Shown here: positions 1-64,000 of the stretch, one piece after another | How positions within the stretch are numbered: position 1 is the first letter of the stretch | Layout of the letters: the number at the start of each line of letters is the position of its first letter | The notes under the pieces: generated by a model | The model's input: the letters and a program-made list of their open reading frames with translations, nothing else | The model's database searches: none | Told to the model about the DNA's origin: nothing | Made by a program: the position numbers and the translations under genes | Assembly: GCA_963823665.1 (NCBI GenBank) | Contig: CAWGMQ010000005.1 | Span: forward strand, 256,001 to 320,000 | Length of the DNA stretch: 64,000 bases | Direction: 5' to 3' | Source of the DNA: an uncultured Planctomycetota bacterium | Lineage (GTDB): Bacteria > Planctomycetota > Planctomycetia > Isosphaerales > Isosphaeraceae

Positions 1-484
1 AGACACCCAGTCCGGCGGCGAGCTCACCCAGATCGTCAATTCCCTCAAGACCGCATCACCCGAGATCCAGGTCTATCAGTACGACCTGAACGACGACGCC
101 TCGAGCAAGACGCCGGTCTCACTCGCCGGCGTGAACGTCTCGGTCATCGACCACGCCATCGAGCTCGACTTCGGCGCAAACGGCCTGGGCGGCAGCCCCA
201 ACACGACGACCGCCGATGGCTACTACGAGCTCGATATCAAGCTCCCGAACGGAGCGACCGCCGTGCACCACTTCTACCGGCTGCTAGGTGACGTCACGGG
301 AGACGGTACGGTAGACAACAACGACCTGAACGAAATCGCCGCCGAGATCAATCTCTCAAATCCGACAGGCCTCGCGCCCCTGGACGCAAACGTCAACGGC
401 GATGGCACTGTGTCTGCGCTCGATTTGACGCTGGCCACCCGGGCGAAGGGGCACAAACTGAAGTCGGGTCTTTCGTTGGGATGA
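1..484 (+). CDS. C-terminus of a large secreted protein with a dockerin-type (duplicated EF-hand) domain; 5' end outside window
   Basis: Frame open from base 2 to TGA at 482-484; two Ca-binding loops, GDVTGDGTVDNNDL and DANVNGDGTVSALDL. Confidence 0.8.
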   Translation, partial: DTQSGGELTQIVNSLKTASPEIQVYQYDLNDDASSKTPVSLAGVNVSVIDHAIELDFGANGLGGSPNTTTADGYYELDIKLPNGATAVHHFYRLLGDVTGDGTVDNNDLNEIAAEINLSNPTGLAPLDANVNGDGTVSALDLTLATRAKGHKLKSGLSLG

Positions 485-539
485 TTGAGAGCGCAGACGA
501 CGTAGCGTTTGACAGCTCGCCGAACGCGATTCGAGCACA

Positions 540-827
540 CTACCAGATCCGCCAGATCTCCCGCTCGCATTCCTCAATCTGGCGCCTTCGCTCTTCGGCT
601 ACGGCGAGATACGCCTCGGCCTGTCGGAGAGGGTTTCCGCAGGTGCCGAGCGGCCCCACAAGCAACTGATACTCTTGCCGCAGGCGATTCTCTTCTTTCG
701 AGTACCTGGCGATCCGATCGCGAAGCACAGCGTACCGCCTCCACTTCATGGCCCCCGCGCACAACACCGCAAGGCTCGCGACCACAATCAGCACCGCCCT
801 CAACCGCCAGCGAGCGAACTTCATCAC
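540..827 (-). CDS. Small hypothetical protein with N-terminal membrane anchor
   Basis: MMKFARWRLRAVLIVVASLAVLCAG resembles the basic-plus-hydrophobic N-terminus common in planctomycete small proteins. Confidence 0.55.
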   Translation of the reverse strand: MMKFARWRLRAVLIVVASLAVLCAGAMKWRRYAVLRDRIARYSKEENRLRQEYQLLVGPLGTCGNPLRQAEAYLAVAEERRRQIEECEREIWRIW

Positions 828-937
828 ACCTCCTCGAGCAAGCGCTTGGTGGTCAAATCCCCTGCCCGCCTACGATCCGCCATGACTGCATGCCGCGACA
901 ATCGGACCGGCATCCGAACCGGAACGCTAACGTGGAT

Positions 938-1513
938 TCAGGGGACTGCGAGACCGTATCGCGTCAGATCAATCACGGTCTTCGCCCGCTTGTCGTCGCC
1001 GAGCACCAGAAAGCGCGCCGGGCCAGCGTCCAGGATGGGACCTCGGGTTGCGATCAGGATTGGCGAATTGATCTTTGCGCCCGTGAGCCGGAACAGGAGC
1101 CATTTCTCCCGGCCTTCCTTGACGAGCTCGATGACGCATCTCAGCTCGATCGCCGGTAACACTCCGTGTTTTCCTCGCGATTGGGGAGTAAGGATGCCGC
1201 CCACAAGATCTCCGAACTCGTCGAACTCCGGCACATTCGGGTCAAGGATGAGCGTCCCGCGCTTCGCGTCGCTATCGACGAGGAGCCGGATTTGATGGAC
1301 GGGCCGCCGGCTCTCGTCGAGAACCAGCGCGGGCGTGAGCGGCCCCGATTGCAGCTCGACGTTCGGCGCGATCGGCTCCTGAGCGGTCGCTCCGAACGAG
1401 TTGAGCGTGAGGCACGCCGTCGATAGCAAGATCACGTGACCCATCGGAACGCTCCTGGCGACACCGAGCCTTGTCACGAACCCATTGTAGCGACAGGGTG
1501 ACATTGTCGTCAT
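938..1513 (-). CDS. Hypothetical exported protein (start may be the later MGHVILL)
   Basis: 191-aa ORF with signal-like segment VILLSTACLTLNSFGATA and globular composition. Confidence 0.5.
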   Translation of the reverse strand: MTTMSPCRYNGFVTRLGVARSVPMGHVILLSTACLTLNSFGATAQEPIAPNVELQSGPLTPALVLDESRRPVHQIRLLVDSDAKRGTLILDPNVPEFDEFGDLVGGILTPQSRGKHGVLPAIELRCVIELVKEGREKWLLFRLTGAKINSPILIATRGPILDAGPARFLVLGDDKRAKTVIDLTRYGLAVP

Positions 1514-1629
1514 GTTGGGCTGCGGACGTTACAATCCTCGATTGCCTCCGCGATTTCGGAAAGGACCAGGCGCGTCAACAGGCGAGACGCATCAGTCGGG
1601 CAACGGTGTCGGGCCCGGCTCCCGGGGGG

Positions 1630-1740
1630 TTGGACCAGGCCGGCAAGGCCCTCGGCATGTCTACCGCAACGGCCTACAGGCACTGGAACTACGCTCGCGC
1701 CTGGCTCCATGGCGAGCTTCTCGGAGCCGCAGAGTCGTAA
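1630..1740 (+). pseudogene. 3' remnant of a kinase-associated ECF sigma factor (TIGR02999-like), region 4 only
   Basis: LDQAGKALGMSTATAYRHWNYARAWL is the typical C-terminal HTH; it lies directly upstream of a kinase; no region 2 is present upstream. Confidence 0.75.
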
Positions 1741-1845
1741 GCAGCGCGCGGTTCTTCTTCATTTTTTCAGGCCGGTTGTGAGAAAAACGCCAGACAGATT
1801 CCGCATTGATCTCCAGAGCGGACTTGTGCCGCGGGAGCCATCATC

Positions 1846-3790
1846 GTGAACGATCCGTGCAATCAAGCCAAATCGATCTTTCTGGCGGCGATTGAAGAAC
1901 ACGCGCCGGAGCAGTGGCCGGGCTTCCTGGACCAAGCCTGTACCGGCGATGTCCGGCTCCGTGCCGAGGTCGAGAAACTGCTGCGTGCGCGCTCTGAGAT
2001 GGGCTCGTTTCACGAGCCGCCGCGGCCAGCCGCGGTCGCCACCGTCGATGCGCCCGTCATCGCGGAGGGCCCCGGCACGACCATCGGTCCCTACAAGCTG
2101 CTGGAACAGATCGGCGAGGGGGGCTTCGGCCTGGTGTTCATGGCCGAGCAGCAGCAGCCGGTGCGCCGCAAGGTGGCCCTCAAGATCCTCAAGCCCGGCA
2201 TGGACACCCGCCAGGTGATCGCCCGCTTCGAGGCCGAGCGCCAGGCCCTGGCGCTCATGGACCATCCCAACATCGCCAAGGTGCTCGATGCCGGTGAGAC
2301 CGGCTCGGGCCGCCCTCACTTCGTCATGGAGCTGGTCAAGGGCGTGCCGATCACCGACTACCGCGATCAGAACCGCCTGGCCACCCGAGAGCGGCTGGCG
2401 CTGTTCACGCACGTATGTCATGCCGTGCAGCACGCGCACCACAAGGGAATCATTCACCGGGACTTGAAGCCCTCGAACGTCATGGTGACGCTGCACGACG
2501 GCGTGCCGGTCGTCAAGGTGATCGACTTCGGCATCGCCAAGGCATTGGGGCAGCAGCTCACGGACAAGACGCTCTTCACCGGCTTCGCGCAACTGGTCGG
2601 CACGCCGATGTACATGAGCCCCGAGCAGGCCCAGTTGAATGGCCTGGACATCGACACGCGCAGCGACATCTACTCGCTGGGCGTGCTGCTGTACGAGCTA
2701 CTCGCGGGGGTCACGCCGTTTGACAGGGAACGGCTGCGCACGGCGGGCCACGACGAAATGAGGCGGATCATCCGGGAAGAGGATCCGCCGGGCCCGAGCA
2801 CCCGTCTGAGCACGCTGGGCCAGGCAGCGGTGACGGTCTCGGCCGAGCGGCAGAGCGATCCCAAGCGGCTGTGCCGGCTCTTGCGTGGCGAGCTGGACTG
2901 GATCGTGATGAAGGCGCTCGACAAGGATCGCAACCGCCGCTACGAGACGGCACAAGGCGGGGCTTCGGCTCACGGCGGCGGCGGCCCTGGTGTTGCTGCT
3001 GGCGGGCGCCGGCGTGAGCTGGGCGCTTCTGGACCAGGCAGCGCGTGGCAAAGAACTGTCCGGTCGCAGGGCCGAGACGGAACAAACCGTGAGCGCGGTG
3101 CTCTTCAAGACGCAGCAGTTGCGCCAGCAGGCTGGCGAGGCGCCCTACGCGACGAGCCAGGAGGCGGACGCCGCCCGGGCGCTGTGGCGCCAGGCGGAAG
3201 CGTTGCTGGACCAAGCGGAGACCGCCTTGAGGACCGGAAGCTGCTCAGCACCTTCATGGTGACCAGCTCCAGTGACAGCGGCGCCCTGAGCACAGGCGAG
3301 AACGAAACCTTCGCCGCGCCATCGCTGGCCATCACCAACTGCACGTTCACCGGCAACGAGGCTGTCGGGTCGAGCGGGGCCAACAACTCCACCGCGCTCT
3401 TCGGCGGTGAAGCTCTGGGCGGCGCCATGGCCAATGCCGGCCCGCTCACCATTGCCAACAGCACGTTTACCGGCAACGTGGCCGAGGGCGGGGACCACGG
3501 CGACAACGTCGGCGGTCTTGACCCCGACCCCGTCCTCGGCGAGGCATGGGGCGGCGGCCTGGTCAACTTTGCCAGCACGCTCACGATAACCAACACTGTC
3601 TTTAGCTGCAACCAGGCCATCGGCGGCAACTCCGCCACCGGACCCGGAGCTCCGGCCGCAGGCGGCGGCCTCGCCGCGGAGATCTTTGCTGACACGACGC
3701 TCACCGGCGTGAGCTCCTTCGGCAACCAGGCGATTGGCGGCAGCGGCGGGAGCAGCAGCCCCGGATACGCGGGCACGGGCGGCAGCGGGT
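1846..3790 (+). pseudogene. Hanks-type Ser/Thr kinase with intact catalytic domain (to ~2950), followed by spliced fragments of other genes
   Basis: [36 protein letters not shown] motifs; after RRYETA it jumps to a TM fragment in another frame, then [10 protein letters not shown], then beta-helix repeats ([23 protein letters not shown]). Confidence 0.8.
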
Positions 3791-3873
3791 TCGACTGTGC
3801 GACTCGAACCCACACCGTCTTGCGACGACCGGATTTTGAGTCCGGTACCTCTGCCATATACGTGGTAGTCGAA
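3790..3873 (-). tRNA. Atypical or degenerate tRNA-Leu(CAA)-like cloverleaf
   Basis: Minus strand: TTCGACT ACC ACGTATATGGCAGA GGT A CCGGA CTCAAAA TCCGG TCGTCGCAAGACGGT GTGGG TTCGAGT CGCAC AGTCGAA; 7-bp acceptor stem, CAA anticodon arm, long variable arm, TTCGA loop; no U8, one G-G mismatch in the T stem, no CCA. Confidence 0.65.
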
Positions 3874-4114
3874 AACACGTCTGACACCCACGATCCACGC
3901 CCGAGCCTGCATGACCGAGAAATTGGGCGTCTGAACTCGCGCCCGACAGAGGAACTCGGCTCGTCGGATCGGCGCCGCGTCGATCAATCTCAATCGCGTC
4001 CGGCGCCGTCGTCCCGCAGCGCGAGCCGCGCACTTGCGCTGCCCGTCCCTCGCTACGTCGGTTATCATTAACGCTGGTAGAAGCAAACTGACTCCAGCCG
4101 TTGGAGTTAGAATC

Positions 4115-4351
4115 ATGATGTCCCCCGGCGCTCGTCCAAATCTGTCCAAGTTACCGCCATCGGGGCTTGGACCGGACGGCAAGTTGCCCCGATTGACCGA
4201 TGAAGAGCGAAGGCGCTTGATCGAGTCGGCGCAGCAACGGTTGGCTGAAATCGCCGAAATGACCGACGACGATCCCCCCGGGGCCTTTGAGGAGTTCATG
4301 CGCAACCTTGACGAAAACCGTCCTCATCGGCCTCTGTCTAAGGGGATGTGA
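4115..4351 (+). CDS. Small acidic protein, possibly an orphan type II antitoxin
   Basis: 78 aa ending FMRNLDENRPHRPLSKGM; an ATGATGATCCTC start overlaps the stop but no partner ORF continues; upstream palindrome. Confidence 0.45.
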   Translation: MMSPGARPNLSKLPPSGLGPDGKLPRLTDEERRRLIESAQQRLAEIAEMTDDDPPGAFEEFMRNLDENRPHRPLSKGM

Positions 4352-4389
4352 TGATGATCCTCAGGCCGCGAACACCCGATCAATGCCGG

Positions 4390-5821
4390 TCACGACACGA
4401 TCCTGGAGACGACCTCGCCTTCCGTGTCAGTCAGTCGGAATCGGCGGCCGTTGTGCTGATACGTGAGCAGTTTGTGATCCATACCAAGCAAGTGCAGGAT
4501 CGTGGCGTGCAGGTCGTGGACTGAGGTACGTTCCGAGGCGGCCTTCCAGCCGATGTCGTCCGTTTCCCCGTGGCTTACACCCCCCTTGACTCCCCCTCCG
4601 GCCATCCAGACCAGAAATCCATTCGGGTTGTGATCGCGGCCGTCGCCTTTCTCGGAGACCGGCATCCGGCCGAACTCGCCTCCCCAGACGACGAGCGTCG
4701 ATTCCAGTAGCCCGCGTTGTTTGAGGTCGGCACAGGAGGCCAGCGATGGGCCGGTCGGTTTCAAGACATCTCTGACCGTGATTGCCTTTCAGGTCGTTGT
4801 GGGCGTCCCACTCGTCGTTGCAGTAAACCTGCACGAACCGAACCCCTCGCTCGACGAGCCTGCGCGCCAGCAGGCATTTTTCACCGAACGGGCGCGTCAC
4901 ATCCTCGTCGAGCCCGTAGAGGCTTCGGACCGACCGGCTCTCCGCGGAGAAACTCACCGCGTCCATCGCCTCGGTCTGCATCCGACCCGCGAGCTCGTAG
5001 TTCTGTATCCGCGCCAGAAGATCGGCTTCGCCAGGATGCCGCTCCGCGTGCTCGCCGTTGAGCCTCGCGGAGAGCTCGAGCATCGCGTGCTGCCGGGTTT
5101 CGCTCACGTCCGGCAGGCGATTCAGGTCGAGGATCGGCGAGCCCTGCGCGCGAAAAGTCGTCGCCTGATAGGCCGAGGGCAAGAACCCCGCTCCCCAGTT
5201 GCCCGCGCCCCCTTTGCTGCCACGGGAGTTTTGCAGGACCACGAAGCCGGGCAGGCTCTGGTTCTCCGTGCCGAGCCCGTATGCGACCCACGACCCGGCG
5301 CTCGGGAAGCCTGCTCGAATCACTCCTGTGTTCATCTGATACATCGCCGGTCCATGCGCGGGCGACTCGGCGAAACAACCTTTGATGAGTGCAAGGTCGT
5401 CCACATGCCGGGCGAGGTGGGGCAGCCGGTCACAAACCCAGGCCCCGCTCTGGCCGTACTGCTGGAAACCAAACGGTGAGCGCATCAAGGGGCCGGGGCT
5501 TCCGAAGAAGACATCGATCGAGCGACCGGGGCGTTGCCCGTGGTGTCGGTCGAGCTCGGTCTTCGGGTCGAAGGTGTCCATGGCGCTTGGTCCGCCTTCC
5601 ATGAACAGCCAGATCACGCACCGTGCTTTCGCTGCGAAATGCGTCGGCTTCGGAGCCATTGCCCCGTCGGACGTCGCGTCCGAGGCCAGCAGTCGATCGC
5701 CACCGAGCAGTTCGGCCAGGGCGAGCATTCCGAAGCCATTGCCGGCCCGACTGAGGAATTGCCGGCGATTGGAAATCATCCGATCGACTCGGCCGCAAGG
5801 GAAGCGAGACCCGTTTTCCAT
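4390..5821 (-). CDS. DUF1501 sulfatase-like protein with Tat signal; one frameshift near 4735
   Basis: SNRRQFL Tat motif, [35 protein letters not shown], then GEFGRMP, GRDHNP and [13 protein letters not shown] in the second frame. Confidence 0.92.
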
Positions 5822-5841
5822 GATCGAAATCGACCTCGCGG

Positions 5842-8370
5842 TTAATCGACGTACAGGAATTCGTTGAGCGTGAACAGGACGTGGCAGAAGTCCGTCAGGA
5901 TTTCTTGATCACCTTCCTTCGCCAGGAACTCGCGCGCGGTTTTCTCCTCGTCCAGGCTGGGACGGCGGCTCAGTGCCAGCTCGTAGGCGCGGCGGACGCG
6001 GCGATCCGTGTCGGCACCAGCTTCCCGCGAAACCCTCCCGGCAAGGTCGCGGGCCCGCGCACGCACGAACGGGTTATTGAGAAGCAGGAGATTCTGCGTG
6101 GGTACGGCCGTGCTGTTCCGCCGGCCGCACGCAGACGTGGAATCGGGTGAATCAAACACCTCGACAAACGGGTTCGTCACCGATCGCTTGATGAACGCAT
6201 AAACCGACCGCCGCCAGTTCGCGGGTCCGTCACGAATGTCGGCTGGATAGGCGTCCTTGCTTCGTGTCGCGATGGCTTCGGAGGGGATGATGGAGCGGAA
6301 CGAGGGCCCGTATACCTGGGGAGACAAGCGACCTGACGCAGCGAGCATCGCGTCGCGGATGGCCTCCGCCTCCAAACGCCTGGGACGGCGGTGCCAGAGG
6401 AACCGGTTTTCCTGGTCGATGGCGGCCTTGGCCGGGTCATGAGCCGTCGCTTGCCGGTAAGCCGCGCTCGTGACGATCCGGCGATGCAGCGGCTTCAGTC
6501 GCAGCCGCCCTGAACGAGCTCGCCGGCCAGCCAGTCGAGCAGCTCGGGATGGACCGGTTTCTCGCCTTGTGTCCCGAAGTCGTCGGGAGTTCGCGAGAGT
6601 CCCTCGCCGAAATGATGCTGCCACATCCGGTTGACGGCGACCCGCGCCAGCAAGCCGCCCGCGCCCTGCTCGACGTCGGTCAGCCACTCCGCCAGCGCAG
6701 CGCGTTGGTAGGTCGTGCCCGGAACTCGATCGTCTGCATGCTCTGACTTCGAGCTCCGCCCGATCCGCTTCTTTGCCCTGGCGTGGAAGTCCCTGGCGCT
6801 CGCGGAACCGGTCAATACCTGGAGAAAACCGAGGTTGACCACCGACTTCTTGTTCGTCACGCTGCCGCGACCGAGCAGGAACGATTGGTTCGGCGTCGCC
6901 GCGGTGTCGAGTAATACAACTCCGCGGTCAACTTTACCCTTTGCCTCGGGCAGTCGGGATTTGAGGGTCTGCCAGGCCTTTCTCTGTTCCGGCATCATCC
7001 ACGTGAGAAGAAGCTCGTCCGTAGCCTCCAGGGCCTTGCCGTATTTCTTGTAAAGCTCGATCTGAATGGGTACGAAGAAGTGCTCGGGCTGACGAAGCCA
7101 GAACTTCTCCTCATCGGAGAGATGAAGCACTCTCATGCGGTCTTCGCGGTAAAGCCGGCGCTCGGCGCGGAGCCAGCGTTCCAGGTCGCGGTGCGGTCGA
7201 GAGAGAGAAGCGTCCTCGCGCTCGGCCGTCGTGAACGCCGCCAGCATCGAATAATAATCGCGCGTGGGGATCGGATCGAACTTGTGGTCATGACAACGTG
7301 CGCAGCCGACGGTGAGGCCGAGAAAGGCTGAGCTCGTGGTCGAGAGGATGTTGTCCAGCTCGTCATAACGGATTTTCTCTTTGTTCTCCTCCGTATCAGC
7401 GGGCGTCGTTTCCTGAGCAAGGCGCCGCCGTGCAAAAACCCGTCGCGGCGAGCGCGCGTGGGTTGCCCGGTTCGAGCTCATCGCCGGCGATCTGCCAGCG
7501 GACGAACTGGTCGAACGGCATGTCGTCGTTCAGGGCATGGATTACGAAGTCGCGGTAGCGGTAGGCCGTCTTGCGGTCGAGGTCGGACTCATACCCGTCG
7601 CTGTCCGCGTAACGGGCCAGATCGAGCCAGTGTCGTCCCCAGCGCTCGCCATACTGCGGAGAGGCAAGCAGGCGGTCGACGACGCGTTCATACGCATCTG
7701 GCCTCCGGTCGCCGGCGAAAGCTGTCACATCATCGAAGCTTGGAGGCAATCCGATCAAGTCAAAGGTCACGCGGCGAATCAAGGTTAACCGATCGGCCTC
7801 GGGAGCCGGCGTCAGATTCTTCGCTTGGCGCGCGTTATTCAGGAAAGCGTCAATGGGGTTCGACAGTGCACCGGCACCCGTTGTGCCCGGGGGGCTGATC
7901 GGCCGGAGCTGCCGGAACGACCAGTGGTCGCGGTCGGCGGCGGTCACGACCATTTCCGGGCGGCCCGGGTTCGCGGTCGCGCCTTTCGCCGCCGTCGGCC
8001 AGGAAGCTCCGTCGGCAACCCAGCGGCGAAGCAAACTCACTTCGTCCACCGAAAGGCGTGTCCCCCTGGGCGGCATGCGTCGATCGTCCTTGTCCGAAGA
8101 CACTCGGTCGATCAACGCGCTCGACTCGACCTTTCCCGGAACGACCGCGGGCTCGCCGGAATCACCGCCGGCCAGCACCGATTCCCTCACATCGAGCCGA
8201 AGCCCGCCGCGCTGCTTTTCGGGCCCGTGACACTTGAGGCAATTGCGCTCGAGGATGGATTGAACTTTCGAAGCCAAATCCACAGGTGCAGGTTCATCCG
8301 CGATCGCGGCGTTTTGCACGAACGCGGCGAGCCAGCTCATCGCAGTCAAGGCGGTGAGCCACGCTCTCAT
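5842..8370 (-). CDS. Planctomycete cytochrome c / DUF1549 / DUF1553 (PSD1) protein; frameshifts near 7420 and 6500
   Basis: CLKCH and [11 protein letters not shown] heme motifs; [37 protein letters not shown]. Confidence 0.92.
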
Positions 8371-8844
8371 GGACTTTCCCCCTGCCGTCTGGCGATCGGT
8401 GGCTGTTGGACGGGCAAAGCGAGATCGGACGAAGTCGTCGATAAACAGATACTTCCCGATAATTGAATCCGCCAACAGGATGTAGGAACAGGGCGATTCT
8501 TCCAATTCGTCTGCTTGATTGAATTCTCCAGGGAAACGATACCTGCGTCAATCGCGGCCAATTCCCGTTGATTGGTGAGAACCAGTTGCTGGCGTTGAGG
8601 ATTCAGGGCCTTCGAATCTGGCAGGGATCCCCTACGCAAGGAGTTCGACGCACCCAGCCGCCGGGCCGGGCCGCCACCCATTCGTCCAGGAACGGACTTC
8701 GTCCGCGCCGTGACCAGAGGCTGGTCCGCCCACGCGCAACGAAAAGGACCGATTGCGCGCGCCAGGCATGCATTCGGTCCCTTATTGATGGAAAATGGCC
8801 GAGGTCGAAACGAAGATCCCGGCCGTTCTTTTGACGTGTGCGCG

Positions 8845-9495
8845 TCAGGCAGCGCGGCGGTTGCGGAACCGGCTGGCTGCCGCGATCGCGCCCAGCCCCA
8901 ACCCCAGCAGCACCACGCCCGACGGCTCGGGTACACTCAGCACCATGACCTGAGGCCCACTCGAAGTCGGTGTGACTGTGCCATCGACGGTCCCGGAGGA
9001 ATTGACGAGGAACGTGGCGCCGATTTCGCCCGAGCCGGAGTCAAAGATGTTGAGGTTGAATGCAGTGCCGCTGAAGGCCCCCGTGGCACCAGGACCGATC
9101 TCGGGCCCCGACAGCGTCACGAATACGTCGAAGAACGAGCCCACCGAGAAGTTCTGATCGAGCTCGGAATACGCGGTATTGTTCGCGGTGATCATTCCAG
9201 GGGAAAGTGGCGGCAAACCGCCGGAAGCAGTCCCCGTGTTGGGTTGGAGCAGCGAGTTCTGGAGGGCGCCGTCGGTGGTGGCGCCAAAGACCACCGCCGA
9301 CACGCTCGCCGAAGCAGGCGGGAAGGACGGAGCGAGCGTGACCTGAACGAACCCGCCCGGCCCCGAGGTTAAACCGGACGTATCGGCGAGGATCTCATAG
9401 GTCATCGACCCGGCCCGCGCCGGGTTCGACAATCCGGCGCCGGCGACGATGAACAGCGCAGCCAAGAGGAATGAAAAGATCTGTCGAAAGCTCAT
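8845..9495 (-). CDS. PEP-CTERM sorting domain protein
   Basis: Signal peptide; C-terminal VPEPSGVVLLGLGLGAIAAASRFRNRRAA. Confidence 0.92.
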   Translation of the reverse strand: MSFRQIFSFLLAALFIVAGAGLSNPARAGSMTYEILADTSGLTSGPGGFVQVTLAPSFPPASASVSAVVFGATTDGALQNSLLQPNTGTASGGLPPLSPGMITANNTAYSELDQNFSVGSFFDVFVTLSGPEIGPGATGAFSGTAFNLNIFDSGSGEIGATFLVNSSGTVDGTVTPTSSGPQVMVLSVPEPSGVVLLGLGLGAIAAASRFRNRRAA

Positions 9496-9536
9496 GCAAT
9501 AGCCTTCTTTCTATTTATATCTTAAGGTTAAAGAGA

Positions 9537-10571
9537 TCATGATCCGAGAAAACCGAGATAGAACGACGTTGAGTAGCTGGCCGGGGCGACGTTCGAGTTG
9601 AAAGTGACGGTGATCGCGCTGGTGGTCGCGCCCGCCGCCAGGCTCGCGACTTGGAACTGGAGATAGAACTGTCCACCGTAGGTGCCAGTTGCATTCTCCA
9701 GGAAAACGCCCCCTGGGAGATTGAACTGGATGTAGATCGGCCCGCTGAACGCCGACGTGCCGGTGTTCGTGAGGGTGATGCTTCCGGACCAGAGGCCCGT
9801 CCTGGGGTTGTGGGACAGACCAAACTTGTTGATTCGAATGCTGGCGGTCTCCACGTCGAACGTGCCGAGGGAACCGCTCGGGATGGTGTCACCGTTCGTG
9901 TCGCTGACCGGCGAGCCGCCAAGGTCGACGGTGTAGGTGCCGTTGTCGGCCGAGGTCCACGAGCCGTGCGGCGGCGTGATCGAGTACGTCACCGTGAAAA
10001 ACTGGGAATTGCCCGAGGAATCGGTCGGGCCATTGGCCACCGTGGAGACGACCGTCGCGGTGATCGGACCACCGAGTCCGCTGGGTGGGACGACCTGCAC
10101 GACCGCGCCGGCCAGTGATGTCCGCGTGATGTAAGCGGCGCCGGCGTAGGCCACGGTGAAGTCATAGGACGTCTGGCCGTAACCAGGCGCGACGGGAACG
10201 TTCGAGGCGGTGAGCGTGGCGTCTGGTCCTGGGACCGAGGCGATGCTGATGCCATCGCCGGGGTCGCCTTTGATGGAGGTGTTCACGAAGCCGGGTCTGT
10301 AGCGTTCCTCGAAGCTGCCGATGGTCTGGCCGGCGCCGTCGCCCTTGATGGAACCGAAGGAGATCAGGTTCGCGAGCGGTTTCGTGGCCGTGGCCTTCGA
10401 CGCCAGCATCAACGCGGTCCCCCCGTCGACCAGCGGGTAGGACACCAGGTCGCTTCCGAGGCCCTGCGCGAGGGCGAGCCGGACCTCCAGATTTTCCAGC
10501 AGCGGCCGGACCGGCCGTTGCCTGCGACGTTGAACGCTTAGAGGACGCAGGGATCGCTTGCGGGATGACAT
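9537..10571 (-). CDS. Planctomycete secreted protein (LExRxxL leader), apparently internally deleted
   Basis: RRRQRPVRPLLENLEVRLAL leader; short GSIKGDGAGQTI segment resembling the start of S53 peptidases; Ser/Thr-rich beta domains. Confidence 0.7.
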   Translation of the reverse strand: MSSRKRSLRPLSVQRRRQRPVRPLLENLEVRLALAQGLGSDLVSYPLVDGGTALMLASKATATKPLANLISFGSIKGDGAGQTIGSFEERYRPGFVNTSIKGDPGDGISIASVPGPDATLTASNVPVAPGYGQTSYDFTVAYAGAAYITRTSLAGAVVQVVPPSGLGGPITATVVSTVANGPTDSSGNSQFFTVTYSITPPHGSWTSADNGTYTVDLGGSPVSDTNGDTIPSGSLGTFDVETASIRINKFGLSHNPRTGLWSGSITLTNTGTSAFSGPIYIQFNLPGGVFLENATGTYGGQFYLQFQVASLAAGATTSAITVTFNSNVAPASYSTSFYLGFLGS

Positions 10572-11089
10572 GGTCGATTGGTTCCTTGGTGTCGGGACAA
10601 AGTTCCTGATCGCTAAGACTGGGTGATGGCCTGCGCCCGTCACAGCAACAACCACGAGGCGCACCGCGACCGCACGCGGTACAGCGGAACGTCCTACGCA
10701 GTCACGCCATCACAGGGCCGACCCGTACTCCAAAGACGGGGCTCCATCGGGGCGCTGCCCTCAAGGCACAGGCCAGGAATGCGGGGCGCCGGATGCCCAT
10801 CGAACGAGTCCGGCTACGTCGCGATGATTTGAGCTTCGGTCAGACCAACCCCGATGTTGCAGGATCACGTCAACGTGTCGGACCCCGCACCGGCCGACCA
10901 CAGGATTCCTACCCGGGCCGCCAATACCGATTGATCGTGACGAATACCGGACAGTTCAGATGCGGAACGCCGCACCTCGGCATTCCCCTCTGCATCCTCT
11001 GCTGATCGATCGAGCGCATCTCATCGCACACACTGCGACCCTCGAACATAACGAAAAAATCTTCAAAGTCAATCTGGTGCCGAGGGATG

Positions 11090-11117
11090 TTGACAAAAAC
11101 GAACATGTTTATATTAC
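11090..11117 (+). promoter_or_regulatory. Candidate sigma70 promoter of the GH67 operon with a palindrome in the spacer
   Basis: TTGACA (11090-95), 16 nt, TATTAC (11112-17) in an AT-rich patch; AACATGTT palindrome in the spacer. Confidence 0.45.
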
Positions 11118-11331
11118 CGGAGCTGATTTTTATGAAACGTGCCCGTTGCAGATAAAGACAAAAACACGCATTGCACAACCTTGTGCTGAGACATTCAGTT
11201 TGGGTAACCTCTGGCAACCACCAGGCGTTCCACTTGTAGACTGCCGGCCCGCCCCATCCTGCGGTACACTTCGGTCCGGCTCGATCAACCGCCCATCACG
11301 ACGCCACCCCGAGCATCGAGCGAGGGCCATC

Positions 11332-13512
11332 ATGCCAGGTCGCCGTCTCCTTGGATTGGTTCTCGGCCTCGCCACCTCATTGCCGGTTTCGGCCATGGCC
11401 GAGGACGGCTATCGCCTGTGGCTGCGCTACGACCGCCTCCCCGAGCAATCGATCAACGCCTACCAGCCTCGGCTCAAGTCCGTGGTGATACCAGGCAACT
11501 CGGCGACTCTCGATGCCATCCGCACCGAGCTTGTCGACGGTTTCTCCGGACTGCTCGGCCATCCCGTTCCGGCCGCAGGGACCGTCGACCGCGATGGCGC
11601 CGTGGTCGTCGGAACACCCAGGAGTTCGCCGATCATCGCCAGCCTCGGTTGGGGCCCTCGGCTGGCCGAGCTCGGGCCGGAGGGGTTCCGGATCCACTCC
11701 GTCAAGCTGGGCGGACGAGCGATCACCGTCGTCGCCTCCGACGGCGAAATCGGTGCGCTCTACGGCGCCTTCCACTTCCTCCGTCTGGTGCAAACGCTCC
11801 GGCCGGTCGAAAACCTGGATGTGACAGAACAACCACGCCTGCGCCTCCGCCTGCTCAACCATTGGGATAACCTCGACGGCACCATCGAGCGAGGCTACGC
11901 CGGGCGATCCCTCTGGGACTGGAAGTCCCTTCCCGAGGCGCCGGCCGCGCGACTCCGCGACTACGCCCGCGCCAATGCCTCCATAGGGATCAACGGCTCC
12001 GTGCTCAATAACGTGAATGCCCGCTCCGCGATTCTGGCCGCCGATTACTTGAAAAAGGTCGCCGCCATCGCCGCCGCATTCCGCCCCTATGGCGTGCGGG
12101 TTTATCTATCGGCGCGGTTCTCGGCGCCGATTGAGCTGGGCGGCCTGAAAACTGCCGATCCGCTCGATCCAGGCGTCATCGCGTGGTGGAAGGCCAAGGC
12201 CGACGAAATCTACGCGCTCATCCCCGACTTCGGCGGGTTCCTGGTCAAAGCCAGCAGCGAGGGCCAGCCGGGTCCGCACACCTACAATCGCAGCCACAAG
12301 GACGGTGCGAACATGCTCGCCGCCGCGGTGGCTCCCCACGACGGCGTGGTGATGTGGCGTGCCTTCGTCTACGACCCCAAGCCAGGTTCCGATCGCGCCG
12401 CGGCCGCCTACGACTCGCTCCATCAGTTCGACGGCCAGTTCGCGCCGAACGTCTTGCTTCAGGTCAAGAACGGCCCCATCGACTTCCAGCCGCGCGAGCC
12501 CTTCCACCCGCTCTTCGGCGCCATGCCGAAAACCCCGCTCATGCTCGAGGTCCAGATCACCCAGGAGTACCTCGGCTTCGCGAATCACCTCGTGTTCCTG
12601 GCCCCGATGTGGCGCGAGTGTCTCGATTCCGACACCGATGCGGAGGGCCCCGGCTCGACCGTCGCCCGCGTCGTGGGCGGCTCCCTCTCCACCCCCAGGC
12701 GCCTGACCGGCATGGCCGGGGTCGCAAACACCGGCTCGGATCGCAACTGGACCGGCCACCACTTCGCCCAGGCCAACTGGTTTGCCTTCGGCCGCCTGGC
12801 CTGGGACTTGAGCATTCCTTCCCGGCAGATTGCCGACGAATGGGTTGAGCTGACGCTCACACACGATCGCGAAGCCAAGGCGGCCATCGAGCGCATCATG
12901 CTCGAATCATACGAGGTGGCGGTTGACTCCATGACGCCGCTCGGCCTGCACCACATCATGTGGCAGGGCCATCACTACGGGCCCGCACCCTGGTGGGATC
13001 GGGACGTGCGCCCCGACTGGAATTCGATCTATTACCACCGCGCCGACGCGCACGGAGTGGGCTTCGACCGCACCGGGACCGGCAGTGACGCCGTCAGCCG
13101 GTACCGCCCGGTGGTCCGCAGCCGATTCGCCGAGCTCGCCACCTGCCCCGAAGTCTTCCTGCTCTGGTTCCATCACGTCCCGTGGGACCACCGGCTGCGA
13201 TCCGGCCGCACGCTCTGGGACGAGCTGGCAATCCACTATCAGCGCGGAGTGAGCCAGGTCCGAGCCGCACGCGGGCAGTGGGACGCACTGGCCGGAGTGA
13301 TCGACCAGGAGCGGCACGCCGACGTCGCCAAGCGGCTGGCCATCCAGGAGCGCGATGCGGTCTGGTGGAGAGACGCCGTCCTGCTCTACTTCCAGACCTT
13401 CTCGCATCGCCCGCTGCCGCAAGGGGTCGAAGCACCGGCGCGGACGTTGGAAGAGTACAAGACCAGAAGCCTGCTCCGGCAGGACACTCCCGGTTCGAAT
13501 CGCATTCGCTGA
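11332..13512 (+). CDS. aguA: Alpha-glucuronidase, GH67, with signal peptide
   Basis: [58 protein letters not shown]. Confidence 0.95.
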
Positions 13513-13519
13513 GGCTCGC

Positions 13520-14763
<1,244 letters not shown>

Positions 14764-14803
14764 GCCACCCCATCCGCGGGGTCAGAGAGAGAGGCGGAGA
14801 GAA

Positions 14804-16141
14804 ATGCCCGCGCCTACAGATGAAGTCGGGCCTCCTCGCGGCGACAGCGCGAGCGCAGCTTTCTCGGACGTGAACGCGCCCGCCCGCATCGGCGGTTACC
14901 GCTGGATCATCTGCGCCCTGCTCTTCTTCGCGACAACGATCAACTACCTCGATCGCCAGGTGCTCGGCATCCTGGCGGCGCCCTTGCAGAAGGAGCTCGA
15001 CTGGTCGGAATCCGACTACGGCTTGATCACGGCCGCGTTCACCGGCGCGTACGCGGCCGGCCAGCTCCTCGTGGGCCGCTTGATGGACGGGCTCGGCACG
15101 CGGCTGGGGCTCAGCCTCGTCGTGTTCTGCTGGAGCCTGGCGGCGATGGGCCATTCGGTGGCACGGTCGGCGCTCGGATTCGGCACGGCGCGACTTGCAC
15201 TGGGATTGAGCGAAGCCGGCAATTTCCCCGCCGCGATAAAGACGGTTGCCGAATGGTTCCCCAAGACGGAGCGCGCCCTCGCCACGGGGATTTTTAACTC
15301 CGGCTCGAACGTCGGGGCGATCGTGGCCCCTCTCATCGTGCCCTGGATTGCAACCCGATTCGGCTGGCAGTGGGCATTCTTGATCACGGGTGCGACGGGC
15401 TTCGTCTGGCTCGCCGCCTGGCTGGCAATCTACCGCAAGCCCGAGGAGCACCCGCGCCTGTCTCGGTCAGAGTTGGCTCACATACGCAGCGATCCTGTCG
15501 AGCCGATGGTCGCGATTCCCTGGTCGAGCCTGATCCGCCATCGGCAGACGTGGGCCTTCGCGGCCGGCAAGTTCTTCACTGACCCGATCTGGTGGTTCTT
15601 CCTTTTCTGGCTGCCGAAATTCCTCGAACAGGAGCACGGCATCACCCTGACCGGCCTCACACTGCCGCTCGTGGTTATCTATCTCGCCGCGGATGTCGGC
15701 AGCATCGGCGGCGGCTGGATCTCGTCGACCCTGATTCACCGCGGCTGGTCGGTGAACGCCTCGCGAAAAACGGCGATGCTCGTCTGCGCGCTCTGCGTGG
15801 TCCCGATCCTGCTGGCCGCGCGGACATCGAGCCTCTGGGTCGCGGTCGGCCTCATCAGCCTGGCGACCGCCGCGCACCAAGGGTGGTCGGCCAACCTCTT
15901 CACACTCGTCTCGGACACGTTTCCGCGACGGGCCGTCGCTTCGGTGGTCGGCATCGGCGGCTTCGCCGGTTCCATCGCCGGCATGTTGATCGCCACCGCG
16001 ACGGGATATCTCTTGCAGTGGACGGGCAGCTACGTGCCGATCTTCTTCGTCGCGTCGTCAGCTTACCTGATCGCGCTCGCAGTCATCCACGCCCTCGTCC
16101 CGGACCTCCAGCCGGCACGGTTGCAAGAAGCGCATGAGTAG
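14804..16141 (+). CDS. exuT: MFS hexuronate transporter (ExuT-like, ACS family)
   Basis: RWIICALLFFATTINYLDRQ, EAGNFPAAIKTVAEWFP, TDPIWWFFLFWLP, AHQGWSANL. Confidence 0.9.
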   Translation: MPAPTDEVGPPRGDSASAAFSDVNAPARIGGYRWIICALLFFATTINYLDRQVLGILAAPLQKELDWSESDYGLITAAFTGAYAAGQLLVGRLMDGLGTRLGLSLVVFCWSLAAMGHSVARSALGFGTARLALGLSEAGNFPAAIKTVAEWFPKTERALATGIFNSGSNVGAIVAPLIVPWIATRFGWQWAFLITGATGFVWLAAWLAIYRKPEEHPRLSRSELAHIRSDPVEPMVAIPWSSLIRHRQTWAFAAGKFFTDPIWWFFLFWLPKFLEQEHGITLTGLTLPLVVIYLAADVGSIGGGWISSTLIHRGWSVNASRKTAMLVCALCVVPILLAARTSSLWVAVGLISLATAAHQGWSANLFTLVSDTFPRRAVASVVGIGGFAGSIAGMLIATATGYLLQWTGSYVPIFFVASSAYLIALAVIHALVPDLQPARLQEAHE

Positions 16142-16252
16142 GAACACGCCGTGAGCCCGTACAATCTCCGCGCTGCGCGCATCTGGAATCGCCGGAGGGA
16201 GCCGGCGCTGCGACTGGCTGGGTTTCGTTCGACCTCACGTTTCCCTTCCCTG

Positions 16253-16381
16253 TCACGCTCGGTTCCGCGTGACCAGGAAGGGCAGGTACGGCAGAGCGAA
16301 AGCCATGGCGATCAGGATGAACATCGTGAGATCGTCAAATTCGCGAGGCATCCGAATGGCTCCGGAAAGCATCGCGACCAT
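16253..16381 (-). CDS. Possible 42-aa single-TM peptide (below the ORF-track cutoff)
   Basis: Hand translation: MVAMLSGAIRMPREFDDLTMFILIAMAFALPYLPFLVTRNRA; directly downstream of the oxidoreductase. Confidence 0.3.
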   Translation of the reverse strand: MVAMLSGAIRMPREFDDLTMFILIAMAFALPYLPFLVTRNRA

Positions 16382-16408
16382 TGGGACCGCCACTCATCTG
16401 CGGCGCCT

Positions 16409-17737
16409 CTATTCAGCGAAACCAATCTTCTGCTCCTTGTCGTCCCATGTGACTTTCTTCCCACTGCGCAGCGCCGCGTTGCCGATATGGGCCGCTCGCG
16501 CCGCGGCTATTCCCACGCGGATGGGGGCATTGGGCTCCTTCCGCGTGCGGATGCAATCCAGCCAGTTGCGCAGATGGTCGGAAGTTCCCTCGTATTCGGA
16601 TTCGACATAAATCTTGGGCTCCGGCCGCCAGCGCCGCTCGGCTCGATTGAATTTCGGCCAGCCGCGGCCGCGATCCTCTTCATACAGCGCCAGCGCCGCC
16701 CGGCTGATTTCCAGGGTCCCGTTCGAGCCGTGGAAGATGATGCTGCCGAAATCCATTCCCATCGTGTGGCAGCCCGAATAATTCACCAGGAACCCCTTGG
16801 GATACTCCAGCGTACAGCTCAGGTTATCCGGGCACTCGAAGGGCCAGTCGTAGGCGTGGCCGATGCCCAGGGCGCTCGATGGCGTGTCGCACTCCATATA
16901 CCAGTGAACGGTCTCGATCGCATGCGTCATCAAATCCGCAAGATTGCCGCCGCCAAAATCCCAGAACTGCCGCCATAGCCGAAACTTCATCTGATTGAAG
17001 GGCTGCTCGGGCGCCGATCCCAGCCAGGCCGTCCAGTCGAGATTGGCCGGAGCCGCCTGGCTTTTGGGAAGACTACTCGCTCCTCGCACGCCGTAATTCA
17101 TGAACCAGAAGGCTTCGACAAGCCGCACGACGCCCAGTGCGCCCGACGCGACGATTTGTTTGCCCTGGACGTAGTGGGGCCAGCTCCGTTGCTGGGTGCC
17201 GGTCTGCACGATACGCCCGCTTTTCTCGACGGCCGCGATCTCCTCGGGACCTTGTTCCAGGCTGTGCGTCACCGGTTTCTCGACGTAAACGTCTTTCCCC
17301 GCCGCCAGCGCATCGATGAGCATTTGTTTGTGCCAGTGATCGGGGGCCGCGATGATCACCGCTTCGACATGTTTTTGATCCAGGAGCTTGCGGTAGTCAT
17401 GGAATTTGGCTGTGTTCGCGCCCGCCCTGGCGGCGGCCTGGTCGCGATGCGGCGCGTATACGTCTGCCACGGCCACCAGATCCGCACCCTCCACGGGCTT
17501 CGTCTTCCATTGCAGAATGCCGCCTTGAACCGGCTCCCTCGGCTTGGGCGCCAGGTGGTCCATCAACTGCGCGGCTCGACCGCCTGTTCCGACCACCCCG
17601 ATCCTCACCCGCTCGTTGGCCCCCAAAATGTTCGCGAAGGGTCTGGCGCCTGATGTCGACAAAGCGAGATGCCCCGCTCCGGCGCCCGCAGAACCTTCGA
17701 GAAAGCGGCGACGAGTCGTAGTATCGTTTGTTCGCAT
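16409..17737 (-). CDS. Gfo/Idh/MocA oxidoreductase, Tat-exported
   Basis: TRRRFL, GVVGTGGR, IAAPDHWH, YVEKP, QTGTQQRS, WDFGGG. Confidence 0.92.
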   Translation of the reverse strand: MRTNDTTTRRRFLEGSAGAGAGHLALSTSGARPFANILGANERVRIGVVGTGGRAAQLMDHLAPKPREPVQGGILQWKTKPVEGADLVAVADVYAPHRDQAAARAGANTAKFHDYRKLLDQKHVEAVIIAAPDHWHKQMLIDALAAGKDVYVEKPVTHSLEQGPEEIAAVEKSGRIVQTGTQQRSWPHYVQGKQIVASGALGVVRLVEAFWFMNYGVRGASSLPKSQAAPANLDWTAWLGSAPEQPFNQMKFRLWRQFWDFGGGNLADLMTHAIETVHWYMECDTPSSALGIGHAYDWPFECPDNLSCTLEYPKGFLVNYSGCHTMGMDFGSIIFHGSNGTLEISRAALALYEEDRGRGWPKFNRAERRWRPEPKIYVESEYEGTSDHLRNWLDCIRTRKEPNAPIRVGIAAARAAHIGNAALRSGKKVTWDDKEQKIGFAE

Positions 17738-17776
17738 GCTTGAGCTCCCTGGGCAAATCACAATTGCCCGGATCGA

Positions 17777-18454
17777 TCAATCATCACCCAGCTCAAACTT
17801 CGGGCCAAGCAGTTCTTTCCACTGCTTTTTCTGGGCATCGGTGAGGATGTCTTCGAGCTTCTGACCGTGGTCCTTGCGAATTTGCTCGATCTTCGGTCGA
17901 ATCTCTTGCGGATTACCGCCGGCCTGAGCCTCCTTGATCAGAGGCTCGACTTTCTTGTGCAGCTCCTGCACGATGGCCATGAATTTCATCATTTGTTCTT
18001 GCGTGATCTTCAGCTCTTTCCGGACCTCGTCCTGGCCCAGGGCGAAGGCGCCCTCGATCTGAAGCGCCACCTGCCGCACCCGAGTCTGTTGTTCGGGCTT
18101 GAGCACTTCCTTCAATTGCTTGGCGAGCTTCTCTCGAGCATTCTTCCTGTGCTCCTCGAGCTTCTTTTCACGGTCCGGCCCGGTCTCGTCCTTCAGGGAG
18201 TCGAGGAACGGGCCCGTTTCCATGATCCGATCGATCAGGTTCTGCATCAGCTTCTCTCTCTGCTCGTCGGAGACCTTGAGCTCCTCCAGCACTTTCTCGC
18301 GAAACACGATGAACGGAGGGCCCAGAGCCTCCACGACCTGCTTGCGCTGTTCTTCGGGCACCTGAGCCGCAGCCTTCTGGAACGACTGGCCCCACCCGAG
18401 CACGATCACGGCCAAACCCATCACGGCGCCACGGAAACGGTAGTTGAGCGGCAT
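17777..18454 (-). CDS. Exported helical protein with Spy/CpxP-like LTxxQ repeats
   Basis: Signal peptide; ELKVSDEQ, VLKPEQ, ELKITQEQ, ILTDAQKKQWKELLG. Confidence 0.75.
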   Translation of the reverse strand: MPLNYRFRGAVMGLAVIVLGWGQSFQKAAAQVPEEQRKQVVEALGPPFIVFREKVLEELKVSDEQREKLMQNLIDRIMETGPFLDSLKDETGPDREKKLEEHRKNAREKLAKQLKEVLKPEQQTRVRQVALQIEGAFALGQDEVRKELKITQEQMMKFMAIVQELHKKVEPLIKEAQAGGNPQEIRPKIEQIRKDHGQKLEDILTDAQKKQWKELLGPKFELGDD

Positions 18455-18694
18455 CGATTTCTCCCTTTCAGTTCGAGTTGATCCTCCCAGAGTGTATTCC
18501 GCTGTGGCCATGCGCGGCAACCTCCCTGAGAATCAGCCGGAGGTCACTCTTGCATCATCCGGTTCGATCCGTGTTCCACCCGTGGCGATACTCCGAGACC
18601 GTTCTTATACTTCACTTCCAGGGCCTGCTCGAACGCCCGCGAGCCCGCCGGCGCCAGTTCCTGAACCGGATTTCATCCCCGGCAAAGAAATACC

Positions 18695-19449
18695 GTGGCA
18701 CTTCGCCGAGTCCAGTTATGTCGACAACACCACGACGACGGATCACCCTGTTCGTCGCCCTACTCCACCCTGAATGGTTCCACGATCACGCTGCACCCGC
18801 ACACGATCAGATTTGACATTCCCGCCGGTTGGACTGAGGGCCACGAAAACCGAAGAAACCTCCACCTTTCCCGCAGTCAGCTTGCGAAAGCCGAGCAGCC
18901 CGTTTTCGACGAGTGGGACAGGGAGTTTGCTCCCGCGTGCAACGCGGCTTTCCCATTCACTCGCTGCGCAGCTCATCTCGGCAGCGAAGGCTGGGGAAAC
19001 GATGGCCGCCGATTTGACGACCTCCAGGTACGCGTCTACGAGCTGGCGCGGGTCACTGCGCAAGCAGAGGATCAAATCGACCGCGCAATCGCAGACGCGA
19101 CCGAAGCGATCCGGCTCGAGCCGAATTGCAGCCTGGCATACGCTCACCGCTCCAACCTGTGGACGCTCAAGAAAGAATATGAGAAAGCGAAAGCCGACGC
19201 CGATGCGGTCATTCGCCACGATCCCAAGTCGGCCACGGGCTACATACTGAGAGCGGTCGCGTGGAACTGGCCAAAGAGCTCGGCAGCGCGCTGGCCGACT
19301 GCGACGAGGCGATTCGCCTTGATCCGACGTCGAAAACCCCCCACGCCATCCGCGCCGCGAGCCTCGCCAACAAGGGCGAGCTGGGCGCTGCGCTCGGCGA
19401 ATGGATCACGCATCCCTTCCCCGTCAAACTCACCTTCGGCTCGAAATGA
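18695..19449 (+). pseudogene. Chimeric or degraded gene: unknown N-terminal domain fused to about three TPR repeats, frameshift near 19270
   Basis: DRAIADATEAIRLEP, AYAHR, ATGYILRA; ALADCDEAIRLDP in another frame; no clean start codon. Confidence 0.55.
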
Positions 19450-19535
19450 AGCGCGTGCGCTCGGATCCGTTCTGATTCGCACGAAACGTCGCTATACTGA
19501 AGCCATCGATCAACCATCGCGGAGGCGGACAAACC

Positions 19536-20063
19536 ATGAAACAGCCCGCGATCAATCGCCGATGGCCAATCCGGTCAGGACGCCGTGGCGTGCTTATCCC
19601 CGCTCAGCTCATCGCCGCCAGCATGCTCTTGCCGTCGGTCGCCGCCGGCACGCCGGGATGCTCGTACGCTTACGAGTATAAGATTCACGGCGTCGTCAGA
19701 AATGCGGTTGACGGCGCTCCACTCGACGGCGTGGCTGTCAGCCTGAAATTACAGCCACGCACCCCGCCGACGAAATGGGTTGGCGCACACGAACGCACCG
19801 CGGGGGCAGCGTCGTCCGATGCAAACGGTTCGTTCTCGGTGCAAACCGTGATCGACGACGTCGAGTTCAAGGTCACGCCCAGATGGGTCTTGAGCCTTAC
19901 CAAAGAAGGTTTCGAGGAGACGATCGTCGACATCAGCCAGCGCGAACAGCCCAAGAGCGGCTCGCCGCCGTACCTGATTGCGGTCGTCGCCTACATGCGC
20001 GCGAGCCCGCCGGGCGCGGCACCGCACCCTGAAGGCGCCGTCAAGAAAGCCGAAGCGCCGTGA
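19536..20063 (+). CDS. Exported protein with carboxypeptidase-regulatory-like (prealbumin-fold) domain
   Basis: IHGVVRNAVDGAPLDGVAV...SDANGSF...LSLTKEGF. Confidence 0.6.
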   Translation: MKQPAINRRWPIRSGRRGVLIPAQLIAASMLLPSVAAGTPGCSYAYEYKIHGVVRNAVDGAPLDGVAVSLKLQPRTPPTKWVGAHERTAGAASSDANGSFSVQTVIDDVEFKVTPRWVLSLTKEGFEETIVDISQREQPKSGSPPYLIAVVAYMRASPPGAAPHPEGAVKKAEAP

Positions 20064-20524
20064 ACAAGAAACCCGGCAGTGCCGTCGAAGCCAGCTTGAT
20101 CGATGACGACTGGCCGGAAATCGGGCAAGTCGTCGTGCGTCCTGAGCGAAGCATCTTGTCCCGGCTCTCGCTTGTACTCATCCTCGCCGGGATCGGCGCT
20201 GATTACGCAGGCAAGTCCCAGATTAGGCCCGGCAGTATCGCCTTCAGGGAATCATACTCCCACATCCGCCGCTGCAACGAGTACATCGACTTGGGCATCG
20301 ATGAACTGGCGCTGGCGGAATTTGATCAAGCAGCGACACTGAAAGAACAAGCGCACCGGAAGTGGCATCGCGCGAGCTGGTTGGCCCTTGGCGGAGTGAT
20401 TCTATTCGTCGTGTCCCCGGGCTGCTTCGGCATTTCTCGGTGCGTCGGCGAGCGAGCGTTATCTTTTTGGTTCTTGGTTCTTTCGATCGCCTACGTCTTG
20501 CTGTTAATGATCATTGGTTGCTGA
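20060..20524 (+). CDS. Hypothetical membrane protein (about three TM)
   Basis: GTGA overlap with the previous gene; hydrophobic segments. Confidence 0.5.
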   Translation: MNKKPGSAVEASLIDDDWPEIGQVVVRPERSILSRLSLVLILAGIGADYAGKSQIRPGSIAFRESYSHIRRCNEYIDLGIDELALAEFDQAATLKEQAHRKWHRASWLALGGVILFVVSPGCFGISRCVGERALSFWFLVLSIAYVLLLMIIGC

Positions 20525-20573
20525 TCGCCCGCCCATTGATCAGGCCTTTCCGACAACCGGTAATCGCGTTCTA

Positions 20574-21194
20574 ATGATCGGCGATACACACGCGCGTTGG
20601 TTGAAGGAACGAAAGGCGCTCGATCTGGAACATTCCCGCATCAGATACCCCACCTGGCTCGACGTCATCATCGCGGCCGCTCTGGCCGCGGCCCTCTTCG
20701 CGTGCTACCAGCTCGGCTGGATCAGAGCGCACGAGAAGACACCGGTCTTTGAGCGCGACCCGAATTCCATCAGTGCCTGGCTGCACGAGGCTCGATACAT
20801 TCTCAGCTCAGCAATGCAGATCGGTATCATCCTCGCGATCGTGGGCTTCGCTCGCGTGCTCCGCGAGCCGAAATCGGCACGAAGGCTCCTCTTTCGCCAA
20901 CCCGGTGTCGCCGCCTGCGCGGCAATCGTCGCCGCACTGATCACTGCCGGGGCCAACACCGCCCTCTGGCTCGTCCGCTATGTCGAGTTTCACGACATGT
21001 GGTTAACTACCGGCTTCCCCGTCAACGTGTTATTCGATCTTGCAGAAAGGCATGTGAGTATCAGCGTGATCGCCGCCTGGGCTTACCTTGCTTTCGGCGG
21101 CGTGTGGGCACGGGGACGAAACTGGGTCAACTGGCTCGGCGGCACGCTCGGCTTCCTGGCTGTACTGAACACGCTCCTGTGGTACGTGCCATGA
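20574..21194 (+). CDS. Hypothetical polytopic membrane protein (paralog A)
   Basis: About five TM; RRLLFRQPGVAAC; C-terminal W..GRNWVNWLGGTLG. Confidence 0.65.
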   Translation: MIGDTHARWLKERKALDLEHSRIRYPTWLDVIIAAALAAALFACYQLGWIRAHEKTPVFERDPNSISAWLHEARYILSSAMQIGIILAIVGFARVLREPKSARRLLFRQPGVAACAAIVAALITAGANTALWLVRYVEFHDMWLTTGFPVNVLFDLAERHVSISVIAAWAYLAFGGVWARGRNWVNWLGGTLGFLAVLNTLLWYVP

Positions 21195-21811
21195 CACAGC
21201 GCGTGCCTGATCAAACGGTCCCGCTCGGCGATCGACTTCCAGCGAGAAAGCTCACGCTCAAGGATGCGATGGCGCTGATCGCTGCCACCGGCGTGGGGCT
21301 CGCCCTGATCCGTTATTCACTGTCGAAGTGTTTCGTCTGGGAAGAACCAGCGATGCCCGGCCGAATCGTGTATATCACATTCATCAACATCGGCCGGCTT
21401 GTGTACGGAACCATGCCGGTCCTCTTCGCGCTGTGTGCAACCGTTGTGTTCGCGGGCCTTCGTGGTCCACGGCCGCGGAGGCAGGAATTCGCTACGCGCC
21501 CGGGCCTGGCCGCGTGCGCCACGGCCCTTGTGGCCTTTGCCGTCGCGGTCCTCCTCCGGCTGCTCGATTACGCCACGATCGGGATGACACGTCCGATCGA
21601 GGTTTTGCTGGCGAAAGCGCCCGAGCTCTGGTCGCCGCAAGGAATCGACACGTTGTTGCAGTCCGCCGGCAGCGGTGCCATGCCCGCGATCCTGACAGTC
21701 TGGGGATTGCAAAAGCTGAGCGGAGCCTGGCAGCCGATCGCGGAGTGGCCCGATCGCCTCGGCCGAGCGCTCGGCTGGATTTTTCTTCTGTGGATGCTCA
21801 CACCGCATTGA
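21191..21811 (+). CDS. Hypothetical polytopic membrane protein (paralog B)
   Basis: ATGA overlap; LTLKDAMALIAA, RQEFATRPGLAAC, WQPIAEWPDRLGRALG. Confidence 0.7.
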   Translation: MTQRVPDQTVPLGDRLPARKLTLKDAMALIAATGVGLALIRYSLSKCFVWEEPAMPGRIVYITFINIGRLVYGTMPVLFALCATVVFAGLRGPRPRRQEFATRPGLAACATALVAFAVAVLLRLLDYATIGMTRPIEVLLAKAPELWSPQGIDTLLQSAGSGAMPAILTVWGLQKLSGAWQPIAEWPDRLGRALGWIFLLWMLTPH

Positions 21812-21964
21812 GCGCGGCATCGAACGACAAAATTCGTTGTCAGGTTTTCAACCGCCCAACGACTAATGGCCACAACCGCGCTACCACTCGCAATCGAGGT
21901 TGCTCAAGATCGAGGTCATTGGGTGGCGAATTCGTGCCTTCAAAAGCCAGAATGGAGTGCTCCC

Positions 21965-23272
21965 ATGATTGATCGTGGACGTACAAAACGCTCTTTGCTT
22001 TTCTGCGGCCTTGAATCACTGGAATCCCGCCAGCTCATGTCGGTCTCCGCGCTTCCAAAACAAGCCCCGAGTTTCATTTACACCGAAACCGACAATTCCA
22101 ACCCCGGCGAGAACGCCGTGATTGCATTCCGCAACGATGGCCACGGCAAGGTCACACAATTTGGATCGTTCAAGACCGACGGCACGGGCCTCGCGAATCC
22201 CCAGGGACTGCTCGGACCGGATGATTCCGACAAGGAAGTCATCGCCAGCCCCGACGGGCGCCTCCTCTTCGCGGTCAACCAGGGAAGCAACTCCGTTGCG
22301 GTGTTTGCCGTCAAACCCAACGGTGCCCTCAAACTCGTGAATAATCAGGCCGTCAGCTCCGGCGGAACCGAGCCTGTCAGTCTCTCGATCGCCGATAACC
22401 GCCTTTACGTCGTCAATCGTGGAGACGAGGTCCAGGGCCAACCCGGCTCGATCGCTCCCACCATCACGGTTTTCACCATCCGGCCCGATGGCAATCTCAC
22501 GCCGGACTTCTCAGCCACGACGACGCTGCCAGTCGGCATTTCCCCCTCCCAGTTGCTCATCTCCTCGACGTCACACCTGGCGTTTCTCGACACCTTCACG
22601 CCCCCTCCGCTCAACAATGTGACCGACGCGAACGAGGTGCTGCCGTTCCAGATTGCTGCCAATGGCGCGCTCATTCCCGTTTCCAGCGGCGGACTGGGCG
22701 CGCCCGCGACGCCGCCGCTTCTTCTCGGCCTGGCAGAGCACCCGACGCAAAACATCATCTATGCGGGGCTAACCGGGGCCAGTCAGGTCGCCACCTTCAC
22801 GTTCGATGGCGCCGGCGATCTGAGCCTTGCCGGCACGGTGCCCGTTCAGGGTCACGGACCGTGCTGGACCGTCGTCAGCTCGAATGGAGCCTTCCTTTAT
22901 ACTGTCGACACCGGCACGAACAGCGTCGGCGTGTTCTCGCTGGCGAATCCCACGCACCCCGTTCAGATCCAGGAATTCGTGCTCGGCGGGCCATCGAATT
23001 CGACCGGCGACCCCACCGCCGCGCTCGAGGTCGCGCCCTTTGAATTTGCTCTCGACCCCAGCGGCAACACGCTCTATGTCATCGACCATCAGACTGATGC
23101 CGCGGGCAATTTTCCCCAAGGCAACGCGCTCCACGTTCTGTCGGTCGCGCCTAACGGCATCCTTTCCGAAAGCAGCAGCTCACCGCTCTTTCTTCCGCCT
23201 GACATTCCCGCAGGAGCCGACCCGCAGGGCGTTGCGGTGATTGCGGATCCCGCTCGGGTCACGGTACGATGA
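21965..23272 (+). CDS. Secreted lactonase-like 7-bladed beta-propeller
   Basis: LESLESRQLMS leader; SPDGRLLFAVNQGSNSVAVF, SGGTEPVSL, GPCW. Confidence 0.85.
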   Translation: MIDRGRTKRSLLFCGLESLESRQLMSVSALPKQAPSFIYTETDNSNPGENAVIAFRNDGHGKVTQFGSFKTDGTGLANPQGLLGPDDSDKEVIASPDGRLLFAVNQGSNSVAVFAVKPNGALKLVNNQAVSSGGTEPVSLSIADNRLYVVNRGDEVQGQPGSIAPTITVFTIRPDGNLTPDFSATTTLPVGISPSQLLISSTSHLAFLDTFTPPPLNNVTDANEVLPFQIAANGALIPVSSGGLGAPATPPLLLGLAEHPTQNIIYAGLTGASQVATFTFDGAGDLSLAGTVPVQGHGPCWTVVSSNGAFLYTVDTGTNSVGVFSLANPTHPVQIQEFVLGGPSNSTGDPTAALEVAPFEFALDPSGNTLYVIDHQTDAAGNFPQGNALHVLSVAPNGILSESSSSPLFLPPDIPAGADPQGVAVIADPARVTVR

Positions 23273-23980
23273 CCATGAAAATGGCGAATCAGTCTCGAAC
23301 CACCGTCAAGGACAGACCAGTAGCGCCGCCATTCGGCATCGCGCCGGGGCAGGGAGAAGACCCGCCCGGCGCGACCCGACGGGGCCCCTTTCCTCTCCCC
23401 CAGGCCGCTTCAACTCCCGGCTCGCCATCCATCCCCGAACAATGGCTCAGCCTCCACGGCGATGCGCTTTTTCGATATGCGCTCTTATTTGTCGGCGACG
23501 AACATCATGCCGAGGATCTGGTCCAGGAGACGCTGCTCGCGGCACTCGAAAGCCGCGAGCGCTACTCGGCCGGCGCTTCCGAGCGAACCTGGCTCATCGC
23601 CATTCTCCGGCACAAGGCGCTCGACGACCGTCGCCGCAATCATCGCCGCGACCAGTATCTTGCCGGCGTCGATCCCGCGGTCGAAGGCAACTTCAATCGC
23701 TTCGGAAAATGGCGCAAGCCGCCGGGCCGCTGGACGCCCGCTCCAGAAGTCGCTGCTTGAGTCACAAGAATTCGGGACGGTCTTTCAAAGTTGCATGACC
23801 GCTCTGCCGGTGCGCATGCGCGAGGCATTCGCATTGCGCGTGGTCGAAAGCCTTGACGCAACCGAAACCTGCCGGATACTGGAAATCTCAAGCGCCAATC
23901 TCTGGACACTGCTCTACCGGGCCCGCGAGCGGCTAAGGCGCTGTCTGGAAGGCAAGTGGTTTAGCAAAGAGGAACGCTGA
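23269..23980 (+). CDS. ECF RNA polymerase sigma factor; frameshift near 23755
   Basis: AEDLVQETLLAA, TWLIAILRHK (region 2); LPVRMREAF...ANLWTLLYRARERLRRCL (region 4). Confidence 0.88.
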
Positions 23981-23981
23981 T

Positions 23982-24242
23982 ATGTTCTCGTGCCGCCAAG
24001 CCGTCCGGCGGACTCTCGAAATGCTGGAACGCCGCCTTTCGCCGACCGAACGACTGGCTCGCTCGGCCCATATGGCGCTCTGCCGCCATTGCCGCGCCCA
24101 CTCGCGTCAAATCCACGGCCTCCTCTTCGTCCTCAAACCCCACGACAATCTCGCCGACGTCGCCCTGCCCCGCCTCTCCCCCACAGCCCGCGCCCGCATC
24201 GCCGCAGCCATCACCGCCGCAAATCCCCTGCCCCCAATCTAA
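23982..24242 (+). CDS. Soluble zinc-binding (zf-HC2/ZAS) anti-sigma factor
   Basis: N-terminal Cys (MFSC) plus HxxxCxxC (HMALCRHC); directly follows the ECF gene. Confidence 0.8.
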   Translation: MFSCRQAVRRTLEMLERRLSPTERLARSAHMALCRHCRAHSRQIHGLLFVLKPHDNLADVALPRLSPTARARIAAAITAANPLPPI

Positions 24243-24266
24243 AATCCGAAATCTGAAATCCGAAAT
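24242..24266. repeat. Heptamer tandem repeat (GAAATCY) between convergent genes
   Basis: AAATCC GAAATCT GAAATCC GAAAT read directly from the sequence. Confidence 0.7.
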
Positions 24267-24270
24267 TGAA

Positions 24271-26153
24271 TCAGTTTTCCGGGTACCATGGCACGTTGAT
24301 CACGATCACCCGCCGGAACCCGGAGAGCCGCAGATACGCCACCATCACCGCCGCCGTCTGGTTGTGCAGGATGTAGTGGTACCACTTGGTGCCGATCAAC
24401 TCCGGAATGATCACGGCGATGTCGCGGTCCGGGTGCGCTTTTCTCAAATCCGTGACAACCTCGATCAGCGGCTGATAAAGCCGTCGAAAGGGTGAATAAA
24501 TGATGATCAGCTTGGGCGCGGGTAGACCCGCCTTCTGCGCCGGCTCGCGCACCAGCCGATTCCAGCCGTCTTCAAGCGCCACCATCGTCTGTTCGTCACC
24601 CGCGATGTGCAGCGCATAGATTTCGTGCGAGATCTTCAGTGCGAAGTGAAGTGCCTTCCGTGTGATCATGCTCCAGCCGCGCATCGGCAGGAGGACGACC
24701 GGCGGAGACAGATGCTCGGCATCAAGCGGCTCGTCCGTCGCTAGCTCGCGTCCGATCTTGCGGTAGTGAATCTTGACCTCGTAGAAAACGAATCAAGAGT
24801 CCCGGCACGAGCAGGCACATGACCCAGGCACCCTCGAGAAACTTCGAGACAAGCACGACGACGAGCGTCACGCCGGTGCAAATCGCCCCGGCGGCATTGA
24901 AGACCATCGACTTCCGCCAGTGTTCGCCGCGAAGCCGATTCCAGTGCGCGACCATCCCCGCCTGCGAGAGCGTGAAGGCCAGGAACGCACCGACCGCGAA
25001 GAGCGGAATCAAATGATCGGTGATCCCGCCGAAGGCGACAAGAATTCCCGCTGCGAGAGCCGCCAGGACGAGAATGCCCTGCGAATACACGAGCCGGCGG
25101 CCTCGGTGGGCAAAGCTCGTCGGCAGAAAGCCATCCTGAGCGATCACCCGGCAGAGCCGCGGAAAATCGGCAAAGCCCGTGTTTGCCGAGAGTGCCAGCA
25201 CCACCAGGACCGAGCCGATCGTCACATAGTAGAAGAAGCCTCGGCCGATCACCGCGGCCGTCAGTTGCGAGAGAGTACTCTGGTATCCCGTCTTGGCCCG
25301 GCTCGGTCGCGCCGATTCCGTACACAGTCGCAAAGATATGCAATGCCGGCCAGCATCAGGCCCAGGAGCGCGATGATCGCCGTCAGTGTGCGTGTGGCAT
25401 GCCGAACGGCCGGCTCGCGGAAGGCGGTGACGCCGTTGCTCACCGCCTCGACGCCGGTCATCGCCGTGCAGCCGCTGGCAAAGGCCCGCATCAAGATCCA
25501 GAACGAAGCCGCGATCTCGGTCGGCACCCAGCGCCGCCGGCGGCACGATCGGAACGGGCCGTCCCCCCGCAAGCAGCGACTTGACCACGCCGATGGCGAG
25601 TACGCCCAGCAAGGAAACGATGAACAGGTACGTGGGAATCATGAACGCCGCTCCCGACTCGCGTACCCCGCGCAGGTTGATCAGCGTGATCATCGCCAGA
25701 ATGATCAGGCAGAGCGACAGCATGTGCGGCTGAAGTACCGGCAGCGCCGAGACCAGCGCCCCCACGCCCGCCGAAATGCCGACAGCCACGACCAGAACGT
25801 AGTCGAGCAAAAGCGCAGCCGCGGCAAAGAGACCGGCGCGTCACGCCCAGGTTCTCCTTGGCCACGGTGTACGACCCACCGCCGTGCGGATACGCCGAGA
25901 TCGTCTGCCGGTAGGAGAAATAGACGACCATGAGCAGCAGGATGATCAGCGTGCTGATCGGTCCGATGTGCGGATATCGGCGGCCGCGCCCAGCGGGATC
26001 AAGAGCGTCAGCGCCGCCTCCGGCCCGTACGCCGCCGATCCCAGCGCATCGAGCCCGAGCATCGGGTATGCCGGCGAGCACACCCACACGTTGCTCACCC
26101 TCTTCGTCTGTCGCCAGGTGGCGGCCGAAGAGATAGTCCAGCAGCGGCATCAT
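24271..26153 (-). CDS. APC-family KimA/YdaO-like K+ transporter; multiple frameshifts
   Basis: YPHGGGSYTVAKENLG, LDYVLVVAVGISAG, GCTAMTGVEAVSNG, ANTGFADFPRL, LIPLFAVGAF, C-terminal IPEL..KWYHYILHNQTA. Confidence 0.85.
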
Positions 26154-26172
26154 TCGTCCTTCGAAAGGAGAC

Positions 26173-27279
26173 TCAATATGCGTTGGCGGCGGTGGCGGGC
26201 AGATGAAAGAAGCCGACGCCCAGCATGCAGTAAATCGCGATCAACATCAGCCCCTCGAGCCAGGTCGATTCGCCGTCGTAGATCAGCAGCCGCGTGATGA
26301 ACACCGCCAGCACCACCGCCCACATTTCGTAGCGGGTGAAGAGCAGGTTCATGTCCTGGCCCAGGAACCAGCCGGCGAAGACCAGGATCGGCGCCACCAG
26401 AAGCGCAACCTGCGTGCTCGCGCCGACCGTGATGCCGATCGCCAGGTCCATCTTGTCCTTGCGGGCAAACCGGACGGCGTTCAACAGCTCGGCCGCATTA
26501 CCGACCGTCGCCAGCAGGAACACCCCCGCGAAGAGCGGCGTGAACCCCATCTTCTTGGCGGCGGGATCAACCGCGCCGGTGAGGATCTCGCTCATGAACG
26601 CCAGCGCGACCGAGACCAGCGCCAGAACGACGATCGCTTTGCCGCGGCTCCAGTGCACCTGCGGCTTGTCGTCTTCCGTCGTCGGCTCGCCTGCCTCTTT
26701 TTTCTCGGCCGTCACGCCCGCCTTGCCCACGACCGCCTTGTGGGTCGCCAGCGTGAAGACCAGGCTCGAGAGGTACACAATGAATAGAATGACGGCGATC
26801 TCTTTCGAGATATGCCGGGCTGGATTGTCCTCTCCCGGTCGGCGTGATGCCGTAGATCGCCGGCACGATCAGGCCGAACGTCGCGAGCACCAGCAGGGCT
26901 CCGTTGATCCGCGCCACGTGGGGCTCGAACTTCTGGGTCTTGACCTTGAGCCCGCCGGCGAGCATCGAAACACCCAGGCCCAGCAGCAGGTTGCCGATGA
27001 TCGAGCCCGTCAGCGACGACTTCACGATCCCGATCAATCCCCGCTTGAGCGCAAACACGCTGATGATGATCTCGGGCGCGTTGCCGAGCGTCGCATTGAG
27101 CAGCCCGCCGACCGTCGGCCCGAGATATTCCGCCAGCGCCTCGGTCGCGTCACCCATCGAGCCCGGCAAGCGGAACGATCGCCAGGGCCGAGACGACCGA
27201 ACAGCAAGATCGGGTCGACACCGATCCAGTCGAGAATGATCGCGACCGGAATGAAGATGAGCAGCCAGTTCAAGCGCAA
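26173..27279 (-). CDS. Ca2+/H+ antiporter (CaCA family, Cax/ChaA-like); frameshifts near 27170 and 26810
   Basis: GGLLNATLGNAPE, GSIIGNLLL, VGNAAE, GASTQVAL, DGESTWLEG. Confidence 0.9.
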
Positions 27280-27627
27280 GGGAATTCTCGATGCTCAAGG
27301 AAGTCAGCCGCCTCGTCTGCCGAATCGCGATCACATGCGGTCGCAGGGCGGCCCGAAGATCGTTCACAGGATAGCTTCTATACCGTGAAAGTTCATCAGT
27401 CTCGTTCAAAGTGAACTGCGGATCGCCTTGGTTGTGCAGGGAAAAAGGAGCGCGATGCCCGGTGGCAAGCGCCCGGATGCGATCCGAGCTTTCGCAAGCA
27501 CATCGATTGGTGGTATCCTGGATCGTCAGGCGGCAGCCGAACGCGAGCGCTTCGGCAAGCCCGCTCCGCCCTCGGGTTCGTCCGGGAGCGTTCATCATCG
27601 CCAGGCAGGGTCTCGTGAGGCTTCGCA

Positions 27628-30600
27628 ATGTCGATCGTCGTTGAACGCCCGTGGTTAACGGGCGGCTGTGCACTCGTGCTCGCGGCTCTGACGTTTGTCA
27701 CCGGGCTGGAGCGTTCCCCCAGCGCGTTCGCCGATGAGAAGACAGCGAGCAAGCCGGCAACAAAGATCCACGCGGTCAGCTTTCTGAACGAGGTGCCGCC
27801 CGATCCTGGCGCAGCATTGCTTTCAGTGTCACGGGCCCGACGAGTCCGCGCGCAAGGGAAAGCTTCGCCTCGATCTGAAGGAGAATGCTTTCGCCAAGCG
27901 CGACAGCAAGTACGTGATTGCACCGGGAAACCTCGACGGCTCACTCGCCTGGGAGCGGATCACGACCGATGACAAGGACGAGCGGATGCCGCCCGAAGGA
28001 AAGGCCGAGCCGCTCACGAAGAAACAGATCGCGACATTGAAGACCTGGATCGAACAGGGCGCCAAGTGGGAAGATCACTGGTCGTTCCTGCCGCCCAGGA
28101 AGCCAGCGGTTCCCGCGGTGCGTGACAAAGCGTGGGTGCGCGATCCGCTCGACGCCTTCGTGCTCGCGCGGCTCGATCACGAGCACCAGAAACCGGAACC
28201 GGAAGCAACTCGCGAAGCGTGGCTTCGCCGCGCGAGCTTCGACCTCACGGGACTTCCGCCGACCCCCGCAGGAGCTAGACGAGTTCCTCTCGGACAAGCA
28301 TTCCGACGCGTATGAGACGCAGGCGGATCGCCTCCTGAAGTCGAAACGTACGGTGAGCGCCAGGCCCAGGAGTGGCTCGACCTCGCGCGGTATGCAGACA
28401 CGAGCGGCTACCAGCACGACATGCCTCGCGCAGATCTGGAAATGGCGCGATTGGGTCGTCGACGCGTTCAACGCGAACATGCCGTTTGATCAGTTCACGA
28501 TCGAGCAGCTCGCGGGCGATTTGCTCCCCAATGCGACGCTCGCGCAAAAGGTCGCCACAGGATTCAACCGCAATCACCCCACCAACAGCGAGGCGGGCGA
28601 GGAGGAAGACGAATACCGCTCTGCCTACGTGGTGGATCGCGTGAACACGACGGCGACGGTTTTCATGGGTGTCACACTCGCTTGCGCCCAGTGCCACGAC
28701 CACAAGTACGACCCACTCAGCCAGCGAGACTACTACTCGTTCTACGCGTTCTTCAACAACATCAAGGAACGCGACTCCGAGTTCAGCAAGCCCGCGGCCG
28801 TCCGATTCCTGTCCCCAGCCCCGATCAGGAGCCGAGGCTCGCCGATCTCAAAGCGCGCATCGACGCGCTCAAACAACGACTCGAGCGCGATGACTCGCCA
28901 CGGACGCAGCCCAGAAAGAATGGGAAAAGAAGACACTCGCCAGGCTCGGCAAGCCGATCGAGTGGACAACCCCACCGCTCTCGGGAATGCTCTCTCGCGG
29001 CGGCTCGCAGTTGAAGCCGCTCGCCGACGGCTCAATCCTGTCAACCGGCCCGGCGCCCGTCAAAGACACGTACGACATCATGTTGCTCCCAGGGAAGAAG
29101 CGCATCACGGCGCTGCGGCTCGAGGTCTTGCCCGATGACAGCACGCCCGGAAAAAGGACTCGGACGCGCATCCGACGGCCGCTTCGTCTTGTCGGCGATC
29201 GAGATTCGCAACACGACGTTTTCCGAAAGCCAGGATCCGCCCCTCGTCTACCTGTCGCTGGCACAGGCCGACATCAACCAGAAACCGAAGGAAGAGCCCG
29301 CCCCCAACGACATCCCACCAGGGCCGCTCGAAGCAGCAATCGTGATCGAGCCCCTGGGCGGCGGCGCGGCGCCTGAGAGTCGATCCGTATGGCGGTTGGA
29401 GCATCGTCGACGACGAGCGCAAGAAGCCGCATGAAGCGATCTTTCTACCGCTCGAGCCTCTCGAGACGAACGAGGCGTCCGTACTTCGCTTCTCGCTGCA
29501 CCAGACGTCGGCCTTCCGGTTCAAGAGCTTGATCGGCCGTTTCCGCATCACTTACACCGAGGACGATCGAATCCGCGAGCTGATGCTCCCTGCCCAGTCC
29601 AAGCTATGGAGCTCGATCGGCCCATTTCCCGCGCAGGACGTCACGAAGGCCTACACGACGGTGTTCGAGCCGGAGAAGGATATAAAGAACGAGCCGCTCG
29701 ACCTGAAGAAGAGCTTCACAAAGGTCACGCCCCCACCCGCCGGCCCGGAGGGCACCGAGAAACCCGCGCCGGCCACCACGCCCGCGAAGCCGGCCGGAGA
29801 CACGAAGCGTGCCAAGAAAGAAGCTCCCGCGACGGCCAAGGATTCCACACGCCAGGCCCCCGTCGCCAAAGTCGACGTTTCCGCGACAGGCGCGGCCCCG
29901 AGTGATGCAAAACCGGCTGCGAAACGCGCGAGCCGGCGACACATCCAAGATCCGACGCAGCAGGGCAAACCAAGCGCCGTAGCGCGCAAGGAGAACAACG
30001 GCACTCCCGTCGGGCCTGCGGAGAAACCGTCTGGCGAAGCGACAAAAGAGACCAAGACCGAACCGAAGCCCGAAGTCGCGATGGCCCAGTCCAAGGACGC
30101 ACAGAAGGCCGCCGCGGCCAAACCGAAGCCCGATAAAATCACGTGGACCGAGCAACGAAAATGGCGCGACGGAACACCGGCACGCCTGCAGGGCGCCAAC
30201 TCCGCTTACTATCTCGCCCGCAAGATCGTGGCAACTCGCCCGCGCACCGCGATGGTCGAGATTGACGGACCAGCGGGCTTCCGCCTCTGGATCAATGGAG
30301 AGCTGGCACAGACCTCGGCTCCCCCGCCGCCCCCTGTCCCGCCAAAGCAAGCTGACGCCAAGCCGGCCGCCCCGGCAAACAGCCCCGACGCAAAGACCGA
30401 CGAGAAAGACGATGACGAGAAAGAAGAGCCAGTCCTTCCCGAAATCAACGATACAACGTTTGATGCGTCGACGGGACGTGCCCAAACCAATCCCGCGAAA
30501 AAGTTCCGCATCGGCCTCCGCCAGGGAGATAACGAGATCGTCGTGAAGATCGTGTTCGGAGGAGACGCCAGCCCTCCTGCCCGTCGCGTCTTGCCCCCCG

Positions 30601-32180
30601 GCGCCGGAATGGGGCCGGGCGAACCAGGCGGCGGCCCCAGGGGTGGCGGGTCGTTCACGTTCACGATCACCCCGGAGGGCGACGACGTCCTCACCCATGA
30701 GGTCGCGACGGCTCTTCGCCTCGAGGCCAAGAAGCCTGCTGCGGGCCCAAGCCTAGCGCGCCATCGCATTGACTCCGACGCCAACCGCGTCGCCGTCCAA
30801 GATTCCTGCCACCGATGCTTCAAGCAAGGGCGACGATGCAAAGCCTTCCGCGAAGCCAGAGCCGCTCTCCAAGGTCAGCAAGGTCGGCGAAAAATCGGCG
30901 CCGTCCAAGCCTCACGAGGAGGAAAATAAGCTGACACCGTCGGAGCGGCGGAAAAAAGTCTTGCGCGAATACTATCGGTCGCATATCGACCCAGTCGGGC
31001 GCATCGTCGCTGAAGAACTCGCCAAGCTCAAGGACGAGGAGACGATCATCAAACAACGACTGCCGCAGACGCTCGTGATGGAGGAGCTGGAGAAGCCGCG
31101 GCAGGCATACATCTTCCAGCGCGGCATTTACAAGAATCGCGGCGAGAATGTGAATCCGGCGACCCCGGCCGTGCTGCCTCCCATGCCGAAAAGTGCGCCA
31201 CGCAACCGGCTAGGGCTCGCGCAGTGGCTCGTTTCCGAACCAGCATCCGCTCACCGCGCGCGTCCTGGTCAACCGCGTCTGGCAGCAGTACTTCGGCGTC
31301 GGAATCGTCAGGACGGCGGAGGACTTCGGCACCCGCGGCGAGCTCCCCACGAACCCCGAGCTCCTCGATTATCTCGCCACGGAGCTCGTCGAGGGCAAGT
31401 GGGACCTGAAGAAGCTCCACAGGCGAATCGTGTTGTCGGCGACCTATCGCCAGGCGTCGACGACTTCGAAAGCCAAGCTCGATCGCGACCCGGAAAACCT
31501 CCTTCTCGCCCGCGGTCCGCGGCTCCGCCTGACCGCCGAGATGGTTCGGGACAATGCGCTGGCCGTCTCGGGGCTCCTCGTCGAGAAGCTCGGCGGCGAG
31601 AGTGTCAAGCCCGTGCAGCCCAGGAACGCCTGGAAGACGGTCGAAGGCTTCATGGCCAACGTCTATCGGCGCGACCGCGACGAGAAACAGTACCGGCGTG
31701 CGATCTATGTCTACTGGAAACGCGGCTCGCCCTATCCGTCCATGCTCAACTTCGACGCGGTCAAGCGAGATAGCTGTACGGTGACGCGCGTCACCACCAC
31801 GACACCTGTACAAGCCCTCACACTACTCAACGACCCGGTGTACGTCGAGTGCGCGAAGATGCTGGGCCAACGGATGCTCAAGGACCGGGAAGCGCTCCGC
31901 CGCACTCGCGATCTGACCAAGCCCGAGGAAGACGCCAAACGCCTCGCCTACGGCTTTCGCCTGTGCACGTCACGGCTGGCGAGCGAGCAGGAACTGCAGA
32001 TCCTCGCGCAAGCTTCTGGACGAGCAGCGCGCCCAGTTCAAGGCGGACACGACCGCGGCCAAGAAGCTCCTCAATGTGGGTGACGCAAAGGTCGACGAAA
32101 CGCTCGACGCCGCCGAGACGGCCGCATGGGCGTGCGTCGGCAGCGCGCTCTTGAATTTCGACGCCACGATCCACCGCTAG
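27628..32180 (+). CDS. Very large DUF1549/DUF1553 (PSD1) cytochrome c protein with Pro/Ala/Lys-rich inserts; many frameshifts
   Basis: CFQCH near 27820, CAQCHDHKYDP, MPFDQFTIEQLAGDLLP, RNRLGLAQWL, RLRLTAEMVRD, TTTPVQALTLLND. Confidence 0.88.
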
Positions 32181-32250
32181 CAACGCGGCACCTCGGCCGC
32201 GACATCAATCGGTCCACGAACGACGCTTCCAGGCTCCCGAGGTTCTTGAT

Positions 32251-33718
32251 ATGAAAGTCTTTCCCTCGAGTTTCCAACCAGTCAGCACAACCGATCTCGC
32301 GCGACGCGCTTTCCTCGGCACGAGCGCCTTGAGCCTTGGCTCGATCGCGCTCTCGAGCCTGCTGGCTCGACGCAAGTGCCGGCGGGGTGCCTTCACTTGC
32401 TCAAGGCGACAACACGCCGACCTACAAGCTCCCGAGCGCAACCGCGAAGCGAGTCATCATGATCTTTGCGGCCGGCGGCCTGTCGCAGCAGGACCTCTTC
32501 GACGAGAAGCCGCTGCTCAACAAACGCCGCGGCGAGGAGCTCCCTGACTCGGTGCGCAGGGGCCAGCGCATCACGGGTGTCACCGAAAAGCAGGGCGCGC
32601 TGCCGGTGGTCGGTTCGTGTTTCGACTTCAAAGCCTACGGCAAGAGCGGCCTCCGCTTGTCCGAGCTCTTCCGGGAGATGGGTGCGTTCGCCGACGACAT
32701 CTGCCTGGTGCGTTCCATGCAGACCGACCACGTTCTGCATGAAGCCGCGATGTCGATTTTCTTCACCGGTTCGATGCAGCTCGGCCGTCCGTCGTGGGGC
32801 TCGTGGGTGACGTACGCTCTCGGCACCGAAAACAAAGACCTGCCGGACTTCGTCGTGATGCTCTCGGGAAAGCGCGACGGCGGGTCGCCACCGCACCCGC
32901 GCATGTGGCACAACGGTTATCTGCCGGGACGCTACCAGGGTTGCCCGTTCCGCAGCGGAAAAGAGCCGGTTTTCTTCGTCTCGAACCCCGACGGAGTCGA
33001 CACCAAGACCCGACGGCGGATCCTGGACGCCGTCAAGGCGCTCGACGAGCGCGAGGCCGCGACGACCGGCGATCCGGAAGTGACCGCGCGGATTCACGCG
33101 TACGAGATGGCGGCTCGCATGCAGACGAGCGTCCCGGAGCTGACAGACCTCTCGAAAGAGCCGGCCGACGTGCTCGAGCAGTACGGCGCTGAGCCGGGCA
33201 AGGAGAGCTTCGCCAACAACTGCCTACTGGCGCGGCGACTTGCCGAGCGCGGCGTCCGTTTCATTCAGCTCATGGATAGCGGCTGGGACCACCACTACAG
33301 TATCCCCGTCGTGCTCAAGAAGAAAATGGAGGACGCCGACAAGCCAATCGCTGCCCTCCTGGGCGACCTCAAGCAGAGCGGTCTGCTCGAAGACACGCTT
33401 GTGATCTTCTGCGGCGAATTCGGCCGCACAAGCTACTGCGAGGGCCCCATGTCGTTCGCGAGCTACGGCCGCGATCACCACCAGCTCTGCGGCGGGCTGC
33501 TCCTGGCCGGCGGCGGCTTCCGCGGCGGCTTCAGCTACGGCGAGACCGACGAGTGGGGATGGGACGTCGTGAAAGACCCCGTACACGTTCACGACCTTCA
33601 AGCAACCGTGCTTCATGCACTCGGCCTCGACCACCTCCGGCTCGTGACCCGCTATCAGGGCCGCGACTTTCGACTGACCGACGTGGCCGGAAACGTGCTC
33701 AAGCCGCTGCTATCCTGA
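32251..33718 (+). CDS. DUF1501 protein with Tat signal; frameshift near 32365
   Basis: LARRAFL, AKRVIMIF..GG.SQ.DLFD.KP, WDHH, GEFGRT, GRDHH, VHVHDLQATVLH. Confidence 0.92.
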
Positions 33719-33773
33719 GCGGGCAATCGGCGGTACAGCTACAGATTCACTTTACTGGATACACGAGTCGTTC

Positions 33774-34716
33774 ATGATGACAACGCAATTCTCAATTTTG
33801 ATCGCTTGCACATTCCTCGGTGCTTGCGACGACACTCCAGACGGGCTCGTGCCGATCGAAAAGAGGGCGCAGGCCGCTATCCGTCTGGAAGGCTTTCCCG
33901 ATTGGCTGGAGATCGGCTTTGGCTCGCTCTGGGTTTCCAACGCGGGCCTTGGCGCCGTTCAGCGCATCGACCCAGGCACGAACAAGGTCATCGCCGAGAT
34001 CAAGGTGAAGAATCCCTGCGCCGCATGGCCGCCGGCTACGGTTCGATTGTGGGTCGCCAGCCGCAGAGACAAGTCGATTTACCGGATCGACGCACAGAGC
34101 AACAAGGTGACTGCCACGATCCCACTCACGATCGCAGATTCGGAAGCCAGCATCGCGGCCGGACGAGAGCGCGATCTGGGTTCTCTCGGATCAGAAAGGC
34201 GTTCTCTCGCGTATCAACCCCGAGACGAATGAAGTGGTCGCCCGCATCGACGTGAAGCCTTATTCCTACGCCGCAGCCACTGGATTTGAGGCGATCTGGG
34301 TCACGAATACGGGTCGACCGCGCTCGACGGAGAGCGGCTCTGTCCAGCGGATTGACCCCAAGAAAAACACGGTCGTCGCGACGATCACCGTCCGCGGTCA
34401 ACCACGCTTTCTCGCTGTCGGCGAGGGGGCCGTGTGGGTCCTGAACCAGGCGGACGGCACGGTCTCAAGGATCGACCCGAAGACGAACGAGGTGGTGGCA
34501 ACGATTGACGTCGGCGCACCCGGCCCGGGAGGTGACATCGCCGCAGGTGAAGGTGCGGTGTGGGTACGAGCGACCAGGGTTCTCTTATCAGTCATTGATC
34601 CCAAGACGAACAAGGTGGTCGCACGATTCGGACCTCCGCGCGGCAGCGGTGCTGTAAGAGCCGGGGATGGCAAGGTGTGGGTCTCGCGCATGACGTCAAC
34701 ATGGTGTGGTGTCTGA
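33774..34716 (+). CDS. YVTN/Vgb-like beta-propeller protein; frameshifted
   Basis: Repeats G.G.vWV.N...G.V.RIDP.TN.V.A.I.V. Confidence 0.8.
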
Positions 34717-35832
34717 ATCCGGTCGACGTCGCGCGCTAGCGCTTTCGCGCCTGCGCATCCAAACGGCCAGAGACGCGATCGCCACGAGAGCGCTACACCC
34801 ATAAACGATCCACGATGTCGGAACTGTACTTTTCACCGGTGACACGACGATAGCGTCTGCCGTCTCGGTGCGCAGCTCGGCGATCGTTTCGTGCATATCA
34901 CCCTCGTCCGAGCTGAAACGGATCACTTGCCGCGCGAACTCGTCCTCGAGTTTCCGCAGTCCTTCCGAAGCCGGCGGACGTGCCGCACAGGAAGTGGAGA
35001 ACACGTCCGGGCCGGGATACTTGTTGAATTCCATCGTCGGACGAACAACTCGGAACTTCCTGATCGATGTCGGTCCATTTGTCAGGATCGGCCTCTCGTT
35101 CTCTACCGCCATCAATCCCACCGACTCTCCGGAGACAGGCATCCAGACCTGGACTCCGTCCACGCTGAACGATTCGAGCTTGATGTTAAACCATAAGGAC
35201 AGAGTTTTTCCCTTCGTATAATGCTGAATGCGCACGACATGCCCGTTTCGCTTCAAGTCGATGAAGTATTCGCGCGTCAGAGATTCGCGAATACCCTTGA
35301 GCGCGATGCTCAACACCTTGAGTGGCGTTCCGTCGAGCTGCCCGTCGGAAACAGATAGCTCGTAGTTGGCGTCGGCCGCGATCGCTTTGATCGAGTTGAG
35401 CGAGAAGATCTCACCCAGCCCTTCACGCGCGGCGTGCGACTCGGTCGGGGTGCTGATGTTTGGAACCTCGCGCGGGTGCCCGAGAGTCATCCTGTAATAC
35501 GCCTGCTTGTCGTGCGCCCGCATGATCAGCGTCTGCCGCGAAATCTGGCCGTTGACCGCAAGCCGGTGCAAGCACTCGCAGCGGATGTCTCCGCCCCGTT
35601 GCCAGATGTAAGTGCCGCTGAACGTCTCGTACGTCCCGTCCGCGTCCACCGGGGATGTGTCGGCATTCTTTCCTTTGAATTTTACGGTCCCCTCGAATTC
35701 GCACTGAAAGTCGTTCACCGGCTGTTGCAGAGCGTCGATCTTGTCGATCAGCGAGCGCGCATCGTCGGCGCGCGCCTCATCACGACTACATGGCATCGCG
35801 AGAACGATGGCGAGTGTGAGGATTGGAGTCAT
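34696..35832 (-). CDS. Hypothetical exported protein with C-terminal TM anchor
   Basis: MTPILTLAIVLAMPC signal; WIVYGCSALVAIASLAVWMRRR anchor; follows the M56 gene on the same strand. Confidence 0.65.
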   Translation of the reverse strand: MTPILTLAIVLAMPCSRDEARADDARSLIDKIDALQQPVNDFQCEFEGTVKFKGKNADTSPVDADGTYETFSGTYIWQRGGDIRCECLHRLAVNGQISRQTLIMRAHDKQAYYRMTLGHPREVPNISTPTESHAAREGLGEIFSLNSIKAIAADANYELSVSDGQLDGTPLKVLSIALKGIRESLTREYFIDLKRNGHVVRIQHYTKGKTLSLWFNIKLESFSVDGVQVWMPVSGESVGLMAVENERPILTNGPTSIRKFRVVRPTMEFNKYPGPDVFSTSCAARPPASEGLRKLEDEFARQVIRFSSDEGDMHETIAELRTETADAIVVSPVKSTVPTSWIVYGCSALVAIASLAVWMRRRESASARRRPDSDTTPC

Positions 35833-35854
35833 GCGAAATGTACCTGCACGCGAG

Positions 35855-38800
35855 TCATGGCTTATGAAGCGCATTGGCAACGGCTGCTTCGATCGCCTCG
35901 CCTTGAATGTCCTTGGCAAGCAATTTGCCGTCGGGTCCAATCAAGAAGATCGCAGGAATTGCCTCGACGTGATAAAGGCCGGGTACACCTCCGTCGCTCC
36001 ATTCACCGAGGAAGCCCTGGTTCCACGCGATGGCTCGCTCCGCGACAAGTTTTCGCGGGGCCTCCTTGGCGGCGTCGAGACTCAGGCTAAGAATTGCCAA
36101 TCGCTCGTCCTTGCCGAATCGGTCATGAACGGCCTTCAAGCTCGGAATCTCAGCAACACACGGGCCACACCACGTCGCCCAGAAATCGAGAAGGAGATAC
36201 TTCCCGCGGAAATCCTCGAGCTTGACACGTTTGCCATCAAGCGTCTCGGCCTCGAACGCCGGCGCGGCCTCGCCGATCGCTAGCGATTGCTTGCGCTGGG
36301 GCCGAAGCACACCGAGGTCAAAAGGCTTGTCGGTTCGGGCGCTGGGAACATCGGGTATGGTGAACTGCTTCGTTGCATAAGCGACTCGCTCGCTCGCGAC
36401 CCCCGGGCCATGGACCGGATCGGCCGCGTAGCGCAGCTTCAAGCGATAATCGCCCGGCGGCACATCGTCCACGCGAATCGTGCCGTCCGGTTCAAGCTTC
36501 ACCTGGCCCAGCCGGTACCATTGTCGTCGGTACTCATGCCCCTGGGCGGAGCTCCACCAGCTCTTGGCCCAGGTAATCACTGACCCATCATGTTTCGCCA
36601 CGAGCTCCTGCGGATAGGGAATGCCCGGCCGGTCGCTTTCGATTTCGTACTCCGAGTGGAGGACGGCGTTCGCGCTCGATTCGAATCCGCGTGGCGGAGC
36701 GATCTTCGCGACCACGGTCCGTCCGCGTGGGCCGACCACGGCGCGGGCGGTTTCCCCCGCGCGGACTTCAACGAGCGAACCATTGGACCACGCCTTGAGA
36801 TTGGGGCCATCGCCGAAATCGCGGGTCACCCTCACATCGCCTGGAATCACTCGCTCGAACACGAACCTCCCGTGGTCATCGGCCTTGGCCTTGCCCGATG
36901 CCGACACATGCGGCACGTCAAGATTGCCCATCCGATCAGAGAAATAACGGACCGCAGCCCCGGCCGCGGGCCTCCCATGGATCAGGAGCTCGCCTTCGAT
37001 TCTGCCCCATTGCTTCGCCGTGATCGTCGGGCTCTTTTCGATGTATGAACAAGGCACTTCGGCATAATACTCGGGATGCACGACTATCAGCGCGAATATT
37101 TTCCTTCGGGTTCGGGCGCGCACACCACCGAGAATCGACCGTCTCGATCCGTGTCGACGGTCTCGATGTGTGTGCCGCGCTTGAGCTCGCCGTTCTCCAT
37201 TTGCGCTGTGAGCAAGCGCGTCGGAGAGCTGTTCAGTGGATACGCGATCGTGACCGCCGCACCTGCGAGCGGTTTTCCGTCCGGGCGAAGCACGCGTCCG
37301 GAAAGGACGAGACCGCTACCTTGATCCGGCTTCTTCAGCTTCATGTCATACTCAACTTGACTCTCATCACGGCGAAAGGCCCGCGATACCGCCGGTTCGA
37401 AACCCGGCGCTGTGACGCGCAGTCGAAGCTCCGGCCGATTCTCGACGTCGATGTCGCCCTGCAATCGCCCCTGAAACGAGAACACACTGCGATCTTGCGC
37501 CCACACGATTTCACCCGTCTTGGGATCGGCGACACCGATCTCGACGTTTGCTCGATCGATCGGCTTCCCCGTGGCCGCGTCCGTCACCCGCCCCGAGATC
37601 GCCAGCGAGCGCTTGAGGATCAGGGTGATCGCTTGCTCTTCGGCGGATACGATTCGCTGAGTAATCGGCGCGAACCCCGTCCGGCTGGCATTGACCAGGA
37701 ACTTTTCGCGCGGGGCGTCGAGCCACAGGAAGCGGCCCTCCGCGTCGGACTTGAAAAACACGCCGAGAGACCGAAAACCGCGCCATGAGTCGACATTCAC
37801 GAACACGTCGGGAATCGGCTTGTCGTCCGAGTCAACGACACGCCCCGCCAGTGACCGCGGCGGCCCGAGCTTCACCGTCAAGTGGCCCGCGATGTCGATC
37901 TCATCGAGCGGCTTGAGCTCCGGTGCATGCCCTTTCGCTTTGACCTGAACGACGAGTTTTCCCGGCCGCACGTGCAGAAAGCGGAACATGCCGCGCACGT
38001 CTGTTTTCGTCACCGGCATCGCGCCGTGAAACGCGGTTTGCTGCTGGTGTGCTTCGATCCAGCCAACCTCTGCATCTGCGACCGGTTTGTCCTTTTCGTC
38101 TGTCACTTTACCCGCGAGCGACACCCCCGTCGTCATCACCTGCACGTCCGAGAAATCGCGCAAGCCGGCAAGCGGCTGGTTATCCCCTGCTGGCGGAGTA
38201 CCCGGCCGAGGACTCCCATGCTCGCGGGGATGGGAACGGCCGTCGCTGAGACGGTCGGGATGCGACAGGTAGAGATACGCGAATGTGAGCCCGCGGAAAC
38301 ATCGGCAGCGCCACTGGCCCTTGTCGTCTGTCCTGGCGTCCACATGGTAGGCCATCTCGTGCGGTTCCTTCTTCTCACCCAGATAACCCCAGATCTGCAC
38401 GTCCACGCCGGCGATCGGCCGGCCGCGCTCGTCAACGACCTTGCCGCCGAGCGTCTCCTCGCCTGGTAGCAGCTCGACGACGAATCGCGGCGGGACCTTC
38501 GGTTGTCGCGCGTCGATCTGCGAGAAGAAATAACGCTGCTGGACGTAACCATCGGCCCAGACGTCGAAGCTGAGCGAATCCTGAAACAACCGCTTGGTAA
38601 GGTCGAACTGGACGACGCCATCCCCGTCCGCCTTGCGGTTGACGTTCTCGAGATCGATCGAGAATCGCACGCTTGCGCCCGGCAGAGGCTTTCCCGTGTC
38701 CTTCGCCTGCACGACGATCTCAATCCCCGGCGGCTGCGCGGGGGTTTTCCCGGCCTTTGGCGCAGTAGCCTGGTCTTGCTCTGCCGACAGGCTTCTGCGC

Positions 38801-39912
38801 TCGACGACAATCGCGCCGAGGACCCCGGCAAAAGCGAGTACGACCAGGCCCGCGCCGAATCGCAGAGGCGCGCTCAGAAGACATCGCGACCTTCCTTTGC
38901 TGACCTCGATCCAGGCGAGGCGTCGTGACAGATTCGTCTCACGCGCAAGCGCCAGACCGAGGCTAAGCTCCGGCCGCCGCACGAGCCCCGAGGCGACCTC
39001 CAGAAGTGAGTCTCGATAAGCGGCCCCACTGCCAATCGCTTGAACGCAGACGTCATCACAGGCTTGCTCACGTACGGTTCCAATGATGCGCCCGACCGGC
39101 CAGAAGAGCGGATGCGGCCAGTAGACGATCCTCACGAGCTTGTGCACGAGGTTCCACGCGAAGTCACCGCGGCGGACGTGGGCAAGCTCATGCAGCAGCA
39201 CCATGTCGATCAGCTTCGCGCTCGCCGACTGTGCCAGCTTTCCCGGTATCACAATCAGCGGTGAAAGCCAGCCGATCACCATTGGAATGGAGATTCCGGG
39301 CGACTTCCCGATCACAACCGATCGTGAGATCCCGAGCATCGCTTGCGTGCGCGCGAGCGACCCCGTCCACGCCGTATCATGCACTGCCTCGCATCTATTT
39401 TTCAAACGGCGCAGCGCGATCACCGAGGCCGCCAGCCTGATCGCGAGGAGCGCAGCGACCGCCAGGTAGATCGCTGCACCAAGCTCCGCGACTCCGATTG
39501 CCCTTCCCGACCCCGGCTCGGTCAACGGTAGAACTGCAGCGGGAGCCGATTCGATCGGTTTGACCTCGGCCGTCGCCTCCGGCGCAACCTGCACCATCGT
39601 GTCGGCGGGCTCAGAGTGATCCGGCAACGGGAGGATCTCTCGTCGATCAATCATGGCGCTCTGCACCGGCACGCGCGGGGGTAGGACTGCAACGGAAACA
39701 CGGGGCAGCGAGAGGCCGGCGACGGGCAGAAAGACGAGCGCGACGAGCGTTGCGTTCCACAATGCCGATCGAGCTAGCGCGCGCCTGCGCCCGAAGAGCG
39801 CGTGGACCACATAGCCCAGCAACAGGACAATCGTCGCCTTGAGCAACAAATCCAACGCGATCAAATGCCCTGCTTCTGCTTCCGGAAAAGCCGAGCCAAT
39901 CAACTCGTTCAT
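35855..39912 (-). CDS. BlaR1/MecR1-like M56 peptidase fused to carboxypeptidase-regulatory-like repeats and a C-terminal TlpA/thioredoxin domain; frameshift near 37105
   Basis: LLHELAHVRRGD, YWPHPL, REQACDD; repeated G.V.D..G.P..G motifs; LLDFWATWCGPC. Confidence 0.88.
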
Positions 39913-40340
39913 GACCGCCCTCCCTTCCTCTTGCTTTTTTCTTCGCCAGCTCTGCCGCCGCGCTTGCGCTCGCTCGCCTCCTGCGTTCCGCGGCGCAGCT
40001 CATCAAGCTGCTCGGACGTGATCCGCTCATCCTCGATTAACCGCAAAACCAGGTCCTCGGCTGATCCGCCGAAGAACCGCGCCAGCACGCTGCGCAGCAC
40101 CCGGTGCTGTGCCTTTCGCCGCTCGATGAGCGCCCGATAGACATAGACCTTGCCTCGCGCCTCATGGTGCAAGTAGCCCTTTGACTCGAGAACGCGCAAG
40201 AGCGTCCGCACCGTCGAATCGTGCAGCGGCGCAGACAGCGCCTCGCGCACCTGCTCGGCGGTCGCTTCACCGAGCCGCCAGACGGCATCCATCACCTGGG
40301 CTTCCCGCCCCGTCATCGTCTCCGACGGTGTTCGCGCCAT
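39909..40340 (-). CDS. BlaI/MecI/CopY family repressor
   Basis: REAQVMDAVW, STVRTLLRVLESKG, RFFGGS; ATGA overlap with the M56 gene. Confidence 0.92.
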   Translation of the reverse strand: MARTPSETMTGREAQVMDAVWRLGEATAEQVREALSAPLHDSTVRTLLRVLESKGYLHHEARGKVYVYRALIERRKAQHRVLRSVLARFFGGSAEDLVLRLIEDERITSEQLDELRRGTQEASERKRGGRAGEEKSKRKGGRS

Positions 40341-40360
40341 GCTACGGCTCTCCCGTTATT

Positions 40361-40373
40361 TATCTAACAGATA
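40361..40373. promoter_or_regulatory. Candidate BlaI-family operator
   Basis: TATCT-AAC-AGATA inverted repeat 21 bp upstream of the repressor start. Confidence 0.45.
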
Positions 40374-40509
40374 GGGGCATCGTAGCACGCTGCTGGCCGC
40401 ATGGCAAGCGGGTACCTGTGAGATAATTAACGAGACACGCCAGATCGTCGCCTTTCGCTCCGCGAAAGTGCGTCACGATTCCCGCTCGCGCCGCCCTGTT
40501 CCACAAGCC

Positions 40510-42513
40510 TCATCGCTCGCGGCGAGCGTTGGCCAATCTCACCGTCTCGTCCATCCTCGCGGTCACCTGGAACGGCAACTTCTCCAGATGCTCGGTGAGG
40601 ATGCGCCTGATCTCGTTGGTGACCTCCGGCGATTCCTGCGACGAATGATCGCCGGTGACGATCTTCTCCGATTCGGCGCCTTCCAGGTGCGAGCTCACGT
40701 AGTCGACCACGCCGTCGGAATCGGCCTTTCGACCCAGAAGCGGGATGATCGAGTGATAGGGAACCGATGGGTCGATTGGAATCCGGTCCAGAGCAGCCAG
40801 GATCGGGCTGTCTGTCCTCAAACTGCTGATCGAGTTGAGCGGAGTCGTTCTGAGCTCGCGCGTGAGCACATTCGGGCCGTTCAAGGCCTCGATCTCCTTG
40901 ATCCGCTCGGCCTGCTCCATTGGCTTGTGCATCAGGCCACTCACGATCCATCCGACCGGTCCGTTCGCGATCGGGCTGCCGCGATGCGGCGTGGCGATGA
41001 AGACCAGCCTGCTCACGAACGGAACCGGCTCGAACACCAGCATCTCTTCGAGCGACTCTCGCAGCTCTCTTGGAGCACGAAAACGCTCCGGAGGAACGGT
41101 GATCGCCGCGTTCCAGAGCGTGGTTCGAGTTTCCTGAGCCATCATCTTTGACAGAACACCGCCCATGCTGTGCCCGACCAGCACCGCGTGGTCGAGCGCA
41201 GGATCGCTGTGAGCCGGGTCGACCACGTTGCGCACCCGCAAGAGCGACTCGCGCAGCCGCCGTGCCGAGGAAGGGATCGGCAGTCCCGTCGGATAGAGAA
41301 ACACCCAGAATTGATAACGCGAGTCGATCAGCGGCGTGTTCTCCAGCTCGTTGATCGTCTTCACCCACGCCCGCGGGCTCGAGACCAGCCCATGCACGAA
41401 GATCACGGGGATCTTTCCGGGCTCGTATGGCCTGCTCATGTAAAGGGCGGTGTCCAGGCCTTGCTGGTTGAAACGCGAGTCGAACAGACCGGTCCATTCC
41501 AGCACGGCGAGGCGCCGGCCGGCCAGGAGCGCCGCCAGCGGCGTCGTGCGGTCGCATGCCAGGTCGATCAATCGCTCGCCGATCGTTTCAGATTTATGTT
41601 CGAACGAGTCGATCAAGGTGAGCGTCGCTGGGCCTTCGTGCCACTGGCCTCCGAAGAGTCCACCGCTGGGCTTCATCACGGCGGTCGCCCCGGTGCGCAG
41701 GTCGCGGGGCAGGAATTCGTCCTCCACATCCTGCACGTCGGGCGTCTTCGGGTCGAGCGGGACCACGCGGTGTGCCACCAGCGGCACGCCCAGCCCCGTC
41801 CTCTGGTAGATGTGATCCATCCCCTTCACTTGCAGATCGGCCACAACCCGGAGATCGGCGATGTGGCGCGGATTCAAGAAAGACGCGGTCGCGGATAGCG
41901 CGATCCCCTGCCCTTCCAGCACGTCGCGCCAGTTTCGTCCGGACCGCCGCCCCTCGGCCTGCGAGGCCCGGATGAGCCGCGACACGGCCCCGTTGTGGAT
42001 CTTGATCGCCAGATCCGGCCGCGAGCCCCCCGGCTCTTCGAGAGCCAGCGACGCCAGGATCGCCGCATCGCGATACCAGGCCGCCTTCGATCTGGCCGCA
42101 CGCGAACGCTCGAGCAGCCCCGCTTGATAAGCAAGCTCGGCGAGTGCCAGCGCCCCATCATGAACGGCCTCGACCGCGAGCTTCTTTTCCAGCATTCTCG
42201 CTGCGCCGGCCGGATTGCCGGCAGCGGTCTTCACCAGATCGTAACGCTGCAACACCGCGCCGCTTGCGCCGCTGAGTTGATTCGTCGCCTGCTGGCGTTC
42301 CATCCGATCCACGATCGCGTTGCGCAGCACCGGCTCGCGAACACGCAGGCCTCCGCAGCCGCAGGGAGCAAGCAAGAGAAGCACGACGGCCAGGTGCGGA
42401 ATCAATCGCGCCAAAAAGCCGATCCTCCGTGCCGTCGCGGGCGCGCGAATCCCTTCGCCCAAAGTGGTGGGGCATGACCCGATCCGTCGCAGAACAGTCC
42501 GCCAATCCGACAT
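40510..42513 (-). CDS. Alpha/beta hydrolase (esterase/lipase), possibly a lipoprotein; true start may be downstream
   Basis: PVIFVHGL, GHSMGG nucleophile elbow, IATPHRGS, SDGVV...SSHL, DHS. Confidence 0.88.
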   Translation of the reverse strand: MSDWRTVLRRIGSCPTTLGEGIRAPATARRIGFLARLIPHLAVVLLLLAPCGCGGLRVREPVLRNAIVDRMERQQATNQLSGASGAVLQRYDLVKTAAGNPAGAARMLEKKLAVEAVHDGALALAELAYQAGLLERSRAARSKAAWYRDAAILASLALEEPGGSRPDLAIKIHNGAVSRLIRASQAEGRRSGRNWRDVLEGQGIALSATASFLNPRHIADLRVVADLQVKGMDHIYQRTGLGVPLVAHRVVPLDPKTPDVQDVEDEFLPRDLRTGATAVMKPSGGLFGGQWHEGPATLTLIDSFEHKSETIGERLIDLACDRTTPLAALLAGRRLAVLEWTGLFDSRFNQQGLDTALYMSRPYEPGKIPVIFVHGLVSSPRAWVKTINELENTPLIDSRYQFWVFLYPTGLPIPSSARRLRESLLRVRNVVDPAHSDPALDHAVLVGHSMGGVLSKMMAQETRTTLWNAAITVPPERFRAPRELRESLEEMLVFEPVPFVSRLVFIATPHRGSPIANGPVGWIVSGLMHKPMEQAERIKEIEALNGPNVLTRELRTTPLNSISSLRTDSPILAALDRIPIDPSVPYHSIIPLLGRKADSDGVVDYVSSHLEGAESEKIVTGDHSSQESPEVTNEIRRILTEHLEKLPFQVTARMDETVRLANARRER

Positions 42514-42614
42514 GCCGGCAGCGCAGACCGAACCCTCGCTCCGCCGGAATCGGACGCAGCCTACCAGGTCCGTCGATTCTTGAGAAGGCGAGCCGGCGGA
42601 ATTGAGAATGCGCC

Positions 42615-42674
42615 GCGCAGGATCTCGAACGGTTCACGAATCACGAGCCAGTGATCGCCGGACCGCCGACGGCG
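42615..42674 (+). repeat. 60-bp near-identical direct copy of kinase-internal segment 44201-44260
   Basis: 57 of 60 positions identical by manual alignment. Confidence 0.85.
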
Positions 42675-42798
42675 CCGCGTCGGCGGCGAAAGTCGAAATG
42701 CGGAAAGCGGACTGAAGGCGCGCAACGCCGAGCGGCACTCGACTTCATCCGCGTCCACCGAGCCCGAATTACCTTCCTTGTCGGTGCCCACCGCATAG

Positions 42799-42820
42799 AC
42801 TAACCCGACGCGTCAGCGAG
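42799..42820 (+). repeat. Half of a planctomycete REP-like interspersed repeat
   Basis: ACTAACCCGACGCGTCAGCGAG matches, from memory, a repeat common in Planctomycetota; the complementary arm is not seen. Confidence 0.4.
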
Positions 42821-42997
42821 CGGCGCTGTTCCTTTTTCAGTGTACATCCGTGTCGAGCCGTGGTTGAGCTCTTCTCGATTTAGATTACGCCCAAGTTGCT
42901 CCATCGGCCGGCACCGCGGATATTATTCTCGGCATCCGTGAGACTCCGCGGCCCTGGTTTGCGCCAATCCAGGAAATCCATCCTGGAGGTTCTGAGC

Positions 42998-45700
42998 ATG
43001 CCCCTCGATTCTCGCCGCTTGAAAGAGCTGTTCAACGCCGCCGTCGAACTGCCCGAACCGCCTGACCGCCTCGCCTTCCTGGAGCGGGAATGCCGCGGCG
43101 ATCCGGAACTGCGCCAGCGCCTCTTCGAACTCCTGGCCGCGCACGAGTTGCCCGCAAGCGAGCTGGAGCGCCACCTCGCTGCGAACATCGAGGGAGCCCG
43201 CATCGAAACCGAGCCCGATCCGGCAACCGCCGGTTCCGAGCCGCCCGCCAACGCTGACGATCAAACGCTGAGCCATCACCACGAAACCCCGGCGCCGGCT
43301 ACGCTCATCGGCGCCATCATCGCTGAGCGTTACAAGCTGCGCCAGGAAATCGGCGAAGGTGGCATGGGATCAGTTTTCCTTGCTGAGCAGACGCAGCCGG
43401 TCAAGCGCCAGGTTGCACTCAAGCTGATCAAGCCGGGAATGGACTCGAAGGCCGTGCTGGCCCGGTTTGAATCGGAGCGCCAGGCCCTGGCCCTCATGGA
43501 CCACCCGAACATCGCCAAGGTATTCGACGCTGGAACGACCGAAGGCGGGCGACCGTTTTTCGTCATGGAGCTGGTCAAAGGCATCCCGCTCACCGAATAC
43601 TGCGACGCGCATCGTGTCGGGCTGCCGGAGCGCCTGACACTTTTCCGTCTGATCTGCTCGGCGGTGCAGCACGCGCACCAGAAGGGCATCATCCACCGCG
43701 ATTTGAAGCCCACGAACATCCTGGTGGAGAGCCACGACGGGGAACCCGTGCCCAAGATCATCGACTTCGGCCTGGCCAAGGCCACCAGCGGCATCCAGCT
43801 CACCGATCACAGCCTGTTCACCGCCTTCGGCACCGTGGCCGGCACACCACTCTACATGGCGCCGGAGCAGGCGAGCTTCAATGCGCTGGACATCGACACC
43901 CGGGCCGACGTCTACGCGCTGGGGGTGATTCTGTACGAACTCTTGACCGGCAGCACGCCGATCCGGCGCGACACGATCCGGCGAGCGGCGTTCGACGAGA
44001 TGCTGCGCTTGATTCGCGAATTCGAGCCCCCGACACCGAGCAGCCGGATCAGCGAGTGCGACACCTTGCCGAGTATCGCCGCCACGCGCCAGACCGAGCC
44101 GGCGAGACTGGGCCGGTTCGTCCGCGGCGAGCTGGACTGGATTGTCATGAAAGCCTTGGCCAAGGAGCGGAACAGAAGGTACGAGTCGGCAACCGCCCTG
44201 GCGCAGGATCTCGAACGGTTCACGAATCACGAGCCAGTCACGGCCGGACCGCCGACGGCGGCTTACCGCATCCGAAAATTCGCCCGCCGGCACCGGGCCG
44301 CTCTGGCGACCGCAGCGGCCTTCGCGCTGCTCCTTGTCGTCGCGACGGCTCTCAGCGCGGCTTTGGCGATCTGGGCGAATCGCGAGCGAGTGCGTGCGCT
44401 TTCAGCCGAACAAACGGCCAAGGAGCAGCAAGGCCGCGCCCAGGACCGTGAAAAAATGGCGATCGATGCAGTCAAGCGTTACGGCGAGGTCGTGCGCGAC
44501 ACGCCCGAGCTGAAGAACACTCCCTCGCTGTCGAATCTCCGCGGCAAGTTGCTGAAGGAACCCCGAGAGTTCTTCAAGAAACTGCGGGACCGACTGCAGG
44601 CGGACCGGGAGACGACGCCCGACTCGCTCCACAAGCTGGCGACGGCGAGTTTCGACCTGGGCATGCTCGCGAATGAGATCGGCGACAAGCAGGACGCCTT
44701 GCGTGCCTATCAGGAATCACTGGCGATCCACGAGCGGCTGGCGAGAGAGAAACCGTCGGACGCCGAATACCAGCGAAGACTGGCCGCTAGTTACCACAAC
44801 ATCGGCATGCTCGAGAGCGAGGCGGGTCGGACGGCGGAGGCGCTCGAGTCATACGAACAGGCCCGCGCCATCCGGGAGCGATTGGCGCGCGAGCACCCCG
44901 AGTCGCCCAACTTCGCCAGCAACCTGGGTGCAACCTTGAACAACATGGCGATGATCGACCTGGACCAGCGCCAATTCGACAAGGCCCGGGCCAAGCTCAT
45001 TCAGGCCATCGCATGGCAACGAAAGGCCCTGGCCACCAACGCCAATCACCCCACTTACCGCCAGTTCCTGGCCAAACATCTGAGGAACCTGCTCCAAGCC
45101 GCCGAAGGTTTGAGCAGCGTCGACGAAGCCGACCAAGCCCGCCGCGAGTTGTCGGAGCTGGCTGCGAGCGATCCGGCGAAGGCCGCACTCGACGCGCGAC
45201 TGACCGCCGTGCTCAAAGGGAATGAAACGCTCAGGAACGATCCAGAGCGGATCGTGTTTGCATATTTGGCCCATGCGAAGGCGTTCTATGCCTTCTCGGC
45301 GCACCTCTTTGCCGAGGCGCTCGCGAACGATCCCAAGCTTGGCGACGATCGCCAGGCGCAGCACCGTTACAACGCCGCCTGCGCAGCCGCGCTGGCGGGC
45401 AGCGGCCAGGGCAAGGATCATCCTCCGCCCGATGATGCTGCCAAGGCAATGCTCCGGCGGCAAACTCTCGATTGGCTCCAGGCCGAACTCGTCGCGTGGA
45501 CCAGGGTTTTCGACAGCGACCCAGCCGCGATGAAAGCCAAAATCTCGCCAACCCTCAAGCACTGGAAAGCCGACACCGACCTCGCCGGCATCCGCGAAGA
45601 GAAGGAGCTGGCCAGGTTGCCGGAAAAGGAGCGCGCCGCGTTCCATCAACTTTGGAACGATGTCGATCAGCTTCTGACCAGGGCTGCGGGCGGGAAGTGA
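42998..45700 (+). CDS. Ser/Thr kinase with a TM segment and TPR repeats
   Basis: GEGGMG, VALK, HRDLKPTN, DFG, GTPLYMAPE; TM AAAFALLLVVATALSAALAIW; TPRs; RYNAACAAALAG tail. Confidence 0.95.
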   Translation: MPLDSRRLKELFNAAVELPEPPDRLAFLERECRGDPELRQRLFELLAAHELPASELERHLAANIEGARIETEPDPATAGSEPPANADDQTLSHHHETPAPATLIGAIIAERYKLRQEIGEGGMGSVFLAEQTQPVKRQVALKLIKPGMDSKAVLARFESERQALALMDHPNIAKVFDAGTTEGGRPFFVMELVKGIPLTEYCDAHRVGLPERLTLFRLICSAVQHAHQKGIIHRDLKPTNILVESHDGEPVPKIIDFGLAKATSGIQLTDHSLFTAFGTVAGTPLYMAPEQASFNALDIDTRADVYALGVILYELLTGSTPIRRDTIRRAAFDEMLRLIREFEPPTPSSRISECDTLPSIAATRQTEPARLGRFVRGELDWIVMKALAKERNRRYESATALAQDLERFTNHEPVTAGPPTAAYRIRKFARRHRAALATAAAFALLLVVATALSAALAIWANRERVRALSAEQTAKEQQGRAQDREKMAIDAVKRYGEVVRDTPELKNTPSLSNLRGKLLKEPREFFKKLRDRLQADRETTPDSLHKLATASFDLGMLANEIGDKQDALRAYQESLAIHERLAREKPSDAEYQRRLAASYHNIGMLESEAGRTAEALESYEQARAIRERLAREHPESPNFASNLGATLNNMAMIDLDQRQFDKARAKLIQAIAWQRKALATNANHPTYRQFLAKHLRNLLQAAEGLSSVDEADQARRELSELAASDPAKAALDARLTAVLKGNETLRNDPERIVFAYLAHAKAFYAFSAHLFAEALANDPKLGDDRQAQHRYNAACAAALAGSGQGKDHPPPDDAAKAMLRRQTLDWLQAELVAWTRVFDSDPAAMKAKISPTLKHWKADTDLAGIREEKELARLPEKERAAFHQLWNDVDQLLTRAAGGK

Positions 45701-45968
45701 AAGAGTGCAATCCAGGGACGCGCATTGCGAAAATTCGCGGCCGCCATGCCCGATGACTCATTAGATCACTATCTTTGTTTATCCCGTTGCGTTATAGTTT
45801 ACTCGGTTGGTCTGACGATTGAGAAACCTCTTTGGGTTCTCGATAGAATCACTTCCTGGTTCCCCTCTCGCCGTTCCCACCTACCGGGCTCCGTTTGTGC
45901 GCCCCTTTCTCATCGACCCAGAAAGCGAACAAGCGGTCGAAAAGTTTTTTACGATCCGGAGATTCCCA

Positions 45969-46313
45969 GTGGGAAAGAAGTTGTACGTCGGCAATCTGGT
46001 CTATTCGGTTACGCGGTCCGACCTTGAGTCATGGTTTGCCGAGTACGGGACCGTCCAGAGTGCCCAGGTGATCACAGACCGTGATACCGGCCGGAGCAAG
46101 GGCTTCGGTTTTGTCGAGATGGATTCCGACGATCAGGCTCAAGCCGCGATCGACGGATTGAACGAAAAGGAATACGAAGGGCGGCGCCTGACCGTCAACG
46201 AAGCCAAGCCCCGCGTGACATCAACCGACCGCGGTGGTTATCGAAGCTCAGGCGGTGGAGGCGGTGGCGGCGGCTACGGCGGCGGCGGCGGCGGTGGTGG
46301 CCGGCGTTATTGA
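45969..46313 (+). CDS. RRM RNA-binding protein with Gly-rich tail
   Basis: KLYVGNL (RNP2), RSKGFGFVEM (RNP1), LTVNEAKPR, GGGG...RRY. Confidence 0.95.
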   Translation: MGKKLYVGNLVYSVTRSDLESWFAEYGTVQSAQVITDRDTGRSKGFGFVEMDSDDQAQAAIDGLNEKEYEGRRLTVNEAKPRVTSTDRGGYRSSGGGGGGGGYGGGGGGGGRRY

Positions 46314-46472
46314 TTACGAATCCAGTTGTGGTATCGAGGGGAACGCTCCGGCGCACCCCTCGATCACCCGTCTCCGACACCTGGCGCGGGCTTCCGGCAA
46401 GGACCGCGCTTGGTGGCGTGTTCTCCACCATTGATACACAACCGCACGCGAAGGCCTGCGCCGGAGATCTCG

Positions 46473-46751
46473 ATGAGCTCGACCCACTATTATCACACCC
46501 AGCCCAAGCCGGTCTCGACCCGAGCTCGCTGCCCGGTGTGCAATCAAGCCGCCTATTCAGCGGCCGGCATTCATCCTCAGTGCGCCGAGCGCCAGGCTGA
46601 CCCACCGAGACCGAAAGACAAGTCGAAAGTGCCCACCTTGATCGCCGCCACGGCAGAGGGCGACACCGCCGCCGCCCCCACGGTTGGAAGCCCCGCCGCC
46701 GTCAAACGGCCCCCTTACGGTCGCGGCCGTCGACCGTTCGTCGCGAAGTGA
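46473..46751 (+). CDS. Small putative zinc-binding protein
   Basis: RCPVCNQAAYSAAGIHPQC (CxxC...HxxC). Confidence 0.6.
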   Translation: MSSTHYYHTQPKPVSTRARCPVCNQAAYSAAGIHPQCAERQADPPRPKDKSKVPTLIAATAEGDTAAAPTVGSPAAVKRPPYGRGRRPFVAK

Positions 46752-46862
46752 GACGCTCGCGAATCCCAAAAAAAAGAACAACCCTCGCAGCGCCTTGGAG
46801 GCGATGCGAGGGCCGTTCCGTTTGTCGGCTCAGGTTTATCGACCGAATTCGTGAAGACGTGC

Positions 46863-47449
46863 TCAGTTGCCAGCCGGGGTCGGCAGGAGCAGGCCGCTTC
46901 CGCGAGTCGTCGAGACCTCGGGGGCGGGAGGAGCTTCTTCACCGGGAACGATCGCCGGGGTCATCTCGGCAGGGGCCGCGGCAATCGAGGTCGCGGGCTT
47001 CGCACCCTGGAAGGTGTGCTGGCCAGCGCCGTAGACGCCGTACTGACCACTAGGAGCAGCGCCACCCTGGCCAGAGGGAGCAATCCCGCCCTGACCGCTT
47101 GCATAAGGACCGGCCGCACCCGGGCGCAGCCGCCGTCATTGCACTTCGGGGCGTGCTGGAGCGAGAAGCAGTGCTTCTTCTTCAACACCCACTCGTATTT
47201 GCACGTGTGGACGAGCTTGGGAAGGTGGCAGTTGATCTTGGGCATATGGAAGCTGAAGCAGTGCTTCTTGGGCGCGCACGGCGCGGGCTCGCACCCGGCC
47301 ACACCGCCTTGGCCAGTGGCATACGGACCGCCCTGGGGCGAGGCCAGACCACAGGTCGTGCAGTTGTCATCGTGCCCGCCTGCCATGCTCACGCTGCAGA
47401 ATCCAAGAGCGAGGGCGAGGCTAAGGCTGAACGTCAAGGGCTTCAACAT
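46863..47449 (-). CDS. Secreted Cys/His-rich low-complexity protein with GQGG repeats; frameshift near 47120
   Basis: Signal peptide; CTTC, two copies of KKHCFS; corrected frame gives GPYASGQGGIAPSGQGGAAPSGQYG...LLLPTPAGN then stop. Confidence 0.65.
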
Positions 47450-47952
47450 GGGAGAAAACGCTCCTTAGCTAACATTAATCGAGGGTGGCGATTCCGGCCG
47501 GCCGTCTCGCTCGACCCTGTAATCGTGTCGGTCGTACATGGCATCGGATCGTCAGCTCGGTCTTCCCGGGACCTGAAGCCTTGCGGGCCTCTTCCGCCGA
47601 TCGACACCACCAGTTCGGCACTCCCGTGTTCTCGCCGTGGCATGACCTTGGCGAGCCATCGGATATATCGTCAACATTACCGCGTCGCTTGAATCCGCTT
47701 CATGTTTTGTACCAACACGTTACGACGACAAAACTGCCGGTCGTCGCGATCAGGCAAAACAGGAAGTTTGCACAAAACAGGGCGACGCCACAAACGGCAT
47801 AACCGCAATTCTTGCGGCTTTGCGTTTTCTCTGATCGCTAGAATTGGTGCGCACAGAAGAGCGAGTTTCGCCTCGAATCGGCGCGGGGGCTCGCATGCCC
47901 GGGCTGAGCGAGTTCAAAGGGAAGGCGATTCGATTCTGCAGCGGGTCAGCGC

Positions 47953-49839
47953 CTACCGTCGCATCGACGCCCTACGCGAAGCCTCATCAAGCGTCGGCCG
48001 GATGCTGGTAACCTCGAGCAACACGAGTTCGTTGCGCTTCATGCTCGTCTCGCGTAGCAACGGCTTGGTGCGGGTGGCGAGCTCGGCGGCGAACAGCTCG
48101 TACTGGCGGTCGCGGATCAGCAAGTAACGCGCGAGCCCGTCGCGACGGTCCAGCCAAACCAGGAGCGCCTGCTTTTCGCGCGCCACCCGTTCGGCTTCGA
48201 GCCCGGCGAGCGTCTTGGAGTGACGCCGCTTGCGCAGAAAGCTGCGAGCCAGATCAAAGGCGGTGTTGTAGCGGGGATGAGTCTCCGGCACGGGTGCCAG
48301 ACGAAAACCCTTCGCGTAGAACCAGAGCCCTTCGTCGATCTCGTTGAAGAACATCAACGTGGGTGTGGATGAGGTGCCCGAAACGATCCCATCGAGCTTC
48401 TCCGCCACTGTTCGATGGCCACGTGCGGCGTTCTCCTGCGGAGCAATCTGTCCGTAAGCCACCAGGAATCCGACCACGCACGCGGCAGCAAGGGGCGCAA
48501 GTGCAATCGAGCTTCCTCCCCTCCGCCACGTTCGAGCACTTGCGGCGACCGCAATCGCAATGACCAGCCCGATGACCAGGCACCACGGCCAGCGGTCGGC
48601 TTCGACCTGATCGCGTGCCACGATCGGGGCCACAGCCGCCGCAACGAAGAACAATACCCACTGCGCTTGCAAGAGGCTTCGAGCCGCGATCGATTGGCCT
48701 CGCTTCGCCGGCCGACGCCCCGCCCTGCGCCAGCTCGACCCACGCGGCGCCGATCAGCAATGCCATGCCCGGCACGCACGGGACGTAATAGTTGGGCTTG
48801 GCGACCGACCAGCAGCAGAAAACAAATAGATTGCCCACACCCCACCACCACGGGAACCAAAGGTACGCGGATGGTCGCGCTGGCTGGGCTTGCCCCACAT
48901 TGCGCTCCGAAGTTCGTTCTCTCCTCGCGAGAAAGAAGGGCAGGATTGCTGCCACCGGAGCGATCATGGACCAGGGCAGGACCATGCCGGGCCATTGTGT
49001 TGCGAGCAACTGGTGGCGGCGGTGCTCGAGTATCTGCGAGAACCCGATTTTCTCCGACATCTCCAGGGCCCAGACCCGCGCGGCCGCCGAGTCCTCAAGC
49101 AGCACGGCAACCGGCCAGCTCATGGCCAGCGCGGCGAAGATCAGAACGCCCCGGACCGCTGAATAAGCGTCGCAGATCCCCATGCAAGACGGCGGCCTGA
49201 CGCAAGGTACGGGACCAGAGTCACGCCCGCGAGCAACAGGATGATCGGGCCCTTGGTCAAGAACCCCAGGCCGAGCGCACAGTAGAACAGCAGACACCAG
49301 CCGATCGCGCCGGCCGGTTCCGTATCTCGAGCAGCGCCAGTTGTGTGATCGCCCGTGGGTGACCTATCACTCGCTCGCTCCAGCCTGCGCCAGGCCGCAT
49401 AGAGCGCGAGCGTCGTGAAAAACGCGAGCGGACCGTCGTTGCTGGCCTGGCGCATCTCCCCGACAAAGAACGCCGACGAGCAGAGGACCAACCCGGACGC
49501 CAGGGCGAGCTCGCGGCCCCCCATGCGCAATCCCAACGCGTAAATGAGCGCAACGGTCAGGGCACCCGCGATCGCACCGGGAAGCCGCACGATCCGTTCG
49601 TCACGGCACCCGGTCAGCTTGATCAGAGCCGCGATCGACCAACGCGGCAGCGGCGGCTTCTCAAGTCGAGGTCGACCCTGAATCTCGGCAACCAGCCAGT
49701 GGTCGTGGTCGACCGTGTCGATCGCCTCGGCCGCTGCCCGCTGCTCGCGCTTACCCCAGAGCTCGACCGAGCCCAGACAGCCCAGGAAGGCCGCCAGTGC
49801 CAGCACCAAGAGCAGAGCCTCGGGCCACCATCGTCTCAT
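47953..49839 (-). CDS. ArnT/GT83-like integral membrane glycosyltransferase; frameshifts near 49170 and 48720
   Basis: LWGKREQR, PRLEKPPLPRW, VRLPGA, LGFLTKGP, KPNYYVPCVP. Confidence 0.85.
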
Positions 49840-49979
49840 ATGGGCCGGCAAGCTAACCGATCTGGCTGCTTTGGGCAATGGCGGAAGGCTCGGCGTTCGA
49901 CGCCGCGCTCACTGCGGGGTTTCCAGCTCACCAGCCCGAATCGCCAGCGAGGCGCCCCCTTCGCGCGAGGCCATGCTCA

Positions 49980-50534
49980 CTACGGGGTTTCCAGGGCGAA
50001 GTACATCGACAGCTCGGGCGGCGAGGTCGTGCGATTGTACATGAGACCGAGGAAGAGCCCGGGCGCGACCTGGCGAATCTCGTCGCGGTTATCGGCGTAG
50101 ATTCGTGACGTCTGGCTGTAGTCGAGCACCAGCGACGGCCGGCCGTCGAGCCAGCTCGGGCCCTCGTAAAGCTGGCCGCGAATGACCCGCATGCCGAAGA
50201 AGCGATTGACCGCCGTCGCCTCGTCGGGCTCAAACACCTTCCCCTGCCAGAGCAGCCGTGCGCCGCGCGAGACGATCCGGGCCCGACGCGTTCCGGGTGC
50301 CAGCAGCGCGGTGCCCCGCACCCGGCCGGGGGGAATGGCCACCGCCGTGCCCTGCCGGTAGACGTTTTCTATCTGCGCGGGTGTCATCGCCAGCAACTGG
50401 TCGAGCGTGACGGTTGCCTCGGCTGTTTGACCCTGTGCGTCGGGCGTGCAAGCCACAGCGCATCCGAGCACAAGCACGAAACCCATCATTCGAATTGTGT
50501 TCGCACCGACGAGCCGCCACGATCGAGTGGTCAC
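49980..50534 (-). CDS. Hypothetical exported protein
   Basis: Signal-like N-terminus; WQGKVF, SWLDGRPSLVLDY, RDEIRQVAPGLFLG look like conserved-domain motifs. Confidence 0.65.
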   Translation of the reverse strand: MTTRSWRLVGANTIRMMGFVLVLGCAVACTPDAQGQTAEATVTLDQLLAMTPAQIENVYRQGTAVAIPPGRVRGTALLAPGTRRARIVSRGARLLWQGKVFEPDEATAVNRFFGMRVIRGQLYEGPSWLDGRPSLVLDYSQTSRIYADNRDEIRQVAPGLFLGLMYNRTTSPPELSMYFALETP

Positions 50535-50707
50535 GATTGTTTCTCCTCATCTTGTTGCCGTTAGCGAATGTTGTCTACGACCCGACGCGCGCACGACGAG
50601 CCTTATCTTCATAAATCGGCCGGCAAGCTCGCCTCGCTTGAATCCCGATCATCAGCCTGGCCAGCGCCGTGGTTCGGACAGCCCGAATCCAGACCGATTC
50701 TCGAAGA

Positions 50708-51544
50708 TCAGCCAGACGCCATCGGTGGATTTCCAGGCCGCGGCCGACTCCACCATCGCCACATGAGCGCCAGGCCGAGCACCCACGCCACGAGCATCGC
50801 GTGGAAAAGCTCACGGCGCCTGACCTCTCCGTATGTGATCGTGCTGGTGCAGCCGCTCATCACAGTCAAGCCAGCCGCGACGACCAGCAGCCGAACGATC
50901 CGCGGATCGAAGAAGTAGCTTCGCCAGACGGCGGTTGCGACCCAGAAACTGCCGAAGAGCGTGCCAACAAATGTCCCGGCAACCACGATGCCATGCACCA
51001 GCGAGCGACTCCACTGGCCGGCGCGCTTCGCCCGCCGCAGCGCGGACCACGCCGGCCAGAGCCACGAGTAGGCCCAGATCGCGACGGCCGCGATCGATAA
51101 CACCCAGGTACCGACCCAGTAAGCCCAGGTATTTTTCCATGACTGCGGAATCTGGGGGACACGGCCAAGAAGACCCGGAAACAGCCGGTCTGCGTACATC
51201 AGACTGAAGAACACCCCCATGCACACAAAAGCGCCCCACCAGGGGCCGACGGCGACCCACACGGCCCTACGGCCCAGCAGTCGCCGCAGTCGGCCGCGCG
51301 GCGGTGGATCATCGTCCGGCACGTGCATCGTCGCGCCGGCCAGGAAGCCATAGCCCAGGAGCGGACCGAGCATGAGAATCCAGACGAGCCAGCCCCAGAC
51401 GCGCGGATCCGGCCCGGCTTTGCCGGAATCGCTAAAATCCAGATCACTGACCTGGAAGTACAGGTCCTCCAGCACAACCGGCACCACCGGAAAAATCAAC
51501 CAGGCGAGAACCGGCCAGAGCTCTCGACGAAATCCGTTCGGCAC
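50708..51544 (-). CDS. Hypothetical polytopic membrane protein
   Basis: Trp-rich, about seven hydrophobic segments; GGAG RBS upstream. Confidence 0.7.
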   Translation of the reverse strand: MPNGFRRELWPVLAWLIFPVVPVVLEDLYFQVSDLDFSDSGKAGPDPRVWGWLVWILMLGPLLGYGFLAGATMHVPDDDPPPRGRLRRLLGRRAVWVAVGPWWGAFVCMGVFFSLMYADRLFPGLLGRVPQIPQSWKNTWAYWVGTWVLSIAAVAIWAYSWLWPAWSALRRAKRAGQWSRSLVHGIVVAGTFVGTLFGSFWVATAVWRSYFFDPRIVRLLVVAAGLTVMSGCTSTITYGEVRRRELFHAMLVAWVLGLALMWRWWSRPRPGNPPMASG

Positions 51545-51954
51545 GCACCACTCCTTTCTCAGGGGCCTCCGCAGACCATGATCGAGGATACTCGATGACC
51601 CCGCCTGCGTAAATGCGCCTGAAAGTCGCCTCGCGGCACTCTTCTCACTAAAAAATTCGGCGTGCGTTTTCGTCCCAAGCTCATGTTACTGCGTCATGTC
51701 GGCAAACGGCCCGGAGATTTGGGCCTACCAGTCGGGTTGACAGTCCAGCGGACAATCGGTTATATCGCGGAGGTCACTGGAGATGAGCACGAAATCCCAC
51801 GGCAACAGGCGAGCACCCTCGCCCTGGGGAATTCCCCGCTTTGAGATTTCGCCCAGCTTTCTTACAGACGCTTCACGCCAGGTCGTTCTTGTTGAATTGA
51901 CGACCCGGCGAGCCATAGCACGGCAACATTTTTCCGTATATTCAAGTGTACAAG

Positions 51955-52063
51955 GATGGTGCGGCCGTAGCGGGGAATTCACCGGTTCACGGAGGAACCG
52001 GCCCCCGCAGTTTTCCGGAGAAGAGAGCCGAGCACGGCATTTCACGTCCGGCCACACGCCATC
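51955..52063 (+). ncRNA. Candidate structured 5' leader RNA of the MBOAT operon
   Basis: Manual fold gives a closed multibranch with three inner hairpins, starting just after a TATATT -10-like hexamer (51937-42). Confidence 0.35.
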
Positions 52064-52277
52064 GTGAGGGTCTCGTCCCCGATTGACCCGCCTTCTTGCG
52101 ACGTGCTCGGTTCGACACAAGCAGGTGACAAGGCCGGTCGTGCCGGCCGGCCGAGCCCGAGAAAACAGACCGTCCGTCGAGCCGAGGACCCTCTCACTGG
52201 ATGGTCGCTCGGGTGAATCCGGCGTGATTTGCGGCGCTTCACGCGACGGCCGCCGATCTGAAACGCGAAAAGGGGCG

Positions 52278-53699
52278 ATGCTGATGAGGACTAAGAGCCA
52301 TATCTCGGTCCTCCCCAAGCCGAAGCGGGTTCCCCACCAGCAGTACCTGCCGGCTCACTCCGCCGCGCCGGACCCTGTGCCGCCGCCGGAGCGCGGTCTC
52401 TTTCCGGGTGAGCCCGAGAACTGCCGCCGCCGCCTGCGCCCGTTTCTGCGCAACCTCGCTTTTCTCGGCCTCCTTCTCCTCGTCTTCAAGGTTTTTCGCA
52501 TCGAGGAACGCGCCTACCAGGGGCGAGCCTTCCAGACTCTGGCAACGCTCGCCTTCCTGGCCTTCCCGGTCCACTATCTGAGCCCCTACCGCTTCAAGAA
52601 GCCGGTCTTCCTCGCCGTATCGATCGTCGGACTGTTCCTGGTCTTCGGAGCACTCCTGGCCGGGATCGTGCTCGCCTTTGCCGCGGTCTTGATCGGCGTT
52701 TGCTTTCTACCGATAAGGTGGTCTGCCCGCGCCGCGATCGTTGCCGCGATCGCCATGGCCTGCACGATCGCACGGCCTGGACTGGCAAACGCGGTTATTC
52801 CCGACGCCGTCTGGGCGATCGTCGCGTCGATCTTCATGTTCCGGATGATGATCTACCTTTATGAGCTCAAGCACGCCCGGAAGCCGGAAGGCCTGGTCGA
52901 TACGCTATCTTACTTTTTCCTGCTGCCCAATTACTGTTTCATGCTCTTTCCGGTCGTCGACTACCGCACGATGCAGCGCGGCTACTTCGCCCAGGATGTA
53001 CATGCCGTGCAGGAGCGCGGGCTCGAGATGATGTTCCGCGGCACGATTCACCTACTCTGCTACCGCTTGATCTACCACGACTTCTTGATTCCGGCATCGA
53101 AGGTGCACGACCCGGTCAGCCTGGCCACCTACCTCGTGTGCAACTACCTGCTCTACCTCCAGGTCTCAGGCCAGTTTCATATGGCCGTCGGCATGCTGCA
53201 TCTCTTCGGCTTTCAGCTTCCGCAGACCCATCATCACTACCTGCTGGCGAAGAGCTTCACCGACTACTGGCGACGGATCAACATCTACTGGAAAGATTTC
53301 ATGGTCCGCCTTTTCTTTAATCCCGTGGTCTTCCAGCTCAAGCGATGGCCCCAGCCTCTGGCTCTGGCAATTGCGACCTCGATCGTCTTTCTGGCCACCT
53401 GGCTCCTGCACGCATACCAGTCGTACTGGCTGCGCGGAAGTTGGGGGTTCTCGGTCACGGACGCGCTGTTCTGGGGAATCTTGGGCGCCCTGGTTCTTGT
53501 GAACGTCCAGCTCGACGCGCGCGGCAGCCGGTCCCGCCCCGCGAGCGACCGGGTGGTCCGTTCGAGCCGTCATCTCGCCATTTCCTCGTTGAAAGTCGCC
53601 GGAACATTCGCCACGGTCACGGTCTTGTGGTCCTTGTGGTGCAGCCCCAGTCTCTCGGCCTGGCTGGACATGTTTCATCGAGGGATCTATGGGTCATGA
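52278..53699 (+). CDS. MBOAT family membrane-bound O-acyltransferase (DltB/AlgI-like, divergent)
   Basis: SFTDYWRRINIYWKDF (variant of FWRRWHISL), TWLLHAY with putative catalytic His, YLQVSG; many TM helices. Confidence 0.85.
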   Translation: MLMRTKSHISVLPKPKRVPHQQYLPAHSAAPDPVPPPERGLFPGEPENCRRRLRPFLRNLAFLGLLLLVFKVFRIEERAYQGRAFQTLATLAFLAFPVHYLSPYRFKKPVFLAVSIVGLFLVFGALLAGIVLAFAAVLIGVCFLPIRWSARAAIVAAIAMACTIARPGLANAVIPDAVWAIVASIFMFRMMIYLYELKHARKPEGLVDTLSYFFLLPNYCFMLFPVVDYRTMQRGYFAQDVHAVQERGLEMMFRGTIHLLCYRLIYHDFLIPASKVHDPVSLATYLVCNYLLYLQVSGQFHMAVGMLHLFGFQLPQTHHHYLLAKSFTDYWRRINIYWKDFMVRLFFNPVVFQLKRWPQPLALAIATSIVFLATWLLHAYQSYWLRGSWGFSVTDALFWGILGALVLVNVQLDARGSRSRPASDRVVRSSRHLAISSLKVAGTFATVTVLWSLWCSPSLSAWLDMFHRGIYGS

Positions 53700-54934
53700 T
53701 TCGCGCATGACCAGGCAGATGCTGGTCGTCGTCCTCATTCTTCTGTCCGGCATCGTGCCCGAGCGGCTGGCCGGTCTCAAGGCGTCGTCGCTCCGCGACA
53801 GCTTGAAGAGCAACCTCTTCAACCGTGCTGACCTCGAGCGCATGGAGCACGGCTATTACGAAGCGCTGCTTGACCGCGGCCGTCGCCTGGACGACCTGGC
53901 CGAGCTGCCCACGATGCGAGTGCGGTGGCGCTCGGGCAGCACGTGGTCAATCCCCGTCGATCAGTCGCCGCTGGTGGTTCGAGTGGACGACCTGCGCGAG
54001 GTCGTGCTCAAGAAGAACGACGCCACGACGCGATTCGGCCTCGACTGGCGCACCAATTCACAAGGAATGCGCGACCGCGAGTATTCACTCGAGAAGCCGC
54101 CCGGAACCTTCCGCGTGGCCTTGGTCGGCGACTCCATCGGCGCCGGCTGGGGTGTCAACGCCGAGGATCGATTCGAATCGATCCTCGAGGAATTGTGGGA
54201 CAAACGTGCCGGCGCCATTGCAGGACGCAAAGTCGAGTTCATCAACTGCGCGGTGCCGGGGCATTCGCCGGGCCAGCGCTGGTATCACTTCGGCCTTCTC
54301 GGCTGGCCCATGGAACCCGACCTTGTGATCTATGAGGCAACCGCCGCGGACATCGGCTGGGACGAGCGCCGCCTACGATTCCTGCTGGCGCGCGGCATTG
54401 GCTGGGACTGCCCCATCTACCGTGCGGCTCTGAAAGCAGCAGGTGTGCAGCCGCTCGGCAGCCCCGATCATTACAAGCGAGCGCCTCCAGCCCAGGCACT
54501 GGGAGATCCTCGCGGGAGTTTATCGATACATGGCGGCCGATTGTCGCGCGCGGGGCGTGCCGGTCTTCTGGGTTCTCGTACCGCGGATCGGACGGCGCGG
54601 CGATGCAGAGGGCAAGCCTGCCCTGATCGAGACCGCTCGAAAAGCCGGGTTCGCCGGCGTGATCGACTTGACCGATGCCTTCGACGACCTCGACCCGGCT
54701 CGCCTCACGGTCGACCGCGACGACTTTCATCCCAACGCCCTGGGCCATGCGCGCATAGCCCAGAGGCTCGATCAGGCGCTTGAGCCGATCCCCCAGGTGG
54801 CAAGGATCTGGGAGACGGCAACCGCCTCGGAGAACGTTGGGCGGCTGGCTCGAAGCAAGGAGCCCGACACCGAGCGCCTCGATGAACAGGTCAAAGCAAC
54901 GAGCTTCGCTCCTGAAGGCGGAGGGCGGCCATGA
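53689..54934 (+). CDS. SGNH/GDSL-like protein 1; frameshift near 54490
   Basis: TNSQGMRDREY, ALVGDS, INCAVPG, DDFHPNALGH. Confidence 0.85.
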
Positions 54935-56286
54935 TGAGCACATTCAACATGGGCGGGGTTGCCAGGTCGCGGATCGGGATCGTGCAGTCGATCGCCTTGC
55001 TGGCGGTGGCGACCTTGCCGTGGCCCGCGCGCTGGGAGCGAGTTCGCGGCGCGGTCGATAGCGCTCGCTCACCCGAGCTGAACCGCGCCGAGCGCGAAAA
55101 CCACACGTGGAGCTACTACGATGCGTTGATCGGCAGCCCTGACGGATCGAGCAGCGACTCGACGGTTCGCTTGACGGGCAAGCCCACGGGCTCGGTGAGC
55201 TTCCGGGAAGCCGACGTGGTCTCCTACCTGGACGACGACTTCCTCCAGTTCGAGCTCAAACCGTTCCTTTCGCGCAACCTCTTCGGCCAGCCGTTCCTGA
55301 CCAATGCGTTTGGTATGCACGACGCCCCGATCTCGATGGCGAAGCCCGAAGGAACCGTGCGCATCGCCGTTCTCGGCTCGTCGATGGATATGGGCTGGGG
55401 CGTGCGCTACCAGGAGACGTACATCAACAAGCTCGAACAGTGGCTGGATCGCCACGCCGGCATGCAACATTCATCCCCCCCGCGGCGTTTCGAGGTGCTC
55501 AACTTCGCGGTGGCCGCTTACAGCCCCATGCAACGGCTCGAGGTGCTGCGCCGCAAGGTCATGGCCTTCGATCCAGACCTGGTCATCTACTCGGCGACAA
55601 CCCTCGATCTCCGGCTCATGGAGATTCACCTCTGCGACATGCTGCGTAAGAACGTCGATCTCAAGTATGATTTTATCAGCCAGGCCAAAACGCTTGCAAA
55701 TATCGATTCCGATGACCTGCAGCTTGACCGCGACGGAGACCTGCTCAACAAGGATCGGGTCAAGAGGAAGCTGCGGACGGTTTACTGGTGGCTCTACGAC
55801 TTCACCTTCGGTGCGATCGCCTCCGAGTGCCGCGGGCGGGGCATTCCCCTCGTGATGGTGATCATACCGCGAGTGGGCAAGGCCGACGTACCGTCCCTGC
55901 GCATCGAGCCGGTGGCGCGGCTCAAAGCCCTGGCCGCTCATCAGGGGATCACCGTCTTCGATCTTTCGGATACATTCGATCAAATTGACCCGGCCAAGCT
56001 CGAGATCGCCGCCTGGGACGACCATCCCAACGTGCTCGGGCACCACCGGCTGTTCCTGGCCTTGGCGCGTGCGCTCGTCAAGGATCAGGACGTTTATCGC
56101 TTGCTGTTTCCGCGGGATGAACCACCGCGAATAAACCGATCGGCGTCCGATCAAGCCCTGGCCCAGGGCACGCGCGACGACGCCGTGACGCGCGCCGGAG
56201 CCCTGGTCCCTCGATGTGCAAGGGACCTGCCCAGGCTCGACAAGATCGTCGTGTGCGAAAAGGATGATGTATTCATACCGCAATGA
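54931..56286 (+). CDS. SGNH/GDSL-like protein 2
   Basis: TNAFGMHD, AVLGSS, LNFAVAAY, DDHPNVLGH; ATGA overlap. Confidence 0.85.
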   Translation: MMSTFNMGGVARSRIGIVQSIALLAVATLPWPARWERVRGAVDSARSPELNRAERENHTWSYYDALIGSPDGSSSDSTVRLTGKPTGSVSFREADVVSYLDDDFLQFELKPFLSRNLFGQPFLTNAFGMHDAPISMAKPEGTVRIAVLGSSMDMGWGVRYQETYINKLEQWLDRHAGMQHSSPPRRFEVLNFAVAAYSPMQRLEVLRRKVMAFDPDLVIYSATTLDLRLMEIHLCDMLRKNVDLKYDFISQAKTLANIDSDDLQLDRDGDLLNKDRVKRKLRTVYWWLYDFTFGAIASECRGRGIPLVMVIIPRVGKADVPSLRIEPVARLKALAAHQGITVFDLSDTFDQIDPAKLEIAAWDDHPNVLGHHRLFLALARALVKDQDVYRLLFPRDEPPRINRSASDQALAQGTRDDAVTRAGALVPRCARDLPRLDKIVVCEKDDVFIPQ

Positions 56287-56304
56287 GAGGCGGATCACAC
56301 GCGT

Positions 56305-57906
56305 ATGGTAACCCGGCACCTGAGCCAGTTGCTCGAACAAGCGGCCGCCGCGCGGCCCGACCACACCGCCGTTCTGGACCAGAACGGCCGCTGTTTGAGC
56401 TACGCCGAGCTCGAGCGCGCCTCCGCCGCGCTCTCCATCCAGCTCACCCGCTGGGGCATCGACCGCGGAGATCGCGTCGGCCTCTGGCTTCCCAAGAGTC
56501 TTGAAGCCGTTACTGCGATTCACGGCATCCTCCGCTCGGGAGCAGCATACGTACCGGTCGATCCCACGGGGCCTGCCATCCGTGCCGCCGCGATCCTCGC
56601 CGCAAGCGACGCAAAGGCCGCCGTGATCTCGGCCACGCTGGTGCCGTCTTTTCGCGCGGCCTGGCCGAGCGCCAAGCCCTTCCCACGGTTGATCGTCGTC
56701 CAGGATGAGTGCGGCGCCGCGGCAGGTGCCATCGGAGCAGAAGACGCTCCCTATAGCGAAGTTGTCTCCGAGCGGCCATCGGCATCGAGCGCCGCCTCGC
56801 GCGACCGCGACGGCGACGACCTCGCCTACATCCTCTTCACGTCGGGATCGACGGGCGTGCCCAAGGGCGTGATGCTCTCACACGTGAATGCATTTACATT
56901 TATTGACTGGTGCTCGAGTGCGCTTGGGCCGTGGCTCTCGGGCGATCGCTTCGCGTCGCATGCCCCGTTCCAGTTCGACCTCTCGATATTCGACCTCTTC
57001 GTTGCTTGCCAGGCAGCCGCGACGCTCGTGCTCCTGGGTGAGTCACTGGGAAAAGATCCCGCCGCACTGGGCGATTTCATCGCCCAGGCGAAAATCAGCG
57101 TCTGGTACTCGGCTCCCACAATTCTTGCACTCCTGGCGCAGCAAGGGCGGCTCGATCGCCCGGGCATGCACTCGCCGCGGCTGGTGCTTTTTGCGGGCGA
57201 GGTCTTTCCGATTGCAGCGCTCAAGCAGCTTCGCGGGCTCTGGCCGGAAGCCTCGCTCTGGAACCTCTACGGCCCGACCGAGACCAACGTGTGCACCGCG
57301 TACCCCATACCTGCGACGATTCCGGCCGATCGCACGGTTCCCTTCCCGATCGGCAGGGTCTGCCCGCCACTTGAGGCGCGGGTGGTTGACGAGCAGGGCC
57401 GCGACGTGGCTCCGGGCTCGCTGGGCGAGCTCGTGATTGCCGGACCGGGCGTGATGCGCGGTTACTTCGGCCAGCCGGAGCTCACGTCGGCCGTCTTTTT
57501 CACATATGGCAAGACCCGCTGGTATCGCACCGGCGATCTTGTATGCGACGACGGGGGCGGGTGTTTCCTCTTCCACGGCCGGCGCGACCGGATGGTGAAG
57601 AAGCGAGGCTACCGGATCGAGCTCGGCGAGATCGAGTCGGCGCTCTACCGGCACGACGGAGTCGATCGCGCCGGAGTGGTTGCCCAGGCCGACGAGGTTG
57701 GCATCTCGATCGCCGCGTTTGTCGCGCTCAAGCCCGATCAGAAGAAGTCGATCATTGCCATGAAACGCCATTGCATGAGCTATCTGCCAGCTTACATGAT
57801 TCCGGATACGTTCACCTTTCTGGACGATCTGCCGAGAACCTCGACCGACAAGGTTGATTACCAGCGATTGAGATCCTTGGCTGCCCTGGAAGGACTACGC
57901 CCGTGA
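56305..57906 (+). CDS. Stand-alone amino-acid adenylation enzyme (NRPS A-domain; DltA/PltF-like)
   Basis: LAYILFTSGSTGVPKG, FDLS, FAGE, NLYGPTE, YRTGD, RGYRIELGEIE, LPRTSTDKVD. Confidence 0.93.
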   Translation: MVTRHLSQLLEQAAAARPDHTAVLDQNGRCLSYAELERASAALSIQLTRWGIDRGDRVGLWLPKSLEAVTAIHGILRSGAAYVPVDPTGPAIRAAAILAASDAKAAVISATLVPSFRAAWPSAKPFPRLIVVQDECGAAAGAIGAEDAPYSEVVSERPSASSAASRDRDGDDLAYILFTSGSTGVPKGVMLSHVNAFTFIDWCSSALGPWLSGDRFASHAPFQFDLSIFDLFVACQAAATLVLLGESLGKDPAALGDFIAQAKISVWYSAPTILALLAQQGRLDRPGMHSPRLVLFAGEVFPIAALKQLRGLWPEASLWNLYGPTETNVCTAYPIPATIPADRTVPFPIGRVCPPLEARVVDEQGRDVAPGSLGELVIAGPGVMRGYFGQPELTSAVFFTYGKTRWYRTGDLVCDDGGGCFLFHGRRDRMVKKRGYRIELGEIESALYRHDGVDRAGVVAQADEVGISIAAFVALKPDQKKSIIAMKRHCMSYLPAYMIPDTFTFLDDLPRTSTDKVDYQRLRSLAALEGLRP

Positions 57907-58912
57907 GGCGATTCGACACGCCGCAAAAACGACGACTCTCGCTGAGCACGACGCGGATGCGCCACGTGTTCTCGTGGAAGTTCGTTTTTTACGACCTGCT
58001 CCTGCCCGCGCTGCGAATGCTGGGCGCGACACGCGGCGACGCGATCCTCGGTTTGCTGGGACGGCTGGTCATGGCCGTTCGGCCACGGCGCCGTAGGGAG
58101 TCTGCGCCTCGCTCAAGCGAGTGAAGCGTGCGCTCGACGCCGAGTGGTCGATCGAGACGACCTGGCCGGCGCTGGCAGCCAACACCGCCAGGTTCCTGGC
58201 CCGCGACTATCCGCTCGATCGGCAGACCGACGAAGCTGTCTTGCGCCGATTTGACGTGTGCGGCTACGAGCGGTTAAGCGCGACGCTTGCTGACGGACGA
58301 GGCGCGATCCTGGTCGGCAGCCATCTTGGAGCCCACATCGCCGGCGTGCACTGGCTGTTTCGCCGCGGTGTTGCCGTGAGGCTCCTGGTTCAACGTCCCA
58401 GGCACGTTTCGGGCGAGCTGAATCGGCGGTTCGACGCCGGCGGGCGACACCCCCAAGCCGAGATGTTCCTGCGCCGCGATCTGTCCCGGGCGGTGGCCGT
58501 CGAGCGCGTCTTCCGGGCCCGGGCCGCGCTGCGCGATGGCATGGCGATCTACCTGAACGGCGACATCCCCTGGAACGGCCCCAATACCTGCGCCGGCAGG
58601 CTGCTGGGCCGTCCTCAACGCTTTCTCGCCATCTGGACCGAGCTGGCCGTTTTAACAAGTGCGCCGGTTTTCCTCGTGTTCTGCACGCATTTGCCCGGTG
58701 GCCGGTTCGCGCTCGAGCTCGAAGCCATCGGCCACTTACACGCCGGCGAGGAGGAATCGGCCGTCGCCGACTACCTGAAGCAACTCGAAGCGCGCATCGA
58801 GGCCTCACCCGTCGACGCGGTCGCCCACCTGGGCTGGCCATGTTACGTCTCGCCCCCGGCACCCGGCCACCGGCCGTCGAGGCGCAGGTCGTCCATAGCG
58901 AGCCGGCGCTGA
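57903..58912 (+). CDS. LpxL/HtrB-like (lipid A/lysophospholipid) acyltransferase; frameshift near 58100
   Basis: GYERL...GRGAILVGSHLG, ALRDG.AIYLNGD, LLGRP, LEARIEASP. Confidence 0.75.
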
Positions 58913-59068
58913 AACGCATCGCACGATGACGAGTATGAGGCGAGTGGCACGTGGCACTGGATTTGTGGTATGCCCGGTTGCGTCGCCGTTCCGGATTCGC
59001 GGAACGCCAGTTAGCTCGCGCGGTCATCTTTCTTCTGAAGAAACCGCGTAGCCTGTCCTACAAACAAA

Positions 59069-59778
59069 GTGTCCGACAATTTGGGCTCTTACGCCGGGAA
59101 CTTTTTTTTCACACGTCCAAGGCGTCGCGAATTGACGGCCGCTGATGACCTTCTGTACTCCGATGGATTTGCTTTCCTGCTAGCCTGTTGCTTGGATCGC
59201 GGGATGCAATCAGAAATCATCGGGAGGATTCCTTATTACCTGAAAAGGGAGCTCGGTCACCTTGACCCTGTGCGGATCGCCGAGATGTCATTAGAGGTGA
59301 TTCGAAACGCTCTGGAACGATTGCCGCAGAAACCGAGATACATGCATGAGGCTCCGAACACGGTTTCAGAACTGGCGGAGATCATTGCACGAGATTTCGG
59401 GGGCAGGCCAGAATCGCTCTGGGAAGGGCGCTCGCCCCGAGACATCATTCGTACGCTCCGGAGAATACGAGGCGTGGACACGATCGCGAACATGACGGTG
59501 AACCTATTACATCGCTATCTCGACGTGGAGTTTCGCCTCGAGGACCTATGCCACATCGACGTCAAGCCTGACGTGCATGTCGAACGCGTCTTCTATCGAA
59601 CGGGCCTGATGGATCGTGCCGGCCGATCAGTTGAGGCCGCGCGCAACTGAATCAATCGTATCCGGCGGCTCTTGATCTCGGGAGTTGGGAAATCGGGCGT
59701 CGCTGGTGCGCTGCGATCAACCCAGATCATGAGCGGTGCCCGTTGTCTGCAATCTGTCCTCGCAAGAACACAAGTTGA
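59069..59778 (+). pseudogene. HhH-GPD/endonuclease III-related protein, probably 5'-truncated, frameshift near 59640
   Basis: LRRIRGV..IANM (HhH), KPDVHVERVFYRTGL; the shifted frame gives LDLGSWEIGRRWCAAINPDHERCPLSAIC (Fe-S loop). Confidence 0.7.
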
Positions 59779-59902
59779 ACTTGGAGTCGATGCTTTTCCA
59801 CAGGCCCGCGTGCCTTTTGCGTCGTTCGCGAGCTTCGCCCCTCAGTTGAGTCGTTTGCGTCTTTTGACAGATTGTTTAGATCAACGTCGCTGAAACCTGC
59901 TC

Positions 59903-59940
59903 TTGACCCATTACCGTCCATCTTGTATTATATTACAAGA
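59903..59940 (+). promoter_or_regulatory. Sigma70 promoter overlapped by an operator palindrome (toxin-antitoxin autoregulation)
   Basis: TTGACC (59903-08), 17 nt, TATTAT (59926-31); TCTTGTA-N6-TACAAGA at 59921-59940. Confidence 0.75.
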
Positions 59941-59959
59941 CTCGGGGGGGGGGACGGTC

Positions 59960-60250
59960 ATGGGCCGAGTGGCTTTCATTTGGGACCTCGAAGATGACGT
60001 GGAGGGGAATTACTGGCACATCTGCGTCGAAGGCCATGGTGTCACCCGCGAAGAGGTCGTGTCGGGGAATTACGAAACTGCGACGCAGAGCCGGAGCAGT
60101 GGTCAGCCTGTGGCGTTCGGCTGAACGGCAGGCGGCAAGTACCTGACGGTCGTCTTTGAGTGGGTGTCCGACGACCCTTTCACCGTCTACCCGATAACGG
60201 CCTACGAAGTCCCGCCGCCCGGTCCCAGAAAACCGAGGAGAAAGCGATGA
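59960..60250 (+). pseudogene. BrnT-like type II toxin with internal TGA at 60122-24
   Basis: FIWD...N..HI..HGVTREEV, SRSSG..VAFG*T..GKYLTVVFE...VYPITAY; the frame continues to a stop overlapping the antitoxin ATG. Confidence 0.7.
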
Positions 60251-60684
60251 GCAACAGTAATGACAAAGGGGATAAGGATCGACCCAAGATCCAATGGAAC
60301 GCCGAGGATCGGGCCCGCCACCGAGCTACGCGTGACATGTTCCGAAACTGGCATCCTTCTCCCGAAGAATTGATCGCGAGCGGCGAGGGGGCGAGTTTCG
60401 ACATCCACGGCGAGTATCGCGAATTGCGCCCATTCATCGAGGAGATCAAGCGGGCTCGCGAGGCGGCGGGACTCACCCTGGCTGAGGTGTCCCGGCGATG
60501 TGGCATCGACCAGCCAGCGCTCTCCCGCCTGGAGAATGGACACAACAAGAATCCGACGCTCGACACGTTGTGGCGTTATGGCGCCGCGGTCGGCCGCCGC
60601 TTGGTCCTGAGCACTAAACCGATCCGCGACACGCGGCCAACGTTAGGCGGGACCAAGCGCATCCGAGTGGCACGAGAGACATAG
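60247..60684 (+). CDS. XRE-family HTH antitoxin/regulator
   Basis: IKRAREAAGLTLAEVSRRCGIDQPALSRLENG.NKNPTLDTL. Confidence 0.88.
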   Translation: MSNSNDKGDKDRPKIQWNAEDRARHRATRDMFRNWHPSPEELIASGEGASFDIHGEYRELRPFIEEIKRAREAAGLTLAEVSRRCGIDQPALSRLENGHNKNPTLDTLWRYGAAVGRRLVLSTKPIRDTRPTLGGTKRIRVARET

Positions 60685-60879
60685 CGATTGGTCTCGCGCC
60701 AGATGGTGTGGTTCGGGCCGACTTTTCGGCAACGTTCTCGCAAAGCGGCAGAGCCGCAAGGGCGAAGATCGGGGGACAGAGTCCCCTCCAAAAGGCACGA
60801 CGTCGCCCGTTCGTGTAGGAGCCGGCTCCGTCCGGCGATCCGAGACGCGCGCGGCGAAGACATCAGACGGTCGAAGACT

Positions 60880-62778
60880 CTACGGCTCTCCGTTCATCCT
60901 CTCCGGAATTCGGTGCGATGTCGATAGTGGCGGGGGCAAGGGCCAACCGGGTATGCCGGCATCGGCCGGGGCTCGCCCTGCTCGGATCGCCGCGGCGGCT
61001 CGCCGATATTCCGAAGCACGCTCGTTGCGGAACTTGGGATCGTAACGGACATAAGCGGCGGCGCGGAAGAACCCGGCGTCTCGCGACGCAATCTGCGCCC
61101 ACCGCTTCGCGTCGATGCCGAAATGGCGAGCACACATCTCGGCGGTGACCACCGGTACCGGCGTTCCCGCCGGCCACGAAAAGGCGCGGCGCCCGGCGAG
61201 TTGATTCATCAGGTCCTCGGCCAGCGCGGCGTAGCCCTGAAGATTGGGATGCTGGGCATCGTGGAAGAACTGGCCGCCAACGATCCCGTGCCGGCTTCTC
61301 GACTCGAGCACTTTCGGCCCGTCGACCAGGACCACCGAAGGGTGCCTCGCCGCGACGTTACGATACGCCTGCCGAAGCGGCTCCGGACAACGCAGAGGCA
61401 TTCCATCATGCTCTCGCGCTTTGATGTAGTGCTCCCTGGCTTCGTCCCAGAGCCCGGTTTGCTCGAGGAGCCTGGCGAGACGGTAGTGTGTCTCGGCGAA
61501 CTCGGGATGGCGGTTCACCAGCTCGCGGTAGATCCGCCGCGCTGCGGCGGGTTCTTTCTCTTCAACCGCTCGGGCGTGGGCGACTTCTCTGGCAAAAGCG
61601 TCGCGCTCGGCCCGAGGCGTCTCCGGCGCCAGTACCGAGCGGCTCGGATCGAAGCCGGCATCATTGCCGGGCGGGATGACGTAAATCGGCAGGGTCCCGA
61701 TCGACTCGCAGTAAACGGCGATCGATTCCAGCCGGCGCTCGAAGTCGTCGGTGATCGCCTGGAATTCGGCGGCGGTGCAGACAGGGCGATCGACCAGCTC
61801 CCGCGTGACAACGCGCGGCGGCAGCGAGTCGAGCCGTTGCCGCTCGCGGGTCTCGCCAAGCAATTGCAAGAGTGGCGAGAACTCGAGAATGGAAGCGATT
61901 CCCGACAGGCGGGCGACGCGCAGCGGCACCGGGTCGTCGTCGAGATAGTGCGCGACGTCTCGCATCCAGGCGTAGCGCCCCTGGAATTCGTTGTGCCCGA
62001 CGTACACCATCAGGGCGTCCGGACGATAGTTCAGCCCGTCGAGTTTCTGGTGCATCATCGTGAGGGTCGCCCCGCCCTCGGCCCACATATCGACTTCAAT
62101 CGCGCTGCCCGGAAAGACTTTCTCCATGCGCCATGCAATGATCTGAGCGACCGAGAGCCAGGGGTGGTAAGGCTCGCCGCGGGCGCTCGACTCGCCGATC
62201 ACGAGCATTCGCAACGGCCGAGCCGCGCCGTTCGAGTTCGCTTCTCGGCCCTGGAATCGGCTCGGTAGCGCGGGAGTTGTTCCCTCGGAACCGAGCCGAT
62301 CACCCTCACCGGCTGGTTCAGGCAGCACGGCGACCGCCGGCAGATCGGGGCTCCGGTTCAGCCGCGCCCGCCAGCCAGCGGCGCCGGCCTCGAAAAGGCC
62401 GAGTGCAAGCAATGTCGAGCAGCAAAGCAAAAGCAGCCTAGCCTGCAAGAAGCTCTTCCGCCCATCCGGACGCGCAGACCTCTGCCTCGCAGATCGAGTT
62501 CGCGCTCTCAGAGCGACCAGCACGAGCGCACCCAGGAACGCCACGATCAGCGTGAGAGGATAAGCGATCAAAAGCGCGTCAACGAAAAAGATAGCCGCCT
62601 GTCTGCGCAGCAGTGCCGTCTCGCGACCGGAGACAACCTGAATCCAGCCCGGCACGAGCTGGAACGCAGCATAACCAGCCACGCCAAGCGCGATGAAAAG
62701 GAGTAAGCGAATCGCACGACGCAGAGTGAAACGACGAGCGGAACTGGGCGAATTGGAGATTTCTGGGTCCGACATCAC
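60880..62778 (-). CDS. Membrane-anchored SGNH-like protein with TPR insertion
   Basis: Three N-terminal TM; VIGESSARG, YVGHNEF, TPR AETHYRLARLL, HDAQHPNLQGY. Confidence 0.8.
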   Translation of the reverse strand: MMSDPEISNSPSSARRFTLRRAIRLLLFIALGVAGYAAFQLVPGWIQVVSGRETALLRRQAAIFFVDALLIAYPLTLIVAFLGALVLVALRARTRSARQRSARPDGRKSFLQARLLLLCCSTLLALGLFEAGAAGWRARLNRSPDLPAVAVLPEPAGEGDRLGSEGTTPALPSRFQGREANSNGAARPLRMLVIGESSARGEPYHPWLSVAQIIAWRMEKVFPGSAIEVDMWAEGGATLTMMHQKLDGLNYRPDALMVYVGHNEFQGRYAWMRDVAHYLDDDPVPLRVARLSGIASILEFSPLLQLLGETRERQRLDSLPPRVVTRELVDRPVCTAAEFQAITDDFERRLESIAVYCESIGTLPIYVIPPGNDAGFDPSRSVLAPETPRAERDAFAREVAHARAVEEKEPAAARRIYRELVNRHPEFAETHYRLARLLEQTGLWDEAREHYIKAREHDGMPLRCPEPLRQAYRNVAARHPSVVLVDGPKVLESRSRHGIVGGQFFHDAQHPNLQGYAALAEDLMNQLAGRRAFSWPAGTPVPVVTAEMCARHFGIDAKRWAQIASRDAGFFRAAAYVRYDPKFRNERASEYRRAAAAIRAGRAPADAGIPGWPLPPPLSTSHRIPERMNGEP

Positions 62779-62849
62779 ACCACCTGAGCTGCGCGACGGG
62801 CCCAGATCACCGAAATCGGAACTGCCCCATCACCCGGGCTAGCGGGCGT

Positions 62850-63578
62850 TCAGACCGTGCCTGTTCGCTCCAGTCGCGCCACGAAGTCGGCGTGCTCGGG
62901 CGACTTCAAGCCCTGCTCGAGGACCGACTTGACCAATGCGATCTCCCCCTTCACCAAGGCCGCGGGATCGAGCCAGAGCCCGGGAAACACCGTGCTGCGC
63001 AAGACGCCGTCGGCTGAGGGCGCCAGTCGCTCAAAGCTCCCCTCGCGGTTGACGAACCAGTCAACCTCACGGTCACGCACCCGCCACACGATGTATTCGC
63101 GCACGCCGCAGCGCCGGTAGACGTTCAACTTCTTTCCCAGGTCGTAACTGACGCTGCTCGAGGTGATCTCGGCGACAAGCTCCGGCGCTCCTTCGATGTA
63201 ATCGTCCGCAGAGATCCTGGCTTGTCCGCCTCGCTCGGGCCGGATGATCAGGAAGGAGTCGGGCTGTGGTTCGTTATCGACGTCGAGACGAATGCTGCCG
63301 TTGTCACCGCCCTCCACACCCGGAGTTTCGATGTGATAGATCCCCAACAACGTGCCGAATAGCGAATGTGGGTAACTGTGCTGGCCGTATCGGACTGCTG
63401 AGGGCATGAATACCTCGCCATCGATCAATTCAGCCTTCTTGAGCTGCGGCATCGCATCCCAGCGTCGCTCAAACTCGGCGCGCGTTAGCCGGTCGCCGTT
63501 CTCGAGCGGCGGGATGGCACCGTTGCCTGGGTCATCAATCTGCTCGCCAGGCTTTGATGGTTGGGTCGAGACGGCCAT
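62850..63578 (-). CDS. Uma2 family endonuclease
   Basis: LENGDRLTRAEF, AELIDG, EPQPD, APELVAEI, KLNVY...GVREY, FPGLWLD. Confidence 0.93.
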   Translation of the reverse strand: MAVSTQPSKPGEQIDDPGNGAIPPLENGDRLTRAEFERRWDAMPQLKKAELIDGEVFMPSAVRYGQHSYPHSLFGTLLGIYHIETPGVEGGDNGSIRLDVDNEPQPDSFLIIRPERGGQARISADDYIEGAPELVAEITSSSVSYDLGKKLNVYRRCGVREYIVWRVRDREVDWFVNREGSFERLAPSADGVLRSTVFPGLWLDPAALVKGEIALVKSVLEQGLKSPEHADFVARLERTGTV

Positions 63579-63742
63579 GGTGAAGCCCTCCATCGGTCGA
63601 CATTTGACTTGCGGCTCTTCCTCAGCCATCATACGCGATTCTTCCTATCGCGGGGAGGAATTTCGTCGCCCGACGATTATACTGAGGACTCGCGTTTCAT
63701 CACTTACGGCCTCGCTCAACACTCTGGTTCCGATTGCCCCGC

Positions 63743-64000
63743 ATGCCCCGACTCAAAATCTCCCAGGCGGAAGATCCTTTTGCTCCGGTCTTTCTGACGG
63801 TGGCCGAGCTCACCGAGCGGATCAAACGGTCGCTCGAGAACGACTTCTCTGAAGTCGCCCTCCACGGCGAAGTGTCCAATGTCACCCGCCCGCGGTCGGG
63901 ACATATTTATTTCACGATCAAGGATGATTCCGCGTCGATTCGTGCGGTCATCTGGAAGAACGACGCGCGGCGCGTCACGTTTGATCTCACCGACGGGCTC
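63743..64000 (+). CDS. xseA: Exodeoxyribonuclease VII large subunit, N-terminal OB fold; runs off window
   Basis: Hand translation: LTVAELTERIKRSLE..F..V.LHGEVSN....SGHIYFTIKD..ASIRAVIW. Confidence 0.9.
   Translation, partial: MPRLKISQAEDPFAPVFLTVAELTERIKRSLENDFSEVALHGEVSNVTRPRSGHIYFTIKDDSASIRAVIWKNDARRVTFDLTDGL

Follow-up and report, generated by a model that had tools for sequence, protein, structure and literature searches.

The 64,000-nt window, the whole stretch of DNA analysed here, carries a block of five genes on one strand at 52278-58912. We read this block as one half of a split pathway, responsible for loading and delivery, through which the cell envelope of Isosphaeraceae would receive a proline-derived acyl group, most likely pyrrole-2-carbonyl, and give this reading odds slightly better than even (about 55%). 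Gene content, gene order, motifs and co-occurrence are direct observations, and the activity, the acceptor and the complex are predictions. Coordinates are collected in Table 1.

Table 1. Features of the operon and of the remote dehydrogenase gene.
Feature	Position	Strand	Basis
Gene 1, divergent MBOAT, 473 aa	52278..53699	+	Foldseek, hhalign, alignments
Gene 2, SGNH protein 2 (accessory type)	53689..54934	+	motifs, orthologs
GYYE motif of SGNH protein 2, candidate tyrosine acyl shuttle	53851..53862	+	YY conservation; putative role
Gene 3, SGNH protein 3 (core type)	54931..56286	+	motifs, orthologs
Gene 4, stand-alone adenylation enzyme (predicted L-proline, PltF/PigI type)	56305..57906	+	PDB relatives, pocket
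Gene 5, PF03279 acyltransferase (LpxL / mycobacterial PatA family)	about 57957..58912	+	Pfam, ortholog starts
Prolyl-carrier dehydrogenase	G000:C10:36850-37996		clade, catalytic Glu

An earlier sequence-only reading had described five same-strand genes overlapping or lying 18 bp apart, and this arrangement is confirmed, with overlaps of 11 bp between genes 1 and 2 and 4 bp between genes 2 and 3, and an 18-bp gap ahead of gene 4. Because of the starts seen in orthologs, the predicted start of gene 5 is more likely at 57957, which leaves 50 bp after gene 4, than at GTG 57903, which overlaps it. Genes 2 and 5 each appear as two ORFs in this assembly because of single-nucleotide frameshifts: alignment with a locus of 83% DNA identity shows an extra base in gene 2 near 54480 (+1) and a missing one in gene 5 near 58101 (-1). 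Gene 2 is uninterrupted in orthologs such as those of loci L194 and L029. Twelve sequencing runs are listed (best share 0.18), no RNA run among them, and four were compared with the window; among the contigs of relatives in these, two are one base shorter at 54483/54484, and no indel near 58101 occurs among the rows listed. Both frameshifts are probably assembly errors.

The block is conserved across Isosphaeraceae, far beyond chance. A synteny search places the ligase (gene 4) and the PF03279 gene both beside the MBOAT gene in 44 of 68 family-type loci. Of 24 family genomes, 23 have the MBOAT; a ligase ortholog is present in 22 of the 24 and in 0 of 16 others. These co-occurrence counts overstate independence, as the family genomes are kin. 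The intact operon (locus L194), the carrier and the dehydrogenase are all present in Singulisphaera acidiphila, a species in which, according to PMC12493201, gene deletion has already been achieved. An ArnT-like glycosyltransferase gene stands divergently upstream in only 23 of the 44 full family loci, and no glycan locus is reliably linked to the operon within Isosphaeraceae.

The product of gene 4 passes NCBIfam model TIGR01733, and among solved single-domain proteins it comes closest to the L-proline ligases PltF (329 bits) and PigI (239.5 bits); DltA scores 222 bits, and PDB entry 4oxi, which we take to be an AlmE-type enzyme, 149.6 bits. Scores for the pocket region are 128.8 bits for PltF, 97.4 for PigI and 66.0 for DltA. 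The pocket (D225, L226, F229, Y268, L295, A297, L321, V329, C330 and K516) is conserved in 21 of 21 orthologs, and its aligned positions are identical to PltF at 8/9, to PigI at 7/9 and to B. subtilis DltA at 3/9. Pocket and best match together argue strongly for a predicted type II L-proline adenylation enzyme. Dlt- or Alm-type transfer of D-alanine or glycine is thereby largely refuted by the sequence, and we regard it as hardly credible: DltA models rank fairly high in the NCBIfam matches of gene 4 and the MBOAT fold lies nearest to DltB, but the score against the DltA model TIGR01734 is half of its cut-off (281.7 against 559.85), the pocket agrees with DltA at far fewer positions than with PltF, the 4oxi score falls well behind that of PltF, and a canonical dltDXABC operon exists separately in this genome. 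Genes 1-3 have no NCBIfam match to DltB (TIGR04091) or DltD (TIGR04092). The sequence-only reading had proposed a carrier-dependent, undescribed envelope acylation joining MBOAT and SGNH proteins to a PF03279 enzyme, which stands, and a Dlt/Alm-type aminoacyl group, which does not.

The window holds no carrier gene, as had also been noticed before; of the 24 PF00550 matches in the genome, none falls inside the window. Using as query the carrier of a compact operon from another lineage (see below), we found a carrier gene missed by PF00550 elsewhere in the genome, at G000:C10:1963456-1963701. Its product is 52% identical to the carrier of one compact operon, has the 6cxt carrier, PltL and PigG among its PDB neighbours, and is, as judged from these likenesses, a predicted PltL/Bmp1-like carrier. 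It occurs in 23 of 24 family genomes, where whole copies score 100-130 bits (best score outside, 62 bits), and adjoins family-type MBOAT and SGNH genes in locus L226. The carrier tree is weakly supported, with a 32-row group at 92/88 that includes two long-branch outsiders, so the assignment rests on identity and gene context. The protein also passes NCBIfam model NF052616, labelled 'ornithine lipid biosynthesis ACP' (142.2, cut-off 130), and its gene lies beside an ornithine-lipid operon in this genome, convergent with olsH and not co-oriented; homologs with 43-61% identity are located in proline-MBOAT operons, and gene context tends to argue against the putative ornithine-lipid role. In PMC12493201, OlsH is described as needing no ACP, and the literature as having identified no donor for OlsI. 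Further stand-alone ACPs encoded in this genome were weighed as the carrier and set aside.

The dehydrogenase is assigned through an intact ortholog, whose top three solved relatives are all prolyl-carrier dehydrogenases (408, 319 and 293 bits), with AnaB closest (408 bits), ahead of the pyrrole-forming Bmp3 and PigA. Of the 24 family genomes, 23 have an ortholog, against 0 of 16 others, and the motif with the catalytic Glu is kept in 23/23 loci. Clade and Glu predict a member of the pyrrole-forming group, a placement that leaves room for four- or two-electron oxidation; the protein scores below the RedW and PigA equivalog cut-offs of NCBIfam. Since the dehydrogenase co-occurs with the operon genes, the transferred group is suggested to be oxidised and so not aminoacyl. 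In this genome, carrier and dehydrogenase genes lie on a different contig from the operon and 1.9 Mb apart, a distance that shrinks to within 13 kb in 5 of 24 family genomes and in 3/5 isolate genomes.

Compact forms of the system occur in other lineages. MBOAT, SGNH, carrier, ligase and dehydrogenase genes stand together in five of six loci from other Planctomycetota, and among 12 loci from other phyla the carrier is found in 11, the ligase in eight and the dehydrogenase in eight, these operons combining the three with a fused MBOAT-SGNH protein. One compact operon includes a halogenase with PltA as its best PDB match (397 bits), consistent with a pyrrolyl-carrier. The fused MBOAT-SGNH protein of locus L098 has no proline trio alongside. 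A relay moving unoxidised L-prolyl or two-electron-oxidised pyrroline, with aromatisation absent or partial and a charge-modifying effect like that of Dlt and Alm, seems unlikely to us. In its favour, the dehydrogenase is closest to AnaB, whose own pathway reportedly stops at pyrroline, the dehydrogenase gene lies apart from the operon in 68/68 family-type loci, and halogenase candidates beside family loci are only 22-24% matches resembling other flavin monooxygenases, with none of PltA type. Against it, the dehydrogenase is retained throughout the family to the extent given above and is co-operonic in the compact forms, including the one with the PltA-like halogenase.

The compact forms also bear on the acceptor. 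In 6 of the 11 outside loci examined, polysaccharide genes (priming or GT4 transferases, Wzy, a MurJ-like flippase and a pyruvyl transferase) are found no more than 5 kb away, and locus L096 has a Wzx-type flippase with glycosyltransferases. This setting, and the absence of PKS or NRPS genes beside carrier or dehydrogenase in the loci viewed, speak against a small secreted or periplasmic product, in which the SGNH proteins would release pyrrole-2-carboxylate by hydrolysis of the exported acyl group, or would acylate a protein or small molecule and not a polymer. Such a product, which we hold to be quite improbable, would suit the generic GDSL esterases found as PDB sequence neighbours of the SGNH proteins and a proline trio typical of natural-product clusters.

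Gene 1 has no Pfam match at E 0.01, no NCBIfam match and no PDB sequence match, and fold search alone succeeds. With a structure model of pLDDT 74.6, all nine Foldseek matches at E<=0.001 are MBOATs (TM about 0.5), DltB first; judged from this model, gene 1 folds as an MBOAT. The Pfam MBOAT model misses it as a member of a divergent clade, for which a set of 50%-identity cluster representatives yields 637 relatives at E<=1e-30. In hhalign against the DltB of this genome (82.6%), His378 (53409-53411) falls on the DltB His (GLWH); it is invariant in two alignments, and an RRxNIYW motif was also noted. The MBOAT stands alone here and is fused to an SGNH domain in most relatives outside Isosphaeraceae. 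No C-terminal FxYxxF occurs in any of 109 stand-alone MBOATs or of 117 fused MBOAT-SGNH proteins. The C-terminal Tyr of the MBOAT was rejected as a shuttle: GIYGS is not conserved, and a Tyr occurs in the last eight residues in only 60 of 109.

Genes 2 and 3 give weak GDSL/SGNH matches in Pfam and NCBIfam, with PF13472 above its cut-off in the L194 ortholog of gene 2, and the SGNH alignment against the DltD of this genome reaches 1.1%. Gene 2 encodes one N-terminal membrane helix, the GYYE motif and GDS...DDFHPN; gene 3 encodes a membrane helix, SYYD (55111-55122) and GSS (Ser151)...WDDHPN (Asp363, His365). Across three groups, the catalytic residues are conserved at 99-100% (block I Ser), 93-100% (block V Asp) and 98-100% (His). 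Single-SGNH loci make up 12 of the 44 full loci, all 12 retaining the core (gene-3) type. The Tyr-Tyr pair after the membrane anchor is invariant in 17/17 gene-2-type proteins, 20/20 rows grouped as gene-3 type and 117/117 fused proteins, and is a candidate DltX-like acyl shuttle. As to DltX, neighbourhood clustering revealed no conserved small ORF, and the linked carrier is not DltC.

Gene 5 passes PF03279 with 35.9 bits (cut-off 22.3; 40.6 for the intact L194 ortholog), and its clade is confined to Isosphaeraceae among the genomes searched. Of the 49 family loci that have the ligase, 44 also have gene 5, which never occurs without the ligase among 68 loci; in a rearranged block (L245) it stays with the ligase and not with the MBOAT, and it is detached from the ligase in genome G014, as is a second copy in G003. 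Its nearest solved relative is a phosphatidylinositol mannoside acyltransferase (E 9e-9; LpxM, E 0.13), an enzyme that puts a fatty acid on a glycolipid mannose. The closest paralog, with 34% identity, lies in a ketosynthase-ACP-lptFG operon, a setting shared by most of the 16 paralog loci retrieved, and because of this the gene 5 clade can, as predicted from its kinship, use fatty acyl-ACP. Of the HxxxxD/E dyad, given as H132/E137 of LpxL in PMC6286764, the His is invariant in 34/34 and the fifth position is hydrophobic in the 34 rows compared; downstream, an Asp and an Arg are invariant and may correspond to LpxM D192 and R159. Besides gene 5, lpxC and a canonical LpxL are present in this genome.

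These features could also be read as a fatty-acyl-ACP transferase that makes or matures a lipid acceptor, or a lipid-linked intermediate, for the MBOAT-SGNH relay. The operon setting of the paralogs, the mannoside acyltransferase as nearest relative and the compact operons that lack gene 5 fit such an enzyme, but gene 5 follows the ligase in L245 and no ACP or ketosynthase gene lies near it in the loci examined, and we think this role rather improbable. The lipid-linked intermediate considered in the sequence-only reading is not needed, as a PF03279 gene is found in 0 of 12 outside-family MBOAT loci, some of them incomplete, and a tyrosine shuttle candidate is at hand.

In the split pathway that we favour, gene 4 would adenylate L-proline and load the PltL/Bmp1-like carrier, a step strongly indicated by the sequence; the dehydrogenase would then oxidise the carrier-bound prolyl group to pyrrole. 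By analogy with Dlt and PatAB, MBOAT His378 would pass the acyl group through the inner membrane to the GYYE tyrosine of either SGNH protein, each combining the roles of DltX and DltD in one chain. The SGNH serine would accept the group and esterify a periplasmic or surface glycan, the two paralogs serving as alternative partners for different acceptors or positions. The weakest step, at about even odds, would be a cytoplasmic-face branch in which gene 5 transfers the group from the carrier straight to a glycolipid such as lipid A, at a hydroxyl of a sugar or an acyl chain. As a tentative and rather doubtful extension, the whole family may draw on a single carrier for two routes. In one, surface glycans would be modified by an MBOAT-SGNH relay whose tyrosine shuttle, the GYYE of the SGNH anchor helix, is of a third kind; in the other, an LpxL-family enzyme, repurposed, would make pyrrolyl-lipid A or a pyrrolyl-glycolipid. 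If the favoured pathway is true, natural-product pyrrole chemistry is joined to envelope-polymer acylation, and pyrrole-2-carboxylate, so far known from natural products, becomes an envelope decoration. We found no description of this surface modification, of the operon or of pyrrole or proline acylation by an MBOAT in the literature searched, which was mostly free of subscription. Under this model, the tyrosine that shuttles the acyl group in MBOAT-SGNH systems would also have a new position, and a carrier labelled as an ornithine-lipid ACP would gain a function.

With the Dlt pathway of Firmicutes, the system shares a stand-alone adenylation enzyme, a carrier donor, the MBOAT catalytic His, a membrane-anchored SGNH protein and a probable tyrosine relay. 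It differs in its proline-type ligase and dehydrogenase, its PltL-type carrier in place of DltC, two SGNH paralogs, an added PF03279 enzyme and an MBOAT only about 20% identical to DltB; DltX and FxYxxF are absent, and the YY pair sits instead on the SGNH protein's own anchor helix. Vibrio AlmEFG, which glycylates lipid A, likewise uses an adenylation enzyme and then a PF03279-family transferase, whereas here the pocket is of proline type, the carrier is remote, an oxidase and MBOAT-SGNH genes are added, and gene 5 belongs to a family-restricted clade. The pyrrole trios (PltF/PltL/PltE, PigI/PigG/PigA, Bmp4/Bmp1/Bmp3 and AnaC/AnaD/AnaB) share the ligase pocket, the carrier and the catalytic Glu of the dehydrogenase; in contrast to them, no PKS or NRPS follows downstream, the trio is linked to a membrane acyl relay, and its genes here are scattered over three sites of the genome. 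PatA/PatB and AlgI/AlgJ/AlgX also combine an MBOAT with one or more separate SGNH partners outside the inner membrane. According to PMC12148441, PatA/PatB and AlgI-type systems use an acyl-CoA donor and carry a C-terminal FxYxxF on the MBOAT, whereas the donor here would be a carrier and the MBOAT lacks this motif. A shuttle candidate of its own on each of the two SGNH proteins suggests that they act as alternatives and not as an AlgJ-to-AlgX chain.

The five genes that the sequence-only reading placed at 52278..58912 are present there in the gene calls, encoding an MBOAT (gene 1), two SGNH proteins (genes 2 and 3), a proline-type ligase (gene 4), and a PF03279 transferase (gene 5). The source genome comprises 16.5 Mb on 12 contigs (window, G000:C5:256001-320000), and the closest protein relatives carry the source titles Isosphaeraceae or Singulisphaera. 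Relative to a locus 83% identical in DNA, gene 2 has one surplus base near 54480 and gene 5 is one base short near 58101. Since comparable single-base breaks affect other genes of this genome (the upstream ArnT-like gene, the dehydrogenase gene, dltA, and lpxL), and orthologs of genes 2 and 5 are uninterrupted, these frameshifts are likely assembly errors. An HhH-GPD-like fragment and an HTH/toxin-antitoxin-like gene (window 59069-60684) separate gene 5 from the SGNH-TPR gene; both are missing at the corresponding place in the same-genus locus L028.

Coordinates of the operon and associated features
Feature	Location	Strand	Remark
Five-gene operon	window 52278-58912	+	
ArnT/PMT-type glycosyltransferase gene, three pieces	window 47953-49878	-	divergent upstream of operon
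SGNH protein with TPR repeats, membrane-anchored	window 60880-62778	-	convergent with operon
Carrier	C10:1963462		52% identity to compact-operon query
Dehydrogenase, two pieces	C10:36850-37996		45% identity to compact-operon query
Second MBOAT (59% identity) and one gene-2-type SGNH, no ligase	L043:6309-8743 (G000:C5:1484248)		variable neighbourhood
PF01663 gene beside carrier	L169:14862-16445 and orthologs		same strand as carrier

Gene 1 was matched in 23/24 Isosphaeraceae genomes and weakly in 2/16 other genomes of the class, the ligase in 22/24 versus 0/16 (E<=1e-70), and gene 5 orthologs in 21/24 (E<1e-60), with no match in the 16 others. A GTDB scan with the MBOAT gave 529 confirmed relatives, the best 80 of which provided 12 loci titled as other phyla and 68 family-type loci, including four with other or no taxon title placed by identity (L237, L242, L243, L247); the resulting counts are descriptive, because the genomes are related to one another and the scan overlaps with the genome sample. 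Among these best 80 of 529, the synteny expected for the block was borne out, with MBOAT, ligase, and gene 5 together in 44 of the 68 family-type loci. The ligase is present in 49, and three of the five ligase loci without gene 5 end at contig ends. The 44 full loci contain two SGNH genes (32) or one (12), a single one always being of gene-3 type (12/12), and the SGNH-TPR gene lies inside the locus in nine. The other 19 family-type loci lack the ligase; each is either truncated by its contig or a second MBOAT locus, and most have one SGNH gene. Second MBOAT loci comparable to that of the source genome also occur in Singulisphaera (L192, L197, L202, L203).

Against solved single-domain proteins, gene 4 scores highest with PltF (329 bits), then PigI (239.5) and DltA (222), with pocket-region scores of 128.8, 97.4, and 66.0, respectively. 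Read at the standard GrsA pocket positions, gene 4 has DLFYLALVCK; by alignment, PltF has DLLYLALVC, PigI DLFYIAWVC, B. subtilis DltA DLMTMCTVA, and the source genome's own DltA DVMVLCTIA. The pattern DL[FL]Y[LF]ALVC is kept in 21/21 aligned sequences. Judged from sequence, gene 4 is a predicted proline-activating enzyme.

The MBOAT occurs in at least 6 of 300 other Planctomycetota genomes, a floor set by the stricter first look of that search. The linked ACP/PCP that the sequence-only reading proposed seeking lies beside MBOAT, SGNH (fused or separate), and ligase in five of these six loci, in one run with an acyl-CoA-dehydrogenase-fold gene. With these compact-operon genes as queries, a carrier and a dehydrogenase were found on another contig of the source genome. 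The nearest PDB neighbours of the carrier are 2my5, the 6cxt carrier, and PltL, with DltC and PigG lower down; for an intact dehydrogenase from the family, the three best matches among solved proteins are AnaB, the 6cxt oxidase, and PigA. The accessible text of PMC10849742 names the 6cxt oxidase Bmp3 and describes ligase, carrier, and ACAD generating carrier-bound pyrrole by four-electron oxidation. Carrier and dehydrogenase ortholog are each present in 23/24 family genomes (nothing above 228 bits for the latter in the 16 others); at most 13 kb separates the two in 5/24 and in 3/5 isolate genomes checked. At L226, a family-type MBOAT has a carrier and an SGNH gene divergently adjoining. The 12 other-phyla loci (best 80 of 529 relatives) contain the carrier in 11, the ligase in eight, the dehydrogenase in eight, and a gene-5 homolog in none.

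Two compact operons (L093:628-11000, L094:9154-19073) also encode an O-methyltransferase, a halogenase (PltA-like in L093), and a radical SAM protein with a dioxygenase-like domain fused to it, additions suggestive of a tailored halopyrrole. In two loci (L177:7441-9152, L178:8683-10201), the gene immediately after a second copy of the proline-type carrier encodes an SGNH-like membrane protein that matches no Pfam model, and at L074:1294-1647 a CPxCG zinc-ribbon-like stretch precedes an ACP-like domain.

The carrier scores above the cut-off of the NCBIfam model NF052616 ('ornithine lipid biosynthesis ACP') and may instead serve as OlsI donor in ornithine lipid synthesis, the OlsI donor being left open in the accessible portion of PMC12493201. 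It adjoins olsI-olsG-olsH but on the opposite strand; the same portion describes OlsH as independent of both ACP and CoA and does not mention the carrier gene. We read the label as derived from gene neighbourhood. Directly upstream of the carrier, a same-strand alkaline-phosphatase-superfamily gene (PF01663) occurs in 10/16 carrier loci; the source genome's carrier has none.

The predicted structure of gene 1 has an MBOAT fold with DltB as top match, and His378 aligns with the catalytic-position His of DltB. Among the best 150 of 1381 relatives (cluster representatives), 117 of 149 new rows are MBOAT-SGNH fusions of 800-970 residues. Ser, Asp, and His of the SGNH catalytic site are near-invariant; gene-2 and gene-3 types, 30% identical, form separate supported clades in a quick tree. 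The known shuttle is an FxYxxF tyrosine on DltX or the MBOAT C-terminus, according to the available part of PMC12148441. No C-terminal FxYxxF was found in the MBOAT clade proteins examined (109 stand-alone, 117 fused). Every SGNH domain examined has Tyr-Tyr about 25-45 residues past the membrane helix (17/17 gene-2 type, 20/20 gene-3 type, and 117/117 fused proteins, the latter from the best 150 of 1381 MBOAT relatives). In the simplest model, each SGNH protein would bear its own tyrosine shuttle and dock on the MBOAT.

The closest solved relative of gene 5 is a mycobacterial phosphatidylinositol mannoside acyltransferase, and the His of HxxxxD/E is kept; the genome also encodes lpxC and a canonical LpxL (HYGNWE). 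A 34% identical paralog lies in a conserved ketosynthase-ACP-transferase-lptF-lptG operon, which suggests that the clade takes carrier-bound acyl groups, near LPS genes. In this family operon (L088:3923-12567, L263-L275), one or two PF03279 paralogs occur along with an aminotransferase and a membrane protein bearing a phosphatase-like domain; the operon looks like a unit dedicated to long-chain acylation of lipid A, presumably analogous to AcpXL/LpxXL. Gene 5 accompanies the ligase in 44/49 loci and the rearranged L245 (best 80 of 529 relatives) and is separate from it in genome G014 and, as a second copy, in G003. Its predicted use of the proline carrier is roughly an even bet.

The acceptor is likely an envelope glycan. 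Outside the family, polysaccharide genes lie within 5 kb in 6 of 11 loci examined (31 of 69 neighbouring genes scanned, picked by look), and L096 is surrounded by glycosyltransferases, a Wzx-type flippase, and a sulfotransferase. Hints inside the family are weaker: an ArnT/PMT-type glycosyltransferase is divergent upstream in 23/44 full loci (best 80 of 529 relatives), its L028 ortholog being unbroken (604 aa), and 13 carrier loci have a polysaccharide-export gene next to the carrier.

We know of no teichoic acids in the planctomycete lineage. The source genome contains a complete canonical dltD-dltX-dltA-dltB-dltC operon (L090:9229-13860; G000:C5 about 1204200-1208900), with DltB, DltC, and DltD above NCBIfam cut-offs and a 58-aa DltX ending in FIYQNF; DltB exceeds its cut-off in only 3/41 genomes. 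The Dlt-like character claimed by the sequence-only reading holds for the predicted mode of working, whereas the five-gene operon does not test as a member of Dlt, nor of PatAB; gene 5, although it passes PF03279, does not test as LpxL, the acid of HxxxxD/E being absent. A literature search found no description of the operon or of an MBOAT that acylates with pyrrole or proline groups. The proline/pyrrole reading is a specific prediction, testable in a tractable organism. Compared with Dlt, PatAB, and LpxL, the operon is a predicted MBOAT-SGNH envelope acylation variant whose donor is of natural-product type, whose shuttle candidate sits in a different place, and which has an additional transferase specific to the family.

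Follow-up and report, generated by a model that had tools for sequence, protein, structure and literature searches.

We propose that the operon described here serves a genetically split, Dlt-like acylation of the cell envelope, in which proline would be loaded onto a carrier protein, oxidized to pyrrole-2-carbonyl, and moved to a glycan or glycolipid of the envelope through a Dlt-like relay, a LABLAT acyltransferase, or both. Judged from the sequence data, we give this account a little better than an even chance. The operon lies within the 64,000-nucleotide stretch of planctomycete DNA that we analyzed (the window) and consists of five abutting genes on the same strand, encoding an MBOAT, two SGNH proteins, a stand-alone adenylation (A) domain, and the LABLAT; candidate genes for the carrier and for the dehydrogenase that would act on it are found on another contig of the same genome, G000 (Table 1). 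On this evidence the source soil bacterium and nearly all of the family members that we examined probably bear a pyrrole ring on their envelope. If true, this would constitute a second carrier-dependent type of MBOAT/SGNH system, one in which a natural-product building block is moved to the cell surface.

Table 1. Genes of the operon, neighboring genes, and the candidate carrier and dehydrogenase genes of genome G000 (positions are those of the window unless a contig is named)
Feature	Position	Strand	Basis
Divergent MBOAT-fold membrane acyltransferase (predicted)	52278..53699	+	AF2 model, Foldseek, VIA
SGNH protein 1 (GDS...DxxHPN)	53689..54934	+	Weak Lipase_GDSL_2 matches on both pieces
SGNH protein 2, N-terminal hydrophobic segment	54931..56286	+	Kept in 15/15 family loci
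Stand-alone L-proline-type adenylation enzyme (PltF-like, predicted), code DLFYLALVCK	56305..57906	+	Intact ORF, 533 aa
LABLAT/LPLAT-fold acyltransferase (PF03279)	57903..58912	+	PF03279, 35.9 bits, over cutoff
ArnT/PMT_2-like membrane glycosyltransferase, frameshifted, divergent; system membership uncertain	47953..49878	-	PMT_2 match
Third SGNH-like/TPR protein, convergent; system membership uncertain	60880..62778	-	Profile match
PltL-like stand-alone carrier	G000 C10:1963453-1963704		GILDS motif; homologue search, E 3.5e-19, one copy
Prolyl-carrier-type flavin dehydrogenase, one copy, frameshifted	G000 C10:36856-37996		Homologue search

Substrate of the adenylation enzyme and conservation of its operon

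The 533-residue A-domain enzyme matches the AMP-binding and AMP-binding_C profiles and passes the cutoff of TIGR01733 (352.9 versus 317.4), and it falls far under the cutoffs of the DltA models (281.7 versus 559.85 and 278.6 versus 476). Its ten code positions were anchored on the motifs FDLSIF, VWYSAPT, LFAGE, and NLYGPTETNVC and then compared with alignments to PltF, PigI, LgrA, and DltA, which places the pocket at D225, L226, F229, Y268, L295, A297, L321, V329, C330, and K516 and gives the code DLFYLALVCK. The code of PltF taken from the alignment, DLLYLALVC, agrees at 9 of 10 positions and differs at the third, a count that includes the invariant lysine, which fell beyond the aligned stretch. 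PigI gave DLFYIAWVC, and B. subtilis DltA gave DLMTMCTVA, with FCGE where the window enzyme has FAGE. The window residues LFYLALVC match at 8 of 8 positions the consensus L(L/F)YLALVC that passages of PMC3874040 give for stand-alone A domains for L-proline. Of the 120 best database homologues, 116 have exactly this code and four depart from it at one position.

Among single-domain matches in the PDB, PltF scored best over the whole protein (329 bits), followed by PigI (240), DltA (at most 222), and 4oxi (150), which we take to be AlmE; over the pocket region (core) the scores were 186 bits for PltF, 130 for PigI, and 100 for DltA. A quick tree of A domains, in which PltF, RedM, and AlmE were not among the rows, placed those of the family (99) next to a clade of A domains from distant cassettes (99) and outside the DltA clade. 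The sequence-only reading of this gene had called its pocket proline-type rather than D-alanine-type, pointing to FAGE in place of FCGE and to a code like that of stand-alone L-proline enzymes, and the alignments and bit scores bear it out. We consider it very likely, from these sequence comparisons, that the window A domain activates proline. We reject a D-alanine-activating or DltA identity on the grounds of FAGE, the DltA scores below cutoff, the position in the tree, and a separate true dltABCD elsewhere in the window's genome.

We surveyed 400 genomes of the class, 98 of them from the same family (Isosphaeraceae, judged by named relatives, which include the cultured Singulisphaera sp. PoT and Aquisphaera giovannonii) and 302 others. 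Of the 98 family genomes, 93 encode the A domain, in a single copy with one exception, and it also occurs in 4 of the 302 others; for the MBOAT the counts are 92 and 7. All 15 family loci that we fetched have co-oriented genes in the order MBOAT, SGNH (two genes in 13 loci and one in 2, with SGNH protein 1 missing), A domain, and LABLAT. This is a family core operon rather than a sporadic metabolite cluster. The ArnT-like gene is close to the operon in 7 of the 15 loci and the third SGNH-like/TPR gene in 3. No polysaccharide synthesis genes were found beside the family operon, and a promoter and terminator scan gave results no better than chance.

Carrier and dehydrogenase genes outside the operon

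The sequence-only reading had also found no prolyl-carrier dehydrogenase or PKS nearby and had gone on to propose prolylation of an envelope component. Within the window the first of these statements stands, and it holds for a carrier as well (no match was obtained, including in the 48 ORFs scanned), but it does not extend to the genome, in which a carrier gene and a dehydrogenase gene were located on contig C10. Statements on G000 as a whole rest on homologue and profile searches of genomes, and the queries for these two proteins were the genes beside the A domain at loci outside the family or holding a second copy (L058, L059, and L062, where a carrier and a PigA/RedW-like dehydrogenase adjoin the A domain). 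The Pfam PP-binding search missed the PltL-like carrier, which the homologue query alone recovered. The A domain is on contig C5, and the carrier and dehydrogenase lie 1.9 Mb apart on C10, such that the three genes are unclustered in the window's genome.

The best structural matches to the carrier were 2my5, Bmp1, and PltL, with DltC behind. An intact orthologue of the dehydrogenase scored 374 bits with AnaB, 304 with Bmp3, 300 with PigA, and at most 247 with generic ACADs. The best NCBIfam models for the dehydrogenase were PigA (430) and RedW (384), which are under their curated cutoffs (500 and 650), and the next model scored 260. It has the motifs WERG and (Y/F)SGT, and in a quick tree the family dehydrogenases (100) fall among those linked to carriers and A domains (99), away from generic ACADs. 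The dehydrogenase step of the pyrrole starter module is treated in passages of PMC8857579.

The carrier is present in 95 of the 98 family genomes and in 16 of the 302 others (3 strong and 13 weak matches), and the dehydrogenase is present in 90 and 2; A domain, carrier, and dehydrogenase occur jointly in 83 of the 98. The three genomes outside the family with a strong carrier match are also the three with a strong A-domain match. Of the 88 family genomes that have both carrier and dehydrogenase, 25 have them no more than 15 kb apart, and 38 have the two on a shared contig. Since family members are kin and not independent, we place the weight on the presence in G000 of one close homologue each of the A domain, carrier, and dehydrogenase, which we count for a split pathway, and on physical linkage elsewhere. 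The runner-up A-domain match in G000 scores 207 bits.

Such linkage is found in distant bacteria. Our metagenome scan took the best 80 of 483 MBOAT relatives, comprising 32 close and 48 distant loci, the distant ones at 40 to 48% identity, many of them short and some redundant. Within these 80, the A domain is present at 21 of the close loci and LABLAT at 15, with carrier and dehydrogenase at none. Of the 48 distant loci, a carrier occurs at 38, an A domain at 21 (every one carrying the PltF code), and a dehydrogenase at 17; the three occur together at 14, a halogenase-like gene is present at 2, and LABLAT at 0 of 48. The genes are mostly arranged as fused MBOAT-SGNH, then carrier, A domain, and dehydrogenase. 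Seven distant loci from the same best 80 have an A domain and no scored dehydrogenase; three of these stop at or just past the A domain, and the other four (L152, L167, L182, and L192, all of one clade) have A domain, carrier, and MBOAT with no dehydrogenase in the 2 to 9 kb beyond. The set of A domain, carrier, dehydrogenase, and MBOAT also occurs at L058 and L062 and on a Microvirga plasmid, where dehydrogenase, A domain, carrier, and MBOAT-SGNH genes lie within an exopolysaccharide cluster. A scan for glycan genes, covering 82 of 114 picked ORFs at 12 distant loci, found them at 8, with one further locus ambiguous and three without (L170, L185, and L186); the flanking genes encode glycosyltransferases, Wzy, Wzm/Wzt, sulfotransferases, and a priming transferase. 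Compared with these compact cassettes, the window version is split, family-wide, and equipped with LABLAT and two SGNH genes.

The step from a missing neighboring dehydrogenase to prolylation is unsafe, because a dehydrogenase and a PltL-like carrier are encoded elsewhere in the genome, are equally conserved, and are operonic in distant bacteria. Proline specificity, non-Dlt identity, and an envelope target survive from the earlier proposal, and its unoxidized prolyl group fares less well, given the prolyl-carrier-type dehydrogenase of this genome. Plain prolylation would pass an unoxidized prolyl group to a polymer or lipid of the envelope and bring in a positive charge, as the Dlt and Alm systems do, and would leave the dehydrogenase to some other role or side branch. 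This would suit the 15 family operons, none of which holds a carrier or dehydrogenase, the 32 close metagenome loci without a dehydrogenase and the four distant ones without an adjacent dehydrogenase (both among the best 80 of 483), and the placement of LABLAT after the A domain, which recalls AlmEFG, a system that transfers unmodified glycine. It sits poorly with a single-copy prolyl-carrier-type dehydrogenase that is retained in 90 of 98 family genomes and has no second PltF-type A domain to serve in G000, and with the proximity of dehydrogenase and carrier in 25 of 88 genomes and their operonic arrangement at 14 distant loci of the best 80 of 483. We regard it as rather improbable. With the dehydrogenase and carrier conserved in the family and linked to A-domain and MBOAT-SGNH genes in distant bacteria, the sequence evidence suggests that an oxidized group (pyrrole-2-carbonyl, +93 Da, or possibly pyrroline, +95 Da) is more likely to be transferred than prolyl (+97 Da).

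How far oxidation would proceed is a separate matter. AnaB, whose oxidation stops at pyrroline, is the top structural match of the dehydrogenase (374 versus 304 and 300 bits), which fits an AnaB-like end at +95 Da, but the flavin halogenase-like genes that accompany the module in L058, L062, and L180 suit an aromatic pyrrole. As for a ring altered further before transfer, the family conserves no extra tailoring gene. We judge an end at pyrroline, or a further altered ring, to be unlikely. A halopyrrole product in the family was considered and rejected, as the L058-type halogenase occurs in 1 of 100 family genomes and is absent from G000.

The carrier satisfies NCBIfam model NF052616 (ornithine lipid biosynthesis acyl carrier protein; 142 versus a cutoff of 130), and among 17 carrier loci that we examined, 12 have it close to olsH. 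Both observations could be explained if the carrier's position beside olsI-olsG-olsH were functional and an ornithine lipid, or a small metabolite that is secreted, were the acceptor in place of a glycan, yet carrier and olsH are on opposite strands (convergent) in all 12. The OlsH/OlsI pathway, moreover, has been rebuilt from free fatty acid and ATP in PMC12493201, and the main text of that paper contains no mention of "acyl carrier," proline, or MBOAT and names no carrier gene; passages of a 2026 review mention neither proline nor pyrrole. We hold such an acceptor to be quite unlikely, and the label of the carrier probably reflects adjacency to the ols genes alone. Carrier paralogues adjoin an SGNH gene in four genomes (G312, G292, G200, and G360), three of which have a priming sugar transferase close by as well; in G340 another adjoins a family-type MBOAT.

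Membrane proteins and the proposed relay

The longest ORF of the MBOAT gene opens at TTG 52083, and homologues favor ATG 52278. The Pfam MBOAT profile matched 0 of the 14 members of our alignment at E values up to 1. The AF2 model (pLDDT 80.9) had DltB as its top Foldseek match (E 5e-7), and comparison with DltB by VIA aligned 363 residues with a Z of 23.2 and an rmsd of 4.8; on the basis of this model, the window membrane protein has the MBOAT fold. Residues N335 and H378 are invariant across the 14 aligned sequences, and H378 is a candidate counterpart of the DltB catalytic histidine. The C-terminal FxYxxF motif, an acyl-shuttle motif that passages of PMC12148441 describe on the MBOAT C terminus of other MBOAT-SGNH systems, is absent from all 14 MBOATs aligned.

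SGNH protein 2 retains the serine and DxxH (S151, D363, and H365 are invariant in the alignment), and it has an invariant pair of tyrosines, Y62-Y63. This Tyr-Tyr near the SGNH N terminus is invariant in 14 of 14 aligned sequences, fused forms included, and we speculate that it could be a stand-in for the FxYxxF or DltX shuttle. The predicted complex of MBOAT and SGNH protein 2 was a weak pass, scoring 0.60 against 0.00 for the best control, at a mark that 116 of 157 solved pairs and 2 of 215 mismatched pairs reach and at a level (0.60 or less) where just 18 of those solved pairs, together with both mismatches, are found. Contact agreement was at least 57% and partner pLDDT at least 77, and the modeled score may stem from resemblance to known MBOAT-SGNH pairs.

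SGNH protein 1 is split by a one-base indel near position 54480, a one-base difference from L001, and is continuous in L002; LABLAT is split in the same manner near 58100 (versus L001), and its L002 orthologue is intact at 320 aa. Because further genes of the assembly are also split, these frameshifts, and that of the dehydrogenase, are probably sequence errors. When modeled, the L002 LABLAT orthologue resembled PatA of M. smegmatis (E 6e-12) and LpxM (E 1e-10), and a PDB sequence search with LABLAT gave no match. With respect to the HxxxxD/E motif, which we take to be the LABLAT signature, His124 is invariant with no acid at +5, and a distant Asp204 is invariant. The genome also encodes LpxB and two PPTases. 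A housekeeping lipid A acyltransferase role for LABLAT is unlikely because a gene at C8:500830 matches PF03279 much better.

In the pathway that we propose, the window A domain would adenylate L-proline and load it onto the PltL-like carrier at C10:1963453, and the dehydrogenase at C10:36856, by its family membership, would convert the prolyl-carrier into pyrrole-2-carbonyl-carrier in the manner of Bmp3, PigA, and PltE. The MBOAT would then carry the group over the membrane, speculatively by way of the SGNH N-terminal Tyr-Tyr replacing DltX or the C-terminal motif, and the SGNH Ser/Asp/His center would esterify a periplasmic or surface glycan. Alternatively or in addition, LABLAT may act at the cytoplasmic face, where, like AlmG with glycine, it would shift the group from the carrier directly to lipid A or a glycolipid as the lipid-linked acceptor. 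The predicted product is an unhalogenated pyrrole-2-carbonyl decoration (+93.02 Da) throughout the family.

The two arms might also be uncoupled: LABLAT alone would put the proline-derived group to use, with lipid A or some other lipid as acceptor, and the MBOAT and SGNH proteins would move a different acyl group, such as one from fatty acyl-ACP. Members of the MBOAT-SGNH family are near fatty acyl-AMP ligases (FAAL) in the planctomycete loci L197, L198, and L200, the latter two of which also have an ACP-like gene; L061 combines A-domain, carrier, halogenase-like, and LABLAT genes with no MBOAT; and the window's genome has a second MBOAT-SGNH pair with no A domain close by. The FAAL neighborhoods imply that the relay is not proline-specific and that an MBOAT alone does not indicate a proline-derived group. 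Uncoupling is nevertheless an improbable reading, as in the distant cassettes the A domain, carrier, and dehydrogenase accompany MBOAT-SGNH, with LABLAT at 0 of 48 loci (among the best 80 of 483), and the MBOAT-to-A-domain co-orientation is held in 15 of 15 family loci. A bolder version of the pathway that we propose, which we put forward only tentatively and consider doubtful as a whole, is that esterification of the envelope with pyrrole-2-carboxylate is a constitutive trait of the whole family, with an antibiotic-type starter module pressed into housekeeping service, two routes (MBOAT/SGNH outside and LABLAT inside), and the relay tyrosines on the SGNH protein, and that the MBOATs of this type, as general exporters dependent on a carrier, would take pyrrole, halopyrrole, or fatty acyl groups according to lineage.

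Comparison with described systems

With Dlt (DltA, DltC, DltB, DltX, and DltD, which D-alanylate teichoic acid and whose mechanism is described in passages of PMC12148441), the window system shares a stand-alone A domain, a carrier, an MBOAT fold closest to DltB, and an SGNH Ser/Asp/His center. It differs in its proline code, dehydrogenase partner, two SGNH genes and LABLAT, and lack of FxYxxF at the MBOAT C terminus, and no DltX was noticed. With the pyrrole starter modules (PltF/PltL/PltE, PigI/G/A, RedM/O/W, Bmp4/1/3, and AnaC/D/B) it shares the best structural matches for A domain, carrier, and dehydrogenase, as well as the consensus code, but no PKS or NRPS partner was found in the loci examined, and the proposed system instead has membrane acyltransferases, belongs to a family core, and is spread over two or three loci. 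Taken together, its operation would resemble that of Dlt with a PltF/PltL/PltE module as the supply; it is distinct from Dlt itself and lacks the shuttle motif that is a feature of the MBOAT-SGNH systems described so far.

Two other systems attach carrier-bound groups. In Vibrio cholerae, AlmEFG glycylates lipid A by means of an A domain, a carrier, and a LABLAT-family transferase; unlike AlmE, the window enzyme has a proline code, with 150 bits to 4oxi versus 329 to PltF, and the MBOAT/SGNH proteins and dehydrogenase are additional. In clorobiocin and coumermycin, carrier-bound pyrrole-2-carbonyl esterifies noviose through soluble transferases on a small antibiotic, whereas the window system is proposed to be a membrane relay to the envelope. 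The acetyltransferases AlgI/AlgJ/AlgX and PatA/PatB combine an MBOAT and one or two SGNH partners and act on extracytoplasmic glycans, but according to passages of PMC12148441 they use acyl-CoA and a C-terminal Tyr motif and have no carrier, while the window family has a carrier and no motif. That 2025 paper states that no MBOAT/SGNH pathway besides Dlt has a carrier protein.

Among the matches listed in our literature searches, we found no MBOAT system described as transferring a prolyl or pyrrole-carbonyl group, although supplements could list such clusters. Derivatives of 5-oxoproline are described in passages of PMC10609480 as N-acyl groups of O-antigens, which is a different chemistry. 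The prediction is directly testable because the family has cultured members and PMC12493201 reports a first Singulisphaera acidiphila knockout. Our analysis also suggests that the curated "ornithine lipid" label of the carrier is wrong and adds an MBOAT family overlooked by Pfam.

Genes flanking the operon and the carrier gene

Two hypothetical genes lie before the MBOAT-SGNH operon on the opposite strand; they gave no Pfam or NCBIfam match and are kept adjoining the operon in several relatives. The HhH-GPD-like gene on the other side is missing from the corresponding place in loci L001-L003. Around the gene for the PltL-like carrier, a Wza-like Poly_export gene adjoins it in all 17 carrier loci examined, and an alkaline-phosphatase-superfamily gene (PF01663) lies upstream in 9 of these. 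At a further locus (L059, genome G093), ETF subunits and an Fe-S oxidoreductase intervene between carrier, A domain and dehydrogenase, and may represent a dedicated electron sink.

Features in the window, the source genome (G000) and carrier loci
Feature	Location	Strand	Remarks
Two hypothetical genes	window 49980-51544	-	Pfam/NCBIfam searched
HhH-GPD-like gene	window 59069-59650	+	weak TIGR03252 match; directly after operon
PF01663 gene upstream of carrier	L092, L094-L096, L099, L104, L108, L109, L111		co-oriented with carrier
FabF-like KS, dedicated ACP, LABLAT paralogue	G000 C6:180000-182900 (L042/L078)		
Second MBOAT-SGNH pair	G000 C5:1484200-1486800 (L196 8201-10800)		58% over its length
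dltD-dltA-dltB-dltC, complete, Firmicutes-like	G000 C5:1204200-1208900 (= L077 6226-10875)		curated profile models

Paralogues of the operon components

The roughly 8 kb around the second MBOAT-SGNH pair of the source genome contain no A domain, and extra copies like this pair occur in at least 13 family genomes. Fused MBOAT-SGNH proteins of the same family at L197, L198 and L200 lie close to fatty acyl-AMP ligases, with ACP-like genes also present at L198 and L200, which suggests that they export fatty acyl groups. Most Isosphaeraceae genomes searched hold at least two LABLAT matches; the paralogue in the source genome, at 34% to the LABLAT of the operon, belongs to a trio whose makeup recalls the rhizobial AcpXL/LpxXL set.

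The dlt operon and a related adenylation code

The source genome, a planctomycete, also hosts a Firmicutes-like dlt set, of which DltB, DltC and DltD pass the curated model cut-offs and DltA is frameshifted. Stand-alone A domains from Obscuribacterales and Paraburkholderia (L005, L008, L009) carry the code DLFYLAIIVK, related to, yet distinct from, that of the A domain in the window.
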